Assembly (NCBI GenBank): GCA_044892525.1 | Contig: CM097885.1 | Span: 28,026,001-28,090,000 of the forward strand | Direction of reading: 5' to 3' | DNA length: 64,000 nt | Source of the DNA: Schmidtea polychroa | Taxonomy: Eukaryota | In this document: positions 1-64,000 of the stretch, one piece after another | Layout: each line of letters starts with the position of its first letter | How positions within the stretch are numbered: position 1 is the first letter of the stretch | Position numbers and translations under genes: made by a program | The notes under the pieces: model-generated | Database searches by the model: none | The model's input: the letters and a program-made list of their open reading frames with translations, nothing else | Told to the model about the DNA's origin: nothing

Positions 1-27
1 ATTACACACCCTAAAGGACCAACAATT

Positions 28-300
28 GCATTTTCGAGTGTACCAATATTGGCGTTTCCAAATAAGGTCGATTACTTTATTTTGGATACTGAGGCGTATT
101 TTATTGAAATTGATGCTGTTGTAAGTCAAGTTCAAAATTTTTAAATGCTCACGAGAAAGGATACTGTTTGACTAGAAATGAACTATTAGCAATATACGAG
201 TACTTCTTATATTTTCGCATTATTTAAATGGAAAAAGTTTGATATACGTACGGATCAAAAGGTTTTTAAAGTTCTTAAAATCAACTTCGAAATCAATAGG
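28..300 (+). mobile_element. Degenerate Ty3/gypsy RNase H fragment
   Basis: Manual translation AFSSVPILAFPNKVDYFILDTEAYFIEIDAVVSQVQ...EKGYCLTRNELLAI...YLNGKKFDIRTDQK matches gypsy RNase H motifs; deletions and frameshifts present. Confidence 0.65.
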
Positions 301-799
301 TCAAGAATTTAAGACATGGTTGAGTGAGTTGTTAGGTTGGTTTTGATTTTAAATGTAGGAAGGGTGAAAATCATAACAACATTGTTAAGTTATTGTTCAC
401 AATGTCAACCTATATTTATAGGATCATTTGTTACATTCTAGCAAATCATCAATTGAGAATCTCTGCTTTGGATGCTAAATCACGTGTCTTCCTATTACAA
501 ATTAACCTTATTATTACCAGGTTGATATATAGCATATACTGTCGGAATTGAACTCTGCCTCTAAACGGGACCAACTGTTCATCGATTGTTAAATTTTCAA
601 ATTATTATTAGATTTTTTTGCAAAGAATTTATAAATGATAGAATACATTGCTATCATTTGGAAACATCAATGTATTTGTGTATAATATCTAGTAATTAAA
701 ACAAAATGTGATTCAAAGTCACAACCTAGTGTTAATAGGGTTAAGCAGAAACCACTTAAAATCATGTCCACTATATTGTACAAAGACTAAATTTTGGTT

Positions 800-1530
800 T
801 CAATTAAATGAAAACTCTTATTGAAACTGGGTCGGAAAATAACATGTAAATATACCCTTAAGTCAAGTTAAAATAAATCATAAAAACACCAATTAAACCC
901 ATTAATTCTGGTCGGTAGCGGTAACATCAGATATGAATAAAATTGTGTGGCAGAGTGGAGTAAACCAATAACACTCAGATACTCGCACAAACCCCTTATT
1001 GATCATCGAATTTGGGAATGCGTCGGCCATTGAATGCATTATCAAAAATACTGTTCTGTAAAATAAAATTCCTCAATTAAGTGAATTACTTAATAATATA
1101 ATTCGATGGTTTTGGTAAGGTGATCCAACTTACCAAATAAATTCAAAGTTTACTTCTATTAACTTAAAAATTGAAATAAAAATTTCTAACTCGCAGAATC
1201 AAAATACAATTCATCGTCAAGGATTTTTTCCAAAAATGACAATTACATTGTACACGGATGATTTTGTCCTAGTTATAAAAACTCTTTAGTCAATGTTGAC
1301 CTAGAAATTCTAAACAGAAAGTTATTCAAATATAGCGATGCCATAGCTTCTCGTTCGAGAGTTTCTGCTGCTTTAAAACAGGATGGCAAACTTGTTTTAA
1401 CTTGCGATCGACTTTGGCATTATAAAATAAATGATTTACAGAAAGAACTTAAAAATGTTTTTATTAAATACATTTTTTTGACAAATTAAGAAATGGCATA
1501 ACTTTCAAATACTTTGAGTTCGCCAAAAAT
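800..1530 (+). mobile_element. Highly decayed gypsy protease/RT remnant
   Basis: LIETGSE (degenerate DTGS protease motif) near 817; KQDGKL and FDKLRNG RT-like motifs at about 1375-1500; heavily disrupted. Confidence 0.35.
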
Positions 1531-1699
1531 TGCTGGGTGATCGACTTGTTGGCCATCCCTACTTACAGAATTACTTTATATTTAATGGCCAATATAATCT
1601 CACACTCACACATTCATTCATAAGCAAAGTTTATTTCATATTTATGTTATAAAAATTAAAAAATATTTTTATACAGGATTTGTTTTTGTCTAAATTCTC

Positions 1700-2290
1700 A
1701 ATCCAGCTTTGAAAATGAGGTCTGTCATAGGTCCCAGTACATTTTTTGTTGGCCATTAATTGCAGCAAAAGAGCATAATGTTTAGGTCATTTGAAAGAGT
1801 CAAATTTCAATTGCATTGTAAATATTTTCAAGAATAAATATTTATATACGAGAATTTCCTAACAATTCAAGGGGAACACTCGTAAATTCTCCACGCTTGG
1901 TATACTATTTAATAAAAAAAGACGTTCCTTGAATCACTGAAGCCACTGGTGTCTATGCTTCAGAGACGATATATCCAAATTCACGCGCCTTCTTTTTTGT
2001 TAATTGTGACACCTCTTTCTCTCATGTTTCTAAACCACAGACTTAAAATATCATCAAGAGATTGAAATGCTACACGTCGTTTCGTGGTAGTGGCCTGTAC
2101 GACTCTGATTTCCAATAATTTCTCCTTATGCTTAAGAATTTCAGAGATCTTACTCAGTTCTAATTCAATGCCATATTCTTTTATAAGGTATTAGCAACTT
2201 GTTTGTGTGAGGTAGATTTAGTGATAGATACAAATTTTTTTCTTCAAGCTTTATTGGTAGGTTGATAAGTTATGATATGGGAATATGTAT
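1700..2290 (-). mobile_element. Decayed Tigger/pogo (CENP-B HTH) transposase fragment
   Basis: Minus-strand DDILSLWFRNMRERGVTIN...KKAREF resembles the CENP-B-type HTH of Tigger transposases; many stops and frameshifts. Confidence 0.45.
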
Positions 2291-2399
2291 TTATTACTGT
2301 AATATGGTCTCGCTTTCAGGACACTCTTCAAAGTGTGAATAGACCAATTGAAACGCCTTCAGAGCTTTAGAAAGAACTTTTTAATTTTTATGAAAATGA

Positions 2400-3397
2400 A
2401 AAGCTTGATAGATTTTGTAAATTCCTTAAAAAAGAATAGATGTGGATGTGTTTTAGGAATCGTGTCAAATCACTGCGATAAATGACTCAACATGTACAAA
2501 TTTATTGATTCTCAATACAATTTACCAAATTGTCGCAATATTTACACTCTTCTTTCAAAAACAAGTTATGGTACCAGTAGGCACTCGACTCTTCCGATAC
2601 GTGGGTATCCACAAATAAAAAGTGGATGTCCAACATAGAGTACTTAAGTGAGATATTCAGACATCTCAATAGTCTGAATAGCAATATGCAAGGCAGGAAT
2701 GAAAATATTCTTACGGTAAGAGATAGATTAGTTACTTTTAAGAAAAAATTGCAATATGGAAGAAAAGAATAATGGTAAACAATTTGGATATGTCTCCATA
2801 GATTCGTTGAACCTGCGTTACCGAGATGATTCTCATTATTAGTGAACATTTGACAATTTTGGAAAATAAAATTGAAGAATTTGATTGGATTTGCAATTCT
2901 TTCCTAGATTTATCGGCCATTAATCTTTCCAACTTTCAGTTATGTGAAGAGGAAAAACTAACGAGTCTTTCCAGTGATCGCGGACTCAATTTGAAGTGCG
3001 TACAACTGCCATTAGACGCTTTTTGGAGTATCCGACTCTTAGTAAAAAAATCCATCAACTTCGTACCTGTGAGAACTGGGATTTTCTTATCTAAACAACA
3101 TTAAAAATAAAAAACGTGAACGGCTTAAAAACTTTGAAGAAGAGTTAAGAGTATGTCTTTGTCACATTCGGCCACAAATTGCAGCAGTAATAAAGAAGTC
3201 TAAGGCACAACGGTCACACTAACATTCACCATTATTATTTATGTAAATAAAAAGTATCCTTATATGACCTTCTTTGTTTTATATTATTTCATTGCAAAGT
3301 CTATGAGTAGAAAATTTTTCTTTTTTGTGATAGGTGTGCCATGAAAATTTAAAGAGCTCAATAGTGTGCGGCGATGTAAAAAGGTTGGGAACTACTG
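2400..3397 (+). mobile_element. hAT (Buster/ZBED8-like) 3' remnant with right TIR
   Basis: C-terminus STSYL..LGFSYLNNIKNKKRERLKNFEEELRVCLCHIRPQI...AQRSH*, followed by the terminus ...AAGGTTGGGAACTACTG at 3397. Confidence 0.75.
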
Positions 3398-3470
3398 AAG
3401 TAAGCTAACCTTATTTTTACATTTAAAATATTGCTATTTATAGTAATTGTAAAATTATTATTTTTATTTA

Positions 3471-3723
3471 AGTAGGGCAACATATGAACCCTGGAACAAC
3501 GACATATGACGTCATCGATGACATAACAAATGCATATAGGACATTTTTTAGGTCTGCTTACGGTCATAGCAGATTTTAAGGTCATTGTAAGGTCAATGCC
3601 GATTTTAGAACAGTTTAGGGTCAAATGTTAAACAAAGACTGAGAGGGGGGCGGGGTATATGGGGTATATTAATCATCGATGACATCATATGTCTTTGTTC
3701 CCGGGTCCACATGTTACTCTACT
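3471..3723. mobile_element. 253-bp non-autonomous Polinton/Maverick-derived mini-element
   Basis: Imperfect ~50-bp TIRs starting AGTAG and ending CTACT; perfect 6-bp TSD TATTTA (3465-3470, 3724-3729); TIR closely matches the terminus at 29836 of the ATPase-bearing element. Confidence 0.85.
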
Positions 3724-4820
3724 TATTTACTAAACTATGTTATTTTCCGCCAATCTCTGTTGGCCCAACGCTAACATTAGTAAGGTCTTTTGTAACTAAT
3801 CGATTCCAACTACTAATTTAGATAATTGTATTCATTAAAATTTGGCAATCGTCATAATAAATGTAATGTTCTCTTATGGTCTTGCGCGCGAGCCACAACT
3901 CCTGGTACACGCCTGATTGTTAACTATCAATTATTTTGTTCACCTTTGATTTGTCTACTTAACATTTCATTTACCGTAATTTTTTTAATAAACGCCAAAA
4001 ATAAAATAACTTTTTTTTTAAATGGTATATTTTGTGGTACTTGCTGATTTGTGTGAGCTGAAATTATTCCAAACCAAAAGCCTAGTTCCGAAAGAAATAA
4101 CACTGAAAAAGATACAACAAAGAGCTACAATATCCATAGTGACTTGGAATTATTTTTAAATATTGATTAAATATGAAAAATCAATCAATATACAATGAAA
4201 ATATTTTCAAAGTCCATATTTTCGAAGATTATCGATTAATTTCATTTTTTCTTAGATTCAATGGAAAAACTTTTCCAGGTTTTGATTGTATATTCGTATA
4301 GAACATAAAAATAGGCATATTTCAAGTGTGGGTAACCAAGTAGCATTCAGACTCCATCACATAGTTACTAACATTTATTTTTAAAATAATCTTAAATATT
4401 GCCAAGCAGTTTAAAAAATTGTCATGGCAACTGGAAATCGATATATTGATTTTTAAAGAAAATTATAAATTTGAAACGAGGGAATTTTTTGGAGCACGAT
4501 AACTCATACTAGTTCAGTGGTGACATTTCCACTTATTTATTTTCCCATTCCTTGAAAATTTTGTAAAAAAAACCAAATGTCTTCAATGCTTAACAATACT
4601 TAATCTATTACACGAGAAAGTTTGATTCAAATTGGCATTTTATATATTAGGGATTTATATTGATTTGAAAATATATAAATTGTTCTTTATTAAATATGTA
4701 AATAATATCCAATTTCAAAAACTAAATTAATAGCGAAACTAAGCAATAATATGAAAAACTAAATAAAAAGAAACTCATAAATGACTATAAAAATATAATT
4801 TTCAAGTAAATTAATGTACC

Positions 4821-5111
4821 TTATGTAGTACTCATATTCAAAGATTTAATGTCTACAACTTTTTTACCACACATAGAGCAAATTCCTTTCTTAAAAGCAC
4901 AACCATTGCAATAATATGCACCTTCTAAATGGACGCTGCATTTACATAGCTTACAAGTTCTTCCATATGGTGTATTTCTTGATCTTGATTTTGATGTTAG
5001 CAATTTATTTTCATTTAATTTTGATACAACACTTTGTCTTTCAATTTCAGTTCGTTTAGCATTTGGAGTAACAACCTTTTTCAATTTAGATTGGCATTTA
5101 TCGCATACCAT
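4821..5111 (-). CDS. CRIPT: Cysteine-rich PDZ-binding protein
   Basis: MVCDKC...KLNENKLL...CKLCK...YCNGCAFKKGICSMCGKK matches the CRIPT signature over the full 96 aa; intronless. Confidence 0.95.
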   Translation of the reverse strand: MVCDKCQSKLKKVVTPNAKRTEIERQSVVSKLNENKLLTSKSRSRNTPYGRTCKLCKCSVHLEGAYYCNGCAFKKGICSMCGKKVVDIKSLNMSTT

Positions 5112-5947
5112 GTTATAATAATTTAATATTTTAAATATGTTTTAAATAATGATATTAATATTTAAACAATCTAATTAACTATAATTATTATTTCATAATG
5201 AAATTAAATATTTTCCTTATTAAAAATAAAAAAAATAATTTCATATGTTAGAAGTCCTTAGTGTTTTTTTAATATATTTTTACTACTTATTTTATTTTTA
5301 ATTATGTAAATATTATTATTTAAATCTTAGTTAAAGTTGATTTAAATCTTAATCATCATTTTCATTATCAAAATGATTAAATGTAGGATAAATTTCAGTT
5401 TCTAAATCACAGTATTTTTCCTTGAAAAATTATAGTAAATATCAAAATAATTTAAATATTAATAACTAATAATTCATTCCTTTTAAAAGTGATTCTGGCA
5501 ACAAAATTGAAAATAAATAGCAGTATTGATAATATATAATTAAACCTCAAAATGTTGGAACTTATTTTAGACAAAATTGTTAATTATTTGAAGTGGTGGG
5601 CTGAATCGTGTGAATAATGAACAAAGAGAGTTGAATAAAAAATGAATTAAAATGATTAAATGTAAATTTAGAATAATTATAAATAATAGGCCAAGATGAA
5701 GCTACACAATATAAAAATCGTATAAAGTTATTTAAATTTAATAAAAAATACCAATTAAAAACAAACTAAACATGACAAAAAGTTAAATAAATAGTGAAAC
5801 ATAGATAATAAATTGATCCGCGCAAAAAGTTGCACAAAAACATTTTTTAAAACAGAAAAAACAAAAATATCGGCCAAAAATGACACAAATTAGCAAAAAT
5901 TACCAGATTATTTAGGGGTAAGATTGAAATATAAGGCGAATGCTCAA

Positions 5948-6991
5948 TCAATCTGGAATATATAATAAATAAGACATTAAAAGTAGAAAACCAAAAAATA
6001 AAGCAAAAAACAACATGGACCAATCAAAACGATTAGAATTTAAATCAAAAATATAGAAATTAAATTGATTGAAACGTGAAGGCGTCTCTGTCTGCTTTTT
6101 GTCTATGTCGGCCTCTTTTCCAGATCCCGTTATAACATCTTTTTGATAATCATTAACATCTAATAAATTATAGTAAAAGGTAAACATTATCTTTTCAAAA
6201 TGTTCTATCCATAGAAAGCATTCTTTTCAACATTGAAAAGCTTCTTTCCACCAGGATGGAAGTAAGTGGACATTTTATTATTGCTAGATACAGAGAAGAT
6301 GATATTTCTCTGTTTTACATTTCCATCAATTCGTTGATTCCATTCTTTAATAGTCGATTTAAAATATATAATATTATAAATTTAACGAACCGGTAACAAA
6401 AGCAATATTACGTAGTGCAAAATTTCTGGTTTTAATCGTGTAAATTACAGATTCAAAGTAATCTAAGTCGTCAATAAGGAGGCTATAATATTTTGATATT
6501 GACCAATTCGTTATATAATCTTTCTGATTAAATTACCTTTTTCGAATTTCAATTAAAATTCGATGATCTTCAAATTCTTCCAAAATAATTTTCTTTATTT
6601 CGCTTAAATTATCGGAGTAGTATAATACTGCACAAATCAAACTTCTCGACTGTGCTATATTTACGTCTAGTGGTTTACCAATTCGGTTGAACAGATTGAT
6701 TCTGGATATATTTTTAATAGTGGGCATATTACCAGCCAATATAAATTTATTTTACCCATTAAAATACCCACAATCACGACTGTACTTCGGTTTTCTGCAA
6801 CTCTAAAACTCAACATAACCTGAAATCCTAAGACTATCTACTACTTGCCAAACTCCATGAGAACTTCCCAAGAGAAGTAAAAATATCGAGTGACAGTGAT
6901 TACATCGTAGTTTTCTTTCATCATAAACCAAACAACACATTCTCAACTTTTCCACACACGAGCTAGAAAACATCCTGTTTCTAAAAGACAA
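5948..6991 (-). pseudogene. Unidentified disrupted coding-like region ending in a hydrophobic helix
   Basis: Three co-oriented ORFs (6803-6991, 6533-6739, 5948-6187); the last ends WSMLFFALFFGFLLLMSYLLY. No family recognised. Confidence 0.25.
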
Positions 6992-7303
6992 GCAGTAGAA
7001 AAAGAGTTCAAAGAGTTAGATGCCGCTGTGCCTTTGACATACACGTAGTTACCAAAAGTGACAGTTCATTAGGCAAATGTGAAGATTACCGATTTTTAAA
7101 TTCCATCACTATCCACGACTGTTACAACGCCATTTAATACCAACATCATCAGTCAGAGTCAAAACCGACTGTAAAATTAATAACCCAAAAAATAAGGAAA
7201 AGTATTCAGTAAATAAAATATCAGGAAATAATTATTACATAATCAGTCAGAAAATTTGATATTTAAGCGTAAGTTCATCAGAAGATTTATAAAACAATTT
7301 CTA

Positions 7304-8053
7304 ATGGTCAGATATTCAGGTACTTCATTTCTAAGAACGAATTCAATTCTGAAATTCGATCTGAAACCCATCGAAATCTCGGATGAAATAATTGAGGATT
7401 TATTCGTTAGATTTCTATCCGATGTCAAGTCTTGTAAAACCAGCATGTCAGCGATTTTCTGGAGATTAGAGAAGATGTATTGGTATTATGTCGATTCAAA
7501 CAAATTGAAAGAAAAACAATCATCGCAACATTTTAAGAGATTTGTCATTGGCATTCGATACTATTTACAGGAAATTCTCCCACTCAACATTGACATTGTC
7601 AATGAATATAACAAATGGAATTATAATCGCAGATTTATACCTCGAGCTAAAGCAATTATTGTTGACGAAAATATGGAAAACGTTTTGCTTACGAAATGTC
7701 ACTATAATGACTATTATATTTTCCCCGGTGGGAAAGTAGAAGAAACCGATACGCATTTATTGGACACAGTAATCCGAGAAATCTACGAAGAAGTTGGAAT
7801 AGACCTTTCTAATGTTGTAGATGAAGATTTATATTTTGATCATGTTCAATACAGTTTACTCAGTAGATACTATGTGATTCGCAATTTCAGAAAAGACACA
7901 TTTTTACAGCCATTAGTGGACAATGAGATTCAAGTGATAAAATGGTTCCCAATAAAGGATATTCCCGATAATATGGAGCAATATAACATTTCATTAGAAA
8001 ATATCAAACTTGTTGTTAATCCTCTGAAATATATGTCAAAATATTTGAATTAA
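7304..8053 (+). CDS. Dcp2-like mRNA decapping Nudix hydrolase (short, intronless)
   Basis: Box A-like IIEDLFVRFL...IFWRLEKMYWYYVD, Nudix box FPGGKVEETDTHLLDTVIREIYEEVGID and NEIQVIKWF; first ATG at 7304 gives 249 aa. Confidence 0.85.
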   Translation: MVRYSGTSFLRTNSILKFDLKPIEISDEIIEDLFVRFLSDVKSCKTSMSAIFWRLEKMYWYYVDSNKLKEKQSSQHFKRFVIGIRYYLQEILPLNIDIVNEYNKWNYNRRFIPRAKAIIVDENMENVLLTKCHYNDYYIFPGGKVEETDTHLLDTVIREIYEEVGIDLSNVVDEDLYFDHVQYSLLSRYYVIRNFRKDTFLQPLVDNEIQVIKWFPIKDIPDNMEQYNISLENIKLVVNPLKYMSKYLN

Positions 8054-8639
8054 ATATTTCTATATGGAATTTATGCCAACCAATGAGATGAGTTGACGGA
8101 CGGTCCACGGATGAGTAACCAATTGAAACATTTATTTATATATTAGATTTGATATATTTCATTTGTTACTCAAAATAAACAATTAATATTCAGGATTATT
8201 ATTATTATTTTCTACTTTTCTAAATATTTATTATTGAAACAGGAGAGAAAGATAAGTAATTATAATTAGTTATTTATATTAACATTTTATATAAATATTT
8301 AAAATATATAAATTTATAAAATTATTGCTTATTTTTAAATGGGACATAGATAATCAGGGATGTCGCGAGGTGCCCCCGTTTTGATAGAAAGTATTTTAAT
8401 GTAAGATGTTAAATGTATGAAAAAATATAATGAAAATGAAGAAACAGACAGGTTAATTGTGTTAAAGTTGCACTATATATTGTGTAGCTTCGTCTATCCA
8501 GTGTATTTACTGTATAAAATAGTTTTAGGGCACACTGTATTATAATCAATTGAGTTGCTCTCTTGGCGATGTACCGTGTTTCTTACTTACTTGAAACATG
8601 AAGTAACAAAGTGCGTGGATGCAAGGAAAATCCACAACA

Positions 8640-8830
8640 AGTAGTATGGAGTAATGGGATGGGTAAGGAGTAGTAGGGAGGGTAAGGAGTATTACGAAAG
8701 GTAAGGAGTAGTAGGATGGGTAAGGAGAAATTGGAGGGGTAAGGAGTAGTAGGAGTAAGATGTAGTAGTAATATGAAGGTTAAGGCGTACTACGAAGGGT
8801 AAGGAGTAGTATGAAGGAGTAGTATGAAAT
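8640..8830. repeat. Degenerate ~19-bp purine-rich minisatellite
   Basis: Repeated GGGTAAGGAGTA core visible directly. Confidence 0.7.
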
Positions 8831-9346
8831 GTTAAAAAGTATAATATACTGAAGTATCAGATACTTATGCCTTATTAAGTCAAATGCAACTAAACGGGCA
8901 CAACATATCCCTACAAATACACATGCTTATACAATACAAACAATCAGGAAATAAAATAAAACGAAAGACTCCAGATATAGACATCCGGTTATGTGGTATC
9001 TGAGGAAGAAACCCATTTAAATCTGACTGTTGGTAGGGCAGACTGGGTATATTGGTAAGAAATTCTGTTTGCTAGACGGGTATGTTGATTGTTAAGATAT
9101 TTACAGATAGTTGAAGTTGAGTTGTTTCCATATGTGATGCTGCTATGTGATCCGTTGCATCTAGAAATTAAAGGAGAGGCACGCTTGGTGCTTTGAACAT
9201 TGTAATTTATGAGATTATAGGATTATACGTATTTATAGTTAATAAGTAAGTAGGGTAATATATAATAAAGTATAATAACATTAGGGATATTATGAGTACT
9301 CGTACCATAGGTGCTAGTATAATAAGGTAATAAAAATAATGATAAT

Positions 9347-9613
<267 letters not shown>

Positions 9614-9639
9614 TGATTTGAGCAAACATAAATACCCAG

Positions 9640-10380
9640 AAAAGGAACTACAGGAATTTCTTTATTAACAACTTTTAAAACATAATACAACACAACTGCT
9701 AACCTTTCAAGAACATCACTACTTACATTTATCACCTGAGATAAATCAGGTTTCATATAAACGTGCCTTCCTTTATTTCTTAATCCTTCTTTCATTAAAT
9801 CCAATGCGTATCTTTCAGATTCATGAGCAGTTCTTTGTACTTCAATAGGGACAAACATAGCTCCATTACTTCTATTTTTGTCCAATAGTTCATAATTCAT
9901 ATCACATAAATAATCTTCATTTTGTTTTCCAATCGAAATATTACTTTGATCTTTACTTTGTAAATTTGTAGACTTATCTTTCATTGTGATATTAGGTAGT
10001 GGGATGTTCATTGAATACTTGCATAATGGCTCTGATTCTTTAAGATTTTCTAAATCTTGGATAATACTAGAAAATGTACAAAAGTTTTTCATTTAGAAAT
10101 TGTCAGATTTGGGAAAATCAAATGAACGAAATTTGTTATTGAACATATTTTGAATTTCTACTTTATATTTGTAAGAATATACATCATCATCATGTATCAA
10201 TTCATTTCCTTCAATGGAATAAATGAATAAAGTTTTTGTCAGATCATCACAATGAAAATCCACAAATGAATTTGTGAAATGAATGTCTCTACTGTCGGTA
10301 TATCCCAAAAGAATACCAATGACACGAGAATTTACGTCAGACCTTCTTTCAAATGCATCAGTTATTGAAAATAGAGCCAT
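9640..10380 (-). pseudogene. Chimeric, intronless eIF3 subunit F-like pseudogene
   Basis: LFSITDAFERRSDVNSRVIGILLG...FTNSF and GAMFVPIEV...ERYALDLM...DLSQV match eIF3f; the middle is replaced by unrelated sequence with a stop at 10093-10095; C-terminus lost into (TAA)n. Confidence 0.7.
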
Positions 10381-10437
10381 TTCATTCGAAAAATTCTCTT
10401 TTTGAAAACAAAATCTCTAAAATCCATTTTTTACAAA

Positions 10438-10831
<394 letters not shown>

Positions 10832-10869
10832 GTAAAAATAATAAAAGTGATAATAAAAATAATACTTTA

Positions 10870-11674
10870 GGAAGAAAACATGCAAATTGATGTCACCCAG
10901 GAGCTTATCAGAGCCACACGGTGCTTGCTACGCAGCTGTCGCAAAAGCGGCACTTTCTTCTCATCAGCAGACGAGGCAGAAAAAAATATGCGAACAACTG
11001 GATATACAAGCAGAGATCCCAGCTGATAGGGGCCGACGTGTGCAACGCCATTTTTAATATGAAGGTGGAGGCGACCCAATCGTCGATGCTTTGCACAAAC
11101 TGAAAGTACACTTCTTCTTTCATGCAATCAACGTCGCTCTTATATCTCTTGGTGAACGGTTTTAAATGTTGAGCATGTACAGTGACATCTTCGCATTTCT
11201 TTACAACATTCTTTCGCTGAAACACTGCAAAAATCAAAAGCTACTGGAACAGTTGTGTCCACTGCACTAACCGCACATGTTGAACTTGAAAGCAAAGTTC
11301 AAGTTGTCATGATGGACATCGAGACGACGGAGCTGACGGAAGAGCTTCGAACACTTTCGCATTTACTGTCACCCGAATGCAGGAGAGTCTTTGATGTGAT
11401 GGATTATATTCTGAAATCTGGCCTCGCAGAGATTTTCCCGAATGTAGTGGTCGCTTAGCGAATAATTCTTTCAGTGCTTGTGAGCGTCGCAAGCGGAGAG
11501 CGCAGTTTCTCTAAATTGAAGCTCATCAAGTCATATCTTTGCTCAACTGCAGCCCAGGACAGGCTTTGCGAATTAGCAATGATATCAATTAAAGATGAAC
11601 TAAGTTCTGAGCTTGATTATTCTCAATTGATCGACGATTTCGTAAGACGCAAAGTGCACCGGGTTCCTCTTTAA
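10870..11674 (+). mobile_element. hAT transposase C-terminal fragment (ZMYM1-like)
   Basis: IFPNV...VSVASGERSFSKLKLIKSYLCSTAAQDRLCELAMISI is the hAT dimerisation domain; frameshifted. Confidence 0.8.
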
Positions 11675-12222
11675 TTAAAAAAAATGAGGTTGATTAAGTG
11701 GTATTATACTACTATATAAAACAAGTCGAAATTAGAAACCACCGGCATTTGCCACAGGAATGGACAAGTAAATTGAGAATAGAATTTGAGAAAATATGTT
11801 AAATATTTTGTAAGTAGGTCAAACGAAAAATTAAAAGAAGTCAATAGATCAATTAAGGTCGAATCAGGATCAGATAATTGAAGGTGATTATTGTATTAAA
11901 GTGCAAGGAATCCAACAGCAACAATGGGAGTCGTTGGGTAGTCATAATGTATATTATTTCTTGTTGTAACAATTCGGGTGTGTAACGTGTGATAAATTAC
12001 TGTAATTATGAATATACCATTTGGACTTTTGTGTCTTATTTTAGCAATAGTCAGAACCACCGGCTAGTACTATTTATTCAATTAAAACCAAACAGATAAG
12101 TAAATTTAATCATTTGTAAAAAGTTAAAGTGTATAAAAATTTAGGATAAAACTTTATTTAACAATTTGTGCTTGACGTTTTTGCTTTTTCAGGTCTTCCG
12201 CTTTTGTATTATACAGTTATCA

Positions 12223-12315
<93 letters not shown>

Positions 12316-12324
12316 CATTATTAT

Positions 12325-12742
12325 TAGGGAACAACCGGAAATCGCTTCGGACATTCGCTCCGGCCGGATATCGGGTTTTTGGAACTATTCGCCTCAGCAA
12401 ATAATACACACGCAAATACCTAAAAATTGAAATTTTATTTTCCTATTTAATTAAGTATTTCTGAATGGAAGTTGCACTAGTATTCTTGTTCACATCTTCA
12501 TTACATAATTAATTATAAAATATAAAATATAACTAAAGAGGGACAGAAAAATAGAACATAAAAATTTAATTATATGAACTGAAGTGAACTTGAAGTGTGT
12601 AAGTATTTAGTAATATTTATTTGAGTTTTTTTTATTATATGTAAAAAAATTGGTATTTGGTACGTATCCGGATCTGGCAAATAGTACATCCAATTACTCG
12701 GATTTAATACCCGGTGGAAAATGTCTACCCGGTTGGTCCCTA
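12325..12742. mobile_element. hAT-type MITE
   Basis: TIRs TAGGGAACAACCGG / CCGGTTGGTCCCTA; flanks ATTATTAT / ATTATTAA (7/8 match to an 8-bp TSD); inserted at the end of a (TTA)n run. Confidence 0.6.
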
Positions 12743-12991
12743 ATTATTAATATTACACCCGTTTGCACTGAATAAACGCATATATAATGTAAAAATAAAA
12801 TCAATACGTGTATATTATATAAACATACAAACTTACCTGTGTGTTGATTTTTAGCGTTGCAATGAATAAACGCATTTAATAATGAAAGTAAGAAAGTGTT
12901 AGAAAAAATAAACTGACACAAAAACACAACACATATTAAAAAATACATGCAAATTTTCGATATGTAGAATTGTTGTAATGAATAAACGCAC

Positions 12992-15369
12992 TAGGGTTAT
13001 GACTTTTTATCAACCCCATCCTCCTGTACTGTAGTTTGATGAACTTTTACCTAAAAAGCACGAAATAAACAATTATTTGCATATCTTTTCAAAACGTGCA
13101 TCGCGCCATTGAAAAATCGATTTTAACATAAGTACTACTATGTATTCAAATGTATTTAGAATGTTATAGTCATGTAATACAATAAATTTTCAACCCAACA
13201 ATGACTCAGATAGTTGACCTTACTCATGCTTGTTGCACAGAAGGAATCGAAGGTGAATTTTGTCTTTATTTTTGCATGATGAATAAATTTCCTCCATTAC
13301 TTTGATTGCGCGCTCTGCGCATTGATTATTTCTGGGTATCTGTAGTATGAATGGCTCTCGCTTCCAGTGATATTTCAAAGAGCTTAAAGCCTTTTTGTAT
13401 GGATTCAGTATTTCATTCAAGTTATTAAATTCGTTTTCGTTGTACAGTTAGTCTGTAAACCAATGCTCTGACCAGCCATACGATATAAATCAACATACTC
13501 TCCGCAGAACTGTCCTTGTTGAAGGAATTAAAATGAAGGCCAGGATCGTTAGTATAGCTCTGGAGTTCCACCTTGCATTGCTGATGTTGGGTATTTTCTG
13601 AAACTTGATCAATGGAAATTGTCCCTTTTCCTCAAAAAATCGGAACACTCGAGTAAGGTGAAACAAAAATTTCATATCATCTCTCCAGCCTGATGTTTCG
13701 AGAATTACTTCTGTTCCGTTATCAAACTGTGTTTTCAGTTGTTCACACTCCTTCAACAGTAAAGATTTAAATGGATATTCGATGTTTGGCGATTGTGTTT
13801 TACTTCCAAGTTCTTAATCCATCATCAAACGGATGATTCTATCTAATACATGGTGTTGACAACTGATAAGCTGAGGTTTGTTGATGCGATTCTCTGTGAA
13901 CATTCGTTGCAATATTACAACAACACCATTCTTTTTTCCAGTGTTAACGCTGGTGGTATCTGCAACAATCATCTGTATGGAATTCCATAGGTGAAATTCA
14001 TCGAGGACTTTATAAATTCCTTCAGCAGTAGTTAAAGCCCTGCCATCTACTAAGCCAAGGACATTCAATTTGATTTCTCTTCTTTCATTTTTAAGGACGA
14101 CCACTTGATAATCCATTCTGTCGATGTGCTTGCCATCAAAGTGTAAGGACCAACTTTCCATATGCAACTTTTCAATCATTTCTTCCTTCAGCTTGATTGC
14201 CTCTTTGATTGTTGACTTGTAAATAACTGATTGACATGGAGTTGGAATGTCAATGCCTTCACGAGCCAATTGCTTGCATATATTAGCAGCTTTGTTTGTT
14301 GATACTCTTGAGGAGTCACCATATTGACCGCAATTTTGCTTTTATGATGTTTTTTGCTTGGTGTAGGAGTTGTCTCATCTTCTTCCTCATTGTTTTCATA
14401 TTCACTGTCGTCAGCCTCAGAGTCAGAATCACTAAAATCAGGATAGTAAGATGATGAGTTGGATGACTCATTAGAAAGTTTTTGTCTTTTAGAGGGATGG
14501 ATCGTTTCTTTACTAGCCGCTTGGCCTGTAGAGTATCCCACTGTTCCTTTGCTTTCCACTTGGAGATGGTACAATCGCTTGTCCTCGGAAGATAACCATG
14601 GTCCATCCAATTTAGTAATATCAAAATTTTCATCAAGGGGTTCGTAGCTTCCCCGCTTCACATATTCATCATAACATATCAGTATTTTATCAAGCTTTGC
14701 TCGTATAACTTGATCAGATACACGAGGAAAATTCAGTTTATTCTTCCACAATTTGGTGACTTCTTTGGAAATTTCAGCTATTCGCTCCTTTCTTCCTTTG
14801 ATTTTTGGTCCAAGGAAATGGTAGCGTTCGATAATTTGCTTTTGGAGAGGCATTCTGCACTTTTCTTCCAGTGAATATTCTTCCAAAGGGACCATTCATT
14901 TCTTTTATGAGAGTCTTCAAATTTTACCAGATTATTGGTCCAGACATCCCTGTTCTTCTGAATGCTACTATTGCTAGGCTTGTACGACGCCATGTGTTGC
15001 TTCTGTAATAACTATAAAATTAGATGAGCAGCTATATATTGATTCTATATATTGAGCTATATATTGAGCTATAAATTGTTCTAGAATGTTCTAAAGTCTT
15101 CTAAAATATTCTGTTATTTTCCAAAATGTTCTAAAGTTCTAAACACTTCTAATCTATACAAGTTTTAAATGATTTACAGGAAAGTCACACGTATTAGTAG
15201 TAGCAGTAACAAGATTAAATAAATGACGAAACGTAATTTGAATTGCGGGTGACCTTTTTTTACAACCGAGAGGACTTGAACATGTTTTCAATGTTTTCTA
15301 ATAAAAGTTCATCGATTTATGACACAGGAAATTAATTTTTTTTTAAAAAGTCAAAAAGTCATAACCCTA
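12992..15369 (-). mobile_element. Full-length but frameshifted hAT-superfamily (hATm-like) transposon
   Basis: TIRs TAGGGTTATGACTTTTT; perfect 8-bp TSD AAACGCAC; motifs LHFDGK, DTTSVNTG, CQHH, ARWNSRAI and NNQCAERAIK across ORFs 13220-14993. Confidence 0.85.
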
Positions 15370-15477
15370 AAACGCACTATAATAAATCATTTACAGACAT
15401 TTTTAGAAATATTTAGATAAAAAGACTGATAAAAGTTTAACAAAAATTCCGAAAACTCAACTTCGAGTTGTATAGAT

Positions 15478-17594
15478 CAGAGGTTCTCAAATTGGGTGCC
15501 TTAGCACCATAGGGTGCTTAGTCGTCGGCGAGAGGTGCCCCAGCCATTTTCAGAATATATTTTTGCAATTTCCTCGCATCTAATTAAAAAGGAATTTTTT
15601 AAATCGATTGATTAATTATTTTATTTGACTTATAACAGATTAGATGCAATTAAAACAGTTTTAAAAAAATTTTAAGACTTTTTATTTAGTTAAAAATTTT
15701 CAATAAACGAACCCATTTAAGGATGAACAATTGGGTAAAAAAGATCAATAAAAATGAAAACGAATCTAACAGTGAAGTATCTTCTAATACGAATAATCTT
15801 TCTGACAAAAAAGACTCCTCTTCTTTGCCGATTCACTCTCATATATTGGAGCAACAAAAAACGAACTTCGAAGGCCAAGAACAACAGGAAGATTCAAGGC
15901 CGAAAAAAAGGAAATACAATCCAACATATATTTACCAAGATTTGGTTTTGTTGAGGTTGGGATTGAAGAATAACCTAAAGCAAAATGTGTTGTTTGTGAA
16001 AAAACATTTTCCAATGGTTCACTTCTGCCTTCTAAACTAAAAAAGCACGTTACATCAGATCATCCGCATCTTCTTGATAATGGCACCGAAACCTTTATTC
16101 GCCTTGATGCTTCTCTCCGAGATAAGGGCAAAATGATGAAAAGCCTTTTTAAGCCTGCAAATGATAAAAATAAGAGAGCAACAGAAGCTTCTTTTATCGC
16201 GAGCCTGCAAAGTGCCAAAGCGGGAAAACCTCACACGATTGATGAGGGTTTTTTCAAACCGTTTATGATTGAAGTGGGTAAATGCCTGCTTGGAAATCAA
16301 ACATCCCAACAATTTGAAGATTTACAGTTATCGAACAGCACTGTGTCAAGTAGATTATAGTGCATTGCTAATTCACTTGAAAATGAATTGATAGTAAAAT
16401 TGAAAAACTCTGAATTTTTTGCCATTCAATTGGACAAAAGTACGGATGTTTCTGAACTCGCGATTCTTTTAGTATTTGTAAGATATCCGTATGAAAAGCG
16501 GGTAGAAGAACTTTTGCTCTGCAATGTTCTCAAGAAAAATTCAACAGGAGAAGAAATTTTCAATTCAATTTTTTAATTATTTTAATGAGAAACAAATTGA
16601 ATGGGAAAAGTGTCTTGATATTTGCAGTGATGGCGGAGCATCTATGATTGGAACAGTCAAAAGCGCTCTATCTGGGATAAAGAAACTAGCAAAGAATGCA
16701 ACAAGCAGCCACTGCATCATTCATAGGCATGCATTGGCAACCAAAAGAATGCCTGCTGAGCTACGATCTGTTCTTGAAGAAGCTGTCAAAATGATCAATT
16801 ACGTGAAGAGTAGGCCGCTTCAGTCACGCCTTCTGAAGCTTATTGCGGAAGAGACGGGAATGGAACACCATTAGCTTCTTTTGCATACTGAAGGGATCTG
16901 GCTTTCACGTGAAAAAATACTCGTCAGATTGGTAGAAATACGGGAGTCTTTAAAAGCAACTTTCTCCGATCAGAATTTTATTCATCAGCTATTTGATGTC
17001 AATTGTAGTCTCAAACTCTGTTATCTGGCAGACATTTTTGATTCATTAAATAAAACCATGACATCTTTACAAGGCAAAAATCGAAACTTTGATCAAATTG
17101 ATAAAATCAGAGGATTTAAAAACGAAGATTTTAAGATTTACTTATGATTGGCCAAGATAGTGATTTGAAAATTAAGAACCGTGAGTTAACTCAAGAAGAG
17201 TTTTGGATGCAGATTTATTCAGAAAAGATGCATATTGGAACACTTGTAATCAAGAAACATATTCCTTTCAACAGAACTTACTTGTGCGAATCGGCATTTT
17301 CGACCAATGCATCTATTAAAAATAAGTACAGAAACAAGTTGGCTGGATCAGGAGATTTAAGAATAAAACTAAGTTACATTCCTGTTGATGTAATGAAATT
17401 TGCTGAAGATTTTTCGAAGCAGTATCATTCAACGCATTAATTTATTAATTTTTTAACTAAATTAGGTCAAAATTTTAATAATTAAAATTTTTATATAGAA
17501 TTTTCATCTTTTTAGAAAAAAAATCTAATGGGGTACCCTCAAACCTTGTATGCCCGACAAGGGTGTCTTGACCAAAAAAGTTTGAGAAACATTG
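15478..17594 (+). mobile_element. Full-length decayed hAT Buster (ZBED5/SCAND3-like) transposon
   Basis: TIRs CAGAGGTTCTCAAA / TTTGAGAAACATTG; perfect 8-bp TSD GTATAGAT; motifs KPHTI, FAIQLDKSTDV, CSDGGASM, HCIIHR and YLCESAFS. Confidence 0.9.
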
Positions 17595-18235
17595 GTATAG
17601 ATAATAAAGACATTATTTCGTAAGATTTATCTTCAATTTTTAATAAATTTAATATTAGTTTTTTTAATACTTAATTACTTTATTTATTTATAGTTAAAAA
17701 TATAACTGACTTACATTATATCGAAATAATTCCTAAAAACTTCATGAAATTTCATAAAAATCCTAAAAACCTTGAAATTTAATTATAATTTATAATAAAA
17801 TTGTTGATAAAAAGTAATATTTAAGAGCTTGAATAATGATCTCATATCTATATGGATCAAAATTCAAGTCTTAAAATTTACTTTAAATAAAAAAATTACT
17901 TGAAAGCCATTTCTAAAATGGCTAAAATAGTTAATCATAAATTAACTATTTCATCAGAAATACATAATGATTACATTGAATACATTCCATCACAACTTAT
18001 GACGCATCTATAATATGGGTTGTACACACCAACTCATATTATAGATGCGTTTATTCAGTGCAAACGGGTGTATTAGTATAAATTGATGATTTTTTGGTAA
18101 CAGCATTAATTAAATGTTAAACAATTAAATGATAATTTAATATTATTATTAATATTGTTTATAAAGATTTTTATAAAGATAACTCAATGATAATTTATTA
18201 GAAATGTATAACAAGTGAAATTAATTTTTTTTTGC

Positions 18236-19216
18236 TTAAATTGTTGATGTATTCGTAGAATTTTCTTTATCTTCTATTTTTTGAGAAAACTTTATCATTA
18301 TAAACTTAGGCATCCAAACTTGTAGATATTTATTTCTAAAACTTTTCATTAGAACAATATAAACATACGGATTAATGACACTGTTTAACGCAGTAAGAAC
18401 TACTCCTGCAATACCTAGTGGTGAGCTAATTACGTACGAAGTCACTCCTAAAAATCCAAGAATGTAATATAGTGTATCATAAGCGAAACTTAAAATAAAA
18501 AACACTGTAATTACAAATGTTGATAAAGTAAACATTTTTGTTGCCTTTTGATAGCTATCAGCCTTTTTTATGGATTTTCCAACCATCATTTTTCTCAGAA
18601 AGAAATACACTCGACTATATAAATAGATGAAGAAACACGTTGGAATGACATATCCAACCATTGACCAAAGTATTGCGTACCCTTTCCAAAAGTTCTTCAT
18701 TATATCTCCATCGAATTGTGGTATTTGAATGCATGAACCATTCGGTAAAAGTCTAGATTGAAGTGTAGATGGAATTATTATTATCGAGGGAGCCAAGAAT
18801 AACACAAGGTAAGTTGTAATAATTTTCAATCGAATATTTTTTTTATAAGTTTGAGCAGTAACAACCGCCCAATATCGGTCAAAAGCCGTAAAAACTAAAT
18901 TTATGATACTCATGTGAACACTGAACCAATATATCGTCTGACTGTAAAATACTCTGCATCCAATCCAATCTATGAAATAAACTCCTGTGACATTTGGAGG
19001 TACCAAGGTTAGGAGAAATGAGATCAAGCACACATTGAAATCGATCAGTGATTGATTTCTCAACAAAAGAGTTGTGTATCTCGATTCAACGGATTTCAAA
19101 AATACCGTTACCGTAAAAGTCAAATTTCCCACCATCCCAATTACCACCAAAACAGCGAGAAAGACGTTAAAGTTTTTCAATTCAAGAACCGATAAAGGAT
19201 CATTGCTTCCTCCCAT
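18236..19216 (-). CDS. Rhodopsin-family (class A) GPCR, intronless
   Basis: Seven hydrophobic segments with TM1 GN, TM2 LID, AFDRYWAV and NSVINPYVY; first ATG at 19216. Confidence 0.9.
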   Translation of the reverse strand: MGGSNDPLSVLELKNFNVFLAVLVVIGMVGNLTFTVTVFLKSVESRYTTLLLRNQSLIDFNVCLISFLLTLVPPNVTGVYFIDWIGCRVFYSQTIYWFSVHMSIINLVFTAFDRYWAVVTAQTYKKNIRLKIITTYLVLFLAPSIIIIPSTLQSRLLPNGSCIQIPQFDGDIMKNFWKGYAILWSMVGYVIPTCFFIYLYSRVYFFLRKMMVGKSIKKADSYQKATKMFTLSTFVITVFFILSFAYDTLYYILGFLGVTSYVISSPLGIAGVVLTALNSVINPYVYIVLMKSFRNKYLQVWMPKFIMIKFSQKIEDKENSTNTSTI

Positions 19217-20429
19217 TATCAAAATGTAAATAAAATCGAAAAACTTAATATTTATAACAAATTTTCGATTAGAATTCCAATTTTACCCAATGAAATTACA
19301 TTTAGAAATTTAGCGAATCAAAAAATGCCAATACTTGATTTTTATTTGTTGTATTTTTTTTTATTTAAAAAATGAAATTATTGTATCCTGTAGCAAGATC
19401 CTGTTGAGTATTAATTCATCTTTTCATTTCTCATAAACTTAAAGTTTATCAAATGTTTTGTCTTCTACATTTTGACTTTAGATTAGAATTTTTCAAACGA
19501 TTTTTGATCATCATTCACAAGGTTGTAATGTTTTGTTTGTATGATTCAAGTGAACATGTCCAAGTTATTAAAGGTAGATATTTAAGTTATCAAAGTTGAT
19601 AGTAAAAATATGAGGTGAAAAAAATATAAAAGTTTTTTTACATAATCAGTGGCGGTACTGCAAAATTTGGACTCCCCGCAAAAGAAACAATTTCTCCCAA
19701 ATATATGTATTATATTTAACAAAGAAAAGTTAAATTTTAGATATTTATGAGAACTTAAACTCAAAAGTAAATTTATGAACTTGAATACGCAAGAAATTTT
19801 AACTTTTAGCTAATTAGGTCTAATTCATAACCGAACACACAACGTATTCAAAATTAACTAAATAATATCAATATAACCCTTGAATTCATATCAAAGATGC
19901 AAACTACGCACTAGTACAAAAATTAATACTTGAAGAATATATTTGTAAGCTAACAATAGATGCGTGAAAAGAATTTCAGTCCCTTATAGTTGGTGCTCCC
20001 CTCATCATGTAGGATCCCGTGTCCACTACTTCTGCCAATGTACATGATATAATAACAAGATTTAAGATTGATTTATTGATGAAAAAAATGTCTGAATGTG
20101 CCACATGCTTAAAACTTATTGTTGAAAAATTTCTTTCAATTTCAATAAGTGTTGAATTTTTGTTAAAAATATAAGAAAATTAAACAATGGTTTGGTCTTT
20201 CTGTTTCAAACTTGAAATGAGAACTGATATTTCATTTAGTTGAATTTTGAACACTGATAAGACAGAAATATAAAACGAACAAAGAGATTGATGTTGATGC
20301 AGTTAATAATTGGATGTTGAGGTCGTACGATGTTCCCCAAATTGTTAGGTTTCCAGATTTTTGAAAACATTTTTAATTTTCTTGTGATCAGTTGAAAAAA
20401 GGTGCTTAAATAATGTTTACATCCATCAA

Positions 20430-20555
20430 AAAGAGTTTGGTAGAGAAAAGTTGTGGATTATGTCGAGTCGTTCAGGGAAGGGCTCGCAATCCGTAGATGA
20501 GAGTATGTAACCGAGAAATCTGACACCTTTTTGAAACAAATTGCATTTACTTACG
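20430..20555 (-). mobile_element. Short gypsy RT fragment
   Basis: SKCNLFQKGVRFLGYILSSTDCEPFPERLDIIHNFSLP matches the KCxF...FLG...P region of gypsy RT. Confidence 0.5.
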
Positions 20556-20701
20556 ATCTGTAAAAAAACTATCAGTAATTTAAATAATTAAAAAAACTTA
20601 ATAAAATAAAATAAAATTAAATGTGCATATTTCAGGCACTACAGTCATTATATAATTAAAATAAAATAAGGATATTTTTTTCAGTTGATCGCATTGCTAG
20701 A

Positions 20702-21047
20702 AGAAGAAACCGATACGCATTTATTGGACACAGTAATCCGAGAAATCTACGAAGAAGTTGGAATAGACCTTTCTAATGTTGTAGATGAAGATTTATATTT
20801 TGATCATGTTCAATACAGTTTACTCAGTAGATACTATGTGATTCGCAATTTCAGAAAAGACACATTTTTACAGCCATTAGTGGACAATGAGATTCAAGTG
20901 ATAAAATGGTTCCCAATAAAGGATATTCCCGATAATATGGAGCAATATAACATTTCATTAGAAAATATCAAACTTGTTGTTAATCCTCTGAAATATATGT
21001 CAAAATACTTGAATTAAATATTTCTATATGGAATTTATGCCAACCAA
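20702..21047 (+). pseudogene. Near-identical partial duplicate of the Dcp2-like gene 3' half
   Basis: Matches 7738-8083 (offset 12964); only one synonymous change was noticed; lacks Box A and the start of the Nudix box. Confidence 0.9.
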
Positions 21048-23039
21048 CTTTTGAACCGAATTTAAAAAATAATTTAGAAGATGTGTTAGCAGCTTCTAAT
21101 AATGACCACAATTTTCACATGATCCCAGATTTTTGATAAACCATTAATATCGAAACAGGAGAGAAAGATATGTAATTTTAATTAGGCATTTATATTAAAA
21201 TATTTATCCCTTGAATTCAGCTTTGATCTTTTTCTTAATTCAATTGAAAACTGTGTGAATATTGAGTGTTGTTAACAATTGCAGTAAATTTGAATAAACG
21301 TTATTATGTTGAGTTAGATTGATTTGAATAAGGACATCAGAGTCACAAACTAGTACTAATTTGCAAGAAATACCCAACACCAGGAATGTAGCCGTTAGCA
21401 AGAACACCTTATAGATAATATAAAAGGATTTTTATGTCAAAATTGTCTCAGGTGCCTAAAATTTATATAAACCTGAAAAAATAAAATTTTGTTAAAACAA
21501 ATCACGTATTACAATTTTGATAATAATAAATAATTAATTAAACATGTAAATTTTTAAAAAAATTAAATTAAATTAATTAATTAAATTAAATTTAAATTAA
21601 ATATTTATTAAAATAATTATCAAATGTAGTTGAAAAATTTTTGATTAAAAGTTGCCAGTTAAATCTTAGGATTAAATATTTCAATTACATTAATAAAAAC
21701 GAATTAAATAACATTTACACAGTTAATAATTTTGTAATTAAATTTCTCATTTATTCAATTGTTTTCTATCAGTTGATCATAAATTGATAAAAATTAAAAC
21801 TATTCAAATAAAAAAAAATTTTCCAGTAAATTTATTGTTAATTTTATGTTAGTTAATTAATTGAAAATTAATTATATTTTACCCTAAGCTTTTAAGTAAA
21901 TATTTTATGTATATGTAAAATAACTAAGTTTGTAATAATACATATATTAAATATGACCAGGCCCGCCGAGAGGGGGTTCGATTTGTTATGTATTTAAATA
22001 TAATATTACTGACACTTAAGTTGACTTAACTATAATCCGTTTAAAGTTCAAGCATCTGAATTTCATCAGAATAAATTGAACGAACATCAACAAGTAGTTA
22101 GATCAACATCGATATCAAATTTAAATTTTGAATTTCGTTTTTTTATTCAAAATTTTGTAGTCATAATAAATTTAATATTTTATTTGTAACGACTTAATTT
22201 TAATTGAATTAATAGAATTTTAGAATAATTTTGTAAATAAAAGAACTAATTCCCTTATAAGATTCAAATAAAAGTAGATAATGGAGATAAATAAATTTAG
22301 AATTTCTAGGAAAATTATTCAAGAATAAATTCTAATTTAAAATTTTCAATAAACAAATTTTTCTTATAGAATATTCCAAATTTACAAAATGGGAAATGAA
22401 CGAATGAAGAATATATATATTATGAGAAAATGATGGGGAAAAAAGCAGTCGCTGAACACATTGAAATTGTGGTTTTTTCCACTGTAGCGCATTTGAACTT
22501 TGCTTAATTTGTGGGACTCACATCTTTGAATCAGTTCCGTTACTTCTTTTGTCTAATTAAGTCAATGGAATTCATTTTTTATTGTCACCAGTGCTAGCTC
22601 AAAGTCGCTTAACGCTCTTTTTTGTACTATTTATATTCTCATAAATATAAACATACCAGTGAATTTGATTTGCATATCTAAGAGATTAAGACACCATGTA
22701 CAATTCTTTCGTGCTTATTTGTAATGAATTTAATATTAAGAAAAATCTTTAGAAAGCAAAAAATAAAAATCTGTAAAATACAATGCAATTAAGTTAAAAA
22801 TAATTATTTTGTAACAATTTCTTTTCAAATATTGAGCGCTAATCGAGTGCCCTATCTCTTTGGCGCCCTTGGCAAATGCCAAGTTTGCCCTAAAGAAGAG
22901 CCGGCATTGATTGTATCTGCTGTTCTCTTAACCCAAATAGAGCTTAACTTTTCACGGACTGATAATTCTATGCTACATTTTGGTACAATATATCCATTCA
23001 CTTTTAGAAGAATTAGATAGTGAATTTGAAATCATTCAG

Positions 23040-23350
23040 TAATACACTAAAGTGCCCTGACTCTCCTGAAACAAAATACTTAAAAGATTTTATCTTTTGT
23101 GTGAAGAAATAAATGCGTTCATGGAAATGAAAGGTCAAGATATCAGTGACATGAAGAAAATCCATTGAAAACAAGATCTAGCTCTTACAGTAAATATAAC
23201 TGTGCACTTGAATAACTTAAACCTCAAATTACAATGTAGAAATCAAGTTATTACAGCCTTGCATGTTTTAAAACTAAGTTACATCTTTGAATTGGCCAAC
23301 TGAAGAAAGAATTTCTTGTAGATTTTCTAACATACCAAGACCTCAAAAGT
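23040..23350 (+). mobile_element. hAT (SPIN/GTF2IRD2-like) transposase fragment
   Basis: ILKRFYLLCEEINAFMEMKG...DLALTVNITVHLNNLNLKLQ; stops present. Confidence 0.55.
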
Positions 23351-23391
23351 ACAAACAGTAAATTTGTAAACAGAAACAAACAGAATGTAAA

Positions 23392-24130
23392 TTGACTGAT
23401 ATGTCAAATGATGTAGTGAATGTTACTAATGATACTAACAAACAAGATGAGCCAAAATATACCATGGTATTGCCGTATTCTGAAGGATATAAAGATTTCA
23501 AAAGAAAGATTGATAAACAGCTGGATACATTGAATTATAGAATTGTTTCAAAATCTTGCAAAGTACGTAGTATGTTTGTTAGTAAATCTCAAACGCCGGT
23601 TGGATTGTGTTCGGATCTGGTTTATCAATTCACATATTGGAGAGACTTTCCGTCATCTCTGTACTCGAGTTCAAGAACACTGTTGACCGAAGGGAGTCTC
23701 CAATATTAAGGATCACAATAAAGTCTGTATGAAAGAATTAGGAATGCCTGATTTTAAAATCTTATCAAAAAATTTTGATAATTGTTTTGAGTGTGTGATA
23801 TGTGAAGCATTATTGATAAGAACTTTTAATCCTAAAATCAATGTGCAGAATGCAGTGAATACGTGTGTGTTGAATGTTTTTAATTAAATTTTTGTATGTT
23901 GATGTATATTGAATAATATGTTATGTTAAATAATTAAAAAATAATTAAAATAATATTTTTAAAATAATTTTAAAAGTTTAAATATTTTAAAATTTTTTAT
24001 TTATAATTTAAAATTTATAGATTTTATAATTTGTTTATATATTATTAATATAATATAGTTATTCATCCGTCGTGAATGTAGGTTACCTAATGATGATAGT
24101 GATGCTATCGAAATATGTAGTAAAAAAGAT
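23392..24130 (+). mobile_element. Penelope-like retroelement 3' fragment (GIY-YIG endonuclease)
   Basis: VLPYSEG...LVYQF...YIGETFRHLCTRVQEH...EALLIRTFNPKINVQ; homologous to 40959-41468. Confidence 0.75.
24083..24123 (+). ncRNA. Degenerate minimal type-I hammerhead ribozyme in the Penelope 3' region
   Basis: TTAC-CTAATGAT-GATAG tgatg CTATC-GAAA-TATG-TA-GTAA: stems I and II pair; the core has CUAAUGA instead of CUGAUGA. Confidence 0.45.
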
Positions 24131-24608
24131 GTACGAATGGCGATTTTTATTAATAAAATCTTTACCGTGTTTTTTAAAGTATTTAATAAATTATTTTTTG
24201 CATCATATGTGCAACAGCTTGAATTGTCGAAGAAAGACTTCGAAAAACACTTTAAGAACTTTGATAATTATGAGCATCATCTCAAAATATTCAAAATATT
24301 ATCAGGACATGTTTATGAAAAAAGGTTAATCGAAAAACATTTTGTGACAAGTGATCTAGATCCTGTTATTGGAATACAGTTTTCTGAAAATAAAATTTGA
24401 TTGAAAATAAAATTCCAATGCATTTTCTTTCATTTGTGTACTAGAGAACACACCAACCAGCCACTACGTAAAATAAAACGCCATCTGCTATTTTACGCGT
24501 TGAACGATTATCAATTGCTTAGGGGCCCGGATTTGCTGTCGGCCGACCTGGTCCATCTATATATGAGGTTGAGCTCGCACTTGAATTTATGTAAATAGAA
24601 TTGATTAA

Positions 24609-25350
24609 CCCTTAGTAGCCTGATTTACGAAAGTGATTTTTTTAATATTATTGTGTTTGCTTGAGGGTCTAAATGAAGGGAAAAATAGCTAAAAAAATCA
24701 CAATATTTATTTTACATATTTATTTAGAAAAAAAACAGGTATCAATTTTGATACTTCAGGCTTTAAGGCCATAAAGAAATCAGAAATACCTATGCATGAA
24801 ATAATGCTAAACATTGATTGTTTTTATTATCGCATAACGACACTTTACACTTTTTACAGAACCAGGAGGTAAGTTTCCTACAGTTATTAAATTTACACTT
24901 ATTTCTAGAATCCATAAAATTTTTTCATGACCAATACAATCGCAACGCACGTCAGTAGAGGGTAATACTTGTACACCTGTCCGGGGTCTTTTAGAAGGTA
25001 CTGTAGTGTCTTGTCGACTGTTGGTACTGGGTCTTCCCCTTTTATTTTTTGAGTGACTTTGATATCTACATAAAGTATCGGCAAGCTCAGTTCTAAAATC
25101 TGCTAACTTCATAATGTTCTTCTGAAGTTTTCCTTTCACTGTGTTTACCTTTTTGTATAGTACCCAAGCATTGATGACAGTCATGTTTAACAAATGGTAG
25201 AAGAGCCTCGTTGTCCACTTTCTCGACTTTATGCGGATGTGATATCGACCAATGAAGCTATCCATCAAATCAACACCGCCCATGTGTGTATTATATTCTT
25301 TTATGACCCGAGGACATCATACTTGAACATTGGCCTTTAATTTCTTTTCT
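24609..25350 (-). mobile_element. piggyBac 3' remnant
   Basis: TTAA|CCCTT terminus at 24605-24613; CPRVIKEYNTHMGGVDLMD...KWTTRLFYHLL...INAWVLY...FRTELA. Confidence 0.85.
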
Positions 25351-25463
25351 TTGCCACTTAACCAAAACCGTCTTCGTCTTCCGGGTTCGTCCAAATCTTC
25401 TCCATTACAACAAGAAGATTTAATATTAAATTTAATGTCTGGTAATGAAGGATTAGGACCCAT
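25317..25463 (-). CDS. Small element ORF, truncated and running into the piggyBac frame
   Basis: MGPNPSLPDIKFNIKSSCCNGEDLDEPGRRRRFW...; ATG lies 3 nt after the pX-like stop. Confidence 0.35.
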   Translation of the reverse strand: MGPNPSLPDIKFNIKSSCCNGEDLDEPGRRRRFWLSGKEKKLKANVQV

Positions 25464-25466
25464 TTT

Positions 25467-25960
25467 TTATGATCGTCTTCCTATTATTCCACCTAATAAT
25501 GATATTGCTAAAGGTATCAATGTACCGATAAATCCCCCTTGTTGTTTATTATAATTTTTCTCATTTGTTGACGAATTTTATTATTTACTAATGATGGCAA
25601 AGGTTTCCTATGTTTACTCAATAATTGATTTTTGGATTTACTGATTTTTATCTTGCCTTTGACTACTTTAAGTATAATATCGAGTAAATCATCGACAACA
25701 TAATTTGGAAATGATTGCAAAACACTGTTTCTTTTCATACTTGGTGCCTTTAACAATGTATTAAAAAACGGGAAACTCCGATGATTTTTAACAACTTTTA
25801 CTTTCTTAGTGGTTTTACTTTTAGGTTTAGGTTTAGGATTTTTCGAAATAAGATTCATTGCAGGAAACCTTTCTGTAATAAGTTCTTTAGATGGAGCATA
25901 ACTAGTTGTTGGTGGAACTTTTGATTGTTTTTTATTTGATATCCTTGTTTTTGAAAACAT
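25467..25960 (-). pseudogene. Basic pX/core-like virion protein with GG|F motif (frameshifted)
   Basis: Lys-rich ORF 25517-25960; one frameshift near 25550 continues it as NKQQGGFIGTLIPLAISLLGGIIGRRS*, an adenain-type cleavage motif plus hydrophobic helix. Confidence 0.6.
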
Positions 25961-26013
25961 GTTTTATATGTTTTCAACTTTATTTTGAACTTTTTTTATA
26001 AACCGTGGCACCT

Positions 26014-26613
26014 TTATGGGTTGAAAATATCTGTTTTTACTCGTAAGTCATGAGGACATTGTTGTGTGAAATCAAGAAATATATACCCATGCGGTATTTT
26101 CGTAGCATTTTGAAATGCATTGATAAGAAAATTACGATTATTAGGGTATGCTTGTCGTCCAAGACAATCAATGACAGTTGCATCTCTAGGAATCTTGAAA
26201 ATAACTAAATATTGTACATTTAAATTACGTGTTCGATGTGCACTACCTTGATGAAATAGATTTTGTGTTATGAAAATAACTGTTACACCAACATCTCTGC
26301 TGATTTTTGTGAATAAATTATTAAAATCTTTTTCTTTATTGGCTTCTTGATACAAATCATCGATAATGATGACATCATCTTTCTTCAAACGACTTGACCA
26401 GTTTTTATCAAATCCCTTTACTATTTTCATGTTTTTCAACTGACAGAAACTTGATTGCGTCAATCCATATTCTTCGTCGGCGCCCCTATGCCAATAAATA
26501 TTGTTGAATTTTGTTTTGAACAAATTTGATTTTAGTAATTTACAAACAAATAATGTTTTTCCGCTACCCCTTGGACCAACGATTTGGTATACTGCATCAT
26601 TTCGTAATTCCAT
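26014..26613 (-). CDS. A32/FtsK-like DNA packaging ATPase of Polinton type
   Basis: Walker A GPRGSGKT, Walker B IIIDDL, then LFTKISR, IFITQNLF, RTRNLNVQY, FKIPRD and GYIFLD. Confidence 0.9.
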   Translation of the reverse strand: MELRNDAVYQIVGPRGSGKTLFVCKLLKSNLFKTKFNNIYWHRGADEEYGLTQSSFCQLKNMKIVKGFDKNWSSRLKKDDVIIIDDLYQEANKEKDFNNLFTKISRDVGVTVIFITQNLFHQGSAHRTRNLNVQYLVIFKIPRDATVIDCLGRQAYPNNRNFLINAFQNATKIPHGYIFLDFTQQCPHDLRVKTDIFNP

Positions 26614-26677
26614 TTTTTAAATTTAAACTATATAATTATTGTTTATATTGATAATTTAAATGAAATCCGTTTTAAAA

Positions 26678-26811
<134 letters not shown>

Positions 26812-26823
26812 TGTTTCATTAAA

Positions 26824-27288
26824 ATGCTTTCAACTATAAATTACAGGGCAAAAGCTGATGTATCAAAAATGGTATTTCTAATGGGGTAACCACAAAAACC
26901 TATCAATAGAAGTAAAAAATATCCAATAATATATTTCAAAACTGGTAAATGTAGAATTATGGGGTGTAAGGAAATAATCAAAGCTAGTGAATATAATGTT
27001 TATGATTTAGAAATACAATCGATAACCGTAACTTCCGATATGGGATTTACTTGTTACTTAAATAAATTGGCTAAATTAATACCATGCTTTAACCAACCAG
27101 AATTATGTCCAGCTTTGAGATATATAAAATATAACCCTGTGTGTGTAAATATATTCGCTAGCGGTAAAATAGTAAATCTTGGACTAAAAAATATTGATTA
27201 CGAATGTATAGTTGATAATATCATATCTGAAATTAAATCAATAATTGAAGGAAAAGAATTTTTAGATTTTTTATTATCACTTAATTAA
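26824..27288 (+). pseudogene. Compact TATA-binding-protein-like gene of the element (one in-frame stop)
   Basis: ATG 26824 in frame with ORF 26959; TAA at 26887-26889; TBP repeat motifs IYFKTGKCRIMGCK and QPELCPALRY...VNIFASGKIVNLG. Confidence 0.8.
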
Positions 27289-27535
27289 TTATTTATCATT
27301 GCAAATTCAGTGCAATTGAAATGCATAATTCTGATTGGTCGAAATCTAATTGGCTGATGATTATTTATAACAAAATGTTTTGGGTTTAGTTATCATTTTT
27401 AAATCACGTACAATATTCAAAGTTCAGCTATAGCACCGATTAAAAAGAACATGAACATTATGGTAAATTTTAATATTAATTGTATTTATCATATTATTAT
27501 TTACAGATTAATATCATGCAATAATACTGGAAAGA

Positions 27536-27811
27536 TTGTATTTTTATTACCCGCAAATGTATGATATTCTCAAAGATCGAGATGTTGCAATAATCCCAGA
27601 TTTAATTTACAATGAAACCAGAATCTGGATTTTCAATATTATCAATACATTTCTCTGGGATGTGAAGATTGGAAGAACAATGAAGGAAGTGGAAGCATAC
27701 CCTTGCATTTTGGGATGTAGCTGTTGCAATTTCCGCTACCAGAGATATGTCGAATGGTATTTCGTAAAGACACTTCGTAATTATCATTTTTGTCAAATTT
27801 TATCCAAATAA
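27536..27811 (+). pseudogene. Unknown small element gene (Cys cluster), probably spliced and disrupted
   Basis: Upstream ATTGG boxes (27334, 27349), TATA-like 27364, candidate GT-AG intron 27463-27506; ORF contains CILGCSCC. Confidence 0.35.
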
Positions 27812-27868
27812 ATTTTTAACTATTTTTAGTTTTGTCTTTTTTAGTAAATAGTAATAGAAATATAAATA

Positions 27869-27984
<116 letters not shown>

Positions 27985-28157
27985 TAGTTTGAAAATAATA
28001 AAAACATTAATAATAATATGACACAAATAACATATGACAATGCAACATCAATGGATTTTGAATGCAATTAAAACAAAGACATACTGCAATTTGATTGGTT
28101 TATAAACAATAGTCATAGGTATAAAAACCCTGTATCATTACAATTCAATCATAAGTC

Positions 28158-28518
28158 ATGATGACCAAGAAAATATCAAGCACTGAAAAACCAAAGGTTG
28201 TTGTTGCTGAATTTGTACAACTGTTCAAATGTTCCACAACTATAAAATGCATTTTTTAAAGAAGAAATCAATATGAAATTGGTGTCACCGATCAAGCTAA
28301 TTCTGACTAAATTTCAATTCTTATCCGGCACACTTTCAATGATAGATGTTAAATCTATTGATGATGTTTTCAAACGGTTGAATACGAATCTATCATGTAA
28401 TCAACATGCACGGTTCAACAACCGATATGCAAGATATTATGATTCCTTTGATGAAATCGGCTTCAAAGAAAACGAAAATTGGTATATAACCATTTCAATC
28501 CAAGGATATAAAGTTTAA
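28158..28518 (+). pseudogene. Unknown small element gene, frameshifted
   Basis: ATTGG 28094, TATAAAAA 28120, ATG 28158, ORF 28273-28518 and downstream AATAAA. Confidence 0.3.
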
Positions 28519-28945
28519 AATAATGATGTGTATTTCTAAAATTATGTTTGCTAGACTTTCACACCTATTTTAATAAATGTTGATATATTTAATGTATTTA
28601 TTAATTGTATTTACTCGTATTTGTTTTTTCACCTATTTAACAATGAAAATGCACCATCAGTTCAAAACAAAGACATTTTTAAACAAATATACATTATAGT
28701 TTTAAAGTTTTATAGTTAGGAAGTTGAAGAAACCAATGATAGTCAAGAAACTGATGACCCCCAAGAAATTGATAAACCTATATTAATGAAGCTAAAGATT
28801 TGGAAAATATTACAAATGATTGTATAGATCATGTCATCGAAAATGTTATGAAATGTGGAGATGACGATTGCGAATGTGGTAATTAATAAATTTTAGTTAA
28901 TTATTTCTTGTAAATTTATTTTAAAAATAAAACAAAGTAAGTACA

Positions 28946-29441
28946 TTAATTTTTATTCAAAAATCGACAAATGATATACAAGATAGCAACACCTGTTGGA
29001 AGTTTAATATAGTTTTTAAACTTTATTTTGTGCTCGTCGATTTCTTTGGCATTTCGGGCGAGTTGATTCGATACTCCCCATCCGCCATTGGCATAGATCC
29101 AATGAATATTATTAAAATATAGATTATAAAATAAATGACTTCTTGAGACCACTGGTAGTAATGTTCTGAGTCCCATAAAATTTTTTGATGATAATTTTCA
29201 TATAAGTGAATCCTACAATTATTCGGGTCCACTTCATTTCTTCGTTGAATAGGCAATTGAAGATTCGAATTAAATAAAACTTCTTTGTTTCAAGGCATTC
29301 CATATCCATCATGTTCTGGTAGTCGATATGGTTGCCTTTAATAATTCGTTCAGTCCGATTGATTAGGAAACTGAGGCTTTCCGTAATGTTTTTGTTGACG
29401 ATCTATTTTAGTAAGTTGTCAATGAAATTAGGTTTTGACAT
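28946..29441 (-). pseudogene. Bcl-2-family-like gene of the element
   Basis: BH1-like LFNEEMKWTRIIVGFTY, BH2-like HWIYANGGW, hydrophobic tail GVAILYIICRFLNKN; one TAG (29403-29405) and a 1-nt frameshift near 29130; upstream TATA (29471-29477) and CCAAT (29506-29510). Confidence 0.65.
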
Positions 29442-29782
29442 TTTTACAGTAATTTAAAATATAAAGTTTTATTTATACTACAGAATTGTGTGCCATATGA
29501 TTCTGATTGGTTGATAGACTATATGAGTTTTGTTACAATATTTCTATTGATACCCTTGTGATCAGTACCCTTGCGAGCAGTACCCTTAAGGGGACAGAAT
29601 ATCTTGTCGGATAAACTCAGAGTATCACCGTGCGCGTAATAGTAGTTATATGGTTTATATCGATGGTACAATAATTTGGGAATTCAAATTTAAAATTTTT
29701 TAAATATTTGACCTCAGATTGACCTTAAAATTTGACCTAAAAACAGCCCCTCCCCGGGGGTATGATGTAATATGTTTTCGTT

Positions 29783-29836
29783 ACGTCATCGATGACGCCA
29801 TATGTCTTTGTTCCCGGCTCCACATGTTACCCTACT
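29783..29836 (-). repeat. Polinton-type terminal inverted repeat (right end)
   Basis: Reverse complement AGTAGGGTAACATGTGGAGCCGGGAACAAAGACATATGGCGTCATCGATGACG, nearly the same as both ends of 3471-3723. Confidence 0.85.
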
Positions 29837-30290
29837 CAAATCATTGTTAGGTATCCTGAAAGTCAAATACCTATTACGTACTGTAACTTGAAAAAGACAA
29901 TATTATATTTTTTATTTTAATAAGATGTTTTAAATTTAATAATTTTCTGCGTGAGCTTCAGAAATCTAAAGATGTCAAAGTAACCCGTGGCATGGTTTGA
30001 TCTGTCCCGATCACCGACTCATTTGAAGTTGCCGCCGGGATCAATACTTGCCGAATGATAGGATCACATGAACATAACGGAACGAATTTCCAATTACTAA
30101 TTAGATAGAAAAGGATTATTATATTATCAGAAATTCTTTGAAAATTATTTACAGAAAAGTTTTACAATTGAAACTTGTTTAATTATATAATTTACAATAT
30201 ATAATTTACCAACAAGCCATGAATAATAATAATAAATAATAATAATTAATAATAAATGTTAATAATAAATAATGATAAATAATAATAATA

Positions 30291-30347
<57 letters not shown>

Positions 30348-33300
30348 TGCAGCATTTATAATCATAAAATATTGTCAGTCAAAATATATAAATAACATCA
30401 CATTCAGAGGACCTAAAAGAACAATAAATAATTTGAAAATTAATAAAACAAATAATGTAATCTAAATCAGTGTAGTTCTACAATACACGGTCACCATAAT
30501 TTTACTAAAAAGAGTAAAAATAACAACTTATAACTAGAAAAATTAGTCAAATAAAAGCTTAATAATAATTTATCACAAAATTGTCATTATGGATCATTGT
30601 TGTACTACAACAATTTTTTTTAATATATACAACAAATAATTACATTTGCACATACAATACACATGCAATGCACGTACAATACACATGCAATGCACATACA
30701 ATGCATAAACCAACTGAAGAAATGATTGAAATGGACTTGCATACGCTTCATTCTGAGATTACAATACAAAAAAACTGAATTTCATTTTTGAAACTTCAGC
30801 TTTTAACCATTGAGCAATTACTGTCAGACCTTAAAAATAAAATTAATTAAAAAATATATTTTTATATAAATGTTTCTTTTAAAATATTTAATCAAAGTGG
30901 GATTTTTAACAACTTCAAAACCATTTTGTAATCTCAGCCGTCATAAATGGCAGTTGGCAGAGTAACTCAGTTTTTTTCTGTAACATTACTATAAACAAAA
31001 TGAAAAACTATTATATTGCTGAATTGTATTGAGTCCTTTAGTATAGAGTTATTCACCAGAAATAAATTAATTACAAATTATTTATATTGTTCGATGGAAT
31101 TGGGATGAAACTCACGACTCAAATCAAAGCCTGTTATTCTGGAGTCTATGCATTTCTTGCATTGTTTTTGCGTGTCTTTCAATTGTATAATGTGATAAAA
31201 GTTATTACCAGTATATGCATGACAATTGCGTACATTTTATGTTTCGTATATAAGCATGTTTTATCGTGCATTTTCTTTTTCACATTCTCTTTTGTCCTCA
31301 TTGTGTTGCGTGTGAATTGATTTCTGTGGCCTGTGTAAAGTGATAGTAATGTAAAATTGTATTTGAAAACAAAAGATTTGATAATAAGTTTTTCTAATAT
31401 AAATTCTTTTTCTTCAAATTCAAATATTCATGTAGTCGCCACACGGTCGCCAAGATCCGTCGCTTTTATGTATCATGTGTAAAGCCGATGCCCATGGTGG
31501 ATTTAAGAAAATCTGAACCAATTATTGGCGGTGTAACTTGCACTACGGAAAAGATTCAAACCAAATCATTTGAAATTAGTGGAAGTTTGAAGCGAATTCG
31601 TATTTGGCTATATACGGAGACTGAAAAACCATGTGCCACAGACAACTCGCTCTGAATGACTGAAAATCTTTTAAATAAATTAACGGGTAACACATACAAG
31701 CAAGAAAAAGAGTCCAGTGATGAATTTGTTTTTGGCATTTGTTATGAAAAGCAGTATTTCGACATAATTTTTTCCTGGAAATTAATTGTCTTTTTTCTGA
31801 ATTAATAATTGTAAATTTTAATGAATTAACAAAGCTATCCTAGTCGAAATTATAATCATAAGTCATATGCAATTAGAAAACTCAACAATTTGTCAATCCA
31901 TGAAAACGATTTAAATTCATCAAATAAAGTGATTTCGACATCAAAACGAAAACCAATTATTGTCAAACGAGGTGGACACTTTTTGTCGGTAAAGAGAAAT
32001 TGTTGGTGTAAGTTAAACAGATCAAAAATTTATTAGTCACGAGGAATTTATATAGTCGAAGTAAATTTCTTTATCGATCCGATTGGTTGAATTCAAAATA
32101 TTTCGTTAGGGGAATTTTTGCAGAATTTTCTATTTGCCATGCGGAACAACGTTTTAATTCAAGGAAAGTCATTATTAAAAGAAAACAACCTGTCAAAAAG
32201 TATTGCTTATCACGATTTTCAAATTAGTGAACCTCTAACAGCATCTATAAATTGTGATTTCATGGGAAATATCTCACAATGTACAGATATTCGCATTAAC
32301 ATATATTTTGATCAAATATTTGACTAATCATTTAATATATTTGAAAATTGTGAAATAGATATAAAGAAAATGCGCCAGTTTTAGGTTCATATCAAATCAC
32401 AAAATATCCTTGCAACTTCATTGCAGGAGGTATCTGATCATTCGACAACACTAAGAAGTGCAAATGGAACAAACACGTGGCGTCATTTCCGTAGTTAATA
32501 TGTTCTAACAATTGTAATATCAGTTATATAAATTTCAAGTTCCTAATCACAAGGGATTGTATACCGGTAAACCGGTAAATTAGCAAAAAAACGCTCGGTA
32601 AATTTACCGGTAAATTCGGTAACTTAAAAATCCTTGATAGAAATTTTTATTCTGATATTTCCAATAGTGAATATGATCATGTTTATATATATATCAAGAA
32701 CCAAATGAATCTTTTCAACTTGTTCTGCAAAATCCTGATATAAATTGTTTAATAACAAAAATACGGCAGATAGTAAAACTTTATAGAAAATCGGTATCCA
32801 AAAATAATTTATTACAAAAATATGTAAAAGAAATCATTGGGAAGAGCTTTGTTTAATTCTAGATTGTAAATTCAGGTAGAATAGTTTATTAAATATGTTG
32901 GTTAGTAACCACCTACGCTGAAATGATGTGCATAACTAATCGTGTGATATTTGCTAAGTTAACAGTTTTATCAACAAGTTATATATTGTATGGCGCCAAA
33001 CTTATATAAGTAAATTGTTTTGGACGAGTTCACTAAGCTCGCATGTTGATTAATCAGCATCTGAAGTGGTTAATGAAGCAGCTAGATGAAAATACATATT
33101 ATTTAATTACAGACAGATTTAAAGCTTTTTTATGCAATAAAAATTCCTTTTCATATTATTTATGATTTTTTTAAAAAACTGAATTTTAATTATCCAGTAA
33201 GAGTTTTCTGACATTTAAAGATAAAATTTCCCAATTTATTAGCAATAGTTTCAATCAAATTAAAAATGGAATCAAACTTTCTTAACACAAAATTTATTAA

Positions 33301-34199
33301 TTTTAAATTTTAATGAAAATTTATTAATCAACTGAAAGCATGAGCCAATAACTGGCTGGTAAATGCCGCATTACGTTCAGAGGCGAATATTAAAATGTCA
33401 ATGCAAATGAAAAGGTATCACATTTCCCGATCAATGTTAAAATTAAATAAAAATTAAAATAGATCTTATTAAAATTATTTTTTATTAAAAATTTAATTCA
33501 ACTTATTTTGCTAACGGGTTTGTTTCTTTAAATTTCAATTCAAAAAAGAAATAAAGCAGGCGTCAATTAGATCCTTGGTTCGTTTTCAGCTGTGACACTC
33601 GATATCAAATGCCTTCTCAATAATCTATGATGCATCAGTTCTGGAAAATAGTTATCGGCCAAATCATCAAGAGCTGCTGGCACATTACCTACTAATACGA
33701 ATTTGAGAGCCAGTATTTTAACGTGAATACGCAGATTAGCATCATCCAGATAAGAATCTGCTTAAAGAAAATTTTGAAATTTGCTCTTAATACACGCCAA
33801 GATTGAAGAAGCATCCTAGTAGCTTAGCTTCCTAGAATACGGTGTAATTGGGCCACATTACAATTGGGTTTAATCTTTTACGCCAAGTAATTTAGCTCTG
33901 TCTACGCTGTTTTCACATATAAGCTGCACACTTATGTCAGCACACTTTTATCAAGTTACCAAAATAATTAATATTTCATTGAAAGATGAGGTTTATAAAA
34001 AATGGACGTTTCTGAATTCATTTAATAAAACCAGTTGAACAAGTATTCAAGCCAAAGATTTTTATTGAATGGATAGAAAATAAATAAAAACAAATCGAAG
34101 AAAATAATAACAGTGATAGAATATTTAAAGTATGAGAAAGATATTAGAAATAAAACGATAACAGATATGAAGAAAGATTATTTAGTAGCCATGATAGAA

Positions 34200-35094
34200 G
34201 GTTTGAAGTGGAGAAAGGAAAGTCTACAATCAAAGACACTGAGTTTGTGAAACCTCTTAAAAAAGGGCCAGAGACTTGCTGTTGATACAACGCACTATGG
34301 CAACTCAATGTTCTTCAGCATAATCGATTGTGAAACAAGCAGATTCTCAATCTGACAGATGTTGGAATCGGAAAATGAAATAGAAGTTTGTGGTCATCCT
34401 CAATCGATATTTTTCGAGCATGGAGTTCCGTTCGATATACTCTTGAACAACAGTAGAACGTTCCACTCTAACAAAATAAGAAAGCTGTGCGAGCTGTTCT
34501 GTGTAAAGATGATTTACCAAAATCCCTAAAGAGTCTATATTATAGACCATCGAGAAATGGTACTGTGAATAGAGTCCACCGAACAGTTAAAAGAATGATG
34601 GCACGGGTCGGGGGTGACGTGGAGAAGGTAGTATTTTTGTACAATTCTCGTCCGACGAGTGATATTATTATTAATTCCGTTCCAGCAAATCTTCAATCAT
34701 AACATGTTTGGCGATATCCTTTCGAGTTTCCAAGCCCATCTACTTTACAGTCTGTGAAATCTAAATTTAAGACAAACCGATAGATTTTACGTAAAGTCTG
34801 GAGAAGCTAGATATTTTACACCACGGAAACTTATAATTGTGACCTAGCGTAAACTCTGAAAGGTCAATAACCACAGGTGGGATAAATCGACATGTATCGG
34901 ACATTAGATTGGCCTCGGAGAATGTGAATGAAGACAGAGTGGACAGTTGTTCTTTTGAGGAAAGCGAAAACGAGAGTGAAAGTGAGTGCCCACCTTCAGG
35001 ACCAATAATACATGATCTTGAAAGGCACGAATTGCGAAGGCCTGATCGAATTCGAAAATCTCCAAACTGGTCGGATGATTACGTTCGAGCTTGA
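34200..35094 (+). mobile_element. Decayed gypsy integrase region
   Basis: QRLAVDTTHY...IIDCETSRF, YRPSRNGTVNRVHRTVKRM...YNSRP and terminal LRRPDRIRKSPNW. Confidence 0.7.
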
Positions 35095-35573
35095 GCTCTG
35101 GCGAAGATGTAACTGTTTAAAGAATTTTGTTTAAATAATCAGTTGAACTTGCATGTTTCAATGTAAGATTTAAAAAGTAAAAGAATTGATTTAATAAGCT
35201 TTATTATCTAGTTCTTTCAAAATAAAATAACAGTTAGTAAAATGAAACATAGTTAAATTTTTAGACAATCAATTAAACATTAAAATTTTATAAATAGAAT
35301 AATTTTAATATATAATAAACTAATTAAGAATATGTTGTATTGAATGACTGTTGAATATTGAAGATCAATTAATCATATATATATATATATATCAGAAAGT
35401 ATTTCAGAAACGACAAGACTGACAGGAAAAAAATACACATAAATAATGTTATTTTTCCTACAACACATTTATGGAAAATACGCGTAGAAGAAGCGATTCA
35501 AATTAGTTAAAGTGAGATAGAGCTAATTAAGAAAGTAAATTTGTAAAATGAAAAATATTATTTACCATTAGAT

Positions 35574-51178
<15,605 letters not shown>

Positions 51179-53478
51179 CTAAGTTTAGGTATACCCATAA
51201 ATAAAATATTAGATAATAGCTAAAAAAACTGTTCAAAAATAGTGGGAAAAAACATGTAAAAGATAAATAAATAAGAATTTAACAATAAAAAGACAATGCT
51301 TAAATGAACATCAATATAGACAATTTTAATCATATAGCAAATGAAAATGTGCTTTAAAAAAATTTAGAATACTTTGAATTGATTTTATTGAAAGAAGAAT
51401 TTATCTTGGGAAGAAACGCGTGAATAAGAAGTTGAATATATTTACGGATATCAACTTGGTAGATGAAGCGCTGTCAAAATATTTTCCAACGAAATCATAC
51501 AAATAAAGATTTAGTTAAAAAATTAATTTACCATAACTTTTTTTATAGACTAGATTAATATTTTACTTTACTTACTGTGAATTTTAGGCACAGCCTTTAT
51601 AAAAAATGGCTTTGCCGTAAATTTGTGTTAAATAATCTTCCTTCTGTTACCCTTGATTTAATCTCTTTTCTTCGAATTTTCCCTTCTAATATATCGTCCC
51701 CTATTTTACTTTCTTTCACTCTACTTTATCTTAAACTTAATTCTATATAATAAATTAATTGGCTATTAATTTTTATATAGGATTTATTATTCAGTAGGAA
51801 AAGGTTTTCTAAGCAAAGACTTCACTAGGGTTGCCAACTCCCACAACCTCGAACCCGGGAGATTATAAAATTGCGAACAGTATAACGCTTAAGAAAAAAT
51901 ATAACAGGTGTTTTTTCACTTTTTTTGGTTTACACGTGTTAGTGATTTTAACTATATGATGACTAATACCATAAAGATTTAAACAAACAATTGTTTTTAC
52001 ATATCACATTTTACATTTTTTAAATTTTAAAAGTGAATAAAACCTGACAGTGACAGACTAATAACGTGGGTAAGAAGAAAAACATAAAATCGCTTGCCGC
52101 GAACAAACAAATTAAACTTCCGGTGACTGTGAGCAAAAATAAATCATGACTATCATTATTTTAGAGAAATCAAATAAAAGTTAAAACTTCAAAAACTGCA
52201 ATTTTTTCTTGAAAAATTGTAAAATATTGTAAAAACGGAAAGACGGGAGATTTACATCTCCCGGGTCATAGTTAACCGGGAGACGGGAGACGAAAGCCGA
52301 TTCCGGAAGACTCCCGACAAAAACTGGAGAGTTGACATGATCCACATGATTTCTAATCAAAAATAACGACCCAACAACATTGAAATTTTATTTACAATAA
52401 AATTATTCAACAAAACTTTGATTCAATAATCATACAAAGATAGAATTATCCACAAAAATTGCATTTTGAAATTTCATACCTAGGTAAATCTGTTTGTATT
52501 TGGTGATTGATGCCTTTATCTTTTTGTACTCGATCTTGCTTTTATTTAGTCGTTTACCTCTAATTCATACTTATATCTGACAAACTATGGTCAGTTTAAA
52601 TTTCATTTAAAATATAAAATACTCCATTCAAGCTTATATTAACCAAACAAAAACAACATATAAACGATAAAATGTTTGATTAATTATTTTGTGATAAAAA
52701 TAGAAAGGTTGTATATTTGTATTTATAATGTGAAAAATAAACGTGTGAAACTGTGGCTCTCTTATAAAGGTGTTATTAAATCAACATAATAGCTAAGTTT
52801 ATTTTTCTGAGTTTATTTATTCTGAGAATATTTTCCCAATATTTTCTTGATTTTCCTCAAAGGATACGTATTATAAGAAAACTTGGTGTCTTTCTCCATA
52901 AGAGTTGAAGTCTGCTCGTAGAACCTTGTGGTGTGTTTTGAGCAGCTGCTGTTTCCTGAGTCATTTTGATATCATCGAAAGAAGAAATTATATTACTTAA
53001 TTATAGTTTCAGATTAATTCAATGATGGAGGCGAGTGAACATAACTCTTATTAGCATATTCTGATAACATTCATAGAATTTTACTCCTTCCTGTAAATAT
53101 AATATTTTTCATACCTTAACTTAATGCTAATATCAGCTTTCTGACTTTCAATTCTTTATATAGTCCTAGCTAATTAATAGAACGATCCACCATCTTGGTA
53201 TTTCTTTTCTACTTATCCATATCTTCCCAATCTTTTTAAGATGGTAAACCTGTCAGCAGAATACAATATGGTGGCGTAACAATGGGTGAATATTTTTGGA
53301 GAATCCTAAAAAGATTATTCAATAAATTCAAGTAATAACTTGGTTTTGTCTTTCCTTTAGCAAAAAACGACTACCCCTACCACAATAAAGTTTTTCTCGA
53401 ATAAAAGCTAGAATATTCTTGCGGTTTATGTATAAGTTTTACCTCAATTAAACAATCGAGATATCCTTTTCTTTAAAG

Positions 53479-53974
53479 CAGTGTTGTCCAAACTGTGTGC
53501 CGTGGCGGGTGCCCAGGTGTACCGTGAAATTTTTTAAAAAAAAGTCAAAAAACCCTGTTTTTCCAAACAACTTAATAAAAGGAAATTGAATTGTGGATAT
53601 TTTAACAGTTATTTCAAATTTAAATGTTAATCAGTCAATTAAATCAAAGAAGCGGGAACGTATGGTTAACATTGATCAAGAATTAAGAGTTTGTTTGTCA
53701 AAAATTCCACCACGATTGAAACTTGTTTGTTCGGAACATCAAGCACATAAATCTCATTAACTATGTTTTATGAATTTTTCATTCACTAATTTTTCTAAAT
53801 TTAAAATTTTTTACATTAAATTTATATCAAGTAAATAAGTTTTTCATTTCTTATTAAAAGATTAGTAAAAGTGCAATAAAAAATTGAAAATAAAGCAAAA
53901 AAAATTTAGGTGTGCCGCGAAAATTTTTAAATCAACCAAGTGTGCCGTGGCTCAAAAAACTTTGGCCTACACTG
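53479..53974 (+). mobile_element. Buster-type hAT MITE
   Basis: CAGTG...CACTG ends; perfect 8-bp TSD CTTTAAAG; internal IKSKKRER...ELRVCLSKIPPRL remnant. Confidence 0.88.
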
Positions 53975-54539
53975 CTTTAAAGCGTGATTTAAAAAATATC
54001 AGGAGTAGAAAAGATTTGAGAAAATTAAATCGAAAGAAAAAGTTGTATGCGAAATTATGATATTTCATAGTGAATTGATGGAAGTTTCGATTATATACAA
54101 TATGATTTAGTTATTTGTTATATAGAAACTCACTATTTCAATTTATCACATTGCTTGGAGGTGTCTCTGTTATTTATTGAACCAAGGGGAGCTGTATACT
54201 AAAAATCAATTTTGTCAAATTTACACCCAACAAAAAATAAGAAAAACAATAAAATTATTACAATGGTATACACGTTTTTTTGTCGTTGATCTTGCATTCG
54301 TTTTACTTGATTGGGTCTATTTTCTAAGAAAATTATGTCGAACCGTAAAATGTGAAAATTTGTGAAATCGGTTAATTTTTATATTAATAAATCTTCAATA
54401 TATGTCAACAAGTAATTTTTGATACTTTTTTGTCAAGTATCAGAGTAGTGAATAGTAAGGACTCCAACTCACTTTCAAGGTCATGGAATATCAAGATCAA
54501 ATATAGACCAATCGAATCATTTATTTTTTAAATTAACAT

Positions 54540-54900
54540 TTTATTTAATTACTTCTTTTTAATTTTATTAATTAATTATTTTATGATGTTATATTTTAAT
54601 TACTTACTTTAGTTAATTTTTAATTTATTACATTTAATTAATTTATTAGTTTATTAATATTTTATTTTAATTACTTACGCTTTTTAATTATTATTATTAT
54701 TATTATTATTTTTAATTTTATTTAATTACTTCTATTTTTTTTTCTCTTTAATTTTATTAGTTAATTATTTTATGATGTTATACTTTAATTACTTATTTTA
54801 GTTAATTTTTAATTTATTACATTTAATTAATTAATTTGTTTATTAATACTTTATTTTAATTGCCAACGTTATTTAATTATTATTTATTTATTTTTTAATT
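54540..54900. repeat. AT-rich tandem duplication (two units of about 180 bp) downstream of pPolB
   Basis: TTTTATGATGTTATA...TAGTTAATTTTTAATTTATTACATTTAATTAATT occurs twice. Confidence 0.7.
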
Positions 54901-55215
54901 TTACATTATATTCTAACAAGAGCGTAAATTATAACAATAATATTTCAATTTGAATAAAATTTTAATTAGTAATTATTCAATTTGAATAAAATTTTAATTG
55001 GTAATTATCATAAAATAAAGCTGTGTTAATTTAAATAAAATGGGCATTAATTTTTCAAAACAAAGCAAAGTTTTTCATGATAAATAATAATTCTTACTTA
55101 AAACTAATTATCTAAATTAATTGGACAAATGAATTATTAAATGATAAAACATATTTTAATTAACGAAGTCAAATAATTCACAATATATATTTTATTATTC
55201 ACATAAATTTAATTG

Positions 55216-58108
55216 TTAAAGTTCTTGTTTCGATTTGCATTCATTTGTAGACGGAGCAGTTGCGATATGCATTTGACGAATCTTATAGTGACCGTAGGCA
55301 TAGCTTTCATTAGAATTGAACCAATACCTTTTTTCATCCAAACATTGGAGAGCTCGTTTTTCAGTAATGAAAGTATACAACTGATGATTAACACTTCCTA
55401 TTCTCTTTTGTTGGATGCTCACTGTTCCACCATCAGTATACACTTTTTTATAGGCTTCATGGGTGATATTAGAATTTGTAAGACTTATTCCTTTGGCTTT
55501 TAGAGTGTTTTTATCTCCTTGGAGTGAGTAGCACTTGGGTCGAAGAAACACCCATTCTTTATATTGATTTCCTTTATTCTCATCCTTGAATTTCCCGATT
55601 ACCGAACAAATTTTATCTGAGAACAATGGATCAGTCACCGGATAATTTGAAGTATCTAGGAGCCCATCGGCAATCATTTTTGGATACAGTTGTAAGCGTA
55701 AATCAACATTTTTACACTCTAAAAAGAAGGAATCTGTGTCACCGGCTACGATATTAATTTGACAATTGAATTCTTCTCTATAACTCTGTAGTTCTTTATA
55801 TTGAAACTGGTACATGCGAAGTTTAGATAAATCAAGTACGGTTTGTCCAATATACATTGGTCTATCTAAACACACCATTTCCTTATCAAGTATAACAGCA
55901 ATGAGATCATCCGCAATCTTGATGCTACGACGAAACATAGGATTACTACAATAAGTTATCAATCTTTTGCTTTTGCTGCATAATCTCAAATTTATACGTT
56001 TCTTAAGGTTTTCCACGGTTTTACCATATAAACTGTTGTTCTTTAACTTATAATAATCTCGCTGAAATGAATCTGTACTAGCTGCTCTCATTTGAGTATT
56101 GTAATCAATATAGCGTTTGAAAATAGCTACTTGCTTGAATTCTACAGCACGATTAACTTTTGTGACTTTTGCGCCGTAACTCAACCACTCTGTCAAAACT
56201 CTACCATTAACTACATAGTTTTTCTTAGGCTCATGAGTTAACAACAGCTTTTCAACTTTACTACCAGGTGGATAACAAAGCTCAGGAGCTATAGGTAAAT
56301 CATCTAGCTTATCTTGTATACTATCAGGAATGACGATGTCAACCTCTAGAACATATCCACGATCTCCATCAAACTCATCCCCATTTGCACATCTTTCAAC
56401 AATACCATTCATTTCAGTATGATCATTTATCCATCTAAATTCACCAATAGGAAGTTTTTGCGACAGCGCCCATCCATATAAATTATTAACATCTAGGTAT
56501 GACATTTGTGTTGATTCATCAGCTTCAACATGATGTTTGTTGATAAATGTCATTCCACCACGAATACCAGCTTCAAATAAACGGTAAAGCTCTGGATCTT
56601 GAATAAGTTCTACCGGTTCAGGTAACTGTTTAATAGCTGATGCCCAACTTAATCCGGGTATGGAAACAAACGATAAAGCCTCAAGTCCATCTTCGTCAAA
56701 TGTTTTTTCTCTGAAAGCTTCAAAAACATCGGCCAACACAAAAACATCCAACTTGAGATATACTAGCATGTAATCTAGCAGTGTCTCACAGTTATATTGT
56801 CGCCAGATTTGATTTGCATGTATATAATCTTCTTGACTAACTCCCTCCCAAATCGATGGTAATTCTGTTATTGACTGTAAAACATCCATTGACGTAGCAA
56901 TATCATAAGGAAATATGCCTTTACCAGTTATTAGATGCGAATTGAAAATCTTTGAAGTAAGTGGAAGACGTGGCAAGTTTTTTGATAAATTTGCCAAGCT
57001 GCTATTTAAAAATTGTAAAGAATCAATGAATCTAATTCTTCTGCCTTTCGATGTCGCTGTAAGTGTGAGAAACTTTTCTGTTGATTGAGGAATAACAATT
57101 AAATTCCAATCTGGGAATTTTCCAATTGCATATTTTAATATATGATGAATGTCATATCCACGAAGATTATGAAATACAACAGGTAAAGACGGATTGATTC
57201 TTCTAGCCAAATTACAATCTTGACACGCTGCTCCGAGATATTGACCAGTAAAATGATCATGATCTCGAACGGGTATATTGATAATCTTTTTACAAAGGTA
57301 GCAATGAGTTTGAGTCGTGAATTCTTCCTGCTCTTCCCAAGTGAGTTCCATCATTTCCTTTGATCCATTAATTTTATACCACGGATAAACTATGTCTGTA
57401 GCTATATCATCCAATGCTTGTATGAACTGAATGATACAGTTTTTCCCAACAAATGTTTCATTTCGGATCGGACAACCTTGATGGAGAAGCACAAATTCAG
57501 ATGCAATCGGCTCATGTTTTTGGAAGTGTTTGTCATCTAGAGGTAATATCGATTCAAAGTCCGCGTAGACAACAAACTGCTGTTTTATAGTTTTACTCCA
57601 ATCTTTAAATTCGATATATTTATTCTCTGGCATTGAGTATAGAGTCGTACGCTCCACATTCTTCCTACAAAGACCTATATGTCTTTCAAAAGCAGGACGT
57701 TTTTGAAACCCATGAAGACACGTATGACACCAATGTGATTGGATTCTGACTCCTTCTACTCTATCTCTGTAATTCAGCAGTCGATCGAGATTAGTTACAG
57801 CCAAAAAATGATAATTTAATTCTAAATTTAGTTAATATTTTTAATGATTAAAGGAAATATTACCTTCTTCAATCAATAGGAGATATATCTGAGATCCCGT
57901 CGAAGTACTTCTATATACCAAGTCAATGAACGGATTCTTGAAAATATCATTAGTTTTTTGTTTAATTGGATCTTTATTATATTTGAGAACATTGATCGCT
58001 AGATTTGGATTAATTGCTTCAAATTGGCAAATGTTAACCAACTTCATCGGAAACCATTCAAATTTCCATTTTAAGTCTTAAAAACAAAATTCAATGATTT
58101 ATGACATT

Positions 58109-58193
<85 letters not shown>

Positions 58194-59265
58194 CCACTTA
58201 AGTTATATTTTGTTGTTCTTTCTCTATTCCGACGTATATCATCATAACGTAACACAGCTAGTATGCTATATAAAAAACAGAATTGATCATTGTTTTGAAC
58301 ATTAACTAAAGCCTGACAGTTTTTCAGGTAATTTGGCGTTTTAATGTAACTTGAACCTAAGTAATCTCTTGATTTATATATATATAATAATGTAAATAAT
58401 CTTACCAGATACATGTATTATGTCTGATAATTTAGTTAAAATCATAGTAACTTCTAATATTTTATGAATTCTCCACCCACTACTTTGTTGAGTGTATTTC
58501 TCCAACTTTTCTTTTAATTTTTCAATTCCATCATTAATAAATGAAGATGACATTGTAATTGCTTTATTCGACAAACACCATTTTTTAATTTCACCATCCT
58601 CTTTGATAAACTCTGCACAAAGTCCAAATTGGATTTTTACTGTCCCCATTCGTTGAATATGATCTTCTATTTCTTTGATGAGACAATCTGGAACAACAAT
58701 GTCAGGAGAATTAATTGCAGATACATCGCTTGTCAATTCAACACGAGAACCGTTTAAGTCAGACTCCCGACGTGGACACAATTGTATGTTAGAGTCTCCA
58801 TTTCCGTAAAATATTGACTTTCGTTTTGTGGTGCCAGAGTTTTGTCTAACTATATTTATAATTAATATTAAACAACTTAAATAACATAACTTGTAACATA
58901 TTCTTTAATCTCCTTAGGATCGTATGATGTATTCATTTTCGATTGTACTATAAAAAATTAATAATTGTTAATAGTAGAAAGAGTATTACTTTTAGTGATC
59001 ATCCTGCTCTTCGTTTCTTCGAATCTTCTAAGATGGTGTCCGTGTTGTCGTACAAACATTAACCACCTACCTGGTGTTATAATGAGACATTCCGGACATA
59101 TGTAACCCGATAAGGTAGAGTCATTTATCTTGAAATATGATGATGTAACTGATTTACAGTTCTCCACATCTTCATGACTTTCGGCAATACAAAATTTATA
59201 TAAACTGCATCCGTTCACTAAAAAATAATCATTAATATTAGATAGAGAATAAAAATTTATTCACT
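55216..59265 (-). CDS. Protein-primed DNA polymerase B (Polinton/Maverick type) with endonuclease VII-like insert; about 1236 aa after splicing
   Basis: YADFES, FHNLRGYD, KGIFPY, YLKLDV, YLDVNNLYG, KLKNNSLYGKT, GDTDS, GKFKDE, KAKGI; CxxC..DHDH..G..CxxCN; N-terminal SSGW and GSSY..NNDQFCF motifs. Predicted introns 59218-59264, 58948-58989, 58850-58890, 58357-58405, 58077-58194, 57822-57863. Confidence 0.92.
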
Positions 59266-60426
59266 TATATAAGTTAAATTAAAAGTTTAAATGACAAACA
59301 TTTGAAAAGTTACTGCTTATATATTACACATGATTAAATTCTGACCAATCAAAATCAAGGAAGGGGTAGGAAAAATAAATATATTCTGACCAATCAAAAT
59401 CAAGGAAGGGGTAGGAAAAATAAATGCATTACATTGCAGTATTTTAAAACTTAAATTTTAAAACACATTTTGACGCTAAAGTTGACTTATTTAACATTTT
59501 CATAATAATTTAATAAAAATAATGTGTTGAACTCACAAAGTAATATCATTTTTTTTCATCAAATTGCAAAACAGTAATAACGTTTTCATAAAATTGTAAC
59601 AAAGTAATAACATATTTCAGATAAATTTTCAACAGTTGTAAAATATTTATCAAATTGTAACTAAAATAATAAAAATATTGCAACAAAGTAATAAAATAAT
59701 GATGTTAATTGGGACAAATCAATACATTATTTCGAAGACGGACAACAAATTAAAAAAGAATATTGTAATAAATTGTGAAGTCTTTCAGTAAATTACAACA
59801 AAGTAATAACATATTTCGGAAATATTTCACCAGATGTAAAATATTTAAGCAAATTGTTATAAGATTATAAAAATATTGCAACAAAGTAATAAAATAATAC
59901 AACATTTTAAACTCTAGATCAATCCATTTTATAGAAAATTAAATTTTATCTCTATAATATATGAATAAATATACAAGGAAATTACGTTAACGTATAATAA
60001 AACATGTGTGTATTACACACAAAACAAGATACATAATTTCTAATCAATCCATTTTATAGAAAATTAAATTTTATCTATATATTATATGAATAAAATCCTA
60101 AGAAAATTACGTTAACCGCGCGAAAAATACAAATTTATCGTAAAAACATGTGTGTATTACACACAACATACGAGACATAATTTTTAATCAAGCTATTTTA
60201 TAGAAAATTAAATTTTATCTATATATTAAATGAATAAAAATCCAAGAAAATTACGTTAACCGCGCGAAAAAATACAAATTTATTGTAAAAACATGTGTGC
60301 ATTACACACAAAGCACCAAACTGAAATTGTAATTGCGCCGTGTTGTAGAGAATTAAATTCTGCCTATACATGGTTACACTTAAATCTCGATCAGACCTGT
60401 GAAAAGAGACATAAAAGATAAAAAAC
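58397..60426. repeat. Left arm of a large inverted duplication (extent limited by window end)
   Basis: Reverse complement of 61972-64000; mirrored coordinates sum to 122397/122398. Confidence 0.95.
59317..59425 (-). promoter_or_regulatory. Pol II-type promoter of pPolB
   Basis: TATATAA at 59317-59323 (minus); CCAAT at 59345 and 59390 inside a 45-bp tandem duplication; mirrored at about 62972-63080. Confidence 0.6.
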
Positions 60427-60720
60427 AGTAGAGTAGTATGATGTGGGCCCGCCCGGCCAGGAGCCCGCTCGGCCACATATACCCCCTCCCCCCGTGTGTA
60501 AAATAATGTTAATAATAATATTTATATATCAGTAGATAGATCTCGCACTGGGCCTTAAAATGAGCTATAGATCAATAAAATCTGTTGGTGGGAACATTAA
60601 GTTTTGAGCAAACGAAAACCAGGAGCCCGCCAGACCACTTAATAATATTTTTTGAAAATAATAATGATTTATGAGTCATCGTATGAGTCATCGAATGAGT
60701 CATCGTTCTAAAAATACATG

Positions 60721-60777
<57 letters not shown>

Positions 60778-60981
60778 TTCTTGGGAGTTGTAATAATAAT
60801 TCTTTGAAAATATCTTAGTCATTATTAATAATACTAATAATACCCTAGCGAGTTGTTGATTGTGAGTAGTACCCTTGTGTGCAGTACCCATGTGACTTGT
60901 TGAGTGTGAGCAGTACCTTTGTGAGCAATACCCATAGGGGGACAGAATATCTTGTCGGATAAACTCGGAGTATATAATAAT

Positions 60982-61041
<60 letters not shown>

Positions 61042-61971
61042 CAACGATTTAAACAAATTAAATTAATATGTAATCGATAATTAAAACAAAGATTATTAGT
61101 TCTAAAATTATTAGGCATCATTCTAAAAATATGACGTAATCATTCTAAAAATATGTGGCATCGTTCTAAAAATATGTGGCATCGTTCTAAAAATATGAGT
61201 CATCGTTCTAAAAATATTAGGCATCGTTCTAAAAATATGATGTAATCATTCTAAAAATATTAGGCATCATTCTAAAAATAATAGACATCGTTCTAAAATT
61301 ATGATGTAATCGTTCTAAAAATAATAGACATCGTTCTAAAAATATTTGGCATCATTCTAAAATATTAGAAAACATTCTAAAAATGTGATGAGTCATTGTC
61401 TTTGTTCTAAAAATGTGATGAGTCATCGTATGATAAAAATCTATATCTCATTAGAAAGTTCTTGCACAGAGCTTTAAAATAAGCTATCGATCAATATAAT
61501 ATGTTGGCGGGAACAATAATTTTTGGGATGAAAAAAAGTAGGTCCCCGCTGGATCACTTAATAATATTTTGAAAAATAATAATAATTTAACGTTGAAAAG
61601 ATGGTGGTCATCAATTGTTAATAACATTAAAACTATTAAAGATATATATGATACCTATAGCTCATTCGAAAGGTCTTGGACTGAGCTTTAAGATGAGGTA
61701 TCGGTTAATAAAATTTGTTGGCGGGAACATTACTTTTGGGAAGAAAAAAAGTAGGTCCCCGCTGGATCACTTAATTTAAAAAAAATTACGTAATAGTTCT
61801 AAAAATATTAGGCATCGTTCTAAAAATATTAGGCATTGATTACGTAATAGTTCTAAAAATATTAGGCATCGTTCTAAAAAAAAATAAAATTTTTTCCCGG
61901 GGGGGGGGGGAGGGGGTATATGTGATCTGGAGGGGACATGGCCGGGGGAGCCCACATCCTACTACTCTACT
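60427..61971. mobile_element. 1545-bp non-coding cassette with Polinton-type AGTAG termini at the palindrome centre
   Basis: Begins AGTAGAGTAGTA, ends TACTACTCTACT; ~65-bp imperfect GC-rich TIRs; shares a 36-bp block (35/36) with 29590-29625. Confidence 0.75.
61096..61420. repeat. About 15 tandem copies of a ~21-bp unit CATC(G/A)TTCTAAAAATATnnnn
   Basis: Seen directly; further copies at about 60701 and 61796-61880. Confidence 0.9.
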
Positions 61972-64000
61972 GTTTTTTATCTTTTATGTTTCTTTTCACA
62001 GGTCTGATCGAGATTTAAGTGTAACCATGTATAGGCAGAATTTAATTCTCTACAACACGGCGCAATTACAATTTCAGTTTGGTGCTTTGTGTGTAATGCA
62101 CACATGTTTTTACAATAAATTTGTATTTTTTCGCGCGGTTACGTAATTTTCTTGGATTTTTATTCATTTAATATATAGATAAAATTTAATTTTCTATAAA
62201 ATAGCTTGATTAAAAATTATGTCTCGTATGTTGTGTGTAATACACACATGTTTTTACGATAAATTTGTATTTTTCGCGCGGTTAACGTAATTTTCTTAGG
62301 ATTTTATTCATATAATATATAGATAAAATTTAATTTTCTATAAAATGGATTGATTAGAAATTATGTATCTTGTTTTGTGTGTAATACACACATGTTTTAT
62401 TATACGTTAACGTAATTTCCTTGTATATTTATTCATATATTATAGAGATAAAATTTAATTTTCTATAAAATGGATTGATCTAGAGTTTAAAATGTTGTAT
62501 TATTTTATTACTTTGTTGCAATATTTTTATAATCTTATAACAATTTGCTTAAATATTTTACATCTGGTGAAATATTTCCGAAATATGTTATTACTTTGTT
62601 GTAATTTACTGAAAGACTTCACAATTTATTACAATATTCTTTTTTAATTTGTTGTCCGTCTTCGAAATAATGTATTGATTTGTCCCAATTAACATCATTA
62701 TTTTATTACTTTGTTGCAATATTTTTATTATTTTAGTTACAATTTGATAAATATTTTACAACTGTTGAAAATTTATCTGAAATATGTTATTACTTTGTTA
62801 CAATTTTATGAAAACGTTATTACTGTTTTGCAATTTGATGAAAAAAAATGATATTACTTTGTGAGTTCAACACATTATTTTTATTAAATTATTATGAAAA
62901 TGTTAAATAAGTCAACTTTAGCGTCAAAATGTGTTTTAAAATTTAAGTTTTAAAATACTGCAATGTAATGCATTTATTTTTCCTACCCCTTCCTTGATTT
63001 TGATTGGTCAGAATATATTTATTTTTCCTACCCCTTCCTTGATTTTGATTGGTCAGAATTTAATCATGTGTAATATATAAGCAGTAACTTTTCAAATGTT
63101 TGTCATTTAAACTTTTAATTTAACTTATATAAGTGAATAAATTTTTATTCTCTATCTAATATTAATGATTATTTTTTAGTGAACGGATGCAGTTTATATA
63201 AATTTTGTATTGCCGAAAGTCATGAAGATGTGGAGAACTGTAAATCAGTTACATCATCATATTTCAAGATAAATGACTCTACCTTATCGGGTTACATATG
63301 TCCGGAATGTCTCATTATAACACCAGGTAGGTGGTTAATGTTTGTACGACAACACGGACACCATCTTAGAAGATTCGAAGAAACGAAGAGCAGGATGATC
63401 ACTAAAAGTAATACTCTTTCTACTATTAACAATTATTAATTTTTTATAGTACAATCGAAAATGAATACATCATACGATCCTAAGGAGATTAAAGAATATG
63501 TTACAAGTTATGTTATTTAAGTTGTTTAATATTAATTATAAATATAGTTAGACAAAACTCTGGCACCACAAAACGAAAGTCAATATTTTACGGAAATGGA
63601 GACTCTAACATACAATTGTGTCCACGTCGGGAGTCTGACTTAAACGGTTCTCGTGTTGAATTGACAAGCGATGTATCTGCAATTAATTCTCCTGACATTG
63701 TTGTTCCAGATTGTCTCATCAAAGAAATAGAAGATCATATTCAACGAATGGGGACAGTAAAAATCCAATTTGGACTTTGTGCAGAGTTTATCAAAGAGGA
63801 TGGTGAAATTAAAAAATGGTGTTTGTCGAATAAAGCAATTACAATGTCATCTTCATTTATTAATGATGGAATTGAAAAATTAAAAGAAAAGTTGGAGAAA
63901 TACACTCAACAAAGTAGTGGGTGGAGAATTCATAAAATATTAGAAGTTACTATGATTTTAACTAAATTATCAGACATAATACATGTATCTGGTAAGATTA
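61972..64000. repeat. Right arm of the large inverted duplication (runs off the window)
   Basis: Mirror of 58397-60426; ORFs 58958-59218 and 63179-63439 encode identical peptides. Confidence 0.95.
63132..64000 (+). CDS. Second copy of the pPolB gene, 5' exons (truncated by window end)
   Basis: Predicted introns 63133-63179, 63408-63449 and 63507-63547 join MNGCSLYKFC...ITK-IQSK...YVT-IRQNSG...DIIHVSG. Confidence 0.85.

What the first reader, a model, noticed from the sequence alone, without database searches (positions are those of the whole stretch)
26824..27288. Element-encoded minimal TBP
Seen: about 154 codons with both TBP repeat motifs (FKTGKCRIMG; PELCPAL..IFASGKIV.LG), no N-terminal extension, a shortened first repeat and one internal TAA, divergent from the packaging ATPase. 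Known: TBP homologs occur in large DNA viruses but are not among the standard Polinton core genes. Inference: a captured basal transcription factor that could drive the element's TATA promoters or compete with host TBP.
Basis: partly seen in the sequence, partly recalled or inferred. Interest (0 to 1): 0.7.

Follow-up and report, generated by a model that had tools for sequence, protein, structure and literature searches.

The report
Polinton mini-TBP and late promoter box
A virus-like jumping element present in hundreds of copies in this animal genome carries its own cut-down TATA-binding protein (broken in this particular copy), and its packaging and putative capsid genes share one unusual TATA-like box, so the protein likely switches those genes on by recruiting the host's transcription machinery.

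Summary
Confirmed. The ORF is a TBP-fold gene (Pfam E 1.8e-9; AlphaFold pLDDT 92.7) in a truncated, decaying Polinton/Maverick copy; the internal stop is private to this copy (1 of 30 top-scoring loci). The gene is no host retrocopy: 678 exact 30-mer matches in the genome, four Polinton families carrying it (dN/dS 0.15-0.31), homologues beside Polinton genes in 29 of 31 metagenome contigs of 2 kb or more, and a 100/100 split from the host's TBP paralogues. It keeps three of four intercalating Phe and both TFIIB-binding glutamates, loses the N-lobe helices that host regulators grip, and has family-invariant polar changes on its DNA face. A strand-specific box, YATAAACR, lies about 30-45 nt upstream of 44 of 47 packaging, capsid-module and neighbouring starts but 1 of 36 TBP starts, which carry host-type TATA/initiator signals. 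Best model (inferred, about 0.65): an early-made, one-protein late-gene switch that uses host TFIIB and Pol II. Binding and expression are untested; the controls without TBP are few and distant. This scan found the same gene and box before on other copies in this genome; in print I found only a figure label.

The parts
26824..27288 (+). Mini-TBP gene (154 codons), broken in this copy by a TAA at codon 22 (26887-26889)
26682..26807 (+). TA microsatellite (126 nt) where most other copies have a short TATATA run upstream of the TBP start; likely the expanded host-type TATA box of the TBP gene
26640..26647 (-). Candidate late promoter box TATAAACA, 34 nt upstream of the ATPase ATG
26014..26613 (-). 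A32/FtsK-type packaging ATPase, 199 aa here against 212 aa in other copies
25470..25960 (-). Basic (Lys-rich) putative virion protein gene with a C-terminal hydrophobic stretch; split over two frames here, its upstream box decayed
25343..25405 (-). First 21 codons of the retroviral-type integrase; left break point of the copy
24807..25316 (-). piggyBac-type transposase fragment (PF13843) abutting the truncation; not part of the Polinton
27503..27808 (+). Remnant of a variable 100-120 aa element ORF of unknown function
28161..28533 (+). Frameshifted remnant of a conserved 139-aa element ORF that often neighbours the TBP gene
28809..28883 (+). Remnant of an acidic 82-aa element ORF
29526..29836 (.). 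Decayed right terminal inverted repeat, ending near 29836

Best explanation
The stretch is a dead copy of a conserved mini-TBP gene of one Polinton clade, whose product likely acts as the element's late-gene switch: it would be made early from a host-type promoter, would bind the YATAAACR box upstream of the packaging and putative capsid genes, and would recruit host TFIIB and RNA polymerase II. Shown: the gene, its fold model, its linkage, purifying selection between families, the residue pattern, and the box with its position, strand and gene specificity. Inferred: that the box is a core promoter, that this protein reads it, that TFIIB is bound, and the early/late timing. Loss of the N-lobe helices would remove the surface used by TFIIA, TAF1, Brf1 and the TBP-evicting ATPase BTAF1/Mot1, so the complex would be outside normal host control.
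For: Fold: pLDDT 92.7, complete C-lobe, N-lobe with strands only and a 4-residue stub for helix H2; Foldseek top hits are all TBPs. Selection: dN/dS 0.15-0.31 in 6 of 6 pairs among four families of this genome. Residues (yeast numbering recalled): E186 48 of 49 and E188 48 of 49 short forms; F116, F190, F207 49 of 49 each; F99 0 of 49; V71N 49, V122R 48, T124M 49, N159S 49, L205N 49 of 49, i.e. the DNA face is changed yet invariant. Box (70 nt upstream, de-duplicated at 80%): ATAAAC before ATPase 15 of 15 (shuffled mean 1.2, max 4), basic protein 10 of 10, putative MCP 8 of 10, post-protease ORF 11 of 12, putative minor capsid 6 of 8; 0 on the reverse strand in each; TBP gene 1 of 36, which instead has TATAWAW in 20 of 36 (shuffled 8.5, max 15). 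It is the top 6-mer in an unbiased census (44 of 47). Over six element stretches 56 sites lie on the late strand and 4 on the other; host background 9 and 8 per 50 kb. No TFIIB homologue in 92 loci from or around elements, positive control found. Precedent: KSHV ORF24 uses a polar TBP face on a variant late box (PMC12529657, passages); the two glutamates are the TFIIB signature and the N-lobe H2 basic cluster is the TFIIA/TAF1/Brf/BTAF1 site (PMC7221094, passages and part of section 3).
Against: All functional steps are correlative. The box was sought only in relatives of one clade, so box and TBP share ancestry. The control set without detected TBP is 8 mostly distant and incomplete contigs; its closest member (L144) has ATAAAC 36 nt before its ATPase with no TBP found in 12.3 kb (followed by T, a base seen in 0 of 44 TBP-element sites), and TBP-bearing L137 lacks the box in the 70 nt before its ATPase ATG. 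p120, protease and integrase starts mostly have the box further away than 70 nt or not at all (2 of 9, 2 of 4, 3 of 11). Several boxes lie inside the upstream coding sequence, where codon constraint may help conserve them. ATAAACA also fits the forkhead consensus (recalled). The MCP label rests on weak profile similarity (probability 41%) and a language-model look-alike.
Confidence: 0.65

Rival explanations
1. The box is read by a host factor (host TBP or one of its paralogues, or a forkhead protein), and the mini-TBP does something else on DNA, such as acting at early promoters or the terminal repeats.
For: TATAAAC is one base off the TATA consensus; the host has at least six TBP-family loci; ATAAACA fits RYAAAYA (recalled); one element without detected TBP has ATAAAC before its ATPase.
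Against: Canonical variants never replace it (TATAAAA 0, TATAAAT 1, TATAAAG 0 of 47) although the same elements use them before the TBP gene (4, 5, 2 of 36); the common forkhead variant GTAAAC occurs in 2 of 47; the site is strand-fixed and position-fixed, with T before it in 89%.
Confidence: 0.17
2. The protein is a decoy: it binds TFIIB or occupies host promoters to damp host transcription, without driving element genes.
For: TFIIB glutamates are kept while one intercalating Phe, one Asn and the N-lobe helices are lost.
Against: A pure TFIIB sponge would not need an invariant, family-specific DNA face, and it leaves the box unexplained.
Confidence: 0.1
3. The protein recruits a TFIIB-related factor of Pol III (Brf1/Brf2) or a divergent host TFIIB paralogue rather than canonical TFIIB.
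For: The same glutamates serve TFIIB and Brf1/Brf2 (PMC7221094, passages); the host has 13 matches in 301-310 aa TFIIB-like frames besides canonical TFIIB and Brf-like loci.
Against: Brf1 also uses the N-lobe basic patch (PMC7221094, passage), which is deleted here; targets are protein-coding genes in AT-rich DNA.
Confidence: 0.06
4. It is a recent host TBP retrocopy or a neutral passenger.
For: This copy has a stop and a neutral pattern of private changes (12 non-synonymous to 3 synonymous; sites 363 to 99).
Against: 678 exact 30-mer matches, four families under purifying selection, homologues in metagenome Polintons, 100/100 separation from six host TBP-family loci.
Confidence: 0.01

Closest known systems
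Cellular TBP family (Pfam PF00352; eukaryotic TBP/TRF, archaeal TBP)
   Same: Two-lobed saddle, Phe at the start of loop 5 in both lobes, YEPELFP stirrup with both TFIIB glutamates, best structural matches.
   Different: About 150 aa; N-lobe helices H1 and H2 nearly gone; F99 position not Phe; hydrophobic floor replaced by invariant Asn, Arg, Met, Ser; separate clade from host paralogues.
Beta/gamma-herpesvirus TBP mimics (KSHV ORF24, EBV BcRF1, HCMV UL87) and their TATT late boxes
   Same: Viral TBP-fold protein with a polar DNA face, paired with a variant TATA-like box on virion genes and using host Pol II (PMC12529657, passages); weak fold match to BcRF1, E 7e-3.
   Different: ORF24 is large, binds Pol II directly, works in a six-protein complex, keeps four Phe and lacks the TFIIB glutamates; the Polinton protein is a bare 154-aa core that keeps them, and no partner is evident.
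Nucleocytoviricota TBPs (ASFV B263R, phycodna/mimivirus TBPs, poxvirus TBP-like factors)
   Same: Virus-encoded two-lobe TBP; best hits in the viral structure library.
   Different: Those viruses are reported to have diverged TFIIB-contact residues and often their own TFIIB (PMC7221094, passages); this element has host-type glutamates and no TFIIB homologue.
Polintons/Mavericks (adintoviruses, Polintoviricetes)
   Same: pPolB, rve integrase with chromodomain, A32-type ATPase, adenain-type protease, putative double-jelly-roll capsid, about 1.1-kb TIRs, 6-bp target duplication.
   Different: [quoted passage not shown] 5, with no discussion and no promoter.

Membership tests
TBP family | Pfam TBP domain above cut-off | tested here: met
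   37.8 bits (window) and 55.6 bits (open-frame copy) against 22.9; C-lobe only
TBP family | Two-lobed saddle fold | tested here: met
   AlphaFold model pLDDT 92.7; Foldseek E 1.3e-8, TM 0.67 to archaeal TBP; N-lobe lacks its helices
TBP family | Loop-5 Phe in both lobes (my mapping: yeast F116, F207) | tested here: met
   F38 and F111, 49 of 49 short forms
TBP family | All four intercalating Phe | tested here: not met
   F99 position is Pro in 47 of 49 by MAFFT, Gln by hhalign; no Phe in either register
TBP family | Symmetric Asn pair (yeast N69, N159) and hydrophobic floor | tested here: not met
   N69 kept 48 of 49; N159 is Ser 49 of 49; V71, V122, L205 polar
TBP family | C-lobe TFIIB glutamates | tested here: met
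   E91 and E93, 48 of 49 each
Eukaryotic TBP | N-lobe H2 basic cluster for TFIIA/TAF1/Brf/BTAF1 | tested here: not met
   H2 reduced to 4 helical residues; deletion in alignment
TBP family | Binds and bends TATA-type DNA; binds TFIIB | not testable with these tools
Host TBP/TRF2 retrocopy | Groups with a host TBP-family gene, single locus | tested here: not met
Polinton/Maverick | pPolB, rve integrase, A32-type ATPase | tested here: met
   PF03175, PF00665, PF04665 in other copies of the family; only ATPase and an integrase stub in the window copy
Polinton/Maverick | Adenain-type protease | tested here: met
   PF00770 E 1e-7 in related element L085; similar ORF in a sister family of this genome
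Polinton/Maverick | Double-jelly-roll major capsid protein | tested here: inconclusive
   No Pfam or PDB sequence hit; hhalign probability 41% over 331 columns to a PF21738 protein; atlas look-alike 0.98
Polinton/Maverick | Long TIRs and 6-bp target-site duplication | tested here: met
   TIR matches of 0.5-1.1 kb in 4 of 6 stretch pairs compared; 6-bp duplication seen at the one insertion checked
Beta/gamma-herpesvirus vTBP system | Variant TATA-like box on late genes | tested here: met
   By analogy only: YATAAACR, not TATT
Beta/gamma-herpesvirus vTBP system | Pol II-binding extension and loss of TFIIB glutamates | tested here: not met
   154 aa, no extension, glutamates kept
Beta/gamma-herpesvirus vTBP system | Five partner activators | not tested
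   Small element ORFs (139, 122, 82 aa) remain unassigned
Nucleocytoviricota TBP/TFIIB pair | Virus-encoded TFIIB | tested here: not met
   No hit in 92 loci, positive control E 1e-115

The most novel reading that the evidence does not exclude
A clade of animal Polintons runs an autonomous early-to-late programme with the smallest viral late-transcription system known: one 150-residue TBP with a rewired DNA face, its own YATAAACR promoter box, host TFIIB and Pol II, and immunity to TFIIA, TAF1 and BTAF1/Mot1 control; with hundreds of copies in one genome it could also switch on host genes that carry the box.
Probability: 0.5. Interest if true: 0.82.

Novelty: new variant of a known kind. Interest (0 to 1): 0.67.

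Why it matters
How Polintons control their capsid genes, and whether animal Polintons have a real productive cycle, is open. A dedicated TBP plus a matching box gives a direct handle: the box predicts transcription starts and late genes, and the factor can be knocked down or assayed in vitro. The protein is also a natural minimal TBP that separates TFIIB recruitment from the regulatory N-lobe surface, and a candidate orthogonal TBP-promoter pair. It would be a third, independent route to viral late transcription beside the herpesvirus six-protein complex and the giant-virus own-polymerase systems.

Tried and rejected
Expression: no RNA holder listed; contigs of three runs guessed to be RNA and one of unknown kind were laid, one guessed-RNA run covers the TBP gene and two do not; RNA status is not on record, so nothing is concluded. 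VIA-align second look never ran; Foldseek results stand alone. IMG/VR held no relative of the mini-TBP (0 of 43 pattern matches), of P0164 (0 of 10) or of the MCP (0 of 159). The genomic context of the longer (160-190 aa) relatives could not be obtained. The single-sequence fold of the 139-aa neighbour was unusable (pLDDT 36.8); PHROGs gave nothing. Poly(A)-signal reading of the box rejected: AATAAA in 2 of 47 windows, A never precedes the box, and it is present before ATPases with no same-strand upstream gene. Linkage to the window's own pPolB rejected (58% identity, 28 kb away). Read-through of the TAA as a recoded stop rejected: absent from 29 of 29 other loci. Within-family dN/dS (0.46-0.81 on 2-7 changes) is uninformative. 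One element-type protein (P0089) was put by mistake among the 8 'canonical' rows of the residue table and explains the stray R/M/S/N counts there; it was left out of the tree.

Full report
OBSERVATION. Window 26824-27288 (+) reads as 154 codons with one TAA at codon 22. Read through with X it matches Pfam TBP at E 1.8e-9 over residues 62-125 and solved TBPs by sequence (35 distinct sequences up to E 0.1, best 8e-9). An A32-type ATPase starts divergently at 26613.

THE COPY IN THE WINDOW. Comparison with other copies places the insertion at about 25343-29836: integrase stub, basic protein, ATPase, TBP, remnants of three small ORFs and a decayed terminal repeat. A piggyBac-type fragment abuts the left break. 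The TBP gene here is 94.2-96.1% identical in DNA to 29 other copies, which average 98.5% among themselves; it is the only one of these 30 with an internal stop, and its private changes are 12 non-synonymous to 3 synonymous, the ratio of available sites (363 to 99), so it decays neutrally. These 30 are the best-scoring of 150 scored among 3897 candidates, so they overstate intactness. A short TA run before the TBP start has grown to 126 nt. The pPolB at 55216-57831 is only 58% identical to this family's pPolB and belongs to a different insertion.

THE FAMILY. A 30-mer from the gene has 678 exact matches in the 781-Mb genome (reversed control 0); a neighbouring, more variable 30-mer has 278. Other copies show the order pPolB, post-protease ORF, protease, 407-aa putative major capsid, 120-aa ORF, 355-aa putative minor capsid, integrase with chromodomain, basic protein, ATPase, then on the other strand TBP and small ORFs, with terminal inverted repeats in 4 of 6 stretch pairs compared and a 6-bp target duplication at the one insertion checked. 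The capsid labels are inferred. Four families in this genome, 58-62% identical to each other's TBP where compared with the window's family, all carry the gene beside the ATPase; dN/dS between them is 0.15-0.31 in 6 of 6 pairs, with dS 0.9-2.1, near saturation. Outside this genome, 16 proteins were found by word search (36-87% identity) and 533 at E up to 1e-10 by profile, a count that includes ordinary TBPs. Of 51 metagenome loci (from 91 pattern matches), 23 show a core Polinton gene and 36 some element gene; among the 31 of 2 kb or more, 22 and 29. An element found through its capsid gene rather than through TBP (L137, the only one of 3 long enough) also has the gene.

ORIGIN. In a 52-row tree (18 short forms, 21 longer relatives, 7 canonical, archaeal or unnamed TBPs, 6 host loci, three of them single exons; rows hand-picked, nine dropped for run time or mislabelling) the short and long forms together split from host and canonical TBPs at 100/100, and the short forms are one group at 98/87 nested among the longer ones. 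The host's own TBP-family loci are not the source. No named giant-virus or herpesvirus TBP was in the tree, so the donor is not determined, and the genomic context of the longer forms is unknown.

THE PROTEIN. AlphaFold on a 17-sequence alignment headed by a natural open-frame copy gives pLDDT 92.7: the C-lobe is complete, the N-lobe keeps its strands but has no H1 and a 4-residue stub of H2. Foldseek returns TBPs first in the PDB (E 1.3e-8, TM 0.67) and giant-virus TBPs first among viral models, with ASFV B263R-like and herpesvirus BcRF1/UL87 proteins lower. Against a canonical TBP (yeast numbering recalled), 49 short forms keep F116, F190, F207 (49 each), N69 (48), P191 (47), E186 and E188 (48 each), lack F99 (0), and carry V71N (49), V122R (48), T124M (49), N159S (49), V161T/S (48), L205N (49); the 29 longer forms share V122R, T124M and L205N in all. 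PMC7221094 (passages and part 2 of section 3 read) names the two glutamates as the TFIIB signature, places the TFIIA/TAF1/Brf/BTAF1 site on basic residues of N-lobe H2, and says that viral TBPs have usually diverged at the TFIIB site and often come with a viral TFIIB; 'polinton', 'maverick' and 'transpos' do not occur in its main text. Here the glutamates are host-type and no TFIIB homologue was found in 92 loci, with a positive control.

THE BOX. Upstream regions lined up by eye showed a shared motif, seen before I read any earlier finding. After de-duplication, ATAAAC lies within 70 nt of the ATG for ATPase 15 of 15, basic protein 10 of 10, putative MCP 8 of 10, post-protease ORF 11 of 12, putative minor capsid 6 of 8 (shuffled means 0.9-1.2, maxima 4-5; reverse strand 0), mostly at -31 to -47; for p120 2 of 9, protease 2 of 4, integrase 3 of 11 (further sites lie at -70 to -100), pPolB N-terminal frame 0 of 3, TBP 1 of 36. 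In a census of all 6-mers at -60 to -20 it ranks first (44 of 47); the profile is Y-ATAAAC-R; canonical TATAAAA/T/G replace it in 0, 1 and 0 windows; forkhead-type GTAAAC and poly(A)-type AATAAA occur in 2 each. TBP genes have TATAWAW in 20 of 36 (shuffled 8.5) and an initiator-like TCA motif near the ATG in 30 of 36 against 12 of 47 (the initiator label is recalled). Across six element stretches (66 kb) 56 YATAAACR sites are on the late strand and 4 on the other; 50 kb of window outside the elements has 9 and 8.

CONTROLS AND CONTRARY RESULTS. Eight Polinton-like or PLV contigs without a detectable TBP have ATAAAC at -60 to -20 before 1 of 7 ATPases and 0 of 6 presumed capsid genes (read from the printed upstream strings; four capsid labels by size and position). 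The exception, L144, is the closest relative (ATPase 37%, capsid 29% identity) and may lack TBP or have it beyond the contig. L137 has TBP and the box before three genes but not within 70 nt of its ATPase ATG. The controls are few, distant and incomplete, so co-occurrence of gene and box is suggestive only. Expression and TFIIB binding are untested.

MECHANISM. Most likely (0.65): host TBP/TFIID transcribes the mini-TBP early; the protein binds YATAAACR through its rewired face, recruits host TFIIB by the kept stirrup and thereby Pol II, and turns on packaging and capsid genes; without H2 it would escape TFIIA, TAF1 and BTAF1/Mot1. This works like the herpesvirus TBP mimics, where KSHV ORF24 uses a polar face on a TATT box but lacks the TFIIB glutamates and needs five partners (PMC12529657, passages); it is not a member of that system. 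Rivals: a host factor reads the box (0.17), decoy (0.10), Brf or paralogue recruitment (0.06), retrocopy (0.01).

WHAT IS IN PRINT. [quoted passage not shown] The preplasmiviricot survey 10.1101/2024.03.18.585575 has no occurrence of TATA, TBP or transcription in its main text. PMC12220804 has none relevant. Other papers were seen as listings only. Repbase and subscription journals were not searched. This scan's own notes hold 13 findings on other copies in this genome (8 shown), several naming the same box; they are not independent support.

VERDICT. Real, conserved, element-encoded; dead in this copy. New variant of a known kind (viral TBP with a dedicated late box), apparently undescribed as a system in Polintons. 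Interest 0.67.

Noticed in passing
window 54444-64000 and L049 1-3901: A large palindrome: two inverted arms of about 5.8 kb (98-100% identical), each with a pPolB gene of a different family (58% to the TBP family's pPolB), meet around a terminal-repeat stretch at 60257-62141 that is 91-93% identical to the TBP family's TIR. Looks like a fold-back or head-to-head replication product.
   Followed up: partly
L034/L035 and L040/L041: Other Polinton copies are also inverted duplications, one folded back inside the putative capsid gene; 2 of 6 neighbourhoods fetched.
   Followed up: no
L102-L107; L112-L121: The host has at least six TBP-family loci, some divergent and nearly intronless, and 21 TFIIB-domain matches, 13 of them in 301-310 aa single frames clustered on two contigs: an unusual expansion of basal factors.
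   Followed up: partly
upstream of the integrase in L037, L055, L057, L063, L086, L122, L128: A short conserved reading frame starting Met-Gly and ending near a Cys-Cys pair follows an ATAAAC box just before the integrase ATG; it resembles a lipidated small virion peptide or integrase leader (myristoylation motif recalled).
   Followed up: no
P0109-P0161 group (alignment A2): A 160-190 aa TBP-like group keeps both N-lobe helices but shares the Arg/Met/Asn DNA-face changes; likely the ancestral form; context unknown.
   Followed up: partly
L122, L128, L037 pPolB and protease regions: pPolB is split over frames at similar places in several families and the protease frame begins after an acceptor-like sequence, suggesting introns in these Polinton genes.
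   Followed up: no
L056 225-719, L051 4008-4316, L130 1137-2102, L078 1918-3327: ORFs in or beside related elements: ubiquitin-conjugating enzyme, dual-specificity phosphatase, RING finger, leucine-rich-repeat protein.
   Followed up: no
window 7232-8053 and 20670-21017: An intronless Dcp2-like NUDIX gene with a 100% identical partial duplicate 13 kb downstream.
   Followed up: no
L001, L007, L023: The TA run upstream of the TBP start has expanded into a long microsatellite in 3 of 30 copies, a possible common route of promoter decay.
   Followed up: no
window 28161-28533; L042 649-1065: The 139-aa neighbour is conserved beside the TBP gene in many metagenome elements (24-40% identity) and has no family hit; a candidate partner or DNA-binding protein.
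   Followed up: partly

Follow-up and report, generated by a model that had tools for sequence, protein, structure and literature searches.

The gene at 28946..29441 (minus strand) of the window, by which we mean the whole stretch of 64,000 nucleotides that was analyzed, is read here as a dead copy of a tail-anchored Bcl-2-family gene, likely with two exons, whose intact product would likely be a viral-type apoptosis inhibitor. This reading as a whole seems to us probable; the Bcl-2 ancestry, judged from motifs and family matches, is very probable. The gene-bearing element is Maverick/adintovirus-like and highly repeated, and the gene is filed as a divergent member of the Bcl-2 family, not as an orthologue of canonical Bcl-2/Bcl-xL. 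The window copy is broken at three places. Coordinates of the gene parts and of neighboring element features are collected in Table 1.

Table 1. Parts of the Bcl-2-like gene and associated element features, with positions in the window
Feature	Position	Strand	Remarks
Very high-copy terminal/subterminal segment	29557..29625	+	Most copies end at 29625; second copy at 60905-60973
TATAAA box and CCAAT-type box	29472..29511	-	Upstream of the ATG; promoter-like, putative
Putative exon 1	29140..29441	-	ATG to W-S-Q-E; helices up to BH1 (KWTRIIVGF) and start of helix 6
Likely intron, 5' part (phase 0)	29101..29139	-	GT start, 90% A+T; 3' end missing in the window copy
Putative exon 2, remainder	28946..29100	-	BH2 WIYANGGW, linker, hydrophobic anchor, basic tail, stop
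Third break	29093..29100	-	Window about 30 nt shorter than other-copy contig; splice acceptor and first exon 2 codons absent
Broken small acidic ORF with Cys-rich tail	28643..28889	+	Convergent with the Bcl-2 gene; contig-linked in other copies
Broken element ORF	28039..28518	+	No Pfam match; high depth in other copies
TBP-like ORF (interrupted)	26890..27288	+	Pfam TBP E 1.2e-9, 38.3 bits, cut-off 22.9; head-to-head with the ATPase
A32/FtsK-like packaging ATPase	26014..26616	-	Pox_A32 E 6.9e-5, 22.9 bits, cut-off 22.8; also matches other P-loop families
Basic ORF, and short G-G-F-hydrophobic stretch	25467..25963	-	No Pfam or PHROG match

Family identity and exon structure

The ATG at 29441 (minus strand) opens a frame in which codon 13 (29403-29405) is a stop, after which it continues as LFNEEMKWTRIIVGFTY; a different frame of the same strand gives HWIYANGGW and a hydrophobic tail, then RFLNKN and a stop at 28946. 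The motifs lie where the earlier note had placed them, and the Bcl-2 resemblance that it reported is real: BH1, BH2 and a tail anchor are present, and Pfam, PDB sequence matches and the ESM Atlas concur. The BH1 pattern of the family (hydrophobic-F/C ... W-x-R-hydrophobic helix) is found and aligns with BH1 of Bax and Bak, its W and R being invariant in all eight sequences (the window and seven relatives). For BH2 (W-I-x-x-x-G-G-W) the counterpart is WIYANGGW, which aligns to BH2 and is linked to BH1 via the putative splice only. The C-terminal tail has the hydrophobic stretch and basic residues of a Bcl-2 anchor, on the short side (best Kyte-Doolittle means 1.85 over 15 residues and 1.66 over 17, followed by R and K).

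When the two breaks recognized in the earlier note were bridged with X along its reading path, Pfam Bcl-2 was the sole match (E 2.4e-4, 22 bits, under the cut-off of 31.4). The frame-1 piece alone gave Pfam Bcl-2 at E 0.0094, and no Bcl-2 match appeared among the other 25 ORFs put through the same Pfam scans. Scores overall were 15.9-22 bits against the gathering cut-off of 31.4, with queries that were all partial or partly off-frame. A PDB sequence search (116 matches in total at E<=1) gave 59 Bcl-2 family members among the 60 matches listed, the best being Bax 5W63 (E 0.002). No family match was found for the C-terminal piece alone; a structure model of exon 1 only was all-helical, with five helices and low confidence (pLDDT 62.8, pTM 0.44), and fold searches with it returned nothing significant.

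Homologue searches yielded three clusters (three matches among 20 candidates) at 62-71% identity, with seven proteins in total. All seven have Pfam Bcl-2 as best or only match (E 0.0008-0.02, below cut-off). For one of them, P0002, the first ESM Atlas match scored 0.93, with 211 of 256 features in common and a cluster that is 46% PF00452, on a scale where 4-10% of shuffled proteins reach 0.9; further rows led to clusters with Poxv_Bcl-2-like (11%; second row) and Adeno_E1B_19K (20%).

The relatives also bear on the gene model. All are called as ORFs of 103-112 aa, and none found in the homologue searches is full-length (through BH2). Aligned to the window by tblastn, each of the seven gives two segments, which lie in different frames and have 62-71% and 82-92% identity. 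After YMKIII all of them follow the window's third frame (DSEHYYQWSQE; local scores 68-97, versus 10-17 for the other frames), reach W-S-[QL]-E and stop 3-13 residues later, with variable, low-complexity tails past WSxE. The earlier note had joined BH1 and BH2 into a single ORF across a 1-nt frameshift. Since the relatives use the third frame, LRTLLPVVSRSHLFYNLYFNNIH either lies out of frame or belongs to an intron, and splicing of the gene is likely. An intron is proposed because the relatives stop early after WSxE, which it explains; the likely structure is two exons with some 160 codons, separated by an AT-rich intron of about 40-45 nt. The expectation that a single genomic frame of intact copies would hold both BH1 and BH2 thus failed, with 7/7 relatives stopping before BH2, and the Bcl-2 assignment nonetheless stands because splicing accounts for that early stop.

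Local sequence and other copies are consistent with this structure. GT follows WSQE directly, at 29139, and the A+T fraction of the next 39 nt is 0.90, versus 0.67 and 0.64 in flanking sequence. Contigs of other copies cease aligning at 29138-29140, and others cover the exon 2 remainder. On the coding strand, a pyrimidine run, AG and an open frame can be read by eye in one X1 contig and in three sets of loose ends, and the single gap-spanning contig continues in frame into the window's ANGGW. Spliced in this way, the BH2 Trp would fall 12 residues past the WSxE Trp, equal to the WTLD...WI spacing in the aligned Bax chain, and the H of HWIY likely derives from the intron. One relative, P0002, has G and not V after WSxE, which fits a phase-0 GT less simply than do the other six. 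The comparison used contigs from four runs (X1, X5, X8 and X15, the RNA label of the last two being a guess) aligned on 28000-29900; the data are contigs only, and a spliced junction was seen in no read.

The earlier note counted one stop and one frameshift in this copy, to which a third break must be added. At the stop, within exon 1, all seven relatives have a residue, and at position 29405 every covering contig (X1, X5, X8) carries a letter other than the window's. The frameshift is also in exon 1, in an A/T run near 29180-29190. At the third break one X1 contig has 39 letters between 29092 and 29101 versus the window's eight, and five X1 contigs and 12 X5 contigs have loose ends at 29101, as four X5 contigs do at 29092.

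The element that carries the gene

The gene belongs to a decayed cassette of about 25.3 to 29.7 kb that also contains an ATPase, a TBP-like ORF and several small broken ORFs. An A32/FtsK-like packaging ATPase, a Maverick hallmark, is among them, its score just over the cut-off. Polymerase, integrase, cysteine protease and capsid genes were not found among the scanned ORFs of 24-29.4 kb, and Maverick membership is tentative for a copy that is truncated and has one end in the window. A fragment of a piggyBac transposon truncates the cassette on its left side, at about 25.3 kb. This fragment (24618-25316), which adjoins the left break, starts with TTAA and then CCCT and matches DDE_Tnp_1_7 (E 6e-12). 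Within the cassette, the G-G-F-hydrophobic stretch at 25467..25963 is one that we take to resemble pX-like virion core proteins, and an ORF at 27512-27811 (plus strand) has a C-x3-C-x-C-C cysteine cluster, no family match and a CCAAT-type box ahead of it at 27329.

Contigs from other copies tie the gene to its neighbors, bridging its 3' end to the acidic ORF (three records) and reaching from its 5' end into the promoter boxes and terminal segment (four records); the earlier suggestion that the element carried the gene is borne out. In X1, 11,039 contig pieces lie on 1.9 kb (28000-29900), most of them 90-95% alike, and summed depth, which is not copy number, is 60,910-591,628 over the gene versus 302 at 29856-29900. 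The summed depth shows a highly repeated, diverged family.

The 69-nt segment at 29557-29625 is 90% identical to 60905-60973 and has the highest depth in 28000-29900. Loose ends at 29625, running into AT-rich or (AAT)n sequence, occur in 136 X1, 102 X5 and 21 X8 contigs. Since contigs leave at this position, 184 nt from the ATG, many copies end there. The gene had been described as lying next to the element terminus: this is a rough placement, as the window copy, like one X1 contig, extends past 29625. The segment may be the end of a TIR or a separate small element. Self-BLAST of the window found no inverted partner of the element end, only one end being in the window.

The gene has its own CCAAT and TATA boxes, as had been claimed, about 65-70 nt (CCAAT) and 31-36 nt (TATAAA) upstream of the ATG. 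Taken singly, both boxes are common in the AT-rich window (CCAAT in 11.7% of 100-nt windows, TATAAA in 5.4% of 40-nt windows). The longer box TTCTGATTGGT has eight matches (<=1 mismatch) versus 1.8 expected, a number reached in 0 of 100 shuffles, and seven of the eight fall inside the two virus-like elements. In X1, X5 and X8 there are also contigs that join ~28070-28082 to 29502, both near CCAAT-type boxes; the Bcl-2 gene and two of its neighbors are missing from these. Some element copies, then, do without the Bcl-2 gene.

The window as a whole is AT-rich (GC 21-35%) and of animal type, with microsatellites and transposon fragments. A pPolB ORF of 871 aa at 55216-57831 (DNA_pol_B_2 E 4e-32), whose product includes a zinc stretch like that of endonuclease VII, lies 26 kb off, and no link between it and the gene-bearing copy was seen. 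The left arm of a 2.1-kb inverted duplication (58397-60493 and 61905-64000, 99.4% identical, flanking 1.4 kb of 21-nt tandem repeats) runs into the pPolB gene; the duplication may represent a pair of elements placed head to head, or one palindromic element. A single-ORF rhodopsin-family 7TM receptor at 18236-19282 (minus strand; 7tm_1 E 4e-19) is probably a host gene, and a Dcp2-like Nudix ORF at 7232-8053 (plus strand; DCP2 E 3e-7) has a 349-nt piece duplicated 13 kb away, at 20699-21047, with 99.4% identity.

Possible roles of the intact product

In the mechanism proposed for intact copies, host spliceosomes would excise the short intron in helix 6, giving a protein of about 160 aa; its C-terminal tail would insert it into the mitochondrial or ER membrane, where it would restrain host Bax/Bak-type effectors during replication of the element. 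The exon-1 sequences of all eight (window and relatives) contain no BH3 motif of the form [LIVFM]-x3-[GAS]-[DE], and so not the L-x3-G-D of Bax/Bak, an absence that speaks against a Bax/Bak-type killer. In all eight sequences the BH1 motif is WTR, not WGR, so that the Gly of the NWGR of canonical Bcl-2/Bcl-xL is absent. With Thr in its place, the groove is predicted to bind narrower or different BH3 ligands than that of Bcl-2/Bcl-xL. According to the accessible text of PMC8998228, changes in NWGR can close or alter the BH3 groove, and in Trichoplax Bcl-2L4 a functional groove is unlikely without this Gly. Given the change, anti-apoptotic action is not assured.

Because the NWGR Gly is Thr throughout, the main rival is a protein that keeps the Bcl-2 fold with a rewired job, binding no BH3 ligand and acting on innate-immune signalling or autophagy; we regard this as unlikely, if less so than the other alternatives. 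Some poxvirus Bcl-2-fold proteins do act on such other host pathways. The stretch from BH1 to helix 6, by eye about five residues shorter than in the Bax chain, would suit a changed function, as would the Poxv_Bcl-2-like content of the second Atlas row. The retention of BH2 and a membrane tail, on the other hand, fits a membrane-bound apoptosis regulator, and in mouse Boo a Ser at the same Gly alters BH3 selectivity with binding kept (PMC8998228, accessible text). A broader proposal, more doubtful still, is that a Maverick lineage with a rewired, spliced Bcl-2 (novel intron position, fixed BH1 Gly-to-Thr) expresses it from integrated copies as a blocker of cell death specific to the element, and that this, together with the element's own mini-TBP, lets the element reach very high copy number in host stem/germ cells.

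Another possibility, which we consider improbable, is that a host Bcl-2 fragment was captured with its intron and amplified with the element as passive cargo, without serving it. The putative intron, the decay of the window copy and the gene-less derivatives in three runs are all compatible with this. If the gene were mere cargo, relatives differing by up to 36% of residues would hardly be expected to hold exon 1 open with BH1 invariant, as they do: the three clusters have mutual identities of 64-84%, and in all of them exon 1 is open and WTRI unchanged. Three of the six listed differences within the gene between contigs and window are synonymous (by eye), the CCAAT-type box is common to the gene and other element genes, and the family's usual intron after GGW is absent, all of which likewise speak against passive cargo.

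That the gene is a cellular Bcl-2 pseudogene merely sitting next to the element, or that its likeness to Bcl-2 arose by chance, is largely refuted and very improbable. Sub-cut-off Pfam scores, the low-confidence exon-1 model and the lack of a family match for the C-terminal piece alone would be expected under this explanation, but depth is 200- to 2000-fold over the unique flank, contigs bridge the gene to element sequence, and three independent methods (Pfam, PDB sequence search, ESM Atlas) name Bcl-2. Least probable of all, by a little, is that the unspliced BH1-only product of 103-112 aa is the real protein and the downstream BH2 and tail a relic, for although 7/7 database relatives are called at that length and no full-length one was found, their tails past WSxE are variable and low-complexity, other copies retain an AG acceptor, followed by a frame that stays open into BH2 at the right spacing, and the source contigs of the relatives are short (500-1603 nt), with ORFs probably predicted by gene finders that take no account of introns.

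Comparison with known systems

The preferred reading, a spliced and tail-anchored apoptosis inhibitor carried by a Maverick-like element, has partial precedents. Homologues of Bcl2 and IAP have been observed in adintoviruses, with three Bcl2 labels in panel B of Suppl. Fig. S2 (Starrett et al., 2021, PMC8502044, in its main text and readable supplement), and the genomes of most adintoviruses associated with mammals seem to contain genes for anti-apoptotic homologues, candidate oncogenes or both (preprint PMC11071296, as far as accessible). The present gene is similar in being an accessory Bcl2 homologue of a Polinton-type element with an FtsK/A32 ATPase as neighbor class. It differs, in a comparison by description only, in its putative intron, none being mentioned in the main text and readable supplement of PMC8502044, where the word "planaria" is also absent.

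With the cellular family (PF00452; Bax 5W63, Bak, Bcl-2, A1/Bfl-1 and schistosome 3QBR/7JMT) the gene shares the order and spacing of BH1, the helix-6 W-[ST]-x-[ED], BH2 and the anchor; it departs from that family in having WTR and not NWGR, no BH3 motif and a length of about 160 aa. The Bcl-2 family has a conserved exon boundary at GGW (PMC8998228, accessible text). Unlike canonical Bcl-2/Bcl-xL, the window gene has no GT donor there and its frame continues to the tail, the putative intron lying about 16 codons upstream, in helix 6.

Adenovirus E1B-19K, which restrains Bax/Bak for the virus (PMC11209288, in the portion available), would be an analogue as a small Bcl-2 homologue of a linear dsDNA virus-like genome with predicted restraint of Bax/Bak, but the Atlas lead to the E1B-19K-containing cluster is weak (0.85). 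The same portion of that review has no mention of polinton, adintovirus or intron. BCL2-like motifs are also known from the planarian Burro LTR retrotransposons (PMC6431247, accessible text), which likewise place a Bcl-2 motif on a high-copy mobile element. In Burro, by the same accessible text, the domain is part of a Gag-Pol polyprotein, whereas the window gene stands alone, is putatively spliced and has an ATPase of A32 type and a TBP-like gene for neighbors.

Since Burro carries BCL2 too, Bcl-2 cargo alone is no proof of a viral lifestyle or of a virion stage. The viral lifestyle proposed in the earlier note is compatible with the data, but the gene does not discriminate in its favor, and in this copy no capsid gene was found among the scanned ORFs of 24-29.4 kb. 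A literature search covering few subscription journals did not turn up any account of a Maverick with a spliced Bcl-2.

With the cargo class already published and the window copy dead, the gain is incremental. The intron, if true, would mean that such elements need the splicing machinery of the host, and that their accessory genes come out too short from gene callers blind to introns. WTR in BH1 offers a natural variant for studies of BH3-groove selectivity. Should intact copies prove to have a working gene, this would be a further Polinton-type element that manages host apoptosis, as adenoviruses do with E1B-19K.

Follow-up and report, generated by a model that had tools for sequence, protein, structure and literature searches.

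Structure of the interrupted polymerase gene

In the window, a 64,000-nucleotide stretch of Schmidtea polychroa contig CM097885.1, six short inserts interrupt a minus-strand gene for a family B DNA polymerase of the protein-primed kind (pPolB). This raises the questions of whether the inserts are introns removed by the host, how old they are, and whether their splicing decides between a terminal protein and a full polymerase. All six inserts are GT..AG, lie in phase 1 and have a GC content of 6-17%. By frame arithmetic on the DNA, their removal leaves 3711 nt (1236 aa) with zero internal stops and rejoins a split ATG start codon across junction 1 (A from exon 1, TG from exon 2). The recomputed coordinates, listed below, thus confirmed in the DNA the introns, reading frame and split ATG of a preliminary description of this locus.

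59316..59394, minus strand: promoter-like elements, function inferred; TATA-like box 59316-59323, CCAAT boxes 59345-59349 and 59390-59394
59265..59293, minus strand: exon 1, short untranslated leader, final base the A of ATG; putative 5' end set by the TATA-like box
59218..59264, minus strand: intron 1, 47 nt, phase 1 (other arms 47-52); interrupts the start codon
58990..59217, minus strand: exon 2, 228 nt; predicted folded N-terminal Cys/His domain
58948..58989, minus strand: intron 2, 42 nt, phase 1 (42-46 in other arms); contains an in-frame stop
58891..58947, minus strand: exon 3, 57 nt; linker; the weakest-supported exon
58850..58890, minus strand: intron 3, 41 nt, phase 1; invariant across all arm rows
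58406..58849, minus strand: exon 4, 444 nt; end of the linker and entire predicted PRD1-type terminal-protein domain, including an invariant Ser
58357..58405, minus strand: intron 4, 49 nt, phase 1; at the predicted border of terminal protein and vOTU; placed identically in L099 and L100, inferred in 7 more protein clusters
58195..58356, minus strand: exon 5, 162 nt; opens the predicted vOTU and includes its Cys
58077..58194, minus strand: intron 5, 118 nt including an (AT)n tract, phase 1; other arms range over 39-143 nt, with four places at 15 nt; not in L099/L100
57864..58076, minus strand: exon 6, 213 nt; within the predicted vOTU domain
57822..57863, minus strand: intron 6, 42 nt, phase 1; codon position shared by L099 and L100
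55216..57821, minus strand: exon 7, 2606 nt; predicted to carry the His of the vOTU, an endonuclease-VII-like Zn finger and the motifs for exonuclease and polymerase

The product was recognized as a protein-primed family B polymerase by a PF03175 match (E 4.3e-32) and by its exonuclease and polymerase motifs. Its predicted domain order is Cys/His domain, linker, terminal protein (TP), vOTU protease, exonuclease and polymerase, with domain names taken from the family-B protein model and from bioRxiv 10.1101/2024.03.18.585575. The family-B model fits the TP-vOTU topology described there, in which a PRD1-type TP fold with its linking residue is followed by the vOTU, and alignment A1 shows no variation at the Ser of the predicted terminal protein or at the Cys and His of the predicted vOTU. 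Among viral folds this model best matched an adintovirus PolB (E 1.5e-23), and a weak match to the Y-family little-finger region was also found (best E 6e-3). Foldseek returned zero PDB matches at E <= 0.001, with no OTU structure among the matches listed, and when the PDB was searched by sequence no match fell below E 0.14.

Evidence on whether the inserts are introns

The preliminary description had named homologue residues matching the predicted introns as evidence against its model. No such residues were found for introns 4-6, which uninterrupted homologues skip. At junctions 4, 5 and 6, respectively, 26, 35 and 36 of 36 long homologues aligned across both flanks, and the net length difference was 0-1, 0-5 and 0-5 residues, as opposed to the 16, 39 and 14 codons expected if the inserts were coding. 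None of the 36 passed the same two-flank test at junctions 1-3; support for these junctions comes from N-terminal matches, composition and conserved insert ends. The proteins P0011, P0002 and P0026 start with M-N exactly where the split ATG falls, and exon 3 has 3/18 identity to P0011, with 1 synonymous and 5 non-synonymous changes.

The comparison of related copies that had been proposed as a check showed GT..AG retained at all six inserts in 47/47 arm rows from two subfamilies (L055 is counted twice), with drifting interiors. The lengths of introns 1, 2, 4, 5 and 6 differed among arms by non-multiples of 3, and nine of the 12 indels listed for run X6 fell in introns, three upstream and none in exons (4 further indels lie outside this listing). 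We asked whether L106-L108 represent precise losses of intron 5, but this was ruled out by a persisting 15-nt in-frame remnant. Database searches found no full-length protein more than 90% identical among the 120 matches listed, no longer protein containing exon 4 (weak evidence) and no relatives in viral contigs. The six inserts are likely ordinary spliceosomal introns of the host type.

Probable dependence on host splicing

Spliced joints were found at 0/6 intron sites in eight contig sets (X1-X6, X10 and X11), none of which is on record as RNA. Contigs of runs that we guessed to be RNA, and that may be DNA, cross intron 3 unspliced (X1 record 7 and X4 record 31, the latter also spanning intron 2 unspliced) or cross the intron-3 acceptor unspliced (X2 record 14). 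The dependence on host splicing that the preliminary description proposed is nevertheless well supported by inference. In the unspliced 5' frame the first Met occurs only at residue 68 or later, and retention of any of introns 2-6 leads to a stop within 4-34 residues (10 residues on for intron 4). Since only exon 2 begins with TG, exon 1 can form an ATG with no other exon. Constitutive splicing is the best reading of the six introns.

Codon composition appears to explain part of the phase-1 bias: in four coding sequences, 45-51% of G-ending sites were in phase 1. Under this composition null, the probability of six of six introns in phase 1 is 0.011 at p=0.47, or 0.023 with introns 2 and 3 taken as one event. 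Because the bias exceeds the null and no phase-0 or phase-2 introns were found in the few Polinton genes examined, there is room for selection on symmetric exons, which may lie behind the phase-1 layout. Probable sources of the bias are an exon-end G that falls mostly at codon position 1 in AT-rich genes, and micro-exons that must be symmetric when born inside a phase-1 intron; an inherited phase-1 leader junction may be a third.

Introns shared with distant relatives

To our reading the new observation at this locus is that two of the inserts recur far outside its family. L099 and L100, metagenome relatives that are ~55% identical, carry GT-AG inserts of 43-45 nt in phase 1 at the identical codons of junctions 4 and 6, and their intron 6 donor, GTAATAT, is identical to that of the gene. 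L100 also has boxes similar to the TATA-like/CCAAT set upstream of its gene. Intron 5 is absent from L099/L100 and from the nearest uninterrupted relatives.

Junction 4 was surveyed in 59 representatives, of which 12 fell short of the junction. Among the 47 that reached it, 26 read straight through, 11 were too short or unclear, and 7 lost homology at its Gly and stopped within 6-26 AT-codon residues (FYMINK 0.58 vs 0.30), which again suggests an insert at this position. The script had called 10 breaks; P0170, P0191 and P0194 were dropped by eye because homology continues. The seven kept are P0152, P0157, P0158, P0167, P0168, P0169 and P0179; P0152 and P0004 are on contigs of equal length (13,555 nt), and the pair may represent two exons of a single gene. 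Intron 4 is thus the most widely shared of the six. Sister families B and C of the same genome are without introns 4-6; in family B, 12 of the 16 arms having the acceptor carry three introns of phase 1 in the leader, and the integrase of a full Polinton (L090) carries one phase-1 insert.

The identical codons in distant relatives argue that not all six introns are recent gains. Quick trees, with many open forks, placed uninterrupted proteins between family A, that of the gene, and L099/L100, so that a single old gain would need several precise losses or recombination.

The palindromic element

The gene occupies one arm of a polymerase-only palindrome, 13.5 kb long, which ends in AGTAG and is flanked by a 6-bp target duplication. 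The preliminary description was silent on this position in a giant palindrome arm.

54438..54443, plus strand: 6-bp target-site duplication TATCAG; second copy past the right end, G000:C1:28093901
54444..60431, no strand: left arm of the palindrome, terminus AGTAGT at 54444
60432..61967, no strand: central spacer with tandem repeats and two inward-facing ends, as in the full integrase/ATPase Polinton of the same genome
61968..64000, plus strand: right arm, continuing to G000:C1:28093901; mirror gene copy from 63132

The mirror copy has a premature stop within exon 7, and the resemblance of the spacer's bounding ends to those of the full Polinton covers 870 bp at 93% to L095. Six-bp duplications were found at 11/11 A/A, 8/8 B/B and 1/2 A/B hybrid pairs. 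A sample of 40 stretches was drawn from 589 and from 287 matches, in each case out of the first 100 listed. The palindromes in it contained neither an integrase nor a capsid-sized ORF, there were no packaging ATPase, capsid or protease genes, and ORFs of at least 140 aa were only pPolB or repeat-derived. We also considered whether the Polinton is segmented, its integrase or capsid genes residing on other arms; this gained no support in the sample, where every arm was a family A or B pPolB. The integrase sits in a separate full Polinton of this genome (L090, L097), and the ATPase gene belongs to another family. A full Polinton probably supplied the integrase in trans for the palindrome's insertion.

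Alternative readings of the inserts

The 5' region might instead be a decayed gene in which unspliced AT-rich insertions mimic introns. The unspliced contigs over introns 2-3 and the failure to see a spliced joint fit such decay, but the insert ends are kept in every arm row, the exons are intact, the family is young and numerous, and distant relatives have the same inserts, which together make it very improbable. We also think it quite unlikely that all six introns are recent, independent gains made after the element settled in the host nucleus, the matches elsewhere then reflecting parallel gain at preferred sites of G|G type. On long DNA contigs, close relatives do read through junctions 4-6 (P0003 on 18,985 nt; P0149 and P0009 on 27,495 nt), families B and C lack introns 4-6, and the quick trees keep A apart from L099/L100. 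However, parallel gain would have to produce two exact matches of position and phase together with the same donor at intron 6, and seven further clusters break at junction 4; the trees themselves leave many forks open.

The preliminary description had further proposed that intron retention or exon skipping could switch between terminal-protein and polymerase products. Its account of host splicing and of Polinton polymerases as usually single ORFs stood, whereas the switch is unsupported: nothing shows regulation, the vOTU Cys and His are intact, and the protease domain has introns 5 and 6 in its interior. In its most specific form, retention of intron 4 would yield a ~253-residue Cys/His plus terminal protein and splicing the full polymerase, with the phase-1 layout kept for skipped isoforms. 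Intron 4 does lie immediately past the predicted TP domain, is shared most widely, including by distant relatives, and would stop translation when retained; the phase bias exceeds its composition null; and adenovirids and a coral polinton split the gene at the TP/vOTU border, according to the part of bioRxiv 10.1101/2024.03.18.585575 used here. Against this, the intact Cys/His pair would release the TP with no need of splicing, 26 of 47 relatives have no break at junction 4, introns 5 and 6 interrupt the protease from within and not at domain borders, and the L099 intron-4 read-through is far longer than that of family A. Moreover, a stop ahead of two further junctions makes nonsense-mediated decay likely, which also counts against an intron 4 switch. 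We therefore regard the switch as unlikely. Equally doubtful is the wider idea that a widespread animal Polinton clade has an old phase-1 intron between TP and vOTU that is retained to yield free primer protein; if true, this would be a living intermediate toward the adenovirus arrangement, in which TP and Pol are separate genes, and some database 'split TP' Polintons would be unrecognised spliced genes.

We consider it probable, though short of firm, that the locus holds a spliced Polinton pPolB with host introns of mixed age, proteolytic TP release and a palindrome mobilised in trans. On this constitutive reading, the host would remove six AT-rich GT-AG introns to give one predicted 1236-residue protein, and the terminal protein would be freed by the polyprotein's own vOTU protease, which the intact Cys and His positions make possible, and not by splicing. 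Introns 4 and 6 would predate family A, with intron 5 lacking a counterpart in L099/L100. The palindrome's own polymerase would probably do the copying, and a full Polinton of this genome would provide the integrase for insertion.

Relation to known systems and significance

Like animal Polintons/Mavericks (adintoviruses, Alpha-type OTU plus PF03175 PolB), as far as they are described in the portions of PMC8502044 and PMC8097293 used here, this element has a PF03175 pPolB, terminal inverted repeats, AG ends and a 6-bp duplication. It differs in its six GT-AG introns: the core ORFs of intact vertebrate Mavericks were described as, and filtered for being, intronless (same portion of PMC8097293), which agrees with the single ORFs usually reported and also means that spliced polymerase genes could be scored as decayed and missed. 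Unlike an autonomous Polinton/Maverick, it is a two-gene palindrome without integrase, ATPase, capsid or protease gene. The predicted domain order and conserved Cys/His resemble the TP (D1) and vOTU (D2) pPolB of bioRxiv 10.1101/2024.03.18.585575, where TP release by proteolysis was proposed, as do the Ser placed in D1 between its final helix and final strand and the weak Y-family little-finger match, so far as that source was covered. Its main text has 0 mentions of introns or splicing, whereas the gene described here has an intron at that D1/D2 border.

Adenovirus E2B (pTP, Pol) and IVa2 are likewise replication genes of a small nuclear DNA virus expressed from spliced RNA, which is here predicted from DNA; in the sections of PMC11304566 drawn on, turkey haemorrhagic enteritis virus has an IVa2 start codon that is put together across a splice junction, which gives a split start codon a precedent. 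There, shared 5' exons are joined to separate pTP and Pol exons, whereas here TP and Pol form one frame and exon 1 gives an ATG only with exon 2. Spliceosomal introns in virus-like or integrase-type DNA elements are already published, as introners in dinoflagellate Maverick-Polinton-like proviruses and in Ginger1 transposases (parts of PMC11957031 and PMC2836005, respectively). Those are protist insertions or cut-and-paste transposases; the present six introns have an animal host, two are position-conserved in distant polymerases, and by eye the six look mutually unrelated. In the literature searched, which was without subscription papers, Repbase and bioRxiv supplements, we found neither spliceosomal introns in animal Polinton pPolB nor polymerase-only palindromes.

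Introns common to ~55%-identical polymerases imply long nuclear, host-spliced expression, and they provide markers for intron gain and loss within a virus-like element. The intron at the predicted TP/vOTU border makes the route of primer-protein release testable, whether by proteolysis, splicing or both, and the copying of such elements has left a natural record in the polymerase-only palindrome.

Six phase-1 inserts lie in the 5' part of the polymerase gene

The protein-primed polymerase (pPolB) gene is divided by six inserts with a GC content of 6-17%, in a source genome that is 781 Mb in size and AT-rich. The anatomy proposed in the preliminary description, with six GT-AG phase-1 inserts, a stop-free frame of 3711 nt in the summed exons and an ATG created by joining across junction 1, was reproduced in the DNA by frame arithmetic.

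Inserts of the pPolB gene (window coordinates)
Intron 1: 59264-59218, minus strand, GT..AG, phase 1
Intron 2: 58989-58948, minus strand, GT..AG, phase 1
Intron 3: 58890-58850, minus strand, GT..AG, phase 1
Intron 4: 58405-58357, minus strand, GT..AG, phase 1
Intron 5: 58194-58077, minus strand, GT..AG, phase 1
Intron 6: 57863-57822, minus strand, GT..AG, phase 1

The N-terminal clustering described earlier was also found: all six lie within coding bases 1-1105 (p about 0.0007 under uniform placement) and none in the 2.6-kb last exon, which holds the PF03175 match (E 4.3e-32) and both exonuclease and polymerase motifs.

Homology and copy variation support splicing

The preliminary description had raised the possibility that homologous proteins contain residues matching the inserts. 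At junctions 4-6, the net length differences in 36 long homologues stay far below the insert codons: 26 align on both sides of junction 4 with a net difference of 0-1 residues (insert, 16 codons), 35 at junction 5 with 0-5 (39 codons) and all 36 at junction 6 with 0-5 (14 codons). None of the 36 passed this two-sided test at junctions 1-3. Three homologues (P0011, P0002 and P0026) begin M-N at the split start codon; the first Met of the unspliced frame is its residue 68.

Among aligned palindrome-arm copies from two subfamilies, the GT..AG ends of all inserts were kept in 47 of 47 rows (copy L055 counted twice). Intron 3 was constant in length, and the others ranged over 47-51 (intron 1), 42-46 (intron 2), 47-66 (intron 4), 39-143 (intron 5) and 42-43 nt (intron 6). 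Exon indels were scarce (10 distinct, some being frameshifts in decayed copies), and in sequencing run X6, 9 of 12 listed indels were intronic and none exonic. Of 61 anchor matches, 60 conserve the A preceding donor 1, and the remaining one is an internal duplicate in L055.

At four places only 15 nt of intron 5 are left, bounded by GT..AG, in frame and free of stops. This remnant was probably produced when a deletion removed sequence between short repeats in the 39-nt form, which likewise keeps the frame and has no stop. In its 3' half, intron 5 of one subfamily is unrelated to that of the other. Over window 57500-59500, summed contig depth in X6 was at least about 500,000 and variants were numerous; this depth does not equal copy number.

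15-nt intron-5 remnants
Genome copies L106:9038-9427, L107, L108 (G000:C4:73.59 Mb, C3:110.12 Mb)

A look for junctions, suggested earlier as a check, gave no spliced joint at the six introns in 8 contig sets, from runs that may be DNA. Contigs of X1 and X4, guessed to be RNA runs but possibly DNA, span intron 3 unspliced, as X4 also does intron 2. We therefore infer splicing from homology and copy variation, strongly for introns 4-6 and moderately for intron 1, with exon 3 the least supported part.

Introns 4 and 6 are shared with distant relatives

Conservation of intron position and phase, which the preliminary description had proposed examining, was observed in relatives on the metagenome contigs L099 and L100, at 56-57% identity in the catalytic part: precisely at junctions 4 and 6, both carry GT-AG inserts of 43-45 nt in phase 1. 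Neither has one at junction 5; a third phase-1 insert occurs near junction 3 in L100, which also has CCAAT/TATA boxes similar to those of the window gene. Another DNA stretch, L104, starts with an acceptor-like sequence at junction 6.

We examined 59 representatives similar to exon 4, of which 47 reached junction 4: 26 read through, 11 were short or unclear, 3 showed brief further homology, and in 7 homology ended at the Gly of junction 4, with a stop after 6-26 AT-codon-rich residues. These seven, known here from protein alone, share 36-52% identity. Close relatives on long contigs (P0003, P0149/P0009) read through, the sister families B and C of the same genome lack introns 4-6, and quick trees placed uninterrupted proteins between the window's family A and L099/L100. 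These observations argue against one simple history; we read introns 4 and 6 as gained early and then repeatedly lost or recombined, with parallel gain as the rival reading.

The phase-1 bias extends beyond the window gene

Family B has three leader introns, all phase 1 (of 16 arms, 12 agree fully, 2 carry frameshifts and 2 gave no match), and family B's last junction has a phase-1 acceptor in other lineages too, three codons from family A intron 1. A full-Polinton integrase (L090:1418-2545) carries a short phase-1 GT-AG insert in a Thr-Asp-Leu-Gly-Lys-Glu-Phe stretch. The bias is not confined to this gene. G-ending sites are 45-51% phase 1 in four coding sequences; under a composition null of p=0.47, six of six has a probability of 0.011 and five events 0.023, and symmetry is obligatory for a micro-exon born within a phase-1 intron. 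Together these points lower the bias without fully explaining it.

Intron 4 coincides with a predicted domain border

The structure model covers the natural N-terminal 500 residues of a family-B protein rather than the window protein (mean pLDDT 80.4). In it, a folded domain at the N-terminus is joined by a disordered linker (73-127) to a sheet-plus-two-helix domain (144-256), whose invariant Ser240 sits between the final helix and the final strand. The domain after it bears invariant Cys291 and His395. This predicted layout fits pPolB's terminal-protein (TP) domain and its vOTU domain as described in bioRxiv 10.1101/2024.03.18.585575. In Foldseek searches, no PDB match reached E 0.001, with Y-family polymerases as the top PDB rows (E 6e-3); the best viral row was an adintovirus PolB.

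Window exons on the family-B model
Exon 2: residues 6-71
Exon 4: residues 143-264
Exon 5: residues 267-319
Exon 6: residues 329-390
Exon 7: residues from 393

By this mapping, intron 4 would lie at the predicted TP/vOTU border, and introns 5 and 6 would interrupt the predicted protease domain.

The element is a palindrome encoding only pPolB

The gene lies in an arm of a palindrome spanning 13,458 bp (window 54444 to G000:C1:28093901, on the host contig) with AGTAGT ends and a TATCAG target duplication. The arms differ over about 5.9 kb by 2 substitutions and 2 indels, and a premature stop interrupts the gene copy in the right arm. The genome-wide counts of exact copies are 70 for this end (mostly in pairs spaced 12-16 kb), 287 for the family-B end, 589 for a central 32-mer and 595 for the exon-1/intron-1 border. 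Elements sampled encode only pPolB. The 1.5-kb centre of the window's palindrome is flanked by ends resembling those of a full Polinton, which encodes integrase, ATPase, a TBP-like protein and a pPolB of its own. We infer fold-back copying and integration in trans.

Rearranged forms were also seen. Two hybrids (L031+L012, L032+L014) join a family-A and a family-B arm around a common centre, one with a matching 6-bp duplication and one without. Palindromes L065, L064, L025 and L078 are internally deleted or re-folded; that of L065 (6.9 kb) has lost its centre and kept its 6-bp duplication. Others (L041:387-1627, L043:238-858) sit directly beside or within other Polinton remains (another pPolB piece, an ATPase). 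The full Polinton also occurs in large palindromes (L079-L086), in which its end with TBP, ATPase and integrase turns back inside the gene that follows the integrase, and a rearranged full-Polinton copy (L097:1116-5813) has another ORF in frame into pPolB, giving 1566 open codons.

Elsewhere, window 25517-27288 is a full-Polinton fragment with an A32-like ATPase (26014-26616; at least 150 close genomic matches) head-to-head with a TBP-like ORF, adjoined by a PF13843 transposase piece (24807-25316). A Dcp2/NUDIX ORF (7232-8053) has an identical 300-nt piece repeated 13 kb away at 20699-20998. Host-type genes are a CRIPT-like ORF (4821-5141) and a single-exon rhodopsin-family receptor (18236-19282).

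TBP-like ORF
Window 26890-27288, PF00352

Constitutive splicing and a polyprotein probably account for the gene

The observation itself is real, and anatomy, copy variation and shared intron positions are established directly. In contrast to these six inserts, PMC8097293 describes intact vertebrate Mavericks as lacking introns. Precedents are introns in dinoflagellate Polinton-like proviruses (PMC11957031) and Ginger1 transposases (PMC2836005), and an adenovirus start codon split by splicing (PMC11304566). The literature accessible to search yielded no paper reporting spliceosomal introns at conserved positions in animal pPolB.

In conceptual translation, retention of introns 2, 3, 4, 5 or 6 leads to a stop after 10, 4, 10, 34 or 7 residues, respectively, and the predicted product with intron 4 retained has about 253 residues, ending just past TP. 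Regulated retention of intron 4, one form of the switch between TP-only and full polymerase products put forward in the preliminary description, now ranks as an unlikely rival to constitutive removal. Slightly less probable is independent, recent gain of the introns, to be weighed with families B and C, which lack introns 4-6, on one side and the exact matches in L099 and L100 on the other. That the 5' inserts are unspliced and the gene decayed, a reading to be set between the unspliced X1 and X4 contigs and the GT..AG ends kept in every arm row, is very improbable.

The element lacks integrase and virion genes and fails as an autonomous Polinton; its gene works like a Polinton polymerase gene. 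We consider it likely that transcription would run outward from the CCAAT/TATA region in both arms, that the six short introns would be removed constitutively and a single polyprotein made, that vOTU would free TP, and that the element would be copied by protein priming and inserted by a helper's integrase.

Follow-up and report, generated by a model that had tools for sequence, protein, structure and literature searches.

The question raised by this locus is how two polymerase genes came to lie head to head, as near-perfect mirror images, on either side of a short cassette bounded by Polinton-type ends. A sequence-only reading had proposed a captured replication or template-switch product, a sister-chromatid rearrangement mediated by terminal repeats, or an invertible origin cassette common to two divergent genomes.

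Extent and anatomy of the mirror-image element

Alignment of the arms revealed a mirror-image element of 13,458 bp, which begins at position 54444 of the window (the whole stretch of 64,000 nucleotides that was analysed) and ends 3.9 kb beyond it. The inverted arm pair comprises 54444-60493 and 61905-67901 (98.9% over 6,050 columns; extended position 67901 is G000:C1:28093901), and about 89% of the element is mirror. The near-perfect inverted arms described earlier are therefore present, although their supposed limit at 58397 is merely the window edge reflected. Followed past 64000, as had been proposed, the mirror reaches 67901 and includes a second protein-primed polymerase gene (pPolB), its frame 46 codons short. 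Identity between the inverted segments is 100% over 1,860 nt (58397-60256 and 62141-64000) and 95% for 60257-60493 and 61905-62141. The two differences already noted, a substitution at 60408/61990 and a 1-nt indel, are joined by two more: a (TA)n tract whose length differs by 52 bp between the arms, and a substitution at 55356/66989 by which the pPolB frame on the right is stopped 46 codons early (825 aa versus 871 aa on the left).

The outer termini are AGTAGT...ACTACT, the (AGT)2-type end motif. The flanks at the central cassette are indeed inverted, as had been described, but a direct 6-bp duplication, which had been thought absent, lies at the outer ends. The cassette, earlier given as 1545 bp, was redefined as a core of 1,535 bp. 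A single AGTAG opens the free ends of helpers and half copies alike, so the AGTAG that begins the cassette and the CTACT that closes it were assigned to the arms. The features are as follows.

54438-54443 (+) and 67902-67907 (extended): target site duplication TATCAG, 6 bp, direct, at the outer ends
54444..60431 (+): left arm, family A, 5,988 bp, outer end AGTAGTGAATAG, from the alignment of the arms
55216..57831 (-): pPolB main open frame, 871 aa stop to stop, reading towards the outer end, from PF03175 and motif positions
57685..59230 (-): upstream pPolB pieces (N-terminal part), from tblastn with helper pPolB N-termini, boundaries approximate
59300..59454 (-): promoter-like stretch of putative function, with what we take to be a TATA-like box and two CCAAT-containing repeats of ~50 bp
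59455..60431 (+): hub, ~1 kb, non-coding, with 125-145-bp tandem repeats, terminating in AACAGTAG
60432..61966 (+): core, 1,535 bp, a helper Polinton with an internal deletion, both of its ends reading inwards
61967..64000, on to 67901 (+): right arm with hub, promoter-like stretch and first pPolB pieces, the second pPolB lying beyond the window

Each 6-kb arm carries one pPolB gene, a protein-primed family B polymerase as in Polintons/Mavericks. Its frame matches PF03175 (E=4.3e-32) and, under the cut-off of that profile, PF02945 (E=2.7e-4), and contains exonuclease and polymerase motifs and an endonuclease VII-like zinc module. The N-terminal pieces are split by short GT-AG-like gaps, one with a (TA)n tract, and are presumably joined by splicing; no RNA data set was listed as carrying the sequence. 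Compared with the window copy, dN/dS of pPolB-A was 0.13-0.16 in five of six comparisons and 0.29 in the sixth, showing that the polymerase is under purifying selection. Close protein relatives had uninformative names, the seven metagenome loci with a related pPolB (1.1-3.4 kb) were too short to show architecture, and no relative was found in the viral contigs searched.

When all 41 open frames of the helper Polintons B and D were used in tblastn, neither a retroviral-like integrase gene nor any match to packaging ATPase, protease or major and minor capsid genes was found in the 13,458-bp element; only pPolB (55% identity to that of helper B) and short frames over the shared terminal repeat matched. 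Complete helpers of 15.2-16.5 kb are present in the same genome. Their integrase and ATPase were identified by profile matches (PF00665 and PF04665, respectively), while the capsid label is an ESM Atlas lead only, from a 0.97 cluster in which 15% of members carry PF21738. The packaging, protease and capsid genes missing from the element are thus either present or probable in the helpers.

A mobile family with shared hub and exchangeable parts

The outer 22-mer of family A had 281 exact matches in G000 (140+141; control 0+0), and the element thus belongs to a young family of at least ~140 copies. It is mobile, since 15 of 16 full copies have their own direct target duplication. These duplications, with the lack of an integrase of its own, suggest that it may be mobilised in trans by a helper integrase. 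With Polinton ends, target duplications, missing core genes and complete helpers in the genome, the element has the properties of a non-autonomous Polinton derivative. Most paired A copies on C1 (39 of 45) measure 11.7-14.0 kb, with a median of 13.1 kb, or about 80-90% of helper length.

A genome search for other arm-cassette junctions, as earlier proposed, recovered many copies: the junction pattern matched 443+455 times, against 2+3 for a reversed control, which excludes chance. A family of this size with its own target duplications does not support either a one-off captured product or a local sister-chromatid rearrangement. That the locus itself reflects an artefact of assembly or fold-back, or one isolated rearrangement of the chromosome there, is exceedingly improbable. 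The arms of the window copy are ~99.9% alike outside repeats, and contigs of four public runs from four studies cover arm and hub with none of the pieces listed spanning the junction, as an artefact would have it; yet the recovery of arm and hub sequence in four studies, the distinct 6-bp duplications, the 281 outer ends, the copy-specific (TA)n lengths that differ between arms and the subfamily-specific cores all speak against it. As an explanation of the whole family, artefact is refuted by the duplications and outer ends.

At least three pPolB arms, unrelated to one another, are attached to the ~1-kb hub. The hub of family A is 88% identical to the family E hub and 77% to that of family F, while pPolB-A is 53-56% identical to all the others; in a quick tree with SH-aLRT support, pPolB-F, which is 91% identical to that of helper B, fell into one group with B and B2. 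A hub 16-mer had 1,172 matches, corresponding to ~500-600 hub-bearing elements in the genome, and 1,028 of the matches (88%) are followed by the junction. The hub was absent from the complete helper elements tested (B, D and B2), and a parent in which it continues past AACAGTAG into other genes was not found. A parent with capsid genes and A-type ends was also sought, and 12 odd-sized or unpaired A loci yielded none; two candidates, a 17.4-kb copy (C1:73292) and the copy at C1:180867384, proved to be nested insertions.

The core ends match helper ends, and their earlier identification as Polinton ends is supported. Over its final 1.25 kb the core runs collinear with an end of a complete element of the B family (88.5% over 1,257 columns with the G000:C3 copy), and the core holds a 21-bp repeat array and AAT tracts. 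In other copies the junction is occupied by ends of two further helper families, so that core ends from three helper families occur at one junction. Core length varied from 290 to 1,576 bp among 14 A copies and was 185 bp in one half copy. A free-standing MITE with a direct target duplication was considered for the core and rejected: among the best 40 of 5,901 candidates, all 10 full-length matches were hub-flanked on both sides and no free copy was found. The left-end variant of the window was in none of the 100 listed of 219 stand-alone ends. As a weak hint, one contig of run X9 follows the window as far as 60436 and there passes into a different end-like sequence.

An invertible cassette common to two divergent genomes is not supported, as the arms are copies of one sequence, re-homogenised within the element. 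Core orientation is for the same reason meaningless, except for small patchwork exchanges between the two inner ends (L004, L007 and others). A bipartite system, in which polymerase-only palindromes complement polymerase-less helpers, was rejected: one helper copy is without pPolB, but among nine elements with the end variant GGGCCATCC, six carry pPolB and the four other helper genes tested and two are gene-less palindromes. Helpers B and D share structural genes at 93-97% and polymerases at 66% DNA identity, with different ends. A survey of the 45 paired A copies on C1 revealed no complete helper with A-type ends, nor did one with E-type ends come to light there.

Half copies and the copying of the arms

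Half copies, consisting of the core and one arm, were found for each polymerase family, each within a perfect 6-bp duplication.

G000:C1:53580037-53586290: half copy, pPolB-A, 6,254 bp
G000:C1:60907454-60914981: half copy, F-like, 7,528 bp
G000:C1:49354967-49361371: half copy, pPolB-E, 6,405 bp

A survey of 31 unpaired-hub loci yielded five free core ends, these three among them (roughly 0.004-0.017 would be expected per locus by chance); the other two have no target duplication. All five start with a single AGTAG, like true ends, whereas deletion would yield a doubled AGTAGAGTAG start about half of the time. Since the three half copies lie in perfect duplications, inner ends can act as ends. 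They begin at a core end and run into one pPolB arm, which agrees with the earlier view of each cassette end as directed across the cassette into a single polymerase copy. They have an arm on one side only, as a panhandle parent molecule would, but neither a pre-insertion hub parent nor a form with a whole helper between arms was present at the loci examined, the latter being sought in 9 loci (one a helper control) and 2 extended loci. Its best candidate, at C1:55.5 Mb (hubs 15 kb apart), is a nested insertion; in two others the sequence closes or is interrupted no more than ~200 bp from the core end, or has been rearranged.

Copy-private variants in the 14 full A copies (4,407 gap-free columns) comprised 41 common to both arms and 26 in one arm only, which shows that arms are re-homogenised within copies; post-insertion gene conversion or assembly polishing could also account for arm identity. 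The structure looks like a template-switch product, as envisaged by the sequence-only reading, or a panhandle product, with inverted rather than direct flanks joined exactly at the core ends. Inverted copies of host or neighbour DNA were also observed beside Polinton ends at three other loci.

C1:198.40 Mb: 2.8 kb of inverted host or neighbour DNA
C1:73 kb: at least 3.9 kb of inverted host or neighbour DNA
C1:6.186 Mb: 18 bp of inverted host or neighbour DNA

Taken together, the element is probably a helper-dependent Polinton satellite that cycles between half and mirror forms by panhandle or fold-back copying. Its pPolB would start at the outer end and displace a strand. Where the template is a half copy, the displaced strand has a core end as its 3' end, which would pair with the second core end of the same strand and be extended over hub and arm, giving a second arm with the junction exactly at the terminus. 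Judging from the half copies inserted by their inner ends, copying likely restores the mirror form from a single half; we infer the half-to-full direction, and halves could be dead-end products. A helper integrase, reading mainly the terminal AGTAG that is common to all families, could insert either form. Pairing between the end of a helper strand and the core end already in place would exchange cores, and recombination immediately upstream of pPolB would exchange arms, given that helper pPolB also adjoins one end and reads towards it. The doubled form would probably be favoured because it has an origin of its own polymerase at both ends and a length close to that of the helper.

A simpler account, which we consider rather unlikely, is a giant-TIR derivative born of one or a few ancient fold-back accidents and moving by its outer ends, with the core a passive filler recombining with related helper ends and half copies arising as side products of an integrase cut at the inner end or of left-arm deletion from one AGTAG, the outer, to the inner one. 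The genome has many gene-less palindromes of about this size whose centres are ordinary and terminus-free, so core ends are unneeded for spread; A copy C1:186269008 has lost its core and kept its target duplication, one-sided deletions are many, and no half form is needed for homogenising the arms, which can happen when a single strand of full length folds back on itself. Such a derivative is harder to reconcile with the exact junction at 88% of hub motifs across cores of three helper families, the single AGTAG at every free core end and the occurrence of halves with all three polymerase families; moreover, new pPolB arms were repeatedly duplicated onto both sides, which needs a one-arm-to-two-arm step. 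It is distinctly improbable, though compatible with the satellite cycle, that the core is kept for another cis function, as a helper-capsid packaging signal or an enhancer of both outward-reading pPolB promoters in a satellite that tracks active helpers. Its position upstream of both pPolB genes, its helper terminal-repeat arrays (the 21-bp array, and the motifs TGACTCA, TGACGTCA and TCAAGGTCA) and the length band of A copies would suit this role, but the cores vary widely in length with little in common beyond their ends, and the helper capsid label is itself a lead.

Returning to the satellite cycle, it is tentatively proposed that a non-coding hub system captures inner helper ends and an outer polymerase-plus-origin arm from several lineages, the half genome rebuilding its arm each round and doubling to near-helper (capsid) length. 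If so, the genome would preserve replication intermediates of Polintons, elements known mostly from in silico work, and swaps of helper polymerase and end modules would draw on the satellites as their pool, as helpers B and D may illustrate. A panhandle or 'racket' intermediate for Polinton copying was reportedly proposed in the first Polinton description. The family offers sequence-level handles on the copying and packaging of animal Polintons, namely recopied arms, inner ends that function as termini, forms of half length, and copy lengths that fall in a band a little below that of the helpers. Predictions for animal DNA are protein-capped linears of 6-7.5 kb and 13.5 kb, 6-kb hairpins, and satellites in capsid-protected DNA. 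The hub elements in addition supply the genome with many long inverted repeats and inverted flanking duplications, and the family offers a route for the polymerase exchange between lineages (pPolB1/pPolB2) reported in nematode Polintons (10.1101/2023.08.22.554363).

Comparison with known systems

No description of polymerase-bearing palindromic Polintons, of a swappable core or of half forms was found in the literature searched, which did not extend to Repbase and most subscription papers, so that a prior Repbase entry is possible. Polintons/Mavericks are described as having pPolB, (AGT)2-type ends, a 6-bp target duplication and a length of 13-25 kb, with terminal repeats of 100-1,500 bp, or 46-1,447 bp in vertebrates (10.1101/2023.08.22.554363; PMC8097293). 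The element agrees in polymerase, ends, duplication and length but differs in its 6-kb repeats (5,988 and 5,935 bp, beyond that range), each with a polymerase gene, in the lack of integrase, ATPase, protease and capsid genes, and in a second, inner pair of helper ends. Butterfly polintons have gene-bearing TIRs of ~2 kb, with hexon and adenain doubled in multi-gene elements (10.1101/2025.02.07.637071). Terminal repeats there also extend over whole genes, giving two copies per insertion, but here the mirror covers ~89% of the element, only pPolB is kept and inner ends are present. Teratorn of medaka, a fusion of piggyBac and herpesvirus, measures 41-182 kb and has a transposase of its own (PMC6431247), whereas here the inner ends come from other elements, with swapping among helper families, and a non-coding remnant makes up the unique region.

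Integrated pAL2-1 and kalilo have inverted host flanks around the plasmid, and the long inverted neighbouring DNA of pAL2-1, kalilo and maranhar was attributed to panhandle intermediates (PMC1864894). In both cases a protein-primed element with terminal repeats is flanked by long inverted neighbour copies. The plasmid case is a one-off mtDNA lesion without integrase, in contrast to a nuclear family with target duplications and an arm polymerase under purifying selection. Steinwaerder et al. (1999) are said to have described an adenovirus vector in which a cassette was flanked by a duplicated left end. In that system too, a repeat-flanked cassette in a protein-primed linear genome ends up between inverted copies of the genome end and is helper-dependent. 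Displaced adenovirus strands are reported to undergo repeat-mediated recombination (PMC4448996). Unlike the present family, the vector is engineered, episomal and not heritable, and it shows no exchange of core or polymerase arm.

Extent, ends and mobility of the palindromic element

The sequence-only reading had described a mirror and a core between its arms, and both are present in the sequence as described. The reported left limit of the mirror, 58397, is the window edge reflected: when neighbouring stretches of the host assembly (G000) were added, the mirror spanned 54444 to 67901 (coordinates extended past the window end). The observation was confirmed and extended; its first interpretation is supported only in part. 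The element is 13,458 bp long, starts with AGTAGTGAATAG, finishes with CTATTCACTACT and is flanked on both sides by TATCAG in direct orientation. Between the arms there are two substitutions, a 1-nt indel and a 52-bp difference in the length of a (TA)n tract. Each arm carries one protein-primed polymerase gene (pPolB; PF03175) oriented towards the outer end, with a stop 46 codons early in the main frame of the right arm. Nothing else of the Polinton gene set was found in the 13,458 bp. The element is a non-autonomous derivative that has retained a working polymerase and not an autonomous Polinton, since the integrase, capsid and repeat-length tests were negative.

In G000 (781 Mb, 1,012 contigs), the outer 22-mer matched exactly at 140 places on the forward strand and 141 on the reverse, against none on either strand for the control. 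Of the first 100 outer-end matches listed, 10 were dropped as unpaired or >20 kb apart, and the other 90 formed 45 elements of this family (A); among these listed matches, 39 of 45 elements measured 11.7-14.0 kb (median 13.1 kb) and none 15-16.5 kb. Fifteen of the 16 full copies read had their own direct 6-bp duplication, the remaining one having inverted flanks, and the youngest copies were 0-8 letters apart over 4,407 columns. The dN/dS of pPolB between the window copy and older subfamilies was 0.128-0.163 in five comparisons and 0.286 in the sixth; it was 0.65 between two close old copies, which have few changes between them. Judged from these substitutions, pPolB shows purifying selection. 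Independent contigs from four studies covered the arm and the hub (its ~1-kb non-coding module beside the core), with no piece across the hub/core junction among those listed. It is near certain that this is a real mobile family and not an artefact.

Short-arm forms of 6.7-7.6 kb, with one full arm, only 100-840 bp of the other, an A-type end at each side and target duplications, were also observed:

G000:C1:247200771-247207436, short-arm form (C1 is the contig of the window)
C1:30787381-30795021, short-arm form
L193 and L194, two further short-arm copies

The window also contains four host-type frames:

7304-8053, + strand, Dcp2/NUDIX, host-type frame
18236-19216, - strand, rhodopsin-family GPCR, host-type frame
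24807-25283, - strand, piggyBac-like DDE fragment
50929-51219, - strand, kinase-like exon, read by eye

One 1.3-kb sequence, bounded by (TA)n tracts, is present in two inverted copies that are 99.8% alike (window 35375-36705; extended 86945-88221), ~19 kb either side of the palindrome, and is probably a separate young repeat.

Exchange of cores and arms

The core is a deleted helper Polinton that is swapped among copies. From position 282 to 1535 it is collinear with an end of helper family B (88.5%), the first 60 letters of its right end are identical to free ends at other places, and hubs lie on both sides in 10 of 10 full-length core matches. In the first 100 junctions listed, the sequence after the invariant AACAGTAG was B-type in 72, D-type in 20, B2-type in 6 and other in 2, as counted by the author's reading with a search pattern that undercounts one side of D-type cores. 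Core length ranged from 290 to 1,576 bp across 14 A copies, and patches were exchanged between the two inner ends of one core in copies L004, L007 and others. The helpers located were:

G000:C3:26189348-26205564, complete helper B, with integrase (PF00665), ATPase (PF04665), TBP-like gene, pPolB and putative capsid genes
C1:23788724-23804501, complete helper D (213+193 stand-alone ends)
Window 25350-29450, B/D-like helper fragment, 83-95% to B, including an integrase start
Window 26014-26613, ATPase of this fragment
Window 26959-27288, TBP-like frame of this fragment (PF00352)

Among helpers, the polymerase seems to move together with the ends as one module, because the integrase, ATPase and putative capsid genes of B and D share 93-97% DNA identity, whereas their polymerases share only 66% and their terminal repeats differ. 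In copies L165-L188 of family B, whose genes are 97-99% alike, the terminal repeats vary patchwise in their first ~60 bp and in their repeat arrays. B2-type elements have inserted immediately next to an AGTAG or CTACT-like motif at G000:C1:180872912 and C1:5492090, one inside a pPolB gene and one at a hub junction; these are two cases only, a hint that end-like sequence may be preferred as a target.

The arms are swapped, as the cores are. Other palindromes match this one in plan and size but have different polymerases and outer ends: family E, of which four copies were read (13.3-13.5 kb, each with a 6-bp duplication), and family F (13.7 kb, duplication matching at 5 of 6 bases; a separate F-like copy has a perfect one). 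The identity of pPolB-A to all others is 53-56% and that of pPolB-E to helpers 55-63%; pPolB-F is 91% identical to that of helper B and clusters with B and B2 in a quick tree (SH-aLRT 99). The pPolB of B and D adjoins one end and reads towards it, which is the arm layout. The hubs of E and F are 88% and 77% identical to the A hub, no hub was found inside the complete B, D and B2 elements tested, and the exact junction came next in 1,028 of 1,172 hub 16-mer matches. The full interpretation of this module as a capturing hub is possible but rather doubtful.

Half copies, recopied arms and a proposed cycle

Among the matches listed, 31 loci with apparently unpaired hubs or junctions were fetched, and proved mostly to be deletions, nested insertions or ordinary pairs. 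In five of them the far end of the core was free, and three of these are half elements. A half element runs from the free core end through core, hub and a single pPolB arm to the outer end, and each of the three lies within a perfect 6-bp duplication:

6,254 bp, duplication TACCTT, D-type core, pPolB-A
7,528 bp, duplication TTGCAC, B2-type core, F-like
6,405 bp, duplication GATTAT, B-type core, pPolB-E

The other two comprised one without duplication and one with an 18-bp inverted flank. A deletion spanning the outer and inner AGTAG motifs could look like a half; however, it could use either pentamer, and the single AGTAG that starts all five free core ends would then have a chance of ~0.03 in a rough model. 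Inner ends do function as termini.

In 14 A copies, 41 private variants occurred in both arms of their copy and 26 in one arm only, with columns ≤10 from a gap excluded and two of the 16 copies omitted (one with a large insertion, one with a lost junction). This argues for recopied arms, because one old duplication without recopying predicts almost no shared private variants. Gene conversion in inserted copies, or polishing of the assembly, could contribute to the likeness, although arm-specific (TA)n lengths oppose full assembly collapse. Elsewhere in G000, three loci have flanking DNA copied in inverted form next to Polinton ends, which shows that such read-through does happen in this genome:

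G000:C1:198398541-198416604, 2.8 kb, original 6-bp duplication restored by a further partial end
C1:68400-95400, at least 3.9 kb
C1:6185693-6187624, 18 bp

We lean towards a half-full cycle. A half has one origin of its own and one helper-type end, with a second helper-type end internally; its displaced strand could pair these two ends and extend over hub and arm, rebuilding the mirror. This would account for the position of the junction exactly at the terminus and for flanks that are inverted and not direct. We infer these steps from how the elements are built and from the precedents in PMC1864894 and PMC4448996. Against the cycle, neither a hub parent (in the complete B, D and B2 elements and loci examined) nor an arm-whole helper-arm form (among loci examined) was found, and giant palindromes lacking genes (12.9-13.6 kb, with arms of 5.9-6.6 kb, B-type ends and 6-bp duplications) spread without inner ends, which were absent from the two centres read:

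G000:C355:11569-25045
C1:17483146-17496790
C1:65410373-65423320
C1:90567626-90581016

The half-to-full direction is a candidate.

Comparison with known systems

No prior description was found in the literature searched, a scope outside which Repbase and subscription papers fall, and the accessible parts of 10.1101/2024.01.15.575659, PMC3185507, PMC13027316 and PMC10175614 do not describe this form. Its components have parallels, as far as the consulted portions of the sources go: inner and outer ends are already known in Teratorn (PMC6431247), 2-kb gene-bearing repeats in butterfly polintons, and polymerase swaps in nematode Polintons.
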